Shown: piece after piece, positions 1-64,000 of the stretch | Numbering within the stretch: the stretch's first letter is position 1 | Layout: the number at the start of each line of letters is the position of its first letter | Origin: Eledone cirrhosa | Taxonomy: Eukaryota | Length of the DNA: 64,000 bases | Reading direction: 5' to 3' | Assembly (NCBI GenBank): GCA_964016885.1 | Contig: OZ024743.1 | Location: 273,606,001 to 273,670,000 of the forward strand | The notes under the pieces: generated by a model | What the model was told of the DNA's origin: nothing | Seen by the model: the letters and a program-made list of their open reading frames with translations, nothing else | Databases searched by the model: none | Made by a program: the position numbers and the translations under genes

Positions 1-356
1 TTTTTGGGGGGGGGGGGGGTATACTATCATTGTGGTCGATTTGTTGCTAACTTATATTTGGTGTTAAGATTTTGGACACTTAATCTTTCTTTTTTATTTT
101 CTTGGGGCATAATGAAATAATTTACTGCATTATAACCTTAAAAAATAACATCCTGTTCTAAATTTGAATAGTCATAAATAGTATTAATAATAATCCCCTC
201 AACATGATCCCTAGCAATAAATAGTCACCTGTTACTATCTCTGTAAATAATTTATCCTTGTTGGATGTCAATTTTCTTTTAAACAGTTTCTAACGCGAAC
301 ATGCTCAGAGTTGATGTATATTATTTTCGAATATAATATTACAAAATAAAATATAA

Positions 357-733
357 TAATTGTCCCTACTTTTGGCACAAGGCCACCAATTATCCTAATG
401 GATTACTGGTACTTTATTTTATCTACCCCACAAGGACGAAAGGCAAAGTTAACCTCGGCAAGACTTGAACTTAGAACGTAAAGGTCCATAACTCTATGCT
501 ACACAGTATGAAGTCCAACGTTCTACCGATACTGCCAATAATATAATAATTGTTTCTACATTTGGCACAAGGCCAGCAATTACCCCAGTGCATTACTGAT
601 ACTTTATTTTATCGACCCCGTAAGGATGAAAAGCAAAGTTAATCTCGGCGGGATTTGAACTCAGAATGGCAAGGGCCGTAACTCTATGCGTCAACGCATG
701 GTGTCCGGCCCTCTACCATACTGCCAGCCCAGC
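357..733 (-). mobile_element. Two tandem copies of tRNA-derived SINE family A (Nin/Deu-like core)
   Basis: Reverse complement of the element at 2059-2250 occurs twice (about 357-538 and 546-733). B box reads GAGTTCAAATCC on minus; core GCCTTTCATCCTTACGGGGTCGATAAAATAAAGTACC-like. Confidence 0.85.
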
Positions 734-1400
734 AATAATATAATAATGACATCGACAGTACTTTTACTGTTTATATACGCTGGTTATACAGATATTTTTT
801 TCTTCTTTGGTCTCAGGTGAAAATATCCATTCCTTGTTCGTATTCGGATAATTTTCAGGCACACAGTTTTTCTCCGTATGTTAAATATTCGTATAGAGTG
901 GAATTTTCTGACTGCAAAATATATGTGAGATTGGCCAGCTTCACATTATAAAATAACGTTTTGTTTAATGTTATTTATAATAATTTCAAGACCCTACATG
1001 AATTGCTCAACAAAACTGAAGAGATTCATAATTTGAAGACTTTTAAAGCATAAAATGTTGCAGCATTCATAGAAAGAAAATATACCTTCCTCTCCCTGTA
1101 TCCACGTGCAATATCATAGAATAGAAGAAGACCATGTTTATTGCAATCTTAACATATCCCAATAGATATTCCTGTAAAACTAGACAATAAGTTATTAGCG
1201 AGCGTTAGAATTGTCTTTGATTTATTCATTTGTTTTGTAAAGAAGTTCAACGTGATGTCATCACATGTATTCATTTCCTGCATGTTTGGTTGATGACAAA
1301 CAAGACTAATTTTAATTTTTGTCGGACATGACGAAAACATCAAACGCATCTAATTAAATATGCTTAACGAAACCTAGGCAATTGCCCGTACTGCTTTAGC

Positions 1401-1670
1401 GTTCTTCTTCTTCTTCTTCTTCTTCTTCTTCTTCTTCTTCTTCTTCTTCTTCTTCTTCTTCTTCTTCTTCTTCTTCTTCTTTGTATGAAGGTCGCTGGGG
1501 CAGAGTCTTCAAGCACGCCTTCAAGTGGATTCTGTCAGGAGCAACCGTCTTTGATTGATCCGGTTGGATCCCCAAGTGAGACAAGCCGAGTTCATGGCTG
1601 CTATCCCACCATCTTGCGTGGAGGAGCGGGGTCTATCCCTGAAACCCCTGCCACTTGGTTTAGCCCGTAA
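1401..1670 (-). mobile_element. 3' end of an RTE-like LINE with (GAA)n tail
   Basis: Minus strand encodes a decayed ..RDRPR..LGI..VAPDRIH.. C-terminus followed directly by a (GAA)n tail (1401-1481). Confidence 0.55.
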
Positions 1671-2058
1671 AATATATCCAGTGATTCTTTCCTGAGTCCT
1701 TCAAAGCACATTTCCGTAGTAGCTGTAACCACACAATTTGGAGTTTATCAATTACCAGTAGGTAAGAGATGCGACTGATATTAATAATTAAATGGGACCT
1801 CTGATGAATGAGGAGGTCAGATTATCGTTGTTTTTCTAGTACTATGCAGTCTTATTGTTGATTATTGAAGATGGTTTTGAAGGTTAAGCTTTTCTTATTG
1901 TATAATATTCCAAATGATCACCAACAATGTTGAATATCGCCATTGCAAGTATATTTCTAACTTTTGAGGTGCATGTCTGAAATGAAATGCTGTGTGGATG
2001 TCTTTTGAACTTCCATTGATGCTATATAGCCTTCGTATCGGATATTATTTCTTTTAAT

Positions 2059-2250
2059 GGCGGTGGATTAGCAGTATCGGTAGAAGGTCGGACGACATTC
2101 TTTGACGTATAGAGTTACGGCTCTTGCCATTCTGAGTTCAAATCCCGCCGTGCTTAACTTTGCCATTCATCCTTACGGGGTCGATAAAATAAAGTACCAG
2201 TAATGCTCTGGGTAATTGCTGGCCTTGTGCCAAAAGTAGAAACAATTATT
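2059..2250 (+). mobile_element. SINE family A, full length, with 14-bp target-site duplication
   Basis: A box TAGCAGTATCGG, B box GAGTTCAAATCC, (ATT)n tail. ATTATTTCTTTTAA is repeated at 2044-2057 and 2245-2258. Confidence 0.9.
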
Positions 2251-2386
2251 TCTTTTAAAATTAGATTAATTTCTAATTATTCTTTTTTAGGAATTATCAT
2301 ATCTGGTTATATTTTCTTTCTCGCTCTTTCTCTCCATCTATCCCCCATTATCTGTGTGTGAGTCTCTCTCTCATACACACATTCTC

Positions 2387-2485
<99 letters not shown>

Positions 2486-2539
2486 TTTCTCTTTCTGTCT
2501 CCCTCTATCTCTATCTATCTATATCCATATCTTTGCCAG

Positions 2540-4240
2540 ACACATATTACAGCCTTTACTGAGGAGGCCATATCTGAACGCTTTAATTGTCCGAAAAAGA
2601 GATGCAAGAATACATTCGAGGTCAAGCAAGCTAAAGAAAAGTCTGGGGATTTCCCCAGATACAGCATAGTCGACCAGATTTTTTTCCTCTCCGGCAGTTA
2701 TTTGAGAGATCTTAGCTGGATTGTCAAAAGCTGTACGTTAGTTTTATGCCCCTCGAAGAGGCATACTATCACAATTATCAAGAGTATCTGATTTTCTACT
2801 TTACGTTTCTCACTTTTAGTTCCCTTGCCCTTTTTACGCAACCCCTCCTATTTTCTAGTGAACTTGGCGTGGACGAATATTTTATTATGATCATAAAACT
2901 TCCTATTTTACCTCCACTACCTTGCGTCTTGAGTGAATGACTTTTACTATAGCTCGATAGAAGCCTTTTGAGCTGCAATTGTGTAAAAAGTACTGGCTTA
3001 CCTACATTCGTTCTACTTCTACCTCCTTTAAAGCAAGGTTCTATAATCATTCTTCTACATTTAAATCTCCACTTAAAAGGACTAGCACCACCCCCTCAGA
3101 ACTTATTTGGTCCTTAAAAGACAAAATCATAAATTACGAAAGTTCTTGGCGAAAAATATACAACGCATACTCCTATGCTTCCATATCTAGTGTTTGTAAT
3201 TTATGTTTAGTTGAAAAATTTACCATTATCTCGAATTCCAACACAGTAATAAATCGAATAACCGATTTATTTGGACTTTGTAATTATAAATCCTACAAGA
3301 CCTTTCACAAAGTATATAGCTGATGTCCTATAACATATTCCATGATATTCACGGTTATCTTTACACATCTTTCATTATATTCTACAATGTATTAATTTGG
3401 TTTTCTCATCATATATTATGCCTTTGATCTTTTTTCTATACCCTTAGACTTTCGCTCAAACCTTCGTAGATTTTGTAAACAAATTATGACGTCATATATC
3501 TTTATACGTTTATAAACCTTTCTAGCAATTTATTTACTTATTGATATAAAATAAAAACGTTTATAAACCTTTATAAAACGTTTATAAATCTTTCTAGCAA
3601 TTTATTTACTTATTGATAAAAAATAAAAATTAAAGAGTATACCCCCACATATATAGATTTTTACTAGAAATTATTAATTTTAAACATAGATGGACTATTT
3701 TCATTTTTATTTTATTTTATAAAAACCTTTTTTTTATATTTATATATTTTTTTATATTTATTTTATTTTATTTTATTTTATTTTATTAATACAATTTTAC
3801 ACTTCTTAATCCAATTTTCAGTATTTAAACCAAATATAAAATAATATACACAGTTTCTATATTTAGATCTCTAACATTTGAATACCGTCTATAATATTCG
3901 CACATACACCTCATCAATTTACTTTTTAACCGTTATTTACAGCTGTTTTTATTTTGACAGCGTTCCTGATTTCTCTCCCTCTCTTCTTTTTTTTATTTTT
4001 TTTGTCCTTTCTTCTCTTTCTTTTCTTTTTTCTCCTCTTCTTTCCTTTTCGTCTATTTTCCTATCAATTCCTTACTATAGTATCATGTGTAGGCTTAGCA
4101 CTTTCCTGTAAACAGGTGCTATTATGCCTCATTTTAACTTAATTTATCAGAGGAGTATACCATTTTTGCCCCAGGATGATTTTGTATTCGAAATGCGCAT
4201 AATAAAATATATGGAACTCTTTTAACCATCTTTTAATGTG
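2540..4240 (+). mobile_element. Decayed Penelope-like element: GIY-YIG endonuclease remnant, AT-rich 3' region and pLTR hammerhead
   Basis: ORF 2979-3323 YIRSTSTSFKARFYNH..SELIWSLKDK..W..CNLCLVEK matches the PLE GIY-YIG C-terminus; hammerhead-like motif at 4144-4205. Confidence 0.8.
4144..4205 (+). ncRNA. Type I minimal hammerhead-like motif (decayed or variant core)
   Basis: TTAT-CAGAGGA-stemII-GAAA-TGCGCA-TA-ATAA with palindromic stem III; downstream flank is shared with the 23070-23412 element. Confidence 0.6.
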
Positions 4241-5635
4241 TTCATTATATATACAACACACACAAAAACAAGATGGCGTCGGACAGAACAAATGAGGGGC
4301 ACAAAAACAAAGAAAACAATCCCCAGTCACTGAAAAGGTCACATAATGTGTGACTAAAGAACTTTGAAATATATGAACAACCGTCCGGTTGTGGAACCAA
4401 CCAACCGGAAATTTATAAATTCTTAAATTTATAATAAATTGGAGTGAAAGCAAGTGGTGCGCGTGTTTCCTATTGGCAACATGACCCCCCCCCCCCCCCC
4501 CAAAGCATAACACTATCTCGGTTTCAACACACGTTTTCAGATAAAGAATCTTGCTAAACAAATTCAGAAACGAAATATATATATATATATATCATAAATC
4601 ATATCCTTAGAATCACTAGATAAAATATATACCATTTCTTCTCCCAATTAGCATAACTAACCATATAAAAAATCAATTAGACCAAGCTATAAGAATAAAG
4701 GCTCCTATGAAATCATTTTCGAGAAATATTCGAAAGCGGCCTCTTCTAAATATATATATTTAGCAACTTCTAGCCCGGTCAACTGCCCTCAAGTGATGAT
4801 TATTAAGTCTTCCCATGTTCTTGTGGCGAAGGTGCGTAGGCTTATAGTGTACTACCACCACCCTAGAGGCCAGCGGTGAGATCAGGTTACATTCAAGCTG
4901 GTCAGGAGTGCTAGAAACTGCCGCGAAAAATATTTTTTAAAAAAGATATTTCCTTAACAAAGTTATATATATGGCGTCAGCACAGTATATTGTATGGTCA
5001 GAAATTAGGATTAACAATTAAAAACGTTAAATTTATGTTTAGAGTTAAAAAATGTCATTTAAGATGAAATTAGAAAAGTAAGATTTCGGTTTTAAGTTGG
5101 GAGATTTAGTTAAAGAAATTACAGAAGGAGGCTTTTATGAAAAAGTATAAGTGTATTATAGATATTCACGATAAAGTTTCAGAGTAGGATATAGAGTAAA
5201 GATTAAGCCCTTGCTTAGCAGTCAAAACCAGCGACGACTGCAGACCTCCGGCCAGCCATACCCTAACTACGTGCCAGCCGTTCCGAGGAATATCGTCTAG
5301 CTAAAGAAATGCAAATTTATTTTTCCGAGCACTCCAGGAATATTAATGTTTTAAAGCGTCGGGTGTGTTAGCGGGAAGTCCGCCACCGTCAGCTGGCTAT
5401 CGTATATACCTATCGATTACTAGTTATTCACACTGTTGGGGGATTTAATTGAGTGCTAGTAGAAGGAGGCATGATACATTTAAATGTTATGATTAAGTCT
5501 AGAATGTAAAGATGTTTGGCGGTCAATAACCAGTTGCACGGCGTCTGAGAGGGCCCCAGGGAGAAACAGCCGTTCCGAGTATTTTCGTTTACCGAAAGAA
5601 GGGGAAATTTAATTTATTCCTTTGTTATATTTCGA

Positions 5636-5693
5636 ATACCTGATGATGTCACCGGATTCATACTGTACCCGGTTATTAAAATGATCATAGTAT
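5636..5693 (+). ncRNA. Decayed type I hammerhead motif
   Basis: ATAC-CTGATGA-(ACCGG/CCGGT stem II)-AAAA in place of GAAA-TGATCA-TA-GTAT; the element ends in (TA)n. Confidence 0.55.
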
Positions 5694-5773
5694 AATAAAC
5701 CTTTTAAGGAATTACACCATTCCAGCCTCCTGTTATTTTATAATATATATATATATATATAATCAAGGTTTAG

Positions 5774-5841
<68 letters not shown>

Positions 5842-6566
5842 TATAAACCCACTGTTTACGTTGTCTCTCTCTCATACCCTTTTTTAATGTCTCACTTCTA
5901 TTCTCATCTGCATGCTAATGTTTTGCTTCTCAAACAATCCTGACTTTCTAGTCTTTCTCTTTGCCTTAATTTCTGTCTCACTCATTATCTCTCTTCTTTC
6001 TTTTTTTCACCATCTCCCATTCCCCCTTCTCTTTTTACATTTCCAATGTCATCCCCCATATGATCTACTCTCAAACTTTCTCCACTTTTTACATCCCTTT
6101 TCACATTCCACCTGTTAACATTCTTTATTACTCTTCTCACTTTTATGCCCAACTCATCTATCTTTTCCTTTTCACAACTTTCTCCATTCCTTCATTTTAG
6201 CGTTCCGTTTCCCTTTGCTTCATTTTACACCCCTTCTTCTCGCCCATGCCCCACTTTATGTCGCTTTCCCATAATGTTACGTCCCCTCTCACGTTTTACA
6301 CATTTTTTAGCATTCCTTTTCCACTCTCTATCTCACTTATTTTACTCTTTCTTATTCCTTCCTGTTTAAATCTCCTGTCTTAATTGTCTTTCATTCTTAT
6401 TATATCTCCTATTTTCGCCCATTCGTTTCTTCACTTATCACCCGCCATTCCTTCTCACTCTATCTCTGTTCGTCTTTTAGTTACTCTCTCCCATTCCTCC
6501 TCTTCTCTCTCTCTTTCTCTGTATCTCTATCATTCCCTTTCATCCTACTCCACCGATATCCATTGT

Positions 6567-6708
6567 GAAGGCGCATGGCTTAGTGGTTAGAGCATTGGGT
6601 TTGTAATCGAAAGGCTGTGAGTTCAAATCTCGGACCGGGATTGTGTTGTTTCCTTGAGCAAGACACTTTATTTCACGTTGCTCCAGTTTACTCAGCTGTA
6701 GAAATGAG
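6567..6708 (+). mobile_element. tRNA-derived SINE family B (CORE-like domain)
   Basis: A box TGGCTTAGTGG, B box GAGTTCAAATC, then CCTTGAGCAAGACACTTTATTTCAC. Confidence 0.8.
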
Positions 6709-7408
6709 ATGATAGGACTGGGGTCCCTATCATTAAATTACCCAAGAGACTTCCAACGGGATATACCTTGGAGGAGGCCAGCTAAGCCCTATACCTATAC
6801 CCATTACGTCTCTCTTTATTCCTTCACAATCTCATTCCTTCTATCACTCTATCCCCCATTCATCCTTTCCCCGCTTCCAGTGCTCCATTTCTCTCTTCCA
6901 TTCATCCTTCTCCCTCCCATTTTTTCTCTCTCTCTCCTGTCATTCTATAATATTTTCTGTCTTTTTCGTCATTTCTGGCTCAACACATTATTTACATCTT
7001 TTTCCATCAATTCTTCTATCAATAGTGTTCTGATTTTTCCTCTTTCTTTCTTTTTTCTCATCTATTGTTTCTCTCCTCTATAGCTCTACCATTCTCTCGC
7101 TCGCCTTCTCTGTTTTCTATCACTTTAACCTTTTCTCTCGCTCGTAATAATTCTGTTATTTACCTGTCCATGTTTATGTCTTCTTTCTCTATTATTTTTT
7201 CCTACGATTTTTCCATTTAATTATTATTTTTTTGTTCTATATCTACCACATTTTTTTCTATCTTCCCTTTTCTCCCATATTCTCTTTTCTAAACATATGT
7301 TGCCACATTTTAACTTCTTCATATTGTTTTGAGATATTTTATTTATCATGCAGCATTCTCCCTATCATACTTGCTTCCTCTCCTTCACTTTTTTACTCTC
7401 TCTCTCTT

Positions 7409-7498
<90 letters not shown>

Positions 7499-7514
7499 GC
7501 TCGCTCTCTCTCTT

Positions 7515-7547
<33 letters not shown>

Positions 7548-8326
7548 CGGTCTCTCTCTCTGTCGCCCTCTCTCTCTCTCCCTCTCTCTCTTTCACACAC
7601 ACACATATATAAGCAGGTACATACAACTGTCGAAACACAAACAAATACATACGGGTGCACGCATATAGTCAGATATTCGCCTTTGCATACACACATAGGC
7701 AGATACACATACTTACACTCATATGAGCAGGTGGAAATGTTTACATATATGTAGGTAGATAAAGAGGCTTACACACATATATGAAGTCATACACAGACAG
7801 ACACACGTTTACTCTACAAAGGTAGTTACACATATACACTCGCAACAACATATATAAATACGTACACAAATAGAGTTTACAAGTTCTTAGGCACAAGTAC
7901 GTTTACATAAGATAACGACAGAGTTTACACACACATATGCATGCATCCACAGCCATATGTGGACATGCTTTTGCACACGTGTGCATGCACATGTACCACG
8001 CGCAAGGACACGATCCTTCGCTCAAGCACACGCGCTTTTACACATGCGCACTTATTTACACGCACATATGAACAATTTCAAGTATATAAACAGAGAAAAA
8101 ATGAATGCACAAAGCCATATACACACACGTTTTCACCTGTGCATACACTTATACGTGAACTCATATATACAAGTTTGTAGAAACACCTGCATATGCATTG
8201 AGACAATTCCACTTATATGTATATATTTTATGTATGTATATATATGTGTGTGTGTGAGTGTGTGTATGTGTATATGTGAAGATATATATATATATATATA
8301 TATGGGTGTGTGTGTGTGTGTGTATG

Positions 8327-8399
<73 letters not shown>

Positions 8400-8481
8400 C
8401 TGCATACTAAGGTTTTGGTGGTACAACCAACATATACTCAAAATCTCTCTCTATATATAAATATATAAATATATATATATA

Positions 8482-8829
8482 TGTAAGCTATCGCCGTATT
8501 TTGACTAAAGAAATTAAAGAAATTATTTAGCCTCATAGTGGGGTTAGGAACCCTCGGAGAAATGGAAAAAGATGAGTATTGGCGTACATGGGAGTCGAAC
8601 CCACATCTTTAGTTATCCAGACCACTGTGCTACCATTTACACCAACACATCACCGTGGTCAATACACCAACACATCACCGTACGTCAATACTCATCTTTT
8701 TCCATTTCTCCGAGGATTCTTAACCCCACTATCAGGCTAAATAATTTCTTTAATTTCTTCAGTCAAAATACGGCGTTAGCTTACATTTATAATAATTTCA
8801 AACCCGCTCGGTGTTTCGAAAAATAGTCT

Positions 8830-8832
<3 letters not shown>
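8482..8832 (-). mobile_element. tRNA-headed small element with inverted duplication, in (TA)n
   Basis: Minus strand 8575-8655 reads TGGTGTAAATGG..GTGGGTTCGACTCCCAT followed by TTTTT. Arms 8482-8586 and 8680-8786 are inverted repeats. Confidence 0.75.
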
Positions 8833-8887
<55 letters not shown>

Positions 8888-8889
<2 letters not shown>

Positions 8890-9749
8890 AAATTTAGTAT
8901 ATCTACCAACATATGCGTACATATGTACACTAATGCTAGCAAATGCATAGGTTATGTCATAGTACCTAGGTGGTTCAATGCAGGAGGATGCCGAACAATA
9001 ATATGAAAGACGTAAAATAAGAAAATTTAAAAAAAAATTAAAAATTGACTTACTAAAATTTTCACTTCAACTAATTAGTTTCTGTAATGGGATAAAGATA
9101 GTTACGTAATATAACCATCGAGAATTCATTACGTCATCAGGGAGTCTATTCTCAGCTAAGTCTCCAGGCAATGCGCGGACACTAGGGACTCATATAAAAA
9201 TAATAATAATTCGGTGGATGGAACAGCTAGCAGGGACTGGATTCCATGCACTGAAAAAGTTCGCTGTCTATGGTCAAATGGCAGATTCTAAAGAATCAAT
9301 CATGTGACACTGAAGCTAGTCGGAAGGAGTGGGTTGGTAAGATGACAAAGGCCTACTACCACACCAATGAATTAGTAGTGGATTTGGCAGGTTTGCTCAA
9401 CAAATAAATAATTTGGAGATAAATATAGAAAATTTAGTATATCTACCTACATATGCGTACAGATGTACACTAATGCTAGCAAATACATAGGTTATGTCAT
9501 AGTACCCAGGAGGATGCAGAACAATAATATGAAAGACGTAAAATAAGAAAATTTAAAAAAAAAATTAAAAATTAACTTACTAAAATAAACTTACTAAAAT
9601 TTTCACTCCAACTAATTAGTTTCTGTAATGGGATAAATATAGTTACGTAATATAACCATCGAGAATCCATTACGTGTTGAGCAAACCTGCCAAATCCACT
9701 ACTAATTCATTGGTGTGGTAGTAGGCCTTTGTCATCTTACCAACCCACC
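8888..9749 (-). mobile_element. Retrozyme-like element: 540-nt unit, partial tandem plus 5' inversion, with hammerhead
   Basis: Direct repeat 8891/9431. Segment 9676-9749 is the reverse complement of 9329-9401. Hammerhead at 9064-9145. Confidence 0.8.
9064..9145 (-). ncRNA. Type I hammerhead with extended stem-loop II
   Basis: ACTCC-CTGATGA-cGTAATG..CATTACa-GAAA-CTAATTAG-TT-G(A/G)AGT; the second repeat has a perfect GGAGT stem I partner. Confidence 0.75.
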
Positions 9750-9756
9750 ATCAATT

Positions 9757-9920
9757 AGCCAGTGCATTCTTAGTACTTTATTTTATCAAATCCATAAGGA
9801 TAACATGCAAAGTTAGCCTCGGCGGATTTGAAATCAGAACGCTTTTTTCATACGCCATTACTTCATATTGCAAAGCATGGTGACTGGCGTTCTACTGATA
9901 CTGTCAATCTACCGGCCTTA
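9757..9920 (-). mobile_element. SINE family A, decayed
   Basis: GTACTTTATTTTATC..AAAGTTAGCCTCGGCGGATTTGAA similarity to the other copies. Confidence 0.7.
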
Positions 9921-10280
9921 ATAAGAACAGCAACAACAACGACTTAGACGGCGACAACAACAACCGTCACCAAAGTATGTAAGATATTAACTCAGAACCA
10001 ACAAATAAATGAATAAATAGGAACCACAATAGAATCATCACATAAACCACGCACATAGACACGCGATTTAGTGTATATATATATATATATCAATAATATT
10101 ATAATATGGATACTATCTTTATAAAATCATATTTATTCTAATATATATATATATTTCAAGGGTACCAAAATGTTGGTACGCTCTTATCAGATAAAATACA
10201 AAGGTTGTTTTTTAAATAGTGACATATCCCAAGACAGGAACTTATCGTTTTAAGTTCTGTTTGAATATATATATATATAT

Positions 10281-10621
10281 ATTAGAAATAGAATAGCTTT
10301 CACCGTATTTTTTTAACTAAAGAAATTTTAGTCTGATAATGAGGTTTAGAACTCTCAGATAAATGGAAAAAGATAAGTATTGATGTACATGGGAGTCGAA
10401 CCCACATCTTTGGATATCCACACCCCTGTGCTACATTTACACCAACACATTACCCCTCTCTCTCCATTCAAATTAGAAGCTAAATTCTTAGCGAGTATAA
10501 ATTACAAGTAAGTATGTTTTGGAACAGTGAGCAGGTTTGAATTTAGAAATAGAATAGCTTTCACCATATTTATTTTACTAAAGAAATTTTAGTCTGATAA
10601 TGGGGTTTAGAACCCTCAGAT
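10281..10621 (-). mobile_element. tRNA-headed small element, ~261-nt unit in partial tandem
   Basis: TTAGAAATAGAATAGCTTTCACC is repeated at 10282 and 10543; same tRNA-like head as 8482-8832. Confidence 0.75.
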
Positions 10622-10774
10622 AACACAGTTAATGCAAGAGGATAGTTTGTTAGTCAGATGTAGTAGTTAGCGTATGCGTTAGTTACACGTGGGGCATGCA
10701 AGTGTGTCCCATTTATATATGATTATTGTGTGGCAGGGTGTTACATGTAATACAAGCACTTTAAGCGTGAATTC

Positions 10775-10811
<37 letters not shown>

Positions 10812-10816
<5 letters not shown>

Positions 10817-11017
10817 GAAGGAAATGTGGTAAGGAACCAGGTGGACCATAACGCACCAAAGTACTCAATACTTAGGGTAGTAGAGTGGGTAATAGGAACA
10901 AGTAAGACCCCGAAGGCTGAGCACAAGCCGTTTCGACGGCTAATTCTGGACTGAATCATTCAGTCCAGAATTAGCCGTCAAAACGGCTTGAGCACAGCAA
11001 TCGGGGTCTTACTTGTT

Positions 11018-11021
<4 letters not shown>
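10812..11021. mobile_element. Fold-back mini-element with 3' half of a hammerhead, in (TA)n
   Basis: Palindrome 10892-11021 centred on GACTGAATCATTCAGTC; minus arm has GAAA-CGGCT..AGCC-TTC-GGGG. A related fragment lies at 36232-36296. Confidence 0.65.
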
Positions 11022-11059
<38 letters not shown>

Positions 11060-11063
<4 letters not shown>

Positions 11064-12145
11064 GTTGGTGCGAGCAACGGCTAAAAAAAGTCGTTGGGAC
11101 ACGTAAATAAAGGGGACGCTAAGGTAAACAAACAAAATGGTTTAAGCAACAGAAAGTGATGAAGAAAGTGACAAGTTCCAGATTTCTATGAATATAAATT
11201 CGGTGAAATCGTGAACGAGAGAATAAAGACCATCAAACCTGGTTGAAATGTGAGCAAGGAAAGAATTTCGCACAGGTCTAACGGGAGGAAGAAGGGATCT
11301 AGTCTGTGATTTCGGTGAACGTAAGTTCGGTGAACGTAAGTTCGGTGAACGTAAGTTCTGTAGACGAGAGAGAGAGAAAAAAAAACGACCTGCCAGACCA
11401 AGAGTGCGAAAGAAAAGAATTACGCACAGGCCAAACGGGAAGAAGGAGGAGGGGGAGAGGTAGTGACAGAGAATGAGTGAGTGAAGGGTGAGGAAGAGGC
11501 TAAAAGAGAGAGAGAGACTGCTAGAAAGGGTAAAGATACAAAGAACGAAACAGACGGGTAGCAGCAGAGGAAAAAATATATGTGTAAATATGATAATAAT
11601 GGAGCTGCGGCGTTGCAAATGGGTTACATATGAAAAAGTTTGTCCTTCATCAGTGGTCTTCCAACCGTCCTAGGCATTTCATCGCTTTAAAGACCATATA
11701 CCTCAGGTTGGTGCGAGCAACGGCTAAAAAAAGTCGTTGGGACACGTAAATAAAGGGGACGCTAGGGTAAACAAACAAAATGGTTTAAGCAACAGAAAGT
11801 GATGAAGAAAGTGACAAGTCCCAGATTTCTATGAATATAAATTCTGTGAAATCGTGAACGAGAGAATAAAGACCATCAAACCTGGTTGAAATGTGAGCAA
11901 GGAAGGAATTTATTATTATCATATTTACACATATATTTTTTCCTCTGCTGCTACCCGTCTGTTTCGTTCTTTGTATCTTTACCCTTTCTAGCAGTCTCTC
12001 TTTCTCTGTTAGCTTCTTCCTCACCCTTCACTCACTCATTCTCTGTCACTACCTCTCCTCCTCCTCTTTCTTCCCGTTTGACCTGTCCGTAATTCTTTTC
12101 TCGCGCGTTCTTGGCCAAGCCGGTATGAATTTTTTTCTCTCTCTC

Positions 12146-12207
<62 letters not shown>

Positions 12208-12491
12208 CGTCTGCGACTTCACAGAACTTATGTTTACCGAATTCGCAGACCAGACCCCTTCTTCCTCACGTTAGACTTGTGCGAAATTCCTTCCTTGCTC
12301 ACATTTCAACCAGGTTTGATGGTCTTTATTCTCTTGTTCACGATTTCACCGAATTTATATTCATATAACTCTGGGACTTGTCTCTTTCTTCATCACTTTC
12401 TGTTGCTTAAACCATTTTGTTTGTTTACCCTAGCGTCCCCTTTATTTACGTGTCCCAACGACTTTTTTTAGCCGTTGCTCGCACCAACCTG

Positions 12492-12492
<1 letters not shown>
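11060..12492 (-). mobile_element. Non-coding 643-nt-unit element (family D): 1.3 tandem units plus inverted arm, flanked by (TA)n
   Basis: TCAGGTTGGTGCGAGC at 11060 and 11703; 11912-12492 is an inverted copy of 11061-11600; internal 15-bp x3 repeat at 11311-11355. Confidence 0.85.
11642..11743 (-). ncRNA. Candidate non-circularly permuted (pseudoknotted) hammerhead ribozyme, copy 1
   Basis: GUCC-hairpin-UCGC-a-CCAACC-ug-AGGUAU-A-UGGUCUU-uaaa-GCGA-u-GAA-AUGCCU-aggac-GGUUGG-AAGACCA-CUGAUGA-a-GGAC. All core nucleotides are present in swapped order and covary with the other copies. Confidence 0.7.
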
Positions 12493-12559
<67 letters not shown>

Positions 12560-12562
<3 letters not shown>

Positions 12563-12800
12563 AAAGAATAGAGGTGTAACACACGACTTATGATATATTG
12601 GGAAAAAGAAAAGAAAATGCTGACAAATTGTTGCCAGTGTAAAATAGTTTAATTAGGAATAAGTAAAAATTAGTAATAAGTATTGGTTAGTATTCAGTTT
12701 TGGTTTTAAGTTTTTACCGGTTGCGCATTTCTAATGCTTTTCAAAAATAATTTTGAGATAGAACGCCCGTGATGTTTGCTCTAATCGGATTTTACCAATA
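12560..12800 (-). mobile_element. PLE pLTR-like fragment with UUGAAAA-type hammerhead variant
   Basis: Minus 12711-12746: TTT-TTGAAAA-GCAT..ATGC-GCAA-CCGG-TA-AAA; homologous to 34545-34581. Confidence 0.5.
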
Positions 12801-12806
12801 TATATA

Positions 12807-12900
<94 letters not shown>

Positions 12901-13789
12901 GGTTGCAATAAATACGTCCGAAGGTGGTATGCCGTTTGAGCACACAATTCTCATGCGGAGCAGAGTATATATTTATAGATAACGAGCAATCAGTGATGCA
13001 TTAAACACAATTTATTAACATATTACATATGTTTCTCCGACGACAGCATAGACGGACCAATACTTGTGTATGTACTTTCAGACGGAGACAAGTAGACAAA
13101 GAGAACTCACATAACCATAGATCTGTAAGACCGGTCAGAAAAGAGATGAGGCTGGAATAGGGTGTAGGGGAACGATTCGTTGGGTTCTCAACCCATTTCT
13201 GCCAAACTCCCCTCGAAATCACGGACGGCTCCCTTACTCTATTTTTTTCCATTTTTCAATATACTACTGATTTTAATATCAGTAGATTACTAAAAAATTG
13301 ATTAACAATATTCCAAAGAAGCCATTGCAGGTAGTTGAGAGTATAAATACATTCCTTGAAAGGAAGTATATAAATAAAAAAAAAAAGAACATAATTGTTC
13401 TCTTTTATGAATAAGGACCAGTTGAATTTGTTATATTCCCACCAGGCGATACCAGCTATTTTGAACATGTGTACAAGGGCAACTCTGTCTATCCAAAGAG
13501 AGCTCTTATCTGAAAGAAAGTGACAATTATATCATTTCAAATCTTTCCAATTTTCCCTTTAATGAAACGGATAGAATTAATGTTGATATCTAACATGATG
13601 TCCCCTCCGCTTTCTGAGCTTAGAGACCATGGAAGAGGGTTTTCATGACCATTTAAGAAGGTATATTTATTAGTAAATGGTGAAATATATACAACAAATG
13701 AGTTAGTGAATTGTGTTATATGGTTTCCAGTCCAGTCAGACTGCAACTACAAAAAAAAAAAAAAAAAATTGTTTGTTTGCTTCGTAACA

Positions 13790-14355
13790 AAGCATATACA
13801 AATTTAGGATAAATCTACTTCAACTTTGACCTCATTTCAATGGGACATTTGAGCTTCTTGGAGTCTCGCTAACTCTTTGACGTGAGGCTGGATTTTCGTT
13901 GATGTAGCCGGAGATCTCCATGTGTAATTACATTGTAGCGGTTGTGAGCCTTACTGTGCAGGGTTGGAAACAGCGCCAGACCCATCTCGACTAAATATGA
14001 ACTTGGAAAAGGCAGAGCAATTCTCTTAGCCTCTACATGTAGGAGTGGAAATCGACGCTGAATTTCCTCTTTCATCTAAAAAAGGGGTTCACCTATTTTG
14101 GGAAATCTAATTTTGATCATGTCATCTGTTCAATGAATTCTTCCTGAAATTTAACGTCCAAATCGTCGACGTTAGCTATGAAGGAATCTGCTAAGCATTT
14201 TGGGATAATACATTAGCACTGGCTGTCTCAGAGACGTACAAACATGGCTTATAAAACTTTGCAAATAAAGAGCCTTCCAGCGCCACCCAAAGGTTGAAAC
14301 GCTCCCCTAACGCCCCCTTGCTCCAAAACGCCCCCCGCCCCCCTGGAACTCTGAA
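13790..14355 (-). mobile_element. hAT (Buster/Charlie-like) transposase C-terminal remnant
   Basis: FPLLHVEAKRIALPFPSSYLVEMG..HNRYNV..GDLRL resembles the hAT C-terminal dimerisation domain. Confidence 0.7.
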
Positions 14356-14404
14356 ACACCCACTTTCGTAGGTTTCGTAGGTAGATTTACTTATTTAGTT
14401 TCCT

Positions 14405-15147
14405 TATACTACATCAGAGACTTGGGAGTAAAAGGCCACATGGTATATAAGCTGGTCCACTCATATAAATAGAAAAGTTGACATAGACCGCAGAATGTGT
14501 TCCTGAATTCTCAGAACTTTCCACTCAAGATATATCCATATCATTATCCTTCTCCTCACCACCTTTGCCCGACATGACCTTGGATACTGTTGTCTAACAA
14601 AGTTTCACGAAAATTGAAGAAACTCAAAGGTCAGTTACAAAAAGGATAGATGGCATGACAGGCTTTGATTATTGGTGTCGACTAGAAAAGCTCAAACTTT
14701 ATTCCCTCCAACGTGGCTGTGAGCGCTAGATCATCTGCTTGATGTGGAAAATAATCTATCGACATTGCCCAAATGATGTTGGCATCACCTTTAAGGTACA
14801 TCCACAGGCTCCGGCCCCGTGCTATCCACCCACAACAAAAATCACACTCGCATCTTATATCAACAATACGACACAATTATTCACCTCGATTGGCTCCACT
14901 CTCTTTAACGTTACACCAAAACACATTAAAACAGAGACAGGCCCCCATGATGTTCAAGACGACTTTGGACAATTTACTTCAAGAAATCCCGGATAAACCT
15001 CCTACACCCGGATATGTCCCCGTAAACAATAACTCTCTACTTCAGTAGGCCATGGTGTCCAAATCCTGATTTGAAATACTTCGCCGGGTGGTGGTATTTT
15101 GTTAAACATTGCCTGGGCCAATACTGGCCGAAGCCTATCAAGGTTAT

Positions 15148-15153
<6 letters not shown>
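14405..15153 (+). mobile_element. CR1-like LINE 3' fragment
   Basis: Decayed RDLGV..ILRTF..KIEETQRSVTKRIDGM..YWCRLEKLKLYSLQR..; short tandem tail ATCAAGG. Confidence 0.8.
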
Positions 15154-15227
<74 letters not shown>

Positions 15228-15264
15228 TTTATATATATATATATATAATATATATATATATATA

Positions 15265-15475
15265 ATATAAAATTACAGATTAAAGTTTAAGCAAAGAATC
15301 GCTGCTTTCACTCTTAACGGGATCTTCTGAAACATCTTATATATATATATGATTGTTACTGGAATTCTAGAAGAATCCAGCATCTATAACTTTCGGCAGA
15401 GGTCAGCGAGTTCTAGGCGCTGATGAACACCTTATCGAGCCCTCTTTGGATTTTAGTCTTCAAATTTATTATAAT

Positions 15476-15561
<86 letters not shown>

Positions 15562-15781
15562 TTATTAAAACAACAGATTAAAGTTTAATCAAAGAATCGC
15601 TGCTTTCACTCTTAACGGCATCTTCTGGAAGATCCCGTTAAGGGTGAAAGCAGCGATTCTTTGCTTAAACTTTAATCTGTTGTTTTAATAAATGTTTGCT
15701 CTACGGTTCTTATATATTTGATATATATCTATCCTTATCGAGCCCTCTTTGGATTTTAGTCTTCAAATTTATTATTATTAC

Positions 15782-15785
<4 letters not shown>
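15265..15785. mobile_element. Cluster of hammerhead mini-element fragments (CAGAAGA family) including fold-back 15561-15692
   Basis: Inverted arms meet at about 15626. The same sequence occurs at 15272-15333 (-), 22825-22895 (+) and 57753-57820 (+). Confidence 0.75.
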
Positions 15786-15851
<66 letters not shown>

Positions 15852-16025
15852 CATATATATATATATATATATATGGTGCTCTGAAATAGCGATGTATACA
15901 TGAATGCATGTATAGTATATTTGATGATATTCGGTTTGTGTAATTAAAAACATTTTGGAGACCTTGCGCTATTATTTTAAAGTATTGACTATGTCACATA
16001 TTTTTTCAGTAAAGGAAGGGGGATA

Positions 16026-16067
16026 AACTGACAGGTCTGTTTCACACTGTTGGTGTCCATCAGAGCC
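16026..16067 (-). ncRNA. Type I minimal hammerhead (A9 mutated here; CTGATGA in the 15420 copy)
   Basis: GGCT-CTGATGG-ACAC caaca GTGT-GAAA-CAGACCTG-TC-AGTT; upstream sequence is repeated at 15350-15430 (+). Confidence 0.65.
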
Positions 16068-16149
16068 TAGTACTCGCCGACCTCTGCCGAAAATTATAGA
16101 GGCTGGATTCTTATAGAATTCAGTAATAATCATATATATATATATAAAC

Positions 16150-16596
<447 letters not shown>

Positions 16597-16716
16597 TTCT
16601 ATTCTATGTATGTATATATCTATCTATATATATATATATATATATATATATGTTTATATGCATATATATATATATATGTGTATATATATATAATATATTA
16701 TATATTATATATATAT

Positions 16717-16840
16717 AGTGATGGTGCGTGGCTGAGTGGTTAGAGTATTGGATTCTCAATCGTTGGGCTATGAGTTCGATTGAAAACTGGGTGACAGGTT
16801 GTGTCCTAGGGCAAGTCACTTTATTTCACGCTGCTACTTC
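16717..16840 (+). mobile_element. SINE family B (CORE-like)
   Basis: TGGCTGAGTGG, GAGTTCGATT, GTGTCCTAGGGCAAGTCACTTTATTTCAC. Confidence 0.75.
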
Positions 16841-16933
16841 TACCTGCAGTTGCGACCGATAGATTGTATTAGCAATTGGAACGACCAATGGAAACATTGT
16901 TTCCTCGGTCCGATTTGACGAAAATCAATCGAC

Positions 16934-16991
<58 letters not shown>

Positions 16992-18088
16992 TTATTTACA
17001 TACACTAGTTATCATTTCCATGCGCAAGTAAATGCTCACATTCACACATACATATATATATACCAGAGTCATTTATCTACAACCATCAACCATCAACAGC
17101 ACACAAAGATTTACTGATGCTACATTAGAATAGTTTCATTCATATTTATTTCACTATTCTTTCAGTCATTTTTCATTCATTCTCTTCATTCATAAATTCC
17201 CTCTCTTTTTTTTTTACCTCCTCAGTACTTATCTTTCACTCGGTCGTATATACTCTTTCTCTCAGAATATATTCATCCCACTCTCTCCGACATCTTTACT
17301 ATCATTGTTGTAGGCCAACCTTCGTCTTTATTTATGTATATGAATGCTGCGTTTATTGTTGTTTCTTCGCGCGTGCATACACTTAAACTCTCTTTTCTCT
17401 CTTCTCACTCTATCTACCTCGTTGAAATGAATGCTTTCTATGTATCCGTCTGGATATTCCAATGGGCTTCAATATATATATATATTGTTCTGTGCTGTCT
17501 CTATGACACCCTTTTCCTAGGTGTTGCATTTTATGCATCCTATTGGTTGCTTATGTATTCTTATGTCCAAGTGCCCCACGTACCCTCTCTGTCTTTTATC
17601 TATATGTATAAAGCACAATGCATACGTCACCTGTAAAGAATAAATGTTGAAGGATTAAATTGAATAAAATATGTTGATACGAGCTCGCAGGTAAAAATAC
17701 AATGTTTTCTTTTCATTCAATACTATATAAGGATTCATACATTGTAACACGCGAACACATACACACATACACACCGTCACTCGGCCACTCACTCAGATAT
17801 AAATGTGTGAATCTCAGGTAATGTGGACATTAATTATATATAATAGGGAATACCTAAAACCCAGACTTCAGTATGTGTATTTCATTCTGATATGTATGCG
17901 ATACCAGGTATTCTACAGAATGCCTAGGATATGTGTCCAGGATATTATATTGTATACGTTTTCTTGAAGTTTTAGTCATTACGCCAAAATATCAAGCTAT
18001 TCCTCATAATGCCGGTTTTCTACTACGCCGGTAACATTTATACTAGCGATATATTATTTTCTATATACATATGTATATATATATACAT

Positions 18089-18481
<393 letters not shown>

Positions 18482-20117
18482 CGCATGACAAAATTCAATA
18501 ACTATAATGAAGACACATCTTTGCATTTGATTCAAAGAGAGTCATATCTCCTTGTTGAAATAACTTATCTAAAATACAACTTTTTCAATAATATCTACTA
18601 AGTAACTCATAAAGTCTTTGATATCACATTTTAACAGGTTCTTCATTTCCAGTTTTTCATTTAAACTTCACAACACATAACTAATTTCATGAACTGTATC
18701 CTGTAATTGCACTTCGACAGCCGATTTAGACAGTGTTGTTCGTCTACTCATCTACACATAACCTCATTTAGCAGCATTGGCTGCAGTCTTACAGTCCTTG
18801 GAGCGTAGGATGAAATTCGTTTTGGTATTTCTTCCACATCCCTGTGCTCTGAATTGAAACGCTACCTATGTCAACTTTGCTTTTCATATTTTCTGTTCCA
18901 TTAATATAATGTGATAGTTGCAGAATTCTTAGTGCGTTGGACAAGAATCCTTGCATGTGTTATTTGTTCTGCCTCTTCATGTTCGTATTTTACACCTCAC
19001 TGGTCATTACTCGGATTTTTAGATGTAGTCCGTCAACCAAAGTAACATCTCTTGATAATTAGATTACTTTAGCAGAGTCCACTTTGTTGGAACAATGTCT
19101 TTAATTTGAGGTTACTTTCGGTTTTCACAACAATTTCGGAGGTCTTGAAAAGATTCACGGACACTGTCCTTCATTCCCAGGCTAAGCATTAAAAACATAC
19201 TTGCCTTTAATAGTCTGGCGAAATTGTATTACTAACCTCCATAATTCATTTATGAGAAGTGCAACATTTTGGGCAGCAAAATTTCCTTTCTGAATATCTG
19301 AGTGAACAAATAATATTTCTAAACGTTCATCGGTTATCTATTGAGAATAGTCATTTTTGTTGTTTGTCAGATCAGGGGCAACGTCTTACAATGTTTTCTG
19401 ATGAGTATTTTATTGATATAAAAATAGTTCTAATGTTTATTCTAGATAGCAATGGTAGCAGTAGTGTTTTCTCATGATTCGCAAAACAACATCTCAAAAC
19501 ATTCTTAATGATCAATATATCTGATGTATGCTAACAATAGAGCCTCACTGTCTCTTACCGTATATTCACTCAACTGTATTGTGAATTTGATTCGACATCT
19601 CTACTCATCCCACCTATATTGCTGCAAACCGCACTGCTACTCAATGGCATGTATTTTAAACCTTTGTCATCCTTCTCTAAAATTGTGTTGAAATAATTGG
19701 ATTCTCTCCGTTTTATTTATTTATTTATTTATTAATTCTTTTTCTTACTATCGGTCAAGAAAATTCATAATTTGCCTGAAGAGTACGATAATAAGTTTCA
19801 AATATTTGCTAGCTGATCCAGTGTCCGAAGTTCATATTGGTGATTTTAAATATTTCAATTTCGAATTTACATAAATACTGTGATTTGTTTCAGAATATGC
19901 CTTCAGTCACTTGCATTTTATCCGTTCATTAGTATAAAAATGTTTGTATTAGAGACAGAAATGTGATTGTTCGGAAGAAATAGAGCTATATTTTAAGCAT
20001 ACTACTGATCATTTGTGATCTTAGAATTTTTGTTACTCATTTCAATCATAAGATATATGGAAATATGACGCATTGTAAATACATATATAGACTGTATGTC
20101 TTAGCGTCTCAAATTGT

Positions 20118-21852
<1,735 letters not shown>

Positions 21853-22826
21853 AAGTAATTCCGTCGGAAAGGTCCAGGAAAAAAGAGTGCTCTATGTAGG
21901 TTACAGAGCTTAATAGTTATGTTTATTACATAACTATATGTGGTAGCTAAGTATATGTTTTCTTTATACCATTACTTATTTGCATAGGTAAGTATATATT
22001 ACCTGTATGTTTTGTGAAGTTACGTATACCTTCTCGTACGTACATTTGATTGTATATGTTATGGCGTATAATTTAATATATTCTGGTATATACGGTTTGG
22101 TTATGTGTATACGGGAGTTTTGCGTCTGTGTGTGTATGCAGGTTCGTACGTATGTAGAGTGTGTGTATATGTGTACTTCATGTTTTCGTTGACTTACGTC
22201 TCCAAACATTTGTGTATTTACATGAAGGTATGTGTGTGCGCTTGTTATATACGTATTTATTTATTTATATACGTTTATTTAATTATTTATTTATTTGTAT
22301 ACACGCATACACACACACACATATTTATATGTGCGTGGTTTTGTATACCTATGGTAAGTGTTGCGTGTGTATGCTTGTGTATGTACGTATCTGTATGCGT
22401 GTACGTATTTACTTCTGTACTGTATTTATTTACTTTGTTCTTAACTCTGAAGCGGAGATTCATTCGGTCTCCTAGTTAGAATTTTAGTCTACGACTTCTG
22501 CTATACCATTTACGTGGTTTTGCGTGCAATTGTTCTCCACGGTCCACATATGACGTATTATCTTCATTTTTTTCGTTCATTGCCAGAGAACGTCTCTATG
22601 AACCACCTAAGAGAACATTAGTCTACGACCTATTTTATACCATAAACGTGGTTCTGTTTTTGCGCGTAATTGTTTTTCACCGCTCCTATTAATGACGTAT
22701 TATATTCGTTTTTTCCCGTTCTTTGCCAGGGAACGTTTCCACGAAGGAAAGTTTCGTCTTCCTGCCTTGCTCCGGTTGCAACGTTTTTTGAAATATCCAC
22801 TTCTGCGTTTACAGATTGACTTTGTT

Positions 22827-22877
22827 AGTTTCAGAAGATCCCGTTAAGGGTGAAAGCAGCGATTCTTTGCTTAAACT
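22827..22877 (+). ncRNA. Type I hammerhead variant with CAGAAGA core
   Basis: AGTTT-CAGAAGA-tCCC gttaa GGGt-GAAA-GCA..TGC-TT-AAACT. Confidence 0.65.
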
Positions 22878-22888
22878 TTAATCTGTTA

Positions 22889-22986
<98 letters not shown>

Positions 22987-23069
22987 GGAGGTGAGTTTTA
23001 TTGTAGTACAATAAAGCAATGCAAATATCGGATAAGTAGCACTTTACAGCTTGTAGGACTGGAGTATAA

Positions 23070-23407
23070 ATAATATAAGATCAAAAGATAGTTAAATGAG
23101 TTCCAAGTATTTTATTATGCGCATTTCAAAAACAAATATCATCATGAGATGATATTTGCGTTTTCATCACATAAAATAGGGATACATGATATGAAGGTTA
23201 AAATACACTTGTGAATAGTGAAGTTTTAAATCAACATATGTTGATATGTTGATTTAAAACTTCACTATTCACATGTGTTTTATAACCTTCATATCATGTA
23301 TCCTTATGTTATCTGATGAAAACGCAAATATCATCTCATGATGATATTTGTTTTTGATATGCACTTAATAAAATACTTGGAACTCTTTTAACCATCTTCT
23401 GATCTTT

Positions 23408-23412
<5 letters not shown>
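23070..23412. mobile_element. Fold-back element with a hammerhead in each arm
   Basis: About 170-bp arms. Consensus TTAT-CTGATGA-long stem II-GAAA-TGCGCA-TA-ATAA (23112-23174 minus, 23309-23371 plus); each arm has a different core mutation. Confidence 0.8.
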
Positions 23413-23467
<55 letters not shown>

Positions 23468-23912
23468 ATAATTTGAGACGCTAAAACATACGCTATTTTG
23501 CATCTGATCACTCAGTCCTTTTAGTCCTAATAAATGACAATGGTGGGCCAAATAGTCATGGAACGTTTAACATCCACTGTCATATTGAAAAGAGTGTTGG
23601 GAGGTAGACATTGCAACCAACTGTTCTATTATTGCCAGGGTGTACTACTTGTTTTTTTTTTAAACACTGACTCTGATATTTCATCACTCTCATCGTCATT
23701 CTCACGTTTCTTTGACATGGGATTCTTTGACCTGGGAAACACAATCATATGAGGAACTTTGGAATGTTTTAATTAATACCGTCATATACATAAAATATAT
23801 TCAAATTGTTAAAACAAATGAAAGTAACCCTGGTATTTTTTACTAACGTTGTATAATTTACCTACAAAACTCCATTACAAATATCTGAAAACTATTTACT
23901 TGATTCGTTACT

Positions 23913-24098
23913 AATAATTGTTTCTACGTTAGGGACAAGGTCAGCAATTACTCAGTGTATTACTGGTACTTTATTTTATCGACCCCGTAAGGATGAAAGG
24001 CAAAGTTAACCTCGGCGCGATTTGAACTCAGAATGGTAAGGGCCGTAACTCTATGCGTCAAAGCATGGCGTCCGACCCTCTACCAATACTGCCAATAA
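23913..24098 (-). mobile_element. SINE family A
   Basis: Close match to the reverse complement of 2059-2250. Confidence 0.9.
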
Positions 24099-24318
24099 TG
24101 CCGGTATGCACTACATATTGTATACGCAAGTTTAAAATTAAAATAAGGCAAGAACATACTGAGACTTTAAGTGATATTTCTGTGTCACCATGTGTGTCGC
24201 CTGTATTTATCTTTAAGTGTGTAATGTTCATGTTCATTTTCTTTGCGAATCCTCTCACTTGAATTCTCTTTCTCCTATCCCACGTTCCCCCTTTTCTCCA
24301 ACTATCTTATCTCTCTCC

Positions 24319-24396
<78 letters not shown>

Positions 24397-24830
24397 CTCA
24401 AACACACGTTTCTGTGGCTCTTTGACTCATACGTTTAATTCTTTTTTCTTCTCAGTATCATTTCATCATTGCACACACTCCGCCTCAGTACATCTTCTAT
24501 CTCTCCCTTTCTGTCATTTCCTTCAACAACGACCCCTTATATTTATTGTACTACATCGCATGATCCTCCCATTCTCCATCTAACTCTTAAAGTTTACGTT
24601 CTAATACTATTTTCTACCTTGCAACTTTCGTTCGGTCTCACACTCTCTTCTTCTCACTATACCTTCACAACACTTCTTTCATTCTTTATTTCTTCCATCC
24701 CTCTGCCTATTTCATTCACCTACACCATTTGTTGTCCTTGTTCTAACTTTCCCGCCCATTTTTACCAACTCACCCTCTCATATTTTCGTGGTACCATCTC
24801 CTATATACTTGCTGTATATCTCCCACACCC

Positions 24831-24906
<76 letters not shown>

Positions 24907-24919
24907 TTATATTTATATT

Positions 24920-24954
<35 letters not shown>

Positions 24955-24968
24955 ATAATTAAGTTAAA

Positions 24969-25783
<815 letters not shown>

Positions 25784-25784
25784 A

Positions 25785-26293
<509 letters not shown>

Positions 26294-26294
26294 C

Positions 26295-26503
26295 TGGTCT
26301 GGATAACCAAAGATGTGGGTTCGACTCACATGTACGGCAACACTCATCTTTTTCCATTTCTCCGAGGGTTATAAACCCCACTATCAGGCTAAAAATTTCT
26401 TTAGTCTAAAATACGGTGAAAGCTTAAAATTTCTAATTTCTAATTTCAAACACGCGCACCGTTTCAAAAACATACTTACATGTTTACGTTTATAATTTGC
26501 TTG
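26295..26503 (+). mobile_element. tRNA-headed small element (5'-truncated) fused to the PLE pLTR
   Basis: TGGTCTGGATAACCAAAGATGTGGGTTCGACTC..CATCTTTTTCC matches the 8482 and 10281 elements. Confidence 0.8.
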
Positions 26504-26526
26504 TATATATATATATATATATATAC

Positions 26527-26596
<70 letters not shown>

Positions 26597-26846
26597 TGAG
26601 ATAGTGGCGGGAAAAGTGGAACAAGGAGATTAAGAATGAAAGATATATATATATGAGTGATTGGGGAGGGGGTACCTGAAGATGCGCTGAACAGAGGACG
26701 AGAATAAGTGAAGGAAGGATAGATATGGTATTTGTTATCACTTAGTGAGGAGGGAGAGCAGATACGCGACCATTTGCAAGGCCCTACAAATACAAAGTCA
26801 TGGCCCTAATATGTGAAACAAGGTAGACTATATAACATGGAGGGAA

Positions 26847-26903
<57 letters not shown>

Positions 26904-26942
26904 CCTGCCTGTGTGTCATATATATACATATGTATATATATA

Positions 26943-27367
26943 TATTAATTCAAAATATTAACAAAATAGATATTCTTGTGATCAAGTATATTTTATTATA
27001 CATATTTCAGAGGTACTGAGTTAACTTCAACAGTACGTCCTCATCAGATAAAATAACATGATGCATGACATACCCTGACATAGTAGATGGTTAAGACTGA
27101 ATTAATGACTGAATCTTAACCATCTACTATGTCAGGGTATGTCATGCATGCATCATTTTATTTTATCTGATGAGGACGTACTGTTGAAGTTAACTCAGTA
27201 CCTCTGAAATATGTATAATAAAATATACTTGATCACAAGAATATCTATTTTGTTAATATTTTTAATTAATATTAATAACTCCGGAAAACCAAACTTGTTG
27301 AGTGCTTCCAATCTAAATGTAAAATTCATTCTTTGATTTATACATTGAACCTTGTTTAACCTTTAAA
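26943..27367. mobile_element. Fold-back pLTR-like element with an intact hammerhead in both arms
   Basis: TTTTAT-CTGATGA-GGACGTACTG..CAGTACCTCT-GAAA-TATGTA-TA-ATAAAA at 27161-27223 (+), mirrored near 26990-27050 (-). Confidence 0.85.
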
Positions 27368-27376
27368 TATATATAT

Positions 27377-27492
<116 letters not shown>

Positions 27493-27965
27493 GTATATAT
27501 ATATATATATATATATTTGCCTGCCTATGTGTCAGGCTTAATACCTAGTCCTTGGTTATGTTTGTGTTACATTTTATGGAGTCCACTGTGTTTCACATAT
27601 TAGGGCCATGACTTTGTATTTGTAGGGCCTTGCAAATGGTCGTGTATTCTGCTCTCCCTCCTCACTAGGTGTTAAAAAATACCATATCTATCCTTCCTTC
27701 ACTTATTCTCGTCCTCTGTTCAGCGCATCTTCAGGTACCCCCTCCCCAATCTCTCATATATATATATATATCTTTCTTTCTTAATCTCCTTGTTCCACTT
27801 TTCCCGCCACTATCTCATTTCATTCCTCATAATTCTCCTTCACTCTCAACCATTCCTCTCTCTTCTCGTTCTTCCCCACCTCTATCCATATTGTTACTCT
27901 CCCCCGCCTCAGTTCTTCGGGTTCGCTCTCCTTCATCTCTCTCATCTTTTTCTCTTTCCTTCACG

Positions 27966-28030
<65 letters not shown>

Positions 28031-28260
28031 AGATCTGTATATTTGCAGTCTCTTATTTTCTTTCACTTTTACATTCTTCTGTCATTCAATTCTCACTTTC
28101 TTTTCACACAGCTGTTTCTCTCTCCTTATACCATCATTCCTCTAAACCATTCATTCTGTCATCTATCATCTGATTATCCACCTCAATTTTTTTCATCTAT
28201 CATCTGGCTCACTTCTTCATGTCGCTCTGTTTCTTTCCTCTCACTCTTCTTCATTCCCTT

Positions 28261-28318
<58 letters not shown>

Positions 28319-28459
28319 TAAACATTTTATTCTACTCTTACTACTTATAAAACAAACTCGTCCATCACAATCACTACTTCAACGTTATACAAAACTATCA
28401 CCACCGCCTGCCAATGAATGAAATCATTATTATTTTTGTTGTTGGTATTATTATTATTA

Positions 28460-28478
28460 TTAGTAGTAGTAGTAGTAT

Positions 28479-28511
<33 letters not shown>

Positions 28512-28560
28512 TGGTAGTAGTAGTAGTAGTAGTAGTAGCAGTAGTAGTAGTAGCAGTGAC
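28460..28560. repeat. (TAG)n microsatellite
   Basis: Directly visible; explains the poly-S/T/V ORFs. Confidence 0.95.
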
Positions 28561-29071
28561 ACTAGTACAACTACTACTGCTACTATTACTTCTACTTACG
28601 CAACTCTCCATCATTCCTGCTTTCTTTCTCTTTATAGATTTTTTACTTTATTTACCTCTTTCATTATTTCATCCCTCTCTCCCTTCCCCTCTCTCTCCTT
28701 CCCTTCCTATCTCTCGCCTTGCCTCCCCTCCGTATCTCTCCAGTTAGCTACGCCTTGCAATTGTTTTTTTTTAAATACCTTCTATTGAATCTCTCTCCAC
28801 GTTGAACATATAGAAGGATATAATGATAGAGCAATAGTGAAAGAAAGTATTAAAGAAAGATGTATATATATATAGAAACACGTAGAGATATGCATAGTGA
28901 TATGGAAAGAAAGATGGAATTAGAGACTAGGAGAAATAGAGGTAGAAAGATATGCATAGAGAATTAGAAGGATGGGCAGATACATAAAGATATAGGGAGA
29001 GAATGCGAAATAGAATTAGTGAGATATGCATTGAGAAATAGAAGGAAGAATAAATACATAAAGATATATAT

Positions 29072-29219
<148 letters not shown>

Positions 29220-29309
29220 GAAGCAAGAACTGGAAGCAGAGAGATGCAGAGAGAAATAGAAAAAAAAAGGACAGAAACATGAAGCAATAGCGAGAGAACG
29301 TGAGAGAGA

Positions 29310-29420
29310 TAGAGCGGCGTGCGCATCTACAAGCATAACAACCAACCAACCAATAGAGTCGGTGTCTGATGTCCGTAAACTAAGCGCTAACAACAAACAA
29401 AGCTTCGCTTACAGTTTTCA
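29310..29420 (+). promoter_or_regulatory. Possible promoter/TSS region of the host gene
   Basis: Locally CpG-containing unique sequence with GCGTGCGCAT and CCAAT about 900 bp upstream of the coding exon; inference only. Confidence 0.3.
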
Positions 29421-30246
29421 TAACAAACTGCTAGAAACAACAGGAGAAAAGGAGAAAAGAAAACACACAAAAAAAAAGATTACACGACAAATATCTTTTT
29501 CATATACATAAACATTGAACGAGCAAGAGCAAACCAATACATACGACATCATAATATACATACATTCAATCTTATATATATATACATGTATATATAAAGG
29601 AATTCAAAAAAGAAGTGGGTTGAAATTGAAGTTCTGATCAAGGTGTTCGCGTGTTCACCGAAAATATAAGGAACGAAACAAATATGTTATTATAATTATA
29701 TATAATGATGAAAAACAATACAAATGAAGCATGGACGGATGTGTGTACACACTTACTAATGCTGCGAACAATAATATAGAATAATATCAACAACGATTAC
29801 AACAACAATAATCATAATACTTAATAATTTTTAAACAATAATAACGACAAATGTTTATATTCAGTTCAGAAATAAAAACAAAAAGATACTATTCTTATAA
29901 ATATTAAGAAAAGGATCGTCTTGAGGGGCGGGGTGTCATATTTAGTAGTTATAGGTACAGTAATCGTAGTAGTATCTTCATTATGATCATTTTTATTATT
30001 AAACAATTAGTCTTATGTTAAACTGATTGGACTGATAAAGATCACAGATCCATATTTATATTTCCGGCTTCATTTTCTTGTTTTCTTTTATCATCGCTAC
30101 TATTATTGCTGTCTGTTATCGTCAGTATTATTATTTATCGTAGTAATACTATCAGTTTTAATTATATACTTGCTGCTGTTATTGTTGCTATTATTATTAA
30201 TATTATTATTGTTCCCAAGACATGGCAAATGCCTTCGTGACATCTT

Positions 30247-30360
30247 ATGGCAAACATGTTTAACCCTTACAGAGTACAGGAATCCGACGGTAATTTCTTT
30301 GAGAGCTTTACAGCGTTGTCATGGAGACAAGAAAACAAACGTCTACGTGCTACATCGGAG
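30247..30360 (+). CDS. Probable first coding exon of a host gene (MANMFNPYRVQESDGNFFESFTALSWRQENKRLRATSE); resembles invertebrate BAIAP3/Munc13-4-like N-terminus from memory
   Basis: 38 open codons of non-repetitive composition ending in a consensus donor GAG|GTGAGT (phase 0). Too short for the ORF track. The family assignment is recollection, not a search result. Confidence 0.65.
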
Positions 30361-33010
30361 GTGAGTTGATCAAGCTTATCTCAAAACAAAAAAAAACTTC
30401 CTAAAGAAAAAAGAAATTAAAAGCAAATTAAATAAAATTGAAATTTCTCTCCCTCTTTTCTCTCTCTCTCTCTGTCTCTCACTCTCTCTCTCTCTGTCCC
30501 TCTCTCTCTGTCTCTCACTCTTTCTCTCTATATTTCTCTCTCTGTCTCTATCTCTCTCTGTATCTCTCTCTCTGTCTCTCTCTCTCTCTCCCTCTATATA
30601 TATATATATGTATATATATTTATAATATACATACATACACACATATAAATATATATATATATATGTATATATATTATATATATATATACATACACACACA
30701 TATAAATATATTATATATATATATACATACACACACATATAAATATATAGATATATATATATATGTGTATATATAAACATACATACATATATACAATCTA
30801 ATATATATATATATAAAAATAAACAAGACAATATCTATGTATGTATATATATATATATTTATATATATATATATATATACATACATAGATATTGTCTTGT
30901 TTATTCTTTTTTCGTTCTTAAATTTTTGCTTCTAATTTTTTCTATGTTTTTCATGACTGAATTATATTTGTATATGATTTCAATATTTATAATTTCGAAC
31001 ATGCATTGTTGGTTGAAACAGTCGCAACTTAAATAAGATTTGTTTTGTAAATGCTCTATCGAGAGTTCGAATGTTAATGGCTTATGTATTGTTTGTTTAT
31101 TTTTACATTCTACTACTTTGGCTTTCAACAAGTGGCATTTTAACTTTCAAAATCCCTTCCAATTATTACTTATTCACATGTTAAATTGTAATTGGTAGAC
31201 CTGTCATGAATTCCATAAGATCTGTGTTAGTCTAAAAACTATCGAACTAACTAGCTTTCCATCCCTACCTGGAATCAGTCTTATTTACGTAGATAAGAAA
31301 TATATAAATACCAAATATTTATCAGCACCTATTCTATTTTCTTTATTTATGAAGTCATGGGTATAAATCCAAAACAACTATTATATAATAACGTTTACGT
31401 TACAAAACCCCTGAGAAAAATATAACAAAAGCAAATCCCACTTGACCATCAATGCACTTTTCAGTATTTATAAAATAAAATATCCTAATTTCTTTAACTG
31501 GCTGAAGATTATCAAATTTCCTCTTAAATTTCTAATTATTACAATTATTTATTTTGTATTTCTTTATTTTAAAAATATATTTCATGTTTTTAATTTGTGA
31601 TTATTACTGAAATATTGTCGCTTGATTAAATTTTGAACCATTGATACTTCATTTAAAATAATATATGTATTTCAATCTTCACCTCATTTTTTAACTTTGA
31701 ATGTTATACATGATTAACGTCGCAATGCATAGTTATTTAAACTATTACTGTACTGTTTTGTTTGTGTGTGTTTACCAATTATTGAAGCCACGCCACATGT
31801 GTTTTCCTCGATAGCTACTTTTTCGTTCCATTCATCGATAGCTATGCTTTTCTTATTCTACACTTCGAAGGCTAAGATATTTTCATTTCAATTCAAAGTA
31901 CTGTGGCGTTAGTGAATACTATTCAAGTTGAACACCAGCATGGCCTTTTCGGAGTCATTTGAACTGCGAGAAATAACAGCCAAATCATTCTCAAATCTAT
32001 ATCAAATAACACTAGTGACTTGGACAAAGCAAACGCACGTTACTTCATGCAAATATGCATACTTTTAAACACTTGAACGGTGACGATGAAATTACCTTGA
32101 TCATAAGTGTACTAGATTAGGGCTGACCTGGGGCAAAACAGCAACATCAAATGACTAAATTTTTCATACCCCAAATTTACTACATTACACTATTGCTTTA
32201 TTAGGACTCACAGTGAGCAACGACATACTTGTTTACATATAGTTACATAATATATATCTAACACATGCCTGGAGTTTATACATGAATTTATATCAATAAA
32301 AACAGAAATATATATATACACACACACACAAACTACACGTCCACGCACAAACGTGTTTATTGAATCTTTCACTCCTGTTCCAGTAGCCCAAAGCATATTA
32401 TGCAACCGGGATCTCCGTTGCCTCGTGAGAAGCATAGATAACTACCTGAGGCGTCCTTCTAGAAGGCGTAGACCTTCACGCAGTGATTTTTGGGGTATTA
32501 AAAATGTCCCATGCTCGCAAATCACTCCTCAATACGCGAGCATTTTAGTCCAATGGAAGGACAATATTCTAGACTGCTTGACACTAGTATCGTTGAAGCC
32601 ATTTCTACCATGACGCATAGAGTCGGAACAAACTCCAAAGGGCATTTCGTATGAGTCTCTAATTATTCCATCAATCCACAGACCTGAACTGTACCTTATT
32701 TATTGAGCCCGAAATGAAGAAAGGTGAAGTTTACGCCGGTGAAATTTGAACACAGAATGCAGAATGGAAAGAGTTGAAGCAAATAACACAAGGAAATCTC
32801 ACCATCATTCTTGCGATACATGCACACACACACGTATATCGAATTTTCATAGTTGGTAAACAAAAGATAATACACAATATTTCATGTAGATATAATTCTT
32901 ATATTTATTATAACAACTCGGAAAAAACATACACACAGACACACAATCACGCAGAAACTAACACACATACACACACAGACTCAGAGACACATAACCTCAC
33001 ACACACACTT

Positions 33011-33057
<47 letters not shown>

Positions 33058-33146
33058 ATTAATATATATATATATATAATATATTATATTATACCATATT
33101 ATGTATAAATCGAAGTTGTAACTACAAAAGAAAGGATACCAATCGA

Positions 33147-33192
<46 letters not shown>

Positions 33193-33193
33193 T

Positions 33194-33224
<31 letters not shown>

Positions 33225-33243
33225 GCCTATATATATATATATA

Positions 33244-33277
<34 letters not shown>

Positions 33278-33786
33278 TGCAACCACGGTGCACACCATTT
33301 TTTCATATATTTATATATTTTCCTCCGCTGTGACCCGTCCGTTTCTTTCGTACTGCTTCCCCTTTCTCTGTATTTCTCACTTTCTTTTTACCCCCTCTGC
33401 CAGTCACTCTCTCAGTTAGCCTCTTCCTCAAACTTTCACTCACTCACTCTCTGCTAGTCCCTCTCCATCACTTCCTCCCCTTTGACCTGTGCGAAATCCT
33501 TTCCTCGCTCACATTTCAACCAGGTTGGATGGTCTTTGTTCTCTCCCCTACGATTTCACAGAACTTATGTTCATCGATTTCAGGTACTTGACTCCTTCTT
33601 CCTCACTTTTCGTTGCATTACCATCTTTGTTTGTTTGTTTACTGTATAGCTCGTTCCCCCTATTTACGTGTCCCAACGACTTTCTTTAGCCGTTGCTCGC
33701 ACCAACCAGAGGTATATGATCTTTAAAGCGATGAAATACCAATGAAGGCTGGAATATCACTGAGGAAGGACTAATTCTATTCATAT
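33278..33786 (+). mobile_element. Family D element, about one unit, in (TA)n
   Basis: Homologous to 11912-12492 and continues through the ribozyme-like motif. Confidence 0.85.
33670..33771 (+). ncRNA. Candidate permuted hammerhead, copy 2
   Basis: GGUAU-A-UGAUCUU..GCGAU-GAA-AUACC..AAUAUCA-CUGAGGA-A-GGAC. Confidence 0.65.
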
Positions 33787-34286
33787 ATATATAAACATAC
33801 ATACATACATAGAGTTGACTAACAACACACGTGTTTTACTCCTCAAAACAATTTTTCCCCTTTTCTTTCTCTTCTTACTCCGATATATATTTCCATTTTT
33901 TCTTCAGTATTTCATTCTCTAATTCTATGAAGGGCCAACGTCCTGGAAATTAAGACTATTTCAGTGCTATATCAAGCGTTAAATTAATAAATATCATCAT
34001 TATTGTCTTTACCAGTCTTTTGAGTACGATTTATTATCTTGGACATATACTCCATTACCCAAACTGCATATTTACAATGAACATACAACGATGTGTGGTT
34101 AATGTTTAATTTTAAGGTCACGAGTTGTGAATAGTTACACATATATTCATTGGTGATGTTAAAATATAGTAACATAGGTGGATACAGCATGGAGCTCGTT
34201 CATGCGTATCCAGTCTGCTTTGACTTGTGGCTCACTTTAATGTCCGTAAATTACATCGGGGACAAGTGTATATATATATATATATA

Positions 34287-34703
34287 TAAAAAGAAAAAAA
34301 GATGAAATCGAAAATGCGACTGGAGTCTTATTTTAAAAAAATATGTATATTTATTTGGTTCCTTTACCGGTTTCGCAGTTCTTCTGCTTTACAAAAGTAG
34401 AGTTGAGATGGAGGGCCTGTGGTTTTTCTCACATCTACTTCTCTAAAAACCTGGCGGTTCGAGCCACATTTTCCATATAAAACAAGTAACATTCAAAGAC
34501 CAACCAGATGGGGGAAAAACCACAGACCCTGCATCTCAACTCTACTTTTGAAAAGCAGAAGAACTGCGAAACCGGTAAAGGAACCAAATAATTTTTTTTT
34601 TTAAATAAGACGCCAGTTGCATTTTCGATTTCATCTTTTTTTCTTTATACTTTCACTCGTGTAGGACACCTCGGTTATTTTTCATTTTGTAAAAATATCT
34701 CAC

Positions 34704-34710
<7 letters not shown>
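34287..34710. mobile_element. Fold-back pLTR-like element with UUGAAAA-type hammerhead variant (34545-34581)
   Basis: Arms about 34287-34435 and 34505-34648; CTT-TTGAAAA-GCAG aagaa CTGC-GAAA-CCGG-TA-AAG. Confidence 0.7.
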
Positions 34711-34800
<90 letters not shown>

Positions 34801-34853
34801 CATACATATATATATATACATATATATATATATACATATATATATATACATAC

Positions 34854-34934
<81 letters not shown>

Positions 34935-35517
34935 CATTATTCTTACTATTAACAATGTTAAAGTGTTAATTACATATTTTACTCTATAAATTATGAACAA
35001 TTAATTGCAAATGCGTGGTTTATAACAATATATATAAAATAAGTAACACTAAGCATTTAATTGCGAAAATTAAACTTACTTGAGATTGTCAACGAAATAA
35101 TTTAACCTACAGATAGTTATGCAATTCACTAGTCACGTAATGAATGATAAAGACATTTTATATTTTAAATATTAGTGTATTTTCCATTTTTTTATGTTTC
35201 TTGTCGGCATACCTATGTAGATCTCGTTGCAATACTGTGTACCGCGTTGCATCGTTTGATAACCACTGGCTTGTGTTATTGGGTATTACGTGAGATCAAT
35301 TTTACATAGCTCCAGTACGAGCGTCTGACAAAAAATAGTTGACATTTTAAGTCAAAGATCCACCGACTGTGTCAAGTTGAAAAAATTGTGCTGCTCAAGA
35401 ACTGCCACGTTCAATTTTGATATCAAGCTGTCGCGTTATTCGAACAGTAGCGATATTCATCTTCTGAACCACGAAAGTTCAATACCTTCCCTCCACATAT
35501 ATTTATATATATATATA

Positions 35518-35761
<244 letters not shown>

Positions 35762-35784
35762 CGTATATATATATATATATAGAT

Positions 35785-36187
35785 ACATCTACCAAGAGTT
35801 TACGGTAGTGTCCAATCCGTATGAAGAACTCAATGTAATCCGGATATCATGGAAAGAAGAGATGCATTCAAAAATCACTTTCGGTGAAAGATAAACGGAA
35901 TACAGAGTCAAGATAAAGTATTAAAAAAATAATGAATAAAACAATGAAACAGTTCCTTATATTAAACAAAAAAAGTTCATTATTTAACGATCGTTTCTAG
36001 GACATATATGTGTTAGAATTGGCATGCATATTCATGCCAATTCTAACACATATATGCATATTCATGCATATGCATGCCAATTCTAACACATATATGTCCT
36101 AGAAACGATCGTTAAATAATGAACTTTTTTTGTTTAATATAAGGAACTGTTTCATTGTTTTATTCATTATTTTTTTATTTTTTTAAT

Positions 36188-36192
<5 letters not shown>
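35785..36192. mobile_element. Fold-back element with 3' half hammerhead
   Basis: Arms about 35915-36030 and 36072-36192; GAAA-CGATCG-TT palindromic stem III, with the CUGAUGA half lost at the inversion. Confidence 0.65.
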
Positions 36193-36234
<42 letters not shown>

Positions 36235-36292
36235 CGAAGGAAATGTGGTAAGGAACCAGGTGGACCATAACGCACCAGGGGTCCTACTCGCT

Positions 36293-36451
<159 letters not shown>

Positions 36452-36457
36452 ATATAC

Positions 36458-36601
<144 letters not shown>

Positions 36602-36941
36602 AGGGAAGCTATTGAACTTTTGTAGTTCGAATGACGCAACAGCTTTATATGAAAATTGAACGTGGCAGTTCTGGAGCAGTCGAAATTGTTTCAACTTGAC
36701 AAAGTCGGTGGATCTTTGACTTAAAAGTTATAAATATATATATAAAATCTTTTCCTGAGTTCAGGTTTTTTCGTTGCTATGGCAATGTGGCCAGACTCTC
36801 GGTCGCTATATTTGCAAAGCTGTCTAAACGTATTGTTATAAATCTGGGGTAATAATCTCCATCGAGTTCTAAGTTGCATTCAGAATCTGCATTCGTTAGC
36901 TTGTCCGCAGCCAAAAGCTTCGTTGATGCTATACTAAAATT

Positions 36942-36977
<36 letters not shown>

Positions 36978-36981
<4 letters not shown>

Positions 36982-38654
36982 AAAGTTAAACAAGGTTCAA
37001 TGAATAAATCTAAGAATGAGTTTTACAATAAATTGGAAGCACTCAAATGAGAGGGTTTTCCAGAGTTATTAATATTAATCCAAAATATTAACAAAATAGA
37101 TATTCTTGTGATTAAGTATATTTTATTATACATATTTCAGAGGTACTGAGTTAACTTCAACAGTACGTCCTCATCAAATAAAATAAGATGATGCATGAAA
37201 TACCCTGACATAGTATATGGTTAGGATTCAGTCATGTAGTGATTAATATATGACAAAACTCAATATTTATATACCTTAATATTGAGAACATGAGAAAAAT
37301 ATATAATACGTACAATAGAGAGGGTGCCTGGAATACAGTTAAAACAATACATGGCATAATACACAATATAACTGTTAAAAAAATTTAAATTACTGAAGAA
37401 AGAGGAAAGAAAGGAAAGCATAGAAAAAGAAACAGCTGATGGGATAATATAGTTAGTAGGTGCCTCGAAAGACTAAAGAGAGATGATTAAAGAGAGAGAG
37501 AGACAAAGGGGAATAATTTATTTTCAAGTTTATATACAATTATCCATATATACAATATATATCTAAACTTATTTGGTTGACCGTTAATATTCAAAATATT
37601 TAATTTAAGTTAGTTCAGAGTAATGAATAATATTTTAGGTTTTAAAAGTTAATAGGTATCTGTATTAATATTATAGTATACTATGAAGTTTAATATCTAA
37701 AATTCAAATTTTATGAAATCAAATTTAAAGGAGTTACAAACACGAGAAAGAAAATATAATGTTTTTATAATCTCACGAAGGTAAACTTTACCAAAATGAT
37801 TTATAATATTGACAACAGTTTATATAATATAATTTATAAAATAATTACAGTTATAATTATTAATGAATGTATGATAAACAATTTGAGTGCCTAAAGGATC
37901 AACAGGCCTTATAATTAAAATTAAAGAAGTCTGAATTTTAAATTACATATATGTGTTAATCAAAAAATATACAAGGATTATATTGTCTAAAGATTTAAGG
38001 TGATACCTTTCAAATATACATAACAAAATAAAATAATACAATATAATAAATAAGTTACTGAAAATATTGTTAAAAATATATTGTTAAAAATTAATGTTTT
38101 ATATCAATTATTGTAAAAGGATCATTTAGTTCATATATATTATAAATATATAAGTCAAAACTAGATGAGTCCTAAGGGCTAGAGACATAATAAATATAAA
38201 AATAAAAACTGAAAAATAAGGAATTGATGCGAAACTTAAAAATGCCCAATATTAAAAATATAGTTTAAAATGTAATAGCGTTTTAATATATAGTAGACAA
38301 AAGATACTTCTAAAATATCTAGCGAATGTGATAGAAAGATGAGCTAAGGACTTGAAAAAGCCGAAGGTAATCTAAATTTAATTAAAATAAATTAAATTAT
38401 ATTAAATTAAGTAATAATCATCATATAATTTCGAACATCCAGGGAATATCTAACACTTATAACAATAGAGAGTCATTTGAGTATCTAAATTATTTATAAA
38501 TGTAACTACGAGTATGTTATTACACTAGATAAACATATTTGTACAACTATATAGAGAGAGTATTATAGGTATTAATGAAACGATATACATTTAATAAATA
38601 AATAATTATAATCATTATTAGTAATGCTATAATTGTAGTTTTACCTCCAGTTCA

Positions 38655-38657
<3 letters not shown>
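36978..38657 (-). mobile_element. Highly decayed AT-rich element ending in the same pLTR/hammerhead as 26943-27367 (probable old PLE)
   Basis: 36980-37235 matches 27110-27365; bounded by (TA)n on both sides; no readable ORF remains. Confidence 0.55.
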
Positions 38658-38745
<88 letters not shown>

Positions 38746-38822
38746 TAAGAGGAATTCCAACTTTGTCTGATTTACTCGTTTTATTTACAATCCTTTAAAA
38801 TTTATAATGGTATTATAATGAA

Positions 38823-39053
38823 ATAGTATGATAGAATATTAAATGTTAAGTGTTAATTGAACAAGTACTTTCATGCTTTCGCAATCTTCAGGTTCACAAT
38901 GTGTGGTGACAGTCATGTTTGCAATTTTCAACTGTTTTCCACAGTTGAAAATTGCAAACATGACTGTCACCACACATTATGAACCTGAAGATTGCGAAAG
39001 CATGAAAGTACTTGTTCAATTAACACTTAACATTTAATATTCTATCATACTAG
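38823..39053. mobile_element. Near-perfect fold-back with canonical minimal hammerhead in each arm (38980-39018 on +)
   Basis: TGAAC-CTGAAGA-tTGC gaaa GCAt-GAAA-GTAC-TT-GTTCA. Confidence 0.85.
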
Positions 39054-40205
39054 TTATATATATTCATACATTCGCCAATTCATACTATATTCATACTATA
39101 TATATATTCATACATTCACCAATCAGTATCCGACCTGGTTTCAAATCGTATGTATTGCACATCGTTCTTTCTCTCTGTGATGTGAACTAGCATTGTTGCT
39201 CTTTTACTGCTCAGACAAAAAGTTTTGATAAGTGCCCATGGACCAGGTAGCAGTGTTTTAAACAGCGTGATCTGAATAAAGACTGCAAAGAGACGTTGGA
39301 AATTTAACAATGCATTTCTTTCGATACTTTAACTGTTCCCACAATTTCTCACGGTGTGCAATTTAATTTATCTATCTGGAAACGATGAAAAGCAAAGGTG
39401 ACCTAGTTGAGGTCTGAACTCAAAGAGAGGAAACACATACCGCCAGCCCTTTTGTTCTAACCTCTAACAACTCAGCCACAATTTGCATTTGTATGTATTA
39501 TCCAGTAATTATTGTAGTAATTTTTTAAATGGCAGTGAATAGGAAAAAGCCTCTATGATAAAGTTCTATATTTACTAATTTTTCCTCATGCGTCATTCAG
39601 AAAATAAAATGTGGCAATGCTGATATTTTCAGGGCTTCTAATACTCTGGAGAGAAAGGGATACTAAGAGAACCTTATATTTAGATAGAAGGCGCAGATTA
39701 TTTTAATAGAGTTACTAAACCCACCAACGAACGGGAGGTGATATTAAACCAGGTGAAGGTTATAACTGTTCGTTAATTAGCGAGATCGACCGTCCATTCG
39801 ATGGATTATCAAATATCACTCACAAGTTTTAGGTCGGCCGTAGGGTACGGAAGAATACTCCAGGCTAGATTAGAGACACATTGACCCTAAACGACAGGAG
39901 AAATACTATTAATCATAGGTCTGCTCGATCAAGCATGTCTTGGATTTAAACAACAAAAATAAGAAAATCACATTTATTTGAAATATGATGGTATTTGGGT
40001 ATTTGACTTTTCGCTATTTTATTGAATTATTCTCGTTCAATTTGGCTTCGTATGTATGTTCAGATGTTTCTATTAATTAATCATTTACTTCGTGTATTTG
40101 AATTCATTGATGATACACTGTAATTGGTGGTCAATGGTGCTGAGAAAGTAGTTACTTTTCAGGCAGCCGAATCATTGAAAAGAAACATAGTTATCGTGTG
40201 TATGT

Positions 40206-40305
<100 letters not shown>

Positions 40306-40595
40306 GAGAGAAAGAGTGAGTGAGTGAGAGATAGAGAGATGTTGATTGAAGGACTGACTTTCTGACATAGAACCAAAGCAACAACTCATCGAAGAAGCCC
40401 TTGTGTAATCGTGTTCCTGCTAGATTGGTAAACAAAAGATAATATTACATATAACGCACGTTAACGCCTGTATAAAGACAAAAAGGCTTTGCAAAACAGA
40501 TTTTAGTAATACAAATTTCTAGATCGTAAACAATTCTATTTCAAATAACAACAACACTACAGATATTGTTGTTTTCCTGTTTCTTCTACAACAAC

Positions 40596-41400
40596 TACAA
40601 TTGTACGTGATGTGGTCCATCCACAGCCCCGGCGGACAGAATGGAGAAGGCGTTTCCCTGGAGGACGGCAAGGGAGAAGCGCTTGAAAAGCCATTCCAAC
40701 TCGCGGGGCTCACACCTGCGGCTGGCTAACTCAGTGGTGGTGAGTAAGGAGATAGCCCTGGGGCCAAAGACACCAGAGGTCTCCAGGGTACGACCGCAAA
40801 CATGTCGGAGAGCGACCGGTATTTGAGGAGTTTGGGCCCCTCAGCCCGACGTGCAGCAGAACCTGGGTCAGTCGCAGACTGCACCAGGTTGCGGCTGCAG
40901 AAAGTGTTGGTGCAAGTGGCATCCCAGACGAGGGGTTTGCCACCTCGGAACGGGAAGATGGTCATGCCATCTGGCCGTTTGCCGTCCTCTCGATCCAGCC
41001 CCACCGGCTCGAGCTGGTAGGGGAAGCCTGCAGCGTCCAATCCATGATTAATGACCTCGTTGAGGGCAGCATGGCGTGAAAGGCGGTCGGCACTGTGGCG
41101 ACAGAAAAGATGGTGGATGCCGAAAGAGTCCACGGTGGAACTGCAGCGATATCGGTGCGGCTGGCAGATCCGAACGCCGAGCCTCAAGGAAACGCAGATG
41201 TGCAGGCTATGGTTGTCTAGCTGTGTGCCAGTGGAGATGGAGGGCTGGGAAAGGAGCCAGGCACCATTGTGGGTTTGGAGGCCGCACGAAAACAAGCAAG
41301 GTGGTGCCGGTCGAGCTGGCGCGTTAGCCTGTCTGAAGCCAGGCTGCACTGGATGGCATCCCAAGTGCATTGGGGGGACTTGACGTCAACAGGGGGAGAA
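40596..41400 (-). mobile_element. CRE-like non-LTR retrotransposon 3' fragment (CCHC + restriction-like endonuclease)
   Basis: RHAALNEVI..LEPVGLDREDGKRPDGMTIFPFRGGKPLVWDATC; GC-rich and frameshifted. Confidence 0.85.
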
Positions 41401-41720
41401 AGTACTCTCATATCCACTGAAAATATAGAATGGTCATGACTGGAATAGTTTTGATCACAGCTTTGCTCAATCAGCGTCAGTCTACATAATTAGGTTGTGT
41501 CATGATCATACGATGGTTGCTGCAGCTGCATAACGTAGCAAATCATATCACACCCTAAGAATTTAGAAAATAATGTCCTAGATAGGATCTATAAAAAAAT
41601 ACCGACTGATACAAAATGCGTCAGTGTTTCATCTGTATGATATAGTATGTTGGTTAATAGATTATCAATGCTATGTATAGATAAAATCTCCTACTATGGA
41701 TGACTAAATTTTGAAAAAAA

Positions 41721-42100
41721 TAATTGGTTCTACTTTTGGCACAAAGCCAGCAATAATCCCAGTGCATTATTAGTAAAGGGCGGTGGATTGGCAGTATCGG
41801 TAGAGGGTCGGACGCCATGCTTTCCAGCATAATTACGTCCCTTTACGATCTGAGTTCAAATCCCGCCGAGGTTGACTTTGCCTTTCATCCTTACGGGGTC
41901 GATAGAATAAAGTGCCAGTAATGCACTGGGTAATTGCTGGCCTTGTGCCTAAAGTAGAAACAATTATTAGTATTTATTTTATCGACCCCGTAAGGATGAA
42001 AGGCGAAGTTAACCTCGGCAGCATTTGAACTCAGATCATAAAGGGCCGTAACTCTATGCTGCAAAGCATGGTGTCCGTCCCTCTACCAATACTACCAAAC
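41721..42100. mobile_element. SINE A (+, 41776-41970) nested in SINE A (-)
   Basis: The host SINE is split; ATTATTAGTA is duplicated at 41766-41775 and 41963-41972. Confidence 0.85.
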
Positions 42101-42848
42101 ACTGAAAAAATAATACAAGCAGTTAAAGCGAATAAGAGCAGCCGACAATATTAACAATGCATAATGGAGTGCCACTTCTTTAGGTCAAAGAGTGAAAGTA
42201 ACAATAATGTTTGGATCTTAAAAACTTAACATACTATATCAAATATTGCACGAATGTTTAATAGGCGGAATTGTATGAGGGAAAAGCAAACCCTTTCAGA
42301 TAGACAGTGTTCCATTTTGTGTTAAATGGGACTGACGCCAATTTATTTAATACTTGATTTCCAATTTATGATGTATTAGAGAATGTAAATGGATACGGAA
42401 TTATTGGGCATCCGTAAGCTGTCCTATTTTTAGGATGCAAACATACATATAATTCCATGTTCCGAAACACTTGTGTTTCAGATGAAAAACACACACAGAA
42501 ACACACACATACACACACATACACACAAACACATACACAGGTGTGTATATATTATATATATATATATGTGTGTGTGTGTGGATGTGTGTGTGGATGGGTG
42601 TGTGTGTGGATGTGTGTGTGTCAATTATGTATAAGCCAGCGGCATGCGTTCTACGTCCGAATATATATGCCGAAGGCTTATACATATTGATAATTTGGGA
42701 GAAATCCCTAAAATGACTGGTCTGTATATTAAATACACATGCGGTTCGGTCTCACATATGAAATAAAATGAATTGAATAATTTCCATTAACTGAGACTAT
42801 CTATAAAATATGAAAAAAGATAAACACCACACACACACACACACACAT

Positions 42849-42939
<91 letters not shown>

Positions 42940-43513
42940 ACCAGAAATACGCTTCAAAAACAGAGCAGCACTGATAACCTTTCAGAACTTGAGGTAGTGT
43001 TTATGTGAATAGCCCATCCAAGTAAAGCCAAATTTGTTTTTGTGCATAATATTTCATGTCGTTAAGTACGCAAGAATTACAGGGTAAGATGATATATAAG
43101 GGAAACAATGAAAAACATGATATTATGTAGTACCTTATTACTCCAGAATTTTAAGATCGTCCCAGAGGGCAAATATATTTGTTGTTGATGTGTAGATTAA
43201 TCGACGGTGATTATGCACCTCCATTACACCGAAAAAAGCACATTCACTAGGCGTCTATCCTAAAAAAAAAAAGATTGTTATGGTGCTGCATAACTCTACT
43301 TCTACACATCGATAAAAATTGTTTCATGTTTTTCATCGTTCAACGTTGTATACTAAGAATATCATGAGAAAAAAGGTGTTGTCTGATGTTCGCGTGACCA
43401 CACAGATGAAACTTTAGAGCAAAAGGTGCCTGTCCGATTGGTCCCAAAGCACTTCAATAGTTTATCCCAGCTAAGAGTTGGTGATTAGGAGTGACGGAGT
43501 ATTCATTTATCAA

Positions 43514-43783
43514 ATAATAGTAGTTAAGACGGAATTTTTTCAACTTAATTGTTTTATTGTATGATATATATATTTCTGTTATATGGTTATGCATGTGACT
43601 TCTGCAGATTCTTACGCAATCATAGATTAAGTTATGCAATCGTTAGGATATGCTGCTGGGCATATATCACCACCTATGATTGCGTAAAAATCGGATGAAG
43701 TCACATGCATAAACCTGTTACAGAAATATGTATCATGTAATAAAACAATTATGATGAAATAATCCCGTCTTAACTACTGTTAT
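43514..43783. mobile_element. Old fold-back element with decayed hammerhead; followed by ~18-bp minisatellite (43789-43886)
   Basis: Diverged inverted arms; C(G/T)GATGA..GAAA-TATGTA-TC consensus. Confidence 0.55.
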
Positions 43784-44873
43784 TTGTCATGCATGCCATA
43801 TTAGTCATGCATGTCACATCAGTCATCAATGCCACATCAGTCATGCATGCCACATCAGTCATGCATGTCACATCAGTGATGCATGCGTTTTCTACATGTT
43901 GGTATAATCTCTATGCCTTCATTCTCAGACGTACAGACAGGCACACATATTAAGCAGAGAGATGCACTTACACGATGCACGTCAATCACAGACAGTTACG
44001 TGAACCACCGATCTCTGTGGCCCTAGTACCACCACTACTGCATATATATCTTCATATAGGAAAACATAAACCCTTAACTCCTGTCTTCTTTAACTCTCCA
44101 AATGAAATTCCTTATTTTTGCACGCATCTTCTCGTTCAAAAATGTTAGCGTTGTTGCTAAAGAGAAACGTTCGGCTTTTATGATCTCCTCAATGCTTCAT
44201 CCTGCTATCCATGTAACCTATCTTGTTTTTACCACTCTAATTCTTTAGACATTACAGTGATTATTCTTCCAAATTGTGCTGTCATATCTATAGTGAATCA
44301 TATTTTGCTTCATTCTCTCTATTTTTTTAATCATCACCTTTCTCGTCTTCCTACGTTCAATACAAACAAGTTATGACATAACAGGTTTATCCAAAAGACC
44401 GTAAACATCCCACTCTTCACACTTTTATCCTTGTCGCTTACGATCTTGATATTTTAGTTTTTTTTATTTCATGCACTCAATCTATATTGCTTCTGTAAGT
44501 TAACTCAACAACAGAAACAATTTTTGTTTATCTAAACTGACGATGGACGTATCGCCAAGGCATTGTGTGGTTATATCAATATGACGAGGAAAAATTAAAA
44601 CGATCCCCCAAATCAACATGTACCACCCCATCCCTGGCATCTGTCAGGATTTTGTGAGGGTGCTTTTTGTAGTTTACCCTCAAGTTGTCCTTTCACAATT
44701 TACTTAGGACAAAATTGTGCAGCCATACATTGATGTTCTTGCATGAATATTGATGTAAGACGTTAGTAAGGACACTGCAAAAAAATGTTTTAAATTCTAC
44801 TACATTATATTCTAATGAGGCGTAAACTCAGCGCCGATAAGAATTAGCACTACCATTCCTTCCTCAACATATA

Positions 44874-45068
44874 GTAATGGTTTCTAATATAGGCACAAGG
44901 CCAGCAATTTTAGGAGAAGTGGAAAGTCGATTAAATCGACCCCTGTGCGTGCCTGGTACTTTATTTTATCGACCCCGTAATGATGAATGGCAAATTTAAC
45001 CTTAGCGGGATTTGAACTCAGATCATAAAGGGCTGTAACACTATGGTGCAAAGCATGGTGTCCGACAC
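44874..45068 (-). mobile_element. SINE family A variant
   Basis: Same core and B box, with a longer 3' part. Confidence 0.85.
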
Positions 45069-45322
45069 CATTACGGACACTTGAATCTCAGAGCAAAACA
45101 TACATTGCCCTGGTGAGAATTACATCCTGGCTGGTTTCATTTTCACTACCATGTTCCATCATACCATCCTTTGTGCCGTTGTTTCCATGCTTGCCAGCTC
45201 AACTGCTTTGGTTGCATGCTCCTCATCTTCAGCGTTGAGATTTACTGCGAGTACAATGTCATGATATCCACTGTTATTTTGGTGGAATATCCATGTGTTG
45301 CGTATTCGCCTTAGGCCTAACC

Positions 45323-45390
<68 letters not shown>

Positions 45391-45419
45391 GTTATTATCT
45401 CTTTCTCTTAATTTCGAGT

Positions 45420-45955
45420 ATATTTTTGACTGGCCACCTTCCTGGTGGCAAGGTTGTAAAAGAAAAGAAATTGTCATCCGTGGAATCGCAAGAATGTTTT
45501 GCAAATGTTGAAGGTGCCAGCTATCGCAGCCATTTGTAGACTATGAATTAGGGAGCTGCGCTCTTTGTCCGCAAATTTAAGTTCAGTTATACATTGGTTC
45601 AAGCGGGTTGGTATATAACCCGTAGCTCCAATAATGATAAGTATGTAGCTAAAGGTGTATCTTGGATACCGGATTTGTAAACTCCTCAACAATGGTCCGT
45701 AAATGTCCTCCTTCTCCTGTATTTTTCTGACAACGTTTAAATCAAGTGGGCAGCTGATCTCCACAACAGAACACGTTTTCAATGTGTGGTCCCAAACAAC
45801 AATATCAGACCGGTTGTGCTTTAATTTGGTGGCAAATTTTATTTTCAGATTCCACCAGTATTCCTTAGTGCCATCTGTCTCAATATATTCTTCCTCCTTT
45901 GTTTTTAATTTTGTTTTCCGAAGTGCGTTCCAGATGGTTCTAGCTATCCCATCGT
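45420..45955 (-). mobile_element. RLE-type (R4/NeSL-like) non-LTR retrotransposon 3' fragment
   Basis: HNRSDIVVWD..CSVVEISCPLD..EKEDIY..IIIGATG restriction-like endonuclease motifs. Confidence 0.8.
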
Positions 45956-46072
45956 GTATGTATGTATTTGTGTATCTATGTATGTATGTATGTAAATATG
46001 TATATATGCGTATAAATGTATATGTGAATATAAATTAGCCTATTATCAAAGTTGTGTTCAAATCATTTAATA

Positions 46073-46117
46073 GCTAACAATCGTTTCTTCCAAACCTTTG
46101 TTTGGATTCATCGGAGC
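46073..46117 (-). ncRNA. Decayed type I hammerhead
   Basis: GCT-CCGATGA-aTCCAAAC aaag GTTTGGAa-GAAA-CGATTG-TT-AGC. Confidence 0.55.
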
Positions 46118-46394
46118 ATTATCAATGTTTGTACATATAATTAACCTCATATCCAACTGAACAATCATATAGATACATATATATATTGATGTTGTGAGCA
46201 ACAGTTTCGTATTTACAGGGTGTAATGGATGCGACATATATTATACGAGTATTGTAAAAAAATTTCAAATTAAAATTAAAAGCACAGAGTGGAATACATG
46301 CGACAGATAATACAAGAAAATAGTCTCATAATTAAAGAGCCATTGAGAAAGAAGCATTGAGAAAGAATGAGTAGATTAGCAGTACATATGCAAA

Positions 46395-47010
46395 ACATCA
46401 AAGTTAATGTTGGTGTTCAGTGTGAGCAGGTCGTAGTGGATGACACCTTGTCAGTCCCATCAGACACTCGGTAGGGGCATGCGAGTGTGGAGTTGACCAT
46501 TTATTTGCGTTGCGCAGCATCCTCTTTATCAACTCACGATCTCTTGCACTGAACATTAATGTAAGGACACTATTTTCCATCACCATTGACAATAGAATAT
46601 AGCCTGTTGGTTGTGCGGTGGTTGTGCTACCGCCTGACATTCAGGATTACGGTCAATCAGATTGTGGGGCATCCATTGGTCCCGCTTGGATACCTTTCCT
46701 ATTGCGGGCACGTGATTGAGAATGGTTGTTTTTTATGCCCCAGCTATTTCAGGGAGTTGTTGTGCTTCGGCTTCCACCGACTGAGGCAATTGCTTTGCAT
46801 TGAAGTCGGATGGAAGTCCTGTGTGAAGTCGGTCTTCATGTCTCCTATGACCAGAACGGAAGCATGCAAAACCTCCCCTGGCACTTCCACCAGACATGAT
46901 GTGTGACCCAATAAATTCTTAATGCGACGAATCGATTCTGCTGCACTTAAGGCAGATTTGAAGTCATAAAGTAAACTGCCGGAATAAACGATTTAGATAG
47001 ATACATATCT
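46395..47010 (-). mobile_element. Mariner transposase pseudogene fragment
   Basis: LLYDFKSALSAAESIRRI, FRSG, GKVSKRDQWMPHNL (WVPHEL-like), IVNGDGK (first catalytic D), GVIHYDLL across frameshifts. Confidence 0.8.
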
Positions 47011-47161
47011 TTTCTCCTTTGAGGGCATGAAAATGCACATGGTGCACAGGAACGTCACTTCTTACATATGTGCATAAGCATACTCTTTAACATTTCCAGG
47101 AAACTCTACTAAAATACACTATTTTGTAAATTGACAGAATATATATATATATATATATATA

Positions 47162-49244
<2,083 letters not shown>

Positions 49245-52076
49245 CTTTAAGTCTTTTGGAAGCCTCGACAATGCAAATGGGTAAATCTCCGGGTAACAAG
49301 ATCCGGTGGTGGAGAGAGCGATGTAAGTGGGTGTACATTGAGATGCGTGGTGTGTATAAGATGTGTAAGATGTGTAGAAGAATGAAGGGAAGAGTATAAA
49401 GGATAAAATAACAATAACAACACAAGAAAGAGTTACCTTGGGAACGTCGAGCTGAAACTCCTACACCTCGGACCCAAGTTCGTCGTCTCACAACGTCTCG
49501 ATGACAGACTCAAACTCAACATCGAGGCGAACTTTTTTCGAGCCGCTTACCAACAGCGCCACAGAAAATAACAGCGCCCACGCAACCCACCCCAAGTTCC
49601 CCACTTACCACAAAACCCACCACCCCCGAACTCGACACTAAACTCATCAGGCTAAAACACTCCATCTCGGATATACTTCAGAAACGCACACACACACGCA
49701 CATACATGACCTCACCAAATCTCAACTCACCACTCTCTCCAACCGAAAATCGAAGGACCTCATCTATCTCTCCTCCGACAAGGGAAAAGAATTCTGCGTC
49801 ATCAGCAGAGAGGCCTACAACACCCTGGCCCTCCAACACCTTGACGATGACAACCTCTACTCCAAGGTCACGGGAATCATTCCAGCGCAGATAGAAGAAC
49901 ACATCAACGCTGCCTGGACGAACATCTGCGACCGGCGGAAGCTCCCGAAGAAGCTGAGATACAACCTCCTCACAAGGAACAACAGACTACCCGCCTTCTA
50001 CCACCTCGTGAAAACACACAAACAGGGACCCGACCTGAAGATCAGGCCCATCGTATCGAGCGTGGAGGGACCACTCTACAAAATTTCATGGCTCCTAGCC
50101 AGAATACTCAAACCCATCTTAGACACCTTGCCGGAACACCTTAACAGCTCCGAGGAGGTGTTGAAGCGCCTGCATCAAATGGATCCCGACACCAGAAGGA
50201 ATATCAGATATGCCTTCAGCCTTGATGTAGTCGCTCTCTACACCTCGGTCCCGGCACTCCCCGCCGTCAATATACTGATGGAACGCCTCCAATCCACCGA
50301 CCTACACTGCTTCGGGCTCACCACCACTGACATCCACCAACTCCTATCCATCGTCGTCGACAACACCTACTTGGGATTCCTTGACCAAACATACCAACAA
50401 ACCTCGGGATTGCCCATGGGATCAAGCCTATCAGGTGTGCTAGCGATCTCTTACAGGGACAACCTCAAACGCAAGGCACTCAACGTCTGCCGCCCCAACG
50501 CCGTAGCCTTTTTCTCAAGGTACGTGGACGATATCCTCATCCTCACATCTTCCCAAGACACGGCGAACAGAATCTATGAGACGTTCAACAACACGGACGA
50601 GAACATTGACTTCAGTATTGAACACCCCAACGAAAACGGGTCACTTGCCCTCCTCGACTTCCGAATCAACATCACGGAACAGGGAAGGATCCACTGCAAC
50701 TTCTACCGAAAGGCAGCCTGCAGGTACCTGTTCGTTCACTAGAAGTCCGCCTTCCCTAACAGTGCTAAAAGATGATACATCACGAACGAGATCGCGCGAA
50801 TCAAAAACAGATGCAGCGATCCCGCGAGTGTTGTCACTCATACCATGCGATTCCTCGAGGTGCTGGAGACGAACGGGTACCCTACCTCGATCACAGACAG
50901 AATAGGAGACACCAGACACAAGAGACAGATAGGCACCCAAGGCAAGTGCTTCCTTAAAATTCCACATCTGGGCGAGAATACCACCAATGCTATCCGCAAG
51001 GCTATACGGAGGGAGGGCTTCGACATCCACCTGGATCACTCGGCCCCTCCCTGCGAAGATGCTTCTCCAGGAAATCCGGGAAATCTACTGACGCATGCTC
51101 CCTCAGAGACTGCCCGATACGCCATGCGACTGTTGCCTACGCACATACGTCATGTATAAGATAGAATGTGACAGGTGCAACCAATACTACATAGGTAGCA
51201 CAATCCGACCTTTGCACATCCGTCTTTCAGGAAACACATAGACAAATGCGGAAACAAAGACGGAAGGCCCATTGTCACAATTCTAGCGACTGAAAGAAAC
51301 GTCGGCACGTTACATATCAAGGAAGCGCTTTTTATCAAACCCCTGCAACCACAAATAAACAACCGATCACAGAGAAGCGAAATGAGATGGCTGGTTTAAG
51401 TTAACAAACGATGCAGCAACACACAACACACGCACACACACACACACACACACAAACGAGACAACTGCACACACACACGCACACACACACAGTAACATTC
51501 CACCATACGAACATACTACACTGCCAATAGAGAGGAACAAGGCAACACACGCACACACACACCCACACTGAAGCGAGACAACAACACACGCATACACACA
51601 CACAGTAACATTTAACAAACAGGCAGAGAATGGACTGACAGCTAGCGCCACCCCACTCCCTCATTCGGCCGCCGACCTCTGCCCGACCGACCCCATTTCA
51701 CGCGCACGCGCGCTCTGCCGTATACCTCAGATATTCAAAACAACAAAAGGCGGAGGACGCGTTCGCACCTGTCCGACGGACAACCTTTTCCCCCACCCCG
51801 TTGATGGATGTGAATCCGAAATATATACGACTATTAAATCTCTCCCAAGGTAACTCTCTCTTGTGGTGTTATTTTTATTTTATCCTTTATACTCTTCCCT
51901 TCATTCCTCTACACATCCTATACACACCGCGCATCTCAACGTACACCCACTTACATCTCTCTCTCCACCACCGGATCTTGTTACCCGGAGATTTACCCAT
52001 TTGCATTGTCGAGGCTTCCAAACGACTTAGAGATATTTACTTATTATTCCACAATACTTCAAGCAAACTTCAATAT

Positions 52077-52080
<4 letters not shown>
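49245..52080 (+). mobile_element. Penelope-like retrotransposon, 5'-truncated, with inverted pLTR
   Basis: RT and GIY-YIG remnants; 49245-49444 is the reverse complement of about 51843-52030; (TA)n on both sides. Confidence 0.95.
49445..51400 (+). pseudogene. PLE reverse transcriptase + GIY-YIG endonuclease (stops and frameshifts)
   Basis: KTHK..IRPIVS, SLDVVALYTSVP, QTSGLPMGSSLS, RYVDDIL, LALLDF; MYKIECDRCNQYYIGST near 51152. Confidence 0.95.
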
Positions 52081-52160
<80 letters not shown>

Positions 52161-52239
52161 ATATATATAAATTTATATAAATATAGGAAAAATTTCAGGA
52201 TTCCGACGGCAGAAATCAAGATATATATATATATATATA

Positions 52240-52720
52240 TTTCTTCTCTCTTCTTCGTTGTCCATCGTAAACGATGATGACATCTTCTTTATTATTGTAC
52301 TCGTCTCCCGTGAGCACGACGGTGGCTGTGGAGGCCGATCCTTGACCTGCAGCTCCGGGGACAGTGGTGACAAGAGAAGTGACCGGAGTCAGACTGGCAA
52401 CTCCCGGAAGTTACCTCAACCTGTTACCTCCACTTCTCGCCCATCGCCGCATGGCTTTGGAAGTGCACGCTAAATAAGAAACCTGTGCAGGAAAGATTTA
52501 TTGTGGGAGGGCCAATGCACAGTAACGGTCCCACTCACTCGGCCGGTGGTACGGAGGGCCGTCACGACCGGGGACTTCCTTGGCTGCAGTAGATGGCCAC
52601 AACGGCTGTAGTTTTGCCGTGCACTAGCGCTCCACACCGCTTGCTGTCGCTGCCTTTGTGACCGTTGGGACGATTTTGTCCCTCTCCACTCATTCCGCCG
52701 GGTCCAAACGGTAAACGACA
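52240..52720 (-). mobile_element. RTE-BovB-like LINE 3' end or derivative
   Basis: FSCHHCPRSCRSRIGLHSHRRAH zinc finger followed by a CGATGGAC..GAAGAAGA tail. Confidence 0.7.
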
Positions 52721-52726
52721 TGCAAA

Positions 52727-53484
52727 TTACGGCTTAATTCGGGATGTTTGTTTACAAACACACTGAGCATTATAATAAATGTACGTACATATATATATGT
52801 GTGCATGTATGTATGTATATATATATATAAAAAAAAACATGAGAAGAAAGAAGAATACTGCGTGGTTGCACATGGGTTACATGTGACAAAAATAGTCCTT
52901 CGTCAGTGATTTTCCAACCATCATTGGTATTTCATCGCATTAAAAATCATATACCTCAGGTTGGTGCGAGCAATAACTAAAAAAAGTTACTGGGACCAGT
53001 AAATCGCGTAAAGCGAGGGGGACAAGTGAACAACATAGAAGGATAAAAGCAAACCAAAGAAAGGAAAATATATATACATACTACTGTACGTCTGTATACA
53101 TGTATGTATGTACGTATACATACTTATATTTAATAACAGACGTACAAAGAGTGAGAAATTAAATTTCGTTTCATTTTTTCCGTTTATCGTTTTCGGTACC
53201 CCGGCCGATTAATTCATTCGATATGCAAATTAGGCTGCTATGCCGTTAATATGCATAAGGAAAGTATATACTTTCAGACGTTCAACCATCTGGTATACGT
53301 TGCTGACGATAGCTAATGAGCTTTAAACTAGTACAGCGTTCCTTTGTCAGTGTTGAACAAATGAGCAACGATGGATGCTAAACACTGTACGGCTTAATTC
53401 GGGATGTTTGTTTACAAACACACCGAGCATTATAATAAATGTTCGGTGAATCCATACGTACATACATATATGTGTGCATGTATG

Positions 53485-53544
<60 letters not shown>

Positions 53545-53652
53545 GTACTGTACGTCTGTATACATGTATGTATATATGTACGTATACATACTTATATTTA
53601 AGTAACAGCCGTACTAAGAGTGAGAAATGAAATTTCGTTTCATTTTTTCCGT
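52727..53652 (+). mobile_element. 445-nt retrozyme family, diverged tandem copy, interrupted by a family D insertion (52829-53070)
   Basis: Hammerhead 53297-53339 ACGTTG-CTGACGA..TAAA-CTAG-TA-CAGCGT (G12 mutated). Confidence 0.8.
52895..52996 (-). ncRNA. Candidate permuted hammerhead, copy 3 (divergent subfamily)
   Basis: GGUAU-A-UGAUUUU..UGCGAU-GAA-AUACC..GGUUGG-AAAAUCA-CUGACGA-A-GGAC; hairpin CAGUAACU/AGUUAUUG. Confidence 0.7.
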
Positions 53653-53898
53653 TTAATTTGATTGATTATAAATGAAATTATTGCTGTCACGTGAACAAGT
53701 TCATTAAATTTCGCGCGCGTATTTGGGAATTTATTTTGTAGCCTTTTAGAAAATGTTATGACAAGCAAAAGAATGGTCAAGAGAAATTGATGGGAGAATT
53801 GTCTGGTTCAGTGAATATGGCTAGTTCGCTGGTGTGTCCGAGTTCAGATGTTCTATTGAAATAAAGAAAGTAGACATATGTATGCTTATTTGTGTGTT

Positions 53899-54030
<132 letters not shown>

Positions 54031-54416
54031 GGAAGATGATTCTATTGGTAGAAATCTGGGCGGGAGTTGTGTGTGTGGGGGGGGGGTCTTATGTGTGTGG
54101 GTGTATGGGTGTTATGTGTGTGTGGGAGTATGGTTAGCATGTTAAGATTAAGAGAATATATGTTTTGTGTGTGTGTGTGTGTGTGTGTGTGTAGGAAAAT
54201 GATTCCGTTAGTAGGAATAGTTTTGAATGAACATATTTTCCTTACTTATTCGTATGTGTTCTGTTGTATTGTCAGCGCAAACGTATGTTAAGGTTTATTT
54301 AGTTCGGGTTTTTATGTTCTAAAGTAGAAGGTGTTATGGTGTTGACATAATGTATATTAAACCATATATATATATATATATATAGTCAATTGCATGAACT
54401 CATAATCCTTTATTGG

Positions 54417-54470
54417 CTGCTATATATATTTCGATGATAGCCATTGAATCGCTATGACCTCATCAGGCAG
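54417..54470 (-). ncRNA. Canonical type I hammerhead in a ~150-bp insert between (TA)n tracts
   Basis: CTGC-CTGATGA-GGTcATAGC..GCTATcATC-GAAA-TATATA-TA-GCAG. Confidence 0.8.
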
Positions 54471-54530
54471 TTAGTTAGTTCTTAGATATGCCAGCTCTGT
54501 GTTTATAGTGTTGATGGTATCAGAGCCTTG

Positions 54531-54576
<46 letters not shown>

Positions 54577-55483
54577 AACTTTTTTGTACTTTTGAATGAT
54601 CTACATATGCTGTGTTATTTAGACGGCTTAGTTTTCTACTGACAATCCTTCTCTTTGACCCCTAGACATTCGGGAACTATATAACCGATTGGTCTAGCCT
54701 ATACGGTTAATATACATGTGTAATAACTTTGCCAGTTGGTTTTACAGTAACTAAAATAACATTGCTTCAGCTCTATCTTACAATAACCGAGATTTGCTTG
54801 TGCATAGTTTGCTTTATATGTCGTGCCTGTCTATATACTTGTTATACTCAGCTTTATCCTGTAATAACCCTAATTTCTTTGTGTATGGCTTGCACTTATG
54901 TGATACCTACCTATATGCTTGTGGGGCACCCATGGGCTACGTAATTCGGGTACCTACCAGTATACCTTGTATATATATATCATGGCGGGGATTCTGATTA
55001 TTGTGGTCTTTCTGGATGTAACGTAAGCACCTCCTAATGCTTATATAACTATAAGTCAAGGAGATCCTATTCACTCGTTTTATTAGGGACCAGCGCTTAA
55101 ATTCCTCTGGCTTCTTTATGAGCTTAATACATTTTTCTTCTTTCTGTTTTTCTTTCTTTCTTTTTTTAAAACATTTTTTTTTTATTTTTTACCTTTTTAC
55201 TTTTTATCTCTTTATATTATCTTCCTTTTATGTTTTATTTTATTATTATTTTTTATTATGTTTTAACCATTGCCTGTATTTTTTGCTTTTGTGTGCCATC
55301 AATTGTATCTGCATCTTGTGAAATCGTATTGTGCCTTGGCATTTAACTGTGGTGTTTCACAACCCTAACATGTACCCCTCCTTGTTCGCCATCTCCGATC
55401 TCCCTATCTTTACCCTCTATTGCATTCCGATTGTTCGTGTGACTAGGCTTTGTGGAGCTTATACTCAGCACTGTGTTTATTAA

Positions 55484-55528
55484 GCTCTGAGTACATCTAC
55501 CAAATGGTATGGATGAAACATTGTAAGC
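55484..55528 (+). ncRNA. Decayed hammerhead-like motif at the end of an AT-rich element (54575-55580)
   Basis: GCT-CTGAGTA-stem-GAAA-CATTG-TA-AGC. Confidence 0.4.
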
Positions 55529-55596
55529 AAATAAAAACTGTTTGAGTATGTAAGCGTTCTTTGGTTTCTTTTACACACAGACATATATATATATTC

Positions 55597-55918
55597 TAGG
55601 GCAGGTAAAATTCCCGAGATCCATGGACGAGTTCTCTCCAGCAGTCTCTGTCCCTCATTATCGCTGCCATGTCCTGCGTCTCCAATAGGGCATCAACATA
55701 CGTTAACTTTGGTCTTCCTCTTCCACTGTGTCCATGTAGGGGCTCCCACAGGAGCACTGAGTGAAATGTCAACTCTGGGTGTCGGTGAGCAAGTCCCGCT
55801 AACCACAGTCTCCTCTGTGTCACTTTTGAGCTGACTTTTAGGAGGCTCCCATACAGCTCTGAGTTTTTCATCCTCAGTGTATACTGATTAGTGTTCAGAG
55901 CCATCCTCAGCATTCTCG
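55597..55918 (-). mobile_element. RTE-clade LINE 3' fragment
   Basis: [46 protein letters not shown]. Confidence 0.85.
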
Positions 55919-56051
55919 TATATATATATATATATATATATATACATGTGGGTGTATATGTGTATGTATATATACATATGTATGTATAAACATGTGAATA
56001 TATATAATGCCAAATATACTATATATACATTCTTATATATATATATATATG

Positions 56052-56150
56052 TAGGGTGTCCTAAACATATATACATACTTTGATTACCTGTACAGGTAAT
56101 ATTTATTAGATTGCTGTTGAAGTATATATACATTTTTGAGGGACACCCTG
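56052..56150. mobile_element. Tc1/mariner-type MITE (~100 bp); partial second copy at 60942-61017
   Basis: TIRs (C/T)AGGGTGTCC / GGACACCCTG with TA flank. Confidence 0.7.
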
Positions 56151-56199
56151 TATATATATGCTTATATATATGTATATATGTATGCATATATCTACATGA

Positions 56200-56264
<65 letters not shown>

Positions 56265-56917
56265 TATATATATATATGTATATATACGTGTGTGTATGCG
56301 TGTGTGTAAACAACATGGAGAGTAAGTAGATTGTCCTACAACAGGAACGGACGAAGCACAGAACAATCAATAAAAATAAATCGATCAGAGTAGAGATCGA
56401 TAACTGAATTCTCATTAAAGTTACAACAAACAGAACATGGGTGAATAAGCAGTGGTATTAATATCGGTGTTTATGTTATTATCATTGTTCTTATTGTTGT
56501 TATTGTTATTATTGTTGATAGTGTTATTTTCATGCTGTTAATATACATGTACTTCATATGAATTAATTATAACTATTATTTTTTGTTTTTATTATTAGCT
56601 TTTGTAGTGGTGTTGGCGGTGGTGTTAGTGGTTGTCCTGATGACAGTTGTTATATAGTAGATAAATCATATGACGTCTACTAGAGAAGCAGAGTTTAGTT
56701 TTTCGTAGATGTTGCTTTCATCATGTTTCTCTACACGTTCTTTCTTACAACATATTTTCCTCTATATCTCTATATTTCTCTGTCTATCTGTCTTTGTGTT
56801 TCCCTATATTCCCTTCTCTTTCAACTACACACGTACATTAATGAATGCACACATACGTACACACACGCGTGCAGAAAAAAAAACAACCTCAGATTATTAG
56901 TCTACTAGGGATATATA

Positions 56918-57185
56918 ATCTCCTTATAATATATAACCAGCAATTTCTCTGTCTGTCTGCCCGACAGTGGAAACACGTGCGCGCGTGGTTGCTATCTCTC
57001 TCTCTCCAGCTATCCCTCTCTTTTAGTCTGTCTGTTTCTCTCACTCTCACTCTTTCTCTTTGTAACACACTAACATTCCTCCCCTCCATCGCTGTGACGA
57101 ACGGGGAGATGGAGGAGGAGGAGAGAGTCACTTCGTCACTTCACCTCTGTCTTTCTTTCTCTCCCCTCTCACTCCCTCATTACGT
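56918..57185 (+). mobile_element. Non-autonomous Helitron-like 5' portion
   Basis: TCTCCTTATAATATATAACCAGCAATTT..(CTGT)n..GACAGTGGAAACACGTGCG is shared with 62507 and 63807. Confidence 0.6.
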
Positions 57186-57195
57186 ACAGATATTA

Positions 57196-57390
57196 GGGCG
57201 GTAGATTGGCAGAATCTGTAGAGAGTCGGACACCATGCCTCATAGCATGGAGTTACGTCCCTTTACGGTCTGAGTTCAAATACCGCCGAGGTTAACTTTG
57301 CCTTTCATCCTCACGGGGTCGATAAAATAAAGTACCAGTAATGTACTAGTTAACTGCTGGCTTTGTGCCAAAAGTAGAAACAATTATTAG
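57196..57390 (+). mobile_element. SINE family A, full length
   Basis: A and B boxes, core and ATT tail. Confidence 0.9.
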
Positions 57391-57818
57391 AAACATTGCT
57401 TCATTTTTACATATCTAACCATTAGTAAAATAACTAATAATTTCAAAAGTAATTTTTCAATTCCAATTGTTATGAACAGCAAAACATTAATAATAATTTT
57501 ATTCTAAGAAATATATATACATTTCTGTGTGTGTAATATATATATATACACACAGAAATATAAATACATTTCTGTGTGTTTAATATATATATATATATAT
57601 ATACACACACAGAAATATATATATATACACACAGAAATATATATACATTTCTGTGTGTGTATTATATATATACACACATAAATATATATACATTTCTATG
57701 TCTGTAATATATATATATAAATATATATACATATATATATATATATTGGTTAATTTCAGAAGATCCCGTTAAGGGTAAAAGCAGCGATTCTTTGCTTAAA
57801 CTTTAATCTTTTATTTTA

Positions 57819-57856
<38 letters not shown>

Positions 57857-58060
57857 GAATAATCGAGTATCGAAAAATCGGCGCACGAGTTCACGATAAA
57901 CAAAATTCGAAATGAGCGATATATATATATATATATATATAAATAAATGTACGTATGTAATATATTAATAATATATATATAATGTATGTATATATAATAT
58001 ATAATATATATATATATGTTAGTAAATACGAAGAAATATACTATTCCACACACATATAAT

Positions 58061-59017
58061 ACTAGACATGAAAAATGCGCAAGCTCAAAAGTGCCACAGA
58101 ATGTTATAATAAACCTTCAAAAGTGTGGGACTAGAGTTGTTGCTAAAAAATATTGTAATCATTATATATCGTACATTCTGTGGCATCCTTTATAAAAATA
58201 GCTTAAACCAACGAAGCCTTTATTTTTACGCTATTTCACTTAGTTAATTCTTAGAGTGTAACATATAAAAATATGATTTACAACTATAAAATAAATTAAT
58301 TAATATAATAACAGAGCTGCGGAGCTGAAATTTAGGAAATAATGGAGTATCGGATCCTGAGTTGGAGCCAGTCAATTTTTGACCGACTCCGCAGCCCTGT
58401 ATAATACATTTCATATTAAAGTTATTAATAAACCTATTTTACACTTCATGCAAATTACCACGAGATATTGATATTAGATATAAGATACAGCGCAATATCT
58501 ACAGCTGTAAAAGTACGAAAGCGAAGTAATAATAAGTGGCTTAAGGTAATTCCAATATGAAAGTTTGTAGTGATAAAAATTTGATAATGCAATACGATTG
58601 TTAATATTATAGTTCTATGAAAATGTAACAATAGATAACTAAATTATTTTACTATTAGTATATTTAAGAAATTACCATTATAGATTTGATCGTTCATATA
58701 AGCATCATATTAAGTTTCAACACAATTATTTTGTTACTATGAGTATATGATAATAATATTACGTAATTATTTATAGCTGTTATTACATTAAACATAGATG
58801 TATTTATTTTTATATGTTACACTCTAAGAATTAACTAAGTGAAATAGCGTAAAAATAAAGGCTTCGTTGGTTTAAGCTATTTTTATAAAGGATGCCACAG
58901 AATGTACGATATATAATGATTACAATATTTTTTAGCAACAACTCTAGTCCCACACTTTTGAAGGTTTATTATAACATTCTGTGGCACTTTTGAGCTTGCG
59001 CATTTTTCATGTCTAGT
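58061..59017. repeat. ~213-bp near-perfect inverted repeat (58061-58273 / 58805-59017)
   Basis: Direct reverse-complement comparison; the spacer contains a GCTGCGGAG..CTCCGCAGC MITE-like remnant (58312-58399). Confidence 0.85.
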
Positions 59018-59569
59018 TTAATATTTTTTTAAGGCAACGCTTGTAATAACTCTAGTTAAACAGGATATATATTAATAATAAATTATCGTTGTAATGTAAT
59101 TAGATTATGTAATTGTTATTATAAATTATCTTATAAATATTAGTGTAAGATGTATAAAAATATTTTCAGACTTTTAATATAAACAACTACAAAAAACAAT
59201 CAATATTAAATCACTATATTATACATAATAGAAAACATAAAATATACAATACAAAAACAAAATATTTACATACATTTGCAATTATCAGTGTATATACATT
59301 TTCTTTATATTCCCTGAGCAAATTAATAAGATTTGTTTTTATTGTACATAATTTGATGACTTGTTGGAGTGTATTAAAAGATAGCAACAATTTGTGATTA
59401 AATTGTTATCTTAAGCAACTCACTTTTTAATAGTTGTTGGCTGAGCGAAATTGTAAAAGCCTATGAGCAAATATAAAAAAAAATACACAAACAACATTTC
59501 CTTGTGTTATTACAACATTAGATAAAATAATTGAGCAATGTCGTTATATTTTGCTCTTATTGCACATTA

Positions 59570-59740
59570 ATAGTGTTTCTATTTTTCGGCACAAATCCAT
59601 TACGGCAGTCCATTACTGGTACTTTATTTTATCGAATTAGTAAGTATGAAAGTCGAAGTTAACCTCGGCAGGATTTGAACTTAGAATGCAAAGGACCATA
59701 ACAATACTGCAAAGCATGGTGTCTGACGCTCTACCAATAC
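59570..59740 (-). mobile_element. SINE family A, decayed
   Basis: Core and B box similarity. Confidence 0.75.
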
Positions 59741-62397
59741 TTGTGTTGAGCTGGTCATTAATTTATGGTGGTCGTGCGTGAAGTAGAGCAATCGCTAGTT
59801 GAAATATTATGAACAAAACATTTTTATTTGCCGAAGAACATATTTTCAATACTGTTTGTGAATGTGACGAAGGAAATACATTCTGATATGGAACAGTGTA
59901 CAAAGTGTGTCTGTGAATAACATAATGTTACCTCATGTTGTTGTCAAGACATAATGGATTTCGTTTATCCAGTTAGAAGATGAAACCTAGCCATCTCGGA
60001 TTAGTTATATTTCATGCCATGTGTAAACGTGTTTGAGGATAGCAAAATATGCGCGTTAATTATAATAATTAGTTAATAATATTACAAAATATACCTAATT
60101 AAACTCTTTGCTTGAAATGTTATCATTCTTCGTTTATATATATATATATAGAGAGAGAGAGAGATTTATCTAGTCCTTCGCTCAAGATTAATCTATAAGT
60201 TTAGATGTTTGCCTTCGTTTAAGTAAATATTACAGTAAGATTTTTAATATAAACAACTACAAAAAACAATTAATATTAAAACGAAAAAATTATCAATGAT
60301 AAAAGAAGCGGATGCAACTTTTTTTTTTATAAAGTTATATTCCTGTTTCTTTAAAGAACATTTCATTTTTGTTCTATTGTAGGCGAAATAATGCAATGGT
60401 TTAATAGGGAAGATATAACTTACGAATTATGTCTCTAACCGTGTAACGCTTTTTAAGTAGATAACTACAATTGAAAATACTAAAGAAATGGAACCAACAA
60501 TTCAATTTGAAAGTCGTCTAGTGACAGTGTATTACTGGTACTTTATTTTATCGACCCCGTAACGATGAAAGGCAAAAATGCAAATGCTTAAAATTTAAAT
60601 TGCCTTAATTCTATCGTCTGCTGTTTCATTAAAGGGAGATTATCGTGTGTATTTAATTCTATCGTCTACTGTTCCACTAAACAGATATACCTCCACTATC
60701 GTCTCTATTTATACATTTTAACTTATAACTTATACACATTTGATTTGAAATATTTTATCTAGTCCCCCCTCTCAATATTATGATGATTTCTTTCGAATGA
60801 AACAGTTCTAGTCCTGTAGAAGCCATTTATATATATATAATTGAACTGAGTTAAAAATTCACAATATTTATAATTAAATAAGCTCATATATATATGTGTG
60901 TATTTATCTGTTTATTGTATTATATATAATGTGTGTATATACAGGATGTCCCCCAAAAATATATACACACTTCAACAGCATTCTAATAACTATTGCCTGT
61001 ACAGGTAATCAAAGTGTCAATCGAATGTTAGTTTCGTGTTTTAACAGTACAAATTTACAATACACACATAAAACCAGTGTATATACATACATGAATGTGT
61101 ATACACATACATGAATGTGTATATACAATATATATGTATATATATATAGACACATATATTCACGGTGCAACGGTACATTAAAATATAGATGCGGGAGAGG
61201 GGGGTGTATATATAGGGGCGCTGGGGATAAAGGAGTGTAAAGCGTGTGTAATTGATATATTGAAGGAGAGGAGCGTGCAGCGATAGAGTAACAAATATAT
61301 AGAGAGGGGGAGAGATGGTATTGAAGGGGAGGAGTGCAAAGCGAAAGAGTAAGAGATATATATAGAGACGGAACAGATAGAGAGAAACAGCCGTAAGTAA
61401 CAGTGGAAGAGATATAGAGAGAGGTACTCTGATTGGTTGAAAATTAGCCAATGACATACGATCACCACCACCACGGCTATCCCCGAAACATTTTTAAAGA
61501 AGCTAGGCATATATGTTAGAACACGAAAAGTGAACATTCTGTGTTTCACACTTTTCGTGTTCTAACAGATATATGTTATCTCGTCGACCACCGATTCCAA
61601 CAACCAGCGTTCTAGGACAGCACGTGACACATGCGTTCCCAGCCATGGCACGCGCGACCTTGGAGTAATTACCATGGAGATCTAGCCAGACACAGCCGAG
61701 TTCTTTGAATTTACAGACGACAACTTTAAGGCTGGCTTTTGCTGTTTTGACCAACTCACTTGGTGTGAGCATATAATATATATATATATGTGTGTGTATG
61801 TTATATGCGTGTGTGTGTGTGTTATATGTGTGGGTATGCGTGTGTGTGTATTATATGTGTGTATGTCATATGTGTGTGTATGCGTGTGTGTATGTGTGTG
61901 CGTTTTTGTTGTATATGTGCGTGTGTGTGTTATATGTGTGTGTGTATGTGTGTGCGTGTGTGTGTTTTATATATGGGTGTGTGTTATATGTGTGTGTGTG
62001 TATATATAATATATATATATATATATAATATATATTTATATATATATTATATATATATATTATATATGTATATTATGTGTGTCTCTATATATATATAGAT
62101 ATATATAGGTTTAAGTGTGTATGTGCGTGTGTATGTGTGTGTTAGCGTGTGTGTATATGTCCGTATGTATGAGTGTGTGTACGGTATGTGTGTGTTAGCT
62201 TATGTGTCTGTATGCGTGTGTGTCTGTCTGTGCGTGTGTGTATATGTGTAACTGTTTGTGTGTGTGTACAGGAATTCATAAGTTTCCTAAAATATGTCTG
62301 TATGCTTAATTTTTCTTAAAAATTATAAACTGGTTCTTCCTGTCAGAGATAATAATCTGATTTGAGAATAATGCATCTCAAAATATGAACATGGGTG

Positions 62398-62428
<31 letters not shown>

Positions 62429-62467
62429 CTGTTTTTGTGTGTTTGCGTGTGTGTTAAATATATATCG

Positions 62468-64000
62468 ACTAGCAGAAAAACCACCCACCGGGTGGTTTTC
62501 TGCTAGTCTATTTATATATATAACCAGCAATTTCTCTGTCTGTCCGACAGTGGAAACACGTGCGTAGAGAGAGAGTGAGAGTGAAGGAAAGAGATAGACT
62601 ACGAGAGGGGGATAGCGGGAGGGAGAGAGGGAGAGAGAGAGAGTGAATAGACGCTAAAACACGTGCTACAGAAACATTACCTTCCCCTCTCCACTGACTT
62701 TGGTCACTGAGGCGGAGGGAATCGCTGGTTGTTATAGAGACACTTTGCACAAGCCAGAAGTAACCAGTTCGAGGCGGTTCTGACTTGACACCATGCGAAG
62801 AAGGTTGCCATTGAATTTGTGGTTGTTGCTGCTGATAATAAGGACCATTTGAAGAAGGTTGCTGCTGTTGAGGTAATTTATTAATCAGATTGCGCAGTTC
62901 CATAACCTACGTTTGATTTGTTCAATTTTTTACTTCAATTTTATTTTTGTTTTTTTTTATTTCTTATTAAAAAAATATAAATAATAAAATAAGGTTAGAA
63001 ATTTAAATACAATCAAATACGATTTAATTTCCATTTCCAACAGCCAATGTCCAGTGTTCAATTTCATGAAAAAATTGGAAATAATTCAAAAAATTGAAGT
63101 TTAACTTTTGAACATTTGTTTTGACAATGAACAAATATTTCCTTATTCACACTTAATGGTATGATTAAAATTTCATAGGAATATTTTTTTCTAACCGCCA
63201 GTTATTTAAATATTATTAAAAATAATTTTTTTTTTTAAAAGAAAGGAAGATTTTGTGGATTTTTTTACTACCTTCCAAGCCTTAAACACTAATTCTCGCG
63301 AATTTATCTTTTGTAATGACCCTCAGAACGCTGCTATTGTTGATTCCAATAGTGCCTGGTATTCGAATATGTTAGTATACAATTGTTTGAATAAAATTAA
63401 GGCGCAAACAAAATTTTTTTCGGCTTCGGCCCATATTATTTTTGGGAAAATTCTATTGGCTCTAATGAGTCTGCCTCTGTTAGCGTTATTTGCGACAGTC
63501 ACCATTTCTTGACTTTCAAGTCTATATATGTAAAGCTGAGGTTGTCTGTCTGTCGTTCTACTAAAGCCTTCGGCACACATCTCCTCTTAAACCGTACGTT
63601 TAAATTTCAGGGAAATTGCTACACTTATAGATGAAGGTCCGGCGGAGTCACTGCCTGTCTGTCTGTTTACTAAAACCTTCGGCACACATCTCCTCTTAAA
63701 CCGTACGTTCAAATTTCGGTGAAATTGCTACACTTATAGATGAAGGTCCGGCGGAGTCAAAACTTTTCAAATCGACCCACGCCAAGTGTAAAAATCGAAT
63801 TTTTAATCTCCTTATAATATATAACCAGCAATTTTTCTGTCTGTCTGTCTGACAGTGGAAACACGTGCGCGCGTGCGAATGTTTTTTGCGCACGCGTAGA
63901 GAGAGAGTGAGAGTGAAAGAAAGAGACAGACTACGAGAGGGGGATAGCGGGAGGGAGAGAGAGAGAGAGTGAATAGACGCTAAAACACGTGCGCGCGTGC
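62468..64000 (+). mobile_element. Cluster of Helitron-like non-autonomous elements
   Basis: Hairpin plus CTAG end at 62468-62507; TC-initiated heads at 62507, 63520 and 63807; ~113-bp tandem duplication at 63544-63760. Confidence 0.6.

Follow-up and report, generated by a model that had tools for sequence, protein, structure and literature searches.

The window, a 64,000-nt stretch of the Eledone cirrhosa genome (contig OZ024743.1, positions 273,606,001 to 273,670,000), contains three related copies of a non-coding repeat of 260–290 nt that sits in TA microsatellites. The host genome is large (3.0 Gb), AT-rich and rich in microsatellites. Sequence comparison shows the copies to be 75–86% alike pairwise, and each lies where the original prediction had placed it, beside a (TA)n tract as it had also said. 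Every copy represents a different one of three subfamilies present in the genome: A, with a unit of 290 nt (copy 3), B, with a unit of 271 nt (copy 1), and C, with a unit of 260 nt (copy 2). The unit length first proposed, about 261 nt, fits the subfamily of copy 2 and falls short of those of copies 1 and 3. Unit positions are numbered hereafter from G1 of the tRNA-like head.

Copy 1 consists of two arms in opposite orientation. The inverted arm (8483–8654, minus strand) reaches from unit position 2, at the putative Pol III start, to ~175, where its outer end lies at the second (short) RT start site; it is 97% identical to the B column majority. The main arm (8680–8832, plus strand; 94% identity to the same majority) covers unit positions 69–220, from a pile-up of 5′ ends in the T-stem that is described below to the main RT start site. 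Both types of stop are seen in copy 1, at position 2 in the inverted arm and at position 69 in the main arm. The junction of this inverted copy had been put at the tRNA 5′ end, which is right for the arm that ends at position 2, whereas the other arm starts at the 3′ foot of the T-stem. Between the arms lies a 25-nt junction (8655–8679) that includes a short repeat of the head's reverse complement, and a 25-nt period spans 8638–8691. A (TA)n target remnant adjoins the copy on the right (8833–8865), and the left side is TA-rich at 8453–8482.

The inverted arm carries a tRNA-like module (8580–8651, minus strand) that scores 35.7 bits with Rfam RF00005 (gathering threshold 29) and is also called by ARAGORN (8579–8652), confirming the tRNA-like head that had been noticed here; modules of other family copies score up to 50.2 bits in Rfam. 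It has an A box (8633–8644), a B box (8591–8601) and the anticodon GGA, and in folding predictions its D- and T-stems are intact, its anticodon stem is weak and a 7-bp acceptor is possible in the subfamily. Close behind the head, again as predicted, is a TTTTT run (8566–8570, minus strand), the sole run of four or more T in the B unit. This T5 run is conserved in the family, and in an RNA that crosses the unit junction it is predicted to pair with the spacer's GGAAAAAGA.

Copy 2 (10281–10623, minus strand; 92% identity) is the partial tandem that had been noted, with a length of 1.3 units: it runs from position 94 through the spacer and the head (G1 at ~10455) to position 174, the short RT start, and then into (TA)n. 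Copy 3 (26295–26503, plus strand; 98% identity) is 5′-truncated at position 31 and ends at the main RT start, next to a (TA)n remnant (26504–26534) on its right. It keeps the T-arm (26315–26331) and lacks the A box and the D-arm, whereas a head with A box and T-arm had been ascribed to all three copies.

The head departs from a functional tRNA gene in several respects: the anticodon stem has 3–4 bp, a U follows the anticodon, the GGA anticodon comes without the matching long variable arm, and the acceptor of subfamily A is broken at two pairs. Within the part of the tRNA set that was compared for a parent, tRNA-Gln genes match the head at 45–49 of 71 positions and a tRNA-Ala-like repeat at 45–48 of 71; the D-arm of the head is one base off that of the tRNA-Gln genes of the same genome. 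Separately, about 29 clustered matches to the tRNA-Gln A-box motif lie at C1:168.21–168.28 Mb, and those checked are tRNA-Gln genes. The genome also holds a separate dispersed element of 1.7 kb that starts at TA, has a short terminal palindrome and contains an internal tRNA-Ala(GGC)-like gene (53–72 bits) with a drifting anticodon.

Exact 25-mer matches in the genome number 961 for subfamily A and 1,290 for subfamily B, and subfamily C has 3,204 first-look candidates; the copy number of the family is therefore in the thousands. Mean identity of copies to their own column majority is 95.5–96.5%. Insertion geometry was read from pattern matches at the top of the listing, which lie on contigs C1 and C2 and gave 80 A loci (from 100 listed of the 961 matches, once same-insertion duplicates and four other places had been set aside) and 88 B loci (out of the first 96 listed of the 1,290 matches). 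Segments of at least 88% identity and 24 nt were counted. The selection motif lay at the main 3′ site, yet copies could run past it, and the second 3′ site was unselected.

Across these loci, the 3′ ends fall at two sites, 239–248 and 160–186 in A and 219–227 and 162–187 in B, with a spacing of 35–80 nt between the two. The 3′ ends had been described as variable from the window copies; they are fixed, and it is the 5′ ends that vary. Inverted arms are present at 40 of 80 A and 63 of 88 B loci (103/168 in total), and the outer ends of these inverted loci are one main and one second site in 30/40 and 54/63, respectively. Segments longer than one unit occur at 32 of the 168 loci (16 A and 16 B). 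A (TA)3 or longer tract follows 225 of 252 fixed ends, against a background of 11.7%, and 124 of 168 loci have TA on both sides. No poly(A) was recorded in the 168 loci, and clear TSDs were not found among them, the TSD-like matches at five loci being of low complexity.

The signature described for PLEs comprises partial tandems, an inverted truncated copy, a tail and a bias towards (TA)n (PMC8557442), and the account of an Anolis PLE gives two internal RT starts, AT-rich targets and dispensable ribozyme cleavage (PMC11167929). The geometry of the repeat matches both this signature and the two internal RT starts. One measurement counts against the PLE reading: the ‘tail’ of subfamily A is 60–80 nt, and PLE tails are described as 30–40 bp (PMC8557442). 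The original prediction of a PLE-mobilised SINE-like element is thus supported by the two fixed 3′ ends, the (TA)n flanks, the inverted arms and the partial tandems, and also by the lack of poly(A) and clear TSDs at the sampled loci and by autonomous Neptune-type PLEs in the genome.

The window also contains the end of a hammerhead-bearing PLE-type family (26945–27366, with a type I core at 27167 and partners at 36979–37235). This family has the same two-end geometry, with the ribozyme on the strand that has the fixed 3′ end, which checks the orientation used for the tRNA-headed repeat. Long palindromes occur at ten or more other places in the window, often next to (TA)n, and are probably inverted-arm insertions of other PLE-type families (for example, 10895–11019, 15560–15693, 18218–18329, 23073–23410, 34290–34646, 35914–36185 and 38821–39055).

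The repeat might also be an ordinary tRNA SINE mobilised by a LINE, or a satellite that recombination has dispersed; in favour are its tRNA-derived head with A and B boxes and a 276-kb tandem array of subfamily A. The loci themselves make this explanation highly improbable: they have no poly(A) or LINE-type tail, TSDs are almost absent, and the copies are circularly permuted. The original prediction had named a family of mostly monomeric SINEs with TSDs and a LINE-derived tail as the outcome that would overturn it; instead, 103 of 168 loci are inverted. The array, at C28:19,440,624–19,716,546, amounts to ~950 units by length and starts with (TA)n joined to an A box. Among 755 units extracted from the fetched stretches, the mean pairwise difference is 6.7%. 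Nearly all array units carry A122 and T127 in place of the G of dispersed copies, among which the variants common in the array are seldom or never met (47T in 382/755 versus 6/121). We rejected the array as a master on account of these near-fixed differences, which make it a product of the family, derived from one copy, and not the source. The array differences, together with the inverted geometry and the TSD and tail results, already contradict both the LINE and the satellite form of this explanation. Within the array, the B box is intact in 547/755 units, and the D-stem partners G16C and C25G occur together in 220/755; this pair is a single event that could be due to hairpin-templated repair rather than to selection. 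A tandem array of at least ten B-like units lies at C4 ~264.92 Mb.

GIY-YIG candidates in the genome number 10,596, and all 150 that were scored matched. Several autonomous families combine an RT with a C-terminal GIY-YIG domain and a CX4CxxC motif, with ORFs of 938 and 1096 aa, and several of these RT and GIY-YIG families have copies that are ~95–98% identical in protein, that is, they are young Neptune-type PLEs. Comparison of the unit with 40 GIY-YIG loci of the 10,596 candidates gave no significant similarity (best E 0.06) and no pLTR homology. Since none of these 40 loci resembles the unit, the partner PLE is a putative one. One Neptune-type PLE family (the L364 group) has two end sites, separated by ~50 nt, with TA-rich DNA beyond them.

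Rfam searches of tandem copies of A, B and C returned no ribozyme at E up to 5–10, the only matches being tRNA, hairpin-type miRNA models and weak unrelated ones. The miRNA matches were discarded, as they are below gathering and reflect the inverted arms. A search for hammerhead cores on the sense strand with any 3–8 Watson–Crick pair, including the U3–A8 variant mentioned in PMC4209133, found none and recovered its positive control, and a search for an HDV-type P1 partner of starts in the T-stem region was likewise negative; the absence of a hammerhead noted at the outset stands. An antisense CTGATAG...GAAA motif was rejected as a hammerhead: it is without a 3–8 pair and lies on the non-template strand. 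Other parts of the window do contain hammerhead-like sequences. At 25293–25364 there is a Hammerhead HH9 match of 38.9 bits (gathering 52) within a 212-nt direct repeat (24963–25174 and 25429–25640), and a 445-nt tandem repeat with an inverted arm (47154–49133, 16150–16493 and 52728–53655) has a hammerhead-like CTGACGA...GAAAC core on the minus strand and looks like a conventional retrozyme.

The 5′ ends of the copies are most concentrated in the T-stem. A pile-up that runs from the T-stem 3′ strand into the acceptor takes 39/101 A and 43/107 B segments at risk (82/208 pooled), against an expected <3%; 13 further segments are mostly snap-backs at the same place. Sixteen other CATG, 6-bp palindrome or TATA sites draw 0–4 stops each, compared with 35 and 43 at the T-stem, and palindromes or TA microhomology were rejected on these grounds as the sole cause of the pile-up. 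The folded RNA has a predicted pairing probability of 0.69–0.93 at the site, and we infer that the pile-up is a stall of the RT at the G–C pairs of the T-stem.

The pile-up might instead be a true RNA end, produced by a novel ribozyme or by an endonuclease, or the PLE nuclease might make a site-specific resolution cut there, in the role of the hammerhead. Its upstream edge, at tRNA position 63, is sharp and it tapers 3′, like the wall of ends at G1 described below, and the hammerhead-bearing family at 26945–27366 has a comparable pile-up (12/45 ends within 12 nt), ~60–70 nt upstream of its core, at an ACTnCCATG motif like that of the T-stem stop. However, the likeness of this 9-nt motif is based on two families, the ends spread over 6–8 nt, and the ribozyme searches (Rfam at E up to 5–10, hammerhead core, and HDV-type P1 partner for starts near the site) came back empty. 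A stall is the simpler reading of a site made up of T-stem G–C pairs, and a cut there seems to us improbable.

Other 5′ ends fall at the head itself. A set of 60 heads was assembled by exact match at positions 10–75, in two batches of 30; it includes two cases in which both arms of an insertion are represented, and a few of its heads have spacers of the C type. Of these heads, 33 end at −5 to 9 and the other 27 run on into the spacer. The 33 ends comprise 9 at G1 (microhomology allowed), 2 at position 2, 6 at 3, 4 at 4, 1 at G5, 5 at 6, 5 at 7–9 and 1 at −5. From G1, which is preceded by a pyrimidine, it is 4 nt to the RNase P site G5 and 11 nt to the A box; 17 of the 33 ends therefore retain a leader that RNase P would remove, and the 10 at positions 4–6 are compatible with either an RNase P cut at G5 or a promoter. 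In the pattern-picked B set, head ends make up 11/43 where 2.9% would be expected (p = 3e-8); the figure is 9/30 in a mixed set selected with a C head. Head stops in subfamily A number 0/41 in the pattern-picked set and 6/37 in the best-hit set, the former implying that A templates are mostly not monomers begun at a Pol III start.

The remainder of the unit also bears on transcription. The bodies of A and B are T-rich, with 9–10 TTT triplets, yet have no T4 run after T5, against 2.9 and 2.6 in shuffles (P = 0.008 and 0.011); the body of C has one (P = 0.42). T5 had been taken to speak against Pol III use, a view that sits poorly with the depletion of T4 runs from the rest of the unit. Judged from the sequence, the wall at G1 and the T4 depletion favour transcription of the whole unit by Pol III from G1 through a leaky T5. 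The conservation of T5 is unexplained by a pure promoter model, as T5 should curb read-through. Misreading at m1A58 was rejected as a sign of tRNA modification (8/57 changes in A versus 2/57 in B); the excess in A is best explained by alignments that run through snap-back junctions.

Many cDNAs that pass the head continue upstream, ~45% of those of B and nearly all of those of A, and the longest of these junction-spanning copies reach 3.3 units, with one case of 5.4. Overall, roughly half of the copies or more cross the unit junction, so templates that are multimeric or circular exist as well. The units of one insertion have variants in common, a pattern also seen in B: site 223 agrees in 105/108 pairs, and shared non-majority letters amount to 0.7% within an insertion versus 0.13% between loci. 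Head stops are rarer on the second pass (2/31 versus 6.8 expected, P = 0.016, in pooled and partly selected sets). Circular templates would account for the shared variants and the scarcer second-pass stops, and so would read-through multimers of uniform sequence. Some linear read-through is favoured by two C copies that are 1.65 units long and begin at the head.

These observations bear on a different role for the tRNA-like head, in which a read-through transcript is cleaved at its two tRNA modules by RNase P, RNase Z or both, and the released monomer, ligated to a circle, is the main template. The shared variants and rare second-pass stops would suit such circles. In B and C, moreover, the 7-bp acceptor is predicted to sit on a long leader–trailer helix, with a 3-nt bulge at the discriminator and a pair probability of at least 0.99; this helix, of the spacer end and the T5-bearing trailer, is predicted to form only across the unit junction. 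The pairing could also be a relic of an old inversion. Subfamily A has a small excess of ends just past the discriminator, at 75–77 (6/127). The end maps need not reveal cutting: the control hammerhead family has at most 1/45 ends at its own cut site, so processing can be invisible there, and a circle would hide any cut.

The footprints that are visible lie elsewhere. The wall at G1 precedes the RNase P site by 4 nt, and 17 of 33 head ends keep bases upstream of that site, with just one exactly at G5. The main pile-up is upstream of the RNase Z site; its ends retain the acceptor 3′ strand and are therefore not RNase Z products, and only 3/156 B ends lie at 76–79. Subfamily A, in which the acceptor is broken at the two outer pairs, has nevertheless amplified recently and is the subfamily richest in junction-spanning copies; the two 1.65-unit C copies start at the head as linear read-through predicts; and the Rfam mascRNA model scores 20.2 bits against a gathering threshold of 42.5. 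The original prediction of an RNase P/Z signal in place of a ribozyme thus finds no support in the end footprints, and we regard processing of this kind as unlikely. Equally doubtful is its extension to cross-phylum ‘Penelope SINEs’, in which a leaky terminator would place a tRNA mimic at both ends of an RNA that host tRNA enzymes cut and ligate into a circle for rolling-circle copying by a PLE RT. If that were true, host tRNA maturation would stand in for the hammerhead of retrozymes.

We propose that the repeat is a non-coding element of PLE geometry that is probably copied by the RT and GIY-YIG nuclease of a co-resident Neptune-type PLE, its tRNA module probably being an internal Pol III promoter and not a cleavage signal. 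Pol III would start at G1 and read past the single T5 often enough to copy the body, a start site and read-through that are suggested by the 5′ ends and the T4 depletion. The PLE protein would then nick (TA)n and prime internally at two fixed sites, one per target strand, which would yield the main arm and, in inverted orientation, a shorter one; the ends themselves are observed, and the presumed enzymology follows that of the Anolis PLE. Synthesis of cDNA would halt mostly within the T-stem or on reaching the 5′ end of the RNA; the stop positions are observed, and a stall and the template end are their likely causes. Junction-spanning templates, whether read-through multimers or circles, would restore partial tandems in which the spacer is still present 3′ of the RT start. 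The Anolis PLE protein is described as requiring RNA 3′ of its own RT start (PMC11167929), and such a requirement would explain why the spacer is retained.

Several features of this repeat are individually familiar. tRNA-derived SINEs have an A/B-box head, a 5′ end at the Pol III start and a body without T4 runs, together with a LINE tail or poly(A) and TSDs. The repeat shares with them the A/B-box head, 5′ ends at a putative Pol III start and, in A and B, the T4-free body, and differs in having no LINE tail, poly(A) or TSD, in its internal priming, in the terminator-like T5 right behind the head and in its circularly permuted, junction-spanning copies. mascRNA and menRNA are tRNA-like folds within longer RNAs (MALAT1 and NEAT1). 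The repeat likewise has a tRNA-like fold inside a longer RNA, but with a full D-arm and promoter boxes and a score below gathering for the mascRNA model (RF01684, 20.2 versus 42.5 bits); unlike those expected of a mascRNA-type substrate, its DNA 5′ ends do not lie at the RNase P site, although cut sites need not show.

Nearest among known elements are Schistosoma Sm-alpha and the animal retrozymes, both of which carry hammerheads. Sm-alpha is described as having a tRNA-Gln-derived Pol III promoter, a short, often tandem unit and an active hammerhead; for Sm-alpha and Sj-alpha, multimeric transcripts and a need for tandem copies in propagation are also described (PMC6765202, PMC2770079). The present repeat resembles these elements in its short, often tandem unit with a tRNA-type head, which would here too act as a Pol III promoter and which is one D-arm base off tRNA-Gln. 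It differs in that no hammerhead was found and in its PLE-type two-end geometry, which does not figure in the parts of the Sm-alpha descriptions available to us (PMC6765202, PMC2770079). Animal non-LTR retrozymes are described as non-coding units of ~170–400 nt that range from monomers to long arrays, are defined by a type I hammerhead, form highly self-paired circles, co-occur with PLEs and are proposed to be moved by them (PMC7229834; 10.64898/2026.07.22.740005). The size class, the range from monomers to arrays and the PLEs in the same genome are alike here, whereas a tRNA module takes the place of the hammerhead, no pLTR homology was found in the comparison with 40 GIY-YIG loci and the overall predicted folding is weak (circular z −1.2 to −2.2).

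In geometry, the repeat is close to the MRC1-type PLE derivatives of Chlamys and to Naiad and Neptune, for which partial tandems, an inverted 5′-truncated copy, a tail at one end and (TA)n targeting are described (PMC8557442). Tandems, inverted arm, tail and (TA)n are shared, and in neither case is a hammerhead needed. As described, MRC1-type elements resemble their autonomous partner at the 3′ end, in contrast to the repeat, for which no partner homology was found among the 40 loci; and the tRNA-like head has no counterpart in the portions of that account that we draw on, where a tRNA promoter is not mentioned (PMC8557442). A search of the full-text literature found no description of a ribozyme-free, tRNA-promoted PLE passenger, which repeat databases such as Repbase or Dfam may list as a SINE or a satellite. 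To our knowledge, it is the hammerhead that defines the short passengers of PLEs so far described in animals.

In this family, a Pol III promoter of tRNA type and the internal priming typical of PLEs appear to be united in the absence of a recognisable ribozyme, and the new element here is the end-mapping evidence, which speaks for the promoter role and against simple RNase P/Z monomer ends. Repeat annotation may file such elements under tRNA pseudogenes or satellites. With a mapped start, stall and two priming sites, the repeat is a natural template of about 270 nt that could be used to test how a Neptune protein chooses and copies its RNA. SINEs are Pol III parasites of LINEs; if the tRNA serves as a Pol III promoter, this repeat is likely a SINE-like parasite of PLEs. 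Its amplification as a short tandem passenger without a hammerhead bears on what hammerheads do for PLEs.

Follow-up and report, generated by a model that had tools for sequence, protein, structure and literature searches.

The window analysed here, that is the whole stretch of 64,000 nucleotides, contains a non-coding retrozyme-like element, family D, whose sense strand carries a predicted hammerhead ribozyme with its conserved blocks in the non-circular S-G-C order. The family combines this block order with covarying helices, a tandem plus inverted insertion geometry, TA flanks and no ORF. It is probable that family D is a ribozyme-bearing non-autonomous retroelement of (TA)n sites, copied by a Naiad-type Penelope-like RT from RNA that is uncleaved or re-ligated. 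The interest of the element lies chiefly in the ribozyme and how widely it occurs, and not in a model in which its ends coincide with the cleavage site.

At locus 1, a full unit of 643 nt (11060..11702, with the sense on the minus strand and 67% pyrimidine), whose 3′ end stops 6 nt before the next predicted cut site, is joined to a partial tandem unit on the same strand (11703..11911) that comprises the final 209 nt of the unit, is 5′-truncated at unit position ~429 and contributes the upstream half of the ribozyme. Beyond it lies an inverted, 5′-truncated arm of 581 nt on the plus strand (11912..12492; unit positions 97-637), and the locus as a whole holds one complete ribozyme only. This arrangement produces a direct repeat of 216 nt (97%) spaced 643 nt and inverted ends 315 nt long (95%), flanked by (TA)n tracts at 11020..11059 on the left and 12493..12559 on the right. 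In a dimer of the unit, neither strand contains an ATG-started ORF that reaches 40 aa. The stop-to-stop frames, 125-175 aa long, are of low complexity, and the unit folds only mildly better than shuffles (z ~ -2). The account of this locus in the preliminary description as a full unit, a partial tandem unit and an inverted arm with no credible ORF is borne out in each part, and its view of a non-coding, retrozyme-like element with the insertion geometry of Penelope-like elements (PLEs) is supported. Three 15-nt tandem repeats at 11311-11358 are specific to the locus-1 unit and have almost no coverage in aligned read contigs, and a near-perfect 65-bp palindrome at 10892-11022, possibly a fold-back PLE remnant, adjoins the TA tract at the left end.

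Searches with BLAST and nhmmer find just two more loci of the family in the window, both of which had already been noticed in the preliminary description. Copy 2 (33278..33786, plus strand) is about one unit, ~81% like it and circularly permuted, starting at ~+79 and ending at ~+70; its length equals one unit minus ~9 nt, opened downstream of the ribozyme, with TA on either side and a 4-nt ATAT overlap with the target at the ~+70 end. Copy 3 (52829..53070, minus strand) is 5′-truncated, runs from ~-120 to +121 and likewise has TA on either side. All six outer termini of the family touch (TA)4 or longer, compared with 1.7% of non-tract positions in the window. The tandem plus inverted arm occurs at one of the three loci, and truncation or permutation at all three. 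The long inverted ends and TA flanks of locus 1 resemble those of a MITE, a DNA transposon with long terminal inverted repeats and a TA duplication, and the preliminary description had named such hallmarks as evidence against a retroelement. The fixed terminal inverted repeats are, however, missing from copies 2 and 3, and thus from two of the three loci; these copies are 5′-truncated or permuted, and the RNA structure is conserved. A MITE reading is therefore largely refuted and, in our estimate, scarcely credible.

The predicted type-SGC ribozyme of copy 1 occupies 11642..11743 on the minus strand, with the cut between 11697 and 11696 at an AUA triplet; its equivalents lie at 33670-33771 (+) in copy 2 (predicted cut 33716/33717) and at 52996-52895 (-) in copy 3 (predicted cut 52950/52949). 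Read along the sense strand of copy 1, the cleavage block comes first (block S, 11690..11702 (-): stem III 5′ strand, cleavage site and stem I 5′ strand), followed by the GAAA block (block G, 11673..11685 (-): stem-II-side strand, U11.1, GAAA and stem III 3′ strand) and then the CUGANGA block (block C, 11642..11660 (-): stem I 3′ strand, CUGAUGA at 11653-11647, A10.1 and a strand that pairs upstream). This is the non-circular S-G-C order; GAAA stands before CUGANGA and the circular C-G-S order of types I-III is not present, and an Rfam scan of the locus returned no hammerhead model among 22 matches to E 10. The CUGANGA, GAAA and UH core nucleotides are found in all three copies, with U, G and C at the variable N7, and the short S-to-G linker and the stem I-II interaction helix are present as in type SGC. 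Stem I has 7 pairs and stem III has 5 (95% and 100% of cells paired, with 2 double changes in stem I), and stem II has just a single direct A-U pair, which a predicted junction extends; in copy 2, mismatches occur in both stem I and the interaction helix. Over the three-copy alignment 96% of cells are paired and 4 pairs are changed on both sides; this pairing is equalled by 8 of 500 shuffles, with slid controls at 24-50%, and the covariation is that of three related copies, the same from which the structure was derived. A descriptor of the S-G-C arrangement, composed after the sequence had been viewed, has 3 matches in the window, all in family D; 200 dinucleotide shuffles averaged 0.005 matches. 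It passes none of 129 listed viral loci collected with three motif patterns (the family D pattern, 5 loci without helices; a looser pattern, at least 120; the Naiad-type pattern, 4). These comparisons support the assignment of a type-SGC hammerhead to family D, with cleavage as a prediction only, and they sustain the permuted ribozyme of the preliminary description.

The place of stem II appears to be taken by a four-way junction, in which the strands after CUGANGA and before GAAA are predicted to pair with two strands located upstream, on either side of a hairpin. The upstream module, at 11713..11743 (-), consists of a 4-nt partner of block C, an 8-bp hairpin and a 4-nt partner of block G, and the two 4-bp arms of the junction are invariant across the three window copies. 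In each of the 11 representatives scored, the module outscores shuffled versions of the upstream region (at most 4/300; 0-3/300 in the three window copies); at the 8 metagenome loci among them the search pattern had fixed one junction arm, which leaves the second arm and the hairpin as the independent parts there. Stem III is in turn joined to the interaction helix (11711-11706 with 11666-11661) by a kink-turn consensus with strands at 11705-11703 and 11672-11667, the whole feature spanning 11661..11711 (-). Both locus-1 ends stop at the last base of the short CUGA strand of this kink-turn, a strand that we take to resemble box D. Each of the three window copies has the consensus, as do 2 of the 8 further families scored, and the G of the n-strand and the GA of the b-strand are invariant in 7 aligned sequences (63% identity). 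A 3-nt bulge followed by tandem GA pairs, located between stem III and the interaction helix, is the standard kink-turn sequence, which the available part of PMC4316175 defines as a 3-nt bulge and then tandem G-A pairs between two helices. Judging from this consensus, the kink would bend stem III back toward stem I; the connection between these two stems was hard to fit for Eckert et al., according to the accessible text of their paper (PMC10085705).

Public sequencing reads document the same unit in two organisms, with 29-30 of 30 bins covered in all four runs. Joints that close a unit of 636-643 nt are seen in each of these runs. The 2663 contigs of run X1 that align to the unit reach their highest depth over the ribozyme, and in read contigs other sequences diverge upstream of 11750. 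All 11 of the in-ribozyme substitutions listed either keep the pair or fall in unpaired or kink-turn loop positions; at two hairpin pairs, for instance, both partners are substituted in 475-485 of ~650 reads, counts that represent subfamilies and not independent events. Depth peaking on the ribozyme and the branching off of other sequences would fit an origin of family D as the terminal repeats or truncated ends of an autonomous Naiad with its ORF elsewhere, and copy 3 does resemble a 5′-truncated Naiad end (+121). At locus 1, however, the unit extends from one ribozyme to the next and includes no ORF, copy 2 provides another ORF-less permutation of unit length, and the unit-closing joints recur in every run, which together make this origin very improbable.

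The two locus-1 arms also bear on how the element is copied. Relative to the full unit, the inverted arm is mismatched at 9 of 70 sites in unit 231-300, a gap-free stretch, and at 3 of 134 and 7 of 209 sites (1-3%) outside it; given this difference in divergence, the arms are likely to derive from separate templates on which priming began at one common site. Each outer end is a 3′ end of the ribozyme-sense strand, and the two terminate at one unit position; in both, the 6 nt immediately preceding the predicted cut are missing and the sequence passes directly into a TA tract. To this extent the placement of the ends in the preliminary description is confirmed, with the junction uncertain by 1 nt because the last retained base also fits the TA phase. 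Ends at the cleavage site do not hold as a rule for the family: two of four 3′ ends lie near the cut, both at locus 1 and so at one of three loci, and the remaining two lie at ~+70 in copy 2 and ~+121 in copy 3.

The preliminary description had proposed that self-cleavage yields unit RNAs with a UAUA terminus and that these could pair with a nicked (TA)n target, such that 3′ ends mark the cut. The coincidence of both locus-1 ends, likely from two templates, at 6 nt before the cut is the part of the evidence that favors annealing, and at the left end a TATATAT primer terminus would be able to pair with the final 7 nt (one wobble, one mismatch), with loss of the GG. Yet the GG that precedes UAUA should have been copied and is missing at both locus-1 ends, the flank at the right end matches just 3 of the 6 missing bases, one locus-1 arm crosses an intact cut site, and half of the 3′ ends fall downstream of the cut, at distances of 70 and 121 nt. 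In raw reads the depth does not step at the locus-1 end (1038 reads at 11694 and 978 at 11705 in run X15, which is RAD-seq and samples few loci), and relatives end at ~+125. We regard end annealing of this kind as unlikely. Nor do the ends provide the independent support for the ribozyme that had been claimed for them; that support comes from covariation and from relatives.

Relatives of the ribozyme occur in two collections, the published Naiad consensi and metagenome loci. As described in the accessible part of PMC8557442, Naiads are (TA)n-biased, show 5′ truncation and partial tandem plus inverted insertions, and are without canonical hammerheads; the hammerhead descriptors given there used the CUGANGA-then-GAAA order. 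A tally by eye of all 62 unbroken sense-strand CUGANGA sites in the published file of 54 consensi, as available (PMC8557442), places S-G-C hammerheads in 13 of them: Beroe (with a 2-bp stem I), one Clytia, three near-identical Acropora, two Octopus, Euprymna, two in part 12, two in parts 16-17 and one in part 19. By the same visual tally 6 of the 54, all nematode, have C-S-G hammerheads (PMC8557442 File S5), well-formed examples of type CSG in which the interaction helix, where checked, measures 9-12 bp. The other 35 in this tally, including all bivalves, Darwinula, Saccoglossus and Architeuthis, have no clear permuted ribozyme. One Naiad (File S5, part 17) shows by eye a third arrangement, S-G-C with a long S-to-G linker that contains the stem II partners. 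The ends of the octopus Naiads have the hairpin start and both kink-turn linkers in common with family D, and their motif lies ~118 nt before a TA-flanked end, again as judged by eye from the available file.

Among metagenome contigs, the Naiad-type pattern matches at least 120 loci, and of the 120 listed 48 pass the strict descriptor and 72 fail; a relaxed descriptor added L142, L151, L205, L211 and L222 but lost some others. The listed matches include two families, F1 (at least 22 loci, near the Acropora Naiad by eye) and F2 (at least 21 loci), which have ragged 5′ ends and sharp 3′ ends at ~+122 to +128 and so resemble copy 3, in a mapping of ends that is blind to copies ending at the cut because the search required blocks G and C. 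At L142 an RT C-terminus that is Naiad-like by eye ends ~185 nt before the S-G-C cut, and L222 contains a piece related to this RT (E 2e-5). Further SGC ribozymes with the junction occur at L198, L212 and L211 with no ORF nearby. The exact family D motif was not found in metagenome contigs or in the published Naiad consensi as available (PMC8557442).

A second kind of host is indicated by three loci, L136:3-3850 (-), L172:4022-4590 and L205:3-1270, in which RT/REL-type ORFs (RT and zf-RVT) end 40-185 nt before an SGC ribozyme. From their motifs we take all three to be REL-type non-LTR elements; in L136 the N-terminus of a second copy follows in tandem, and the kink-turn is present in L136 and L172. 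That such elements bear the same ribozyme, kink-turn included, counts against a Naiad-only view, and it raises the alternative that a non-LTR retrotransposon with a REL endonuclease, and not a PLE, mobilises the ribozyme RNA. REL-like fragments exist in the window as well, at 45474-46034 (-) and 40726-41385 (-), which presumably, by motifs, resemble non-LTR REL endonucleases and have no Pfam match. Against this alternative, the partial tandem plus inverted 5′ arm and the (TA)n bias are features described for Naiads in the available text of PMC8557442, the octopus Naiads are the closest match by eye, and the family D unit has no nucleotide similarity to the metagenome loci. Mobilisation by a REL-type element is, in our view, distinctly improbable.

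The remainder of the window, animal-like DNA rich in microsatellites, contains further pieces of PLEs and no Naiad ORF. Minimal canonical type I hammerheads with the palindromic stem III typical of PLEs are found at 25293-25364 (+); 47417, 16388 (-), 53303 (+); and 54466 (-), the first of which matches Rfam HH9 at E 2.5e-6, with a score under the gathering threshold. Motifs like type I hammerheads also occur as three inverted pairs, at 18210-18335, 27000-27220 and 38850-39030, which are fold-back PLE remnants. A broken PLE ORF at 49642-51200 (+) has an RT (Pfam RVT_1, E 1.6e-8), a DKG motif and a GIY-YIG motif downstream, and so is not a Naiad. A fragment at 2961-3323 (+) is like a Hydra-clade PLE endonuclease by eye, with no Pfam match.

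For the preferred reading, copying by a Naiad-type RT, we infer transcription, cleavage, circles and the Naiad partner, which could be linked as follows. Read-through transcripts would fold the ribozyme, with the four-way junction standing in for stem II and the kink-turn bringing stem III onto stem I, and part of the RNA would be cut to unit length. Because five helices keep the upstream and downstream halves paired, we propose that the cut ends may be held ready for ligation into circles. A Naiad endonuclease would then nick (TA)n, and the RT would start internally on RNA that is uncleaved or re-ligated, chiefly at positions downstream of the ribozyme (+70, +121). At locus 1, each target strand would have primed one event at the kink-turn edge immediately upstream of the cut, giving rise to the tandem and the inverted arm. 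The longer locus-1 arm crosses the intact cut site, and its template was therefore uncleaved or re-ligated at that point; copy 2, at one unit minus ~9 nt, is as expected from one round on a circle. Since the arm crosses the cut, copy 2 is about one unit long and no read-depth step is seen, templates appear to be mostly uncleaved or re-ligated, which by analogy agrees with the behavior of the Anolis PLE as far as the available text of PMC11167929 describes it. Family D itself would most likely be an ORF-less derivative of a Naiad-type end.

Considering all of these loci jointly, we lean, without strong conviction, toward the broader reading that a large class of non-circularly permuted hammerheads has been overlooked in animal genomes. 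Naiads would carry S-G-C forms (with the four-way junction and often the kink-turn) or C-S-G forms at their ends, REL-type non-LTR elements would carry the same S-G-C form, family D would be the first such retrozyme, and the kink-turn would be a protein-bound landmark. In that capacity the kink-turn would set the RT start or protect the cut RNA end, with its CUGA being the locus-1 stop. If the structures cleave, the statements that known organisms have no permuted hammerhead and that Naiads are without hammerheads need revision, the CSG type gains a host in the nematode Naiads, and standard ribozyme and retrozyme screens will have missed a whole class. A natural hammerhead with both a four-way junction and a kink-turn would present a new fold to solve, and with constructs of ~110 nt the part that cleavage plays in PLE transposition can be tested directly.

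In the accessible text of Eckert et al. 2023, SGC ribozymes come from metatranscriptomes and CSG ribozymes from metagenomes, with none in genomes of known organisms (PMC10085705). Permuted hammerheads in Naiads, animal repeats or non-LTR elements are not reported in the literature searched, made up mostly of papers outside subscription and seen in part (including PMC13725137). Family D is like type SGC (HRIMA-1 and variants, PMC10085705, as available) in its S-G-C order, full core, short stem I-to-stem II linker and extra I-II helix. It differs from the published SGC ribozymes, described as lacking a multi-stem junction, in having a four-way junction, in placing the stem II partners and the interaction strand upstream of the cut and in joining stem III through a kink-turn; this would make it a variant architecture relative to the text description in the available part of PMC10085705, the alignments of which could hold junction-type variants. 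With the animal non-LTR retrozymes, as the available parts of PMC7229834, Li et al. 2026 (10.64898/2026.07.22.740005) and PMC4209133 describe them, it shares non-coding head-to-tail units with a hammerhead. A PLE origin, mobilisation by PLEs and circular intermediates have been proposed for those elements in the same accessible sources (PMC7229834; 10.64898/2026.07.22.740005). They are described as having type I hammerheads in two complete tandem motifs, whereas family D has an SGC hammerhead with one complete ribozyme per locus, a 643-nt unit and insertion at (TA)n. The likeness to Naiad PLEs includes the (TA)n bias, 5′ truncation, the tandem plus inverted arm and, by eye, the same ribozyme design (PMC8557442, available part), and the difference is that family D has no EN-RT ORF. 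Finally, in vitro work with the protein of the Anolis Poseidon PLE found internal priming and extension of both target strands without a need for cleavage, according to the available text (PMC11167929). That system belongs to a different PLE clade and has a canonical hammerhead, and it shares with the copying proposed for family D internal priming next to an AC-rich stretch, an AT-rich target and an uncleaved template.
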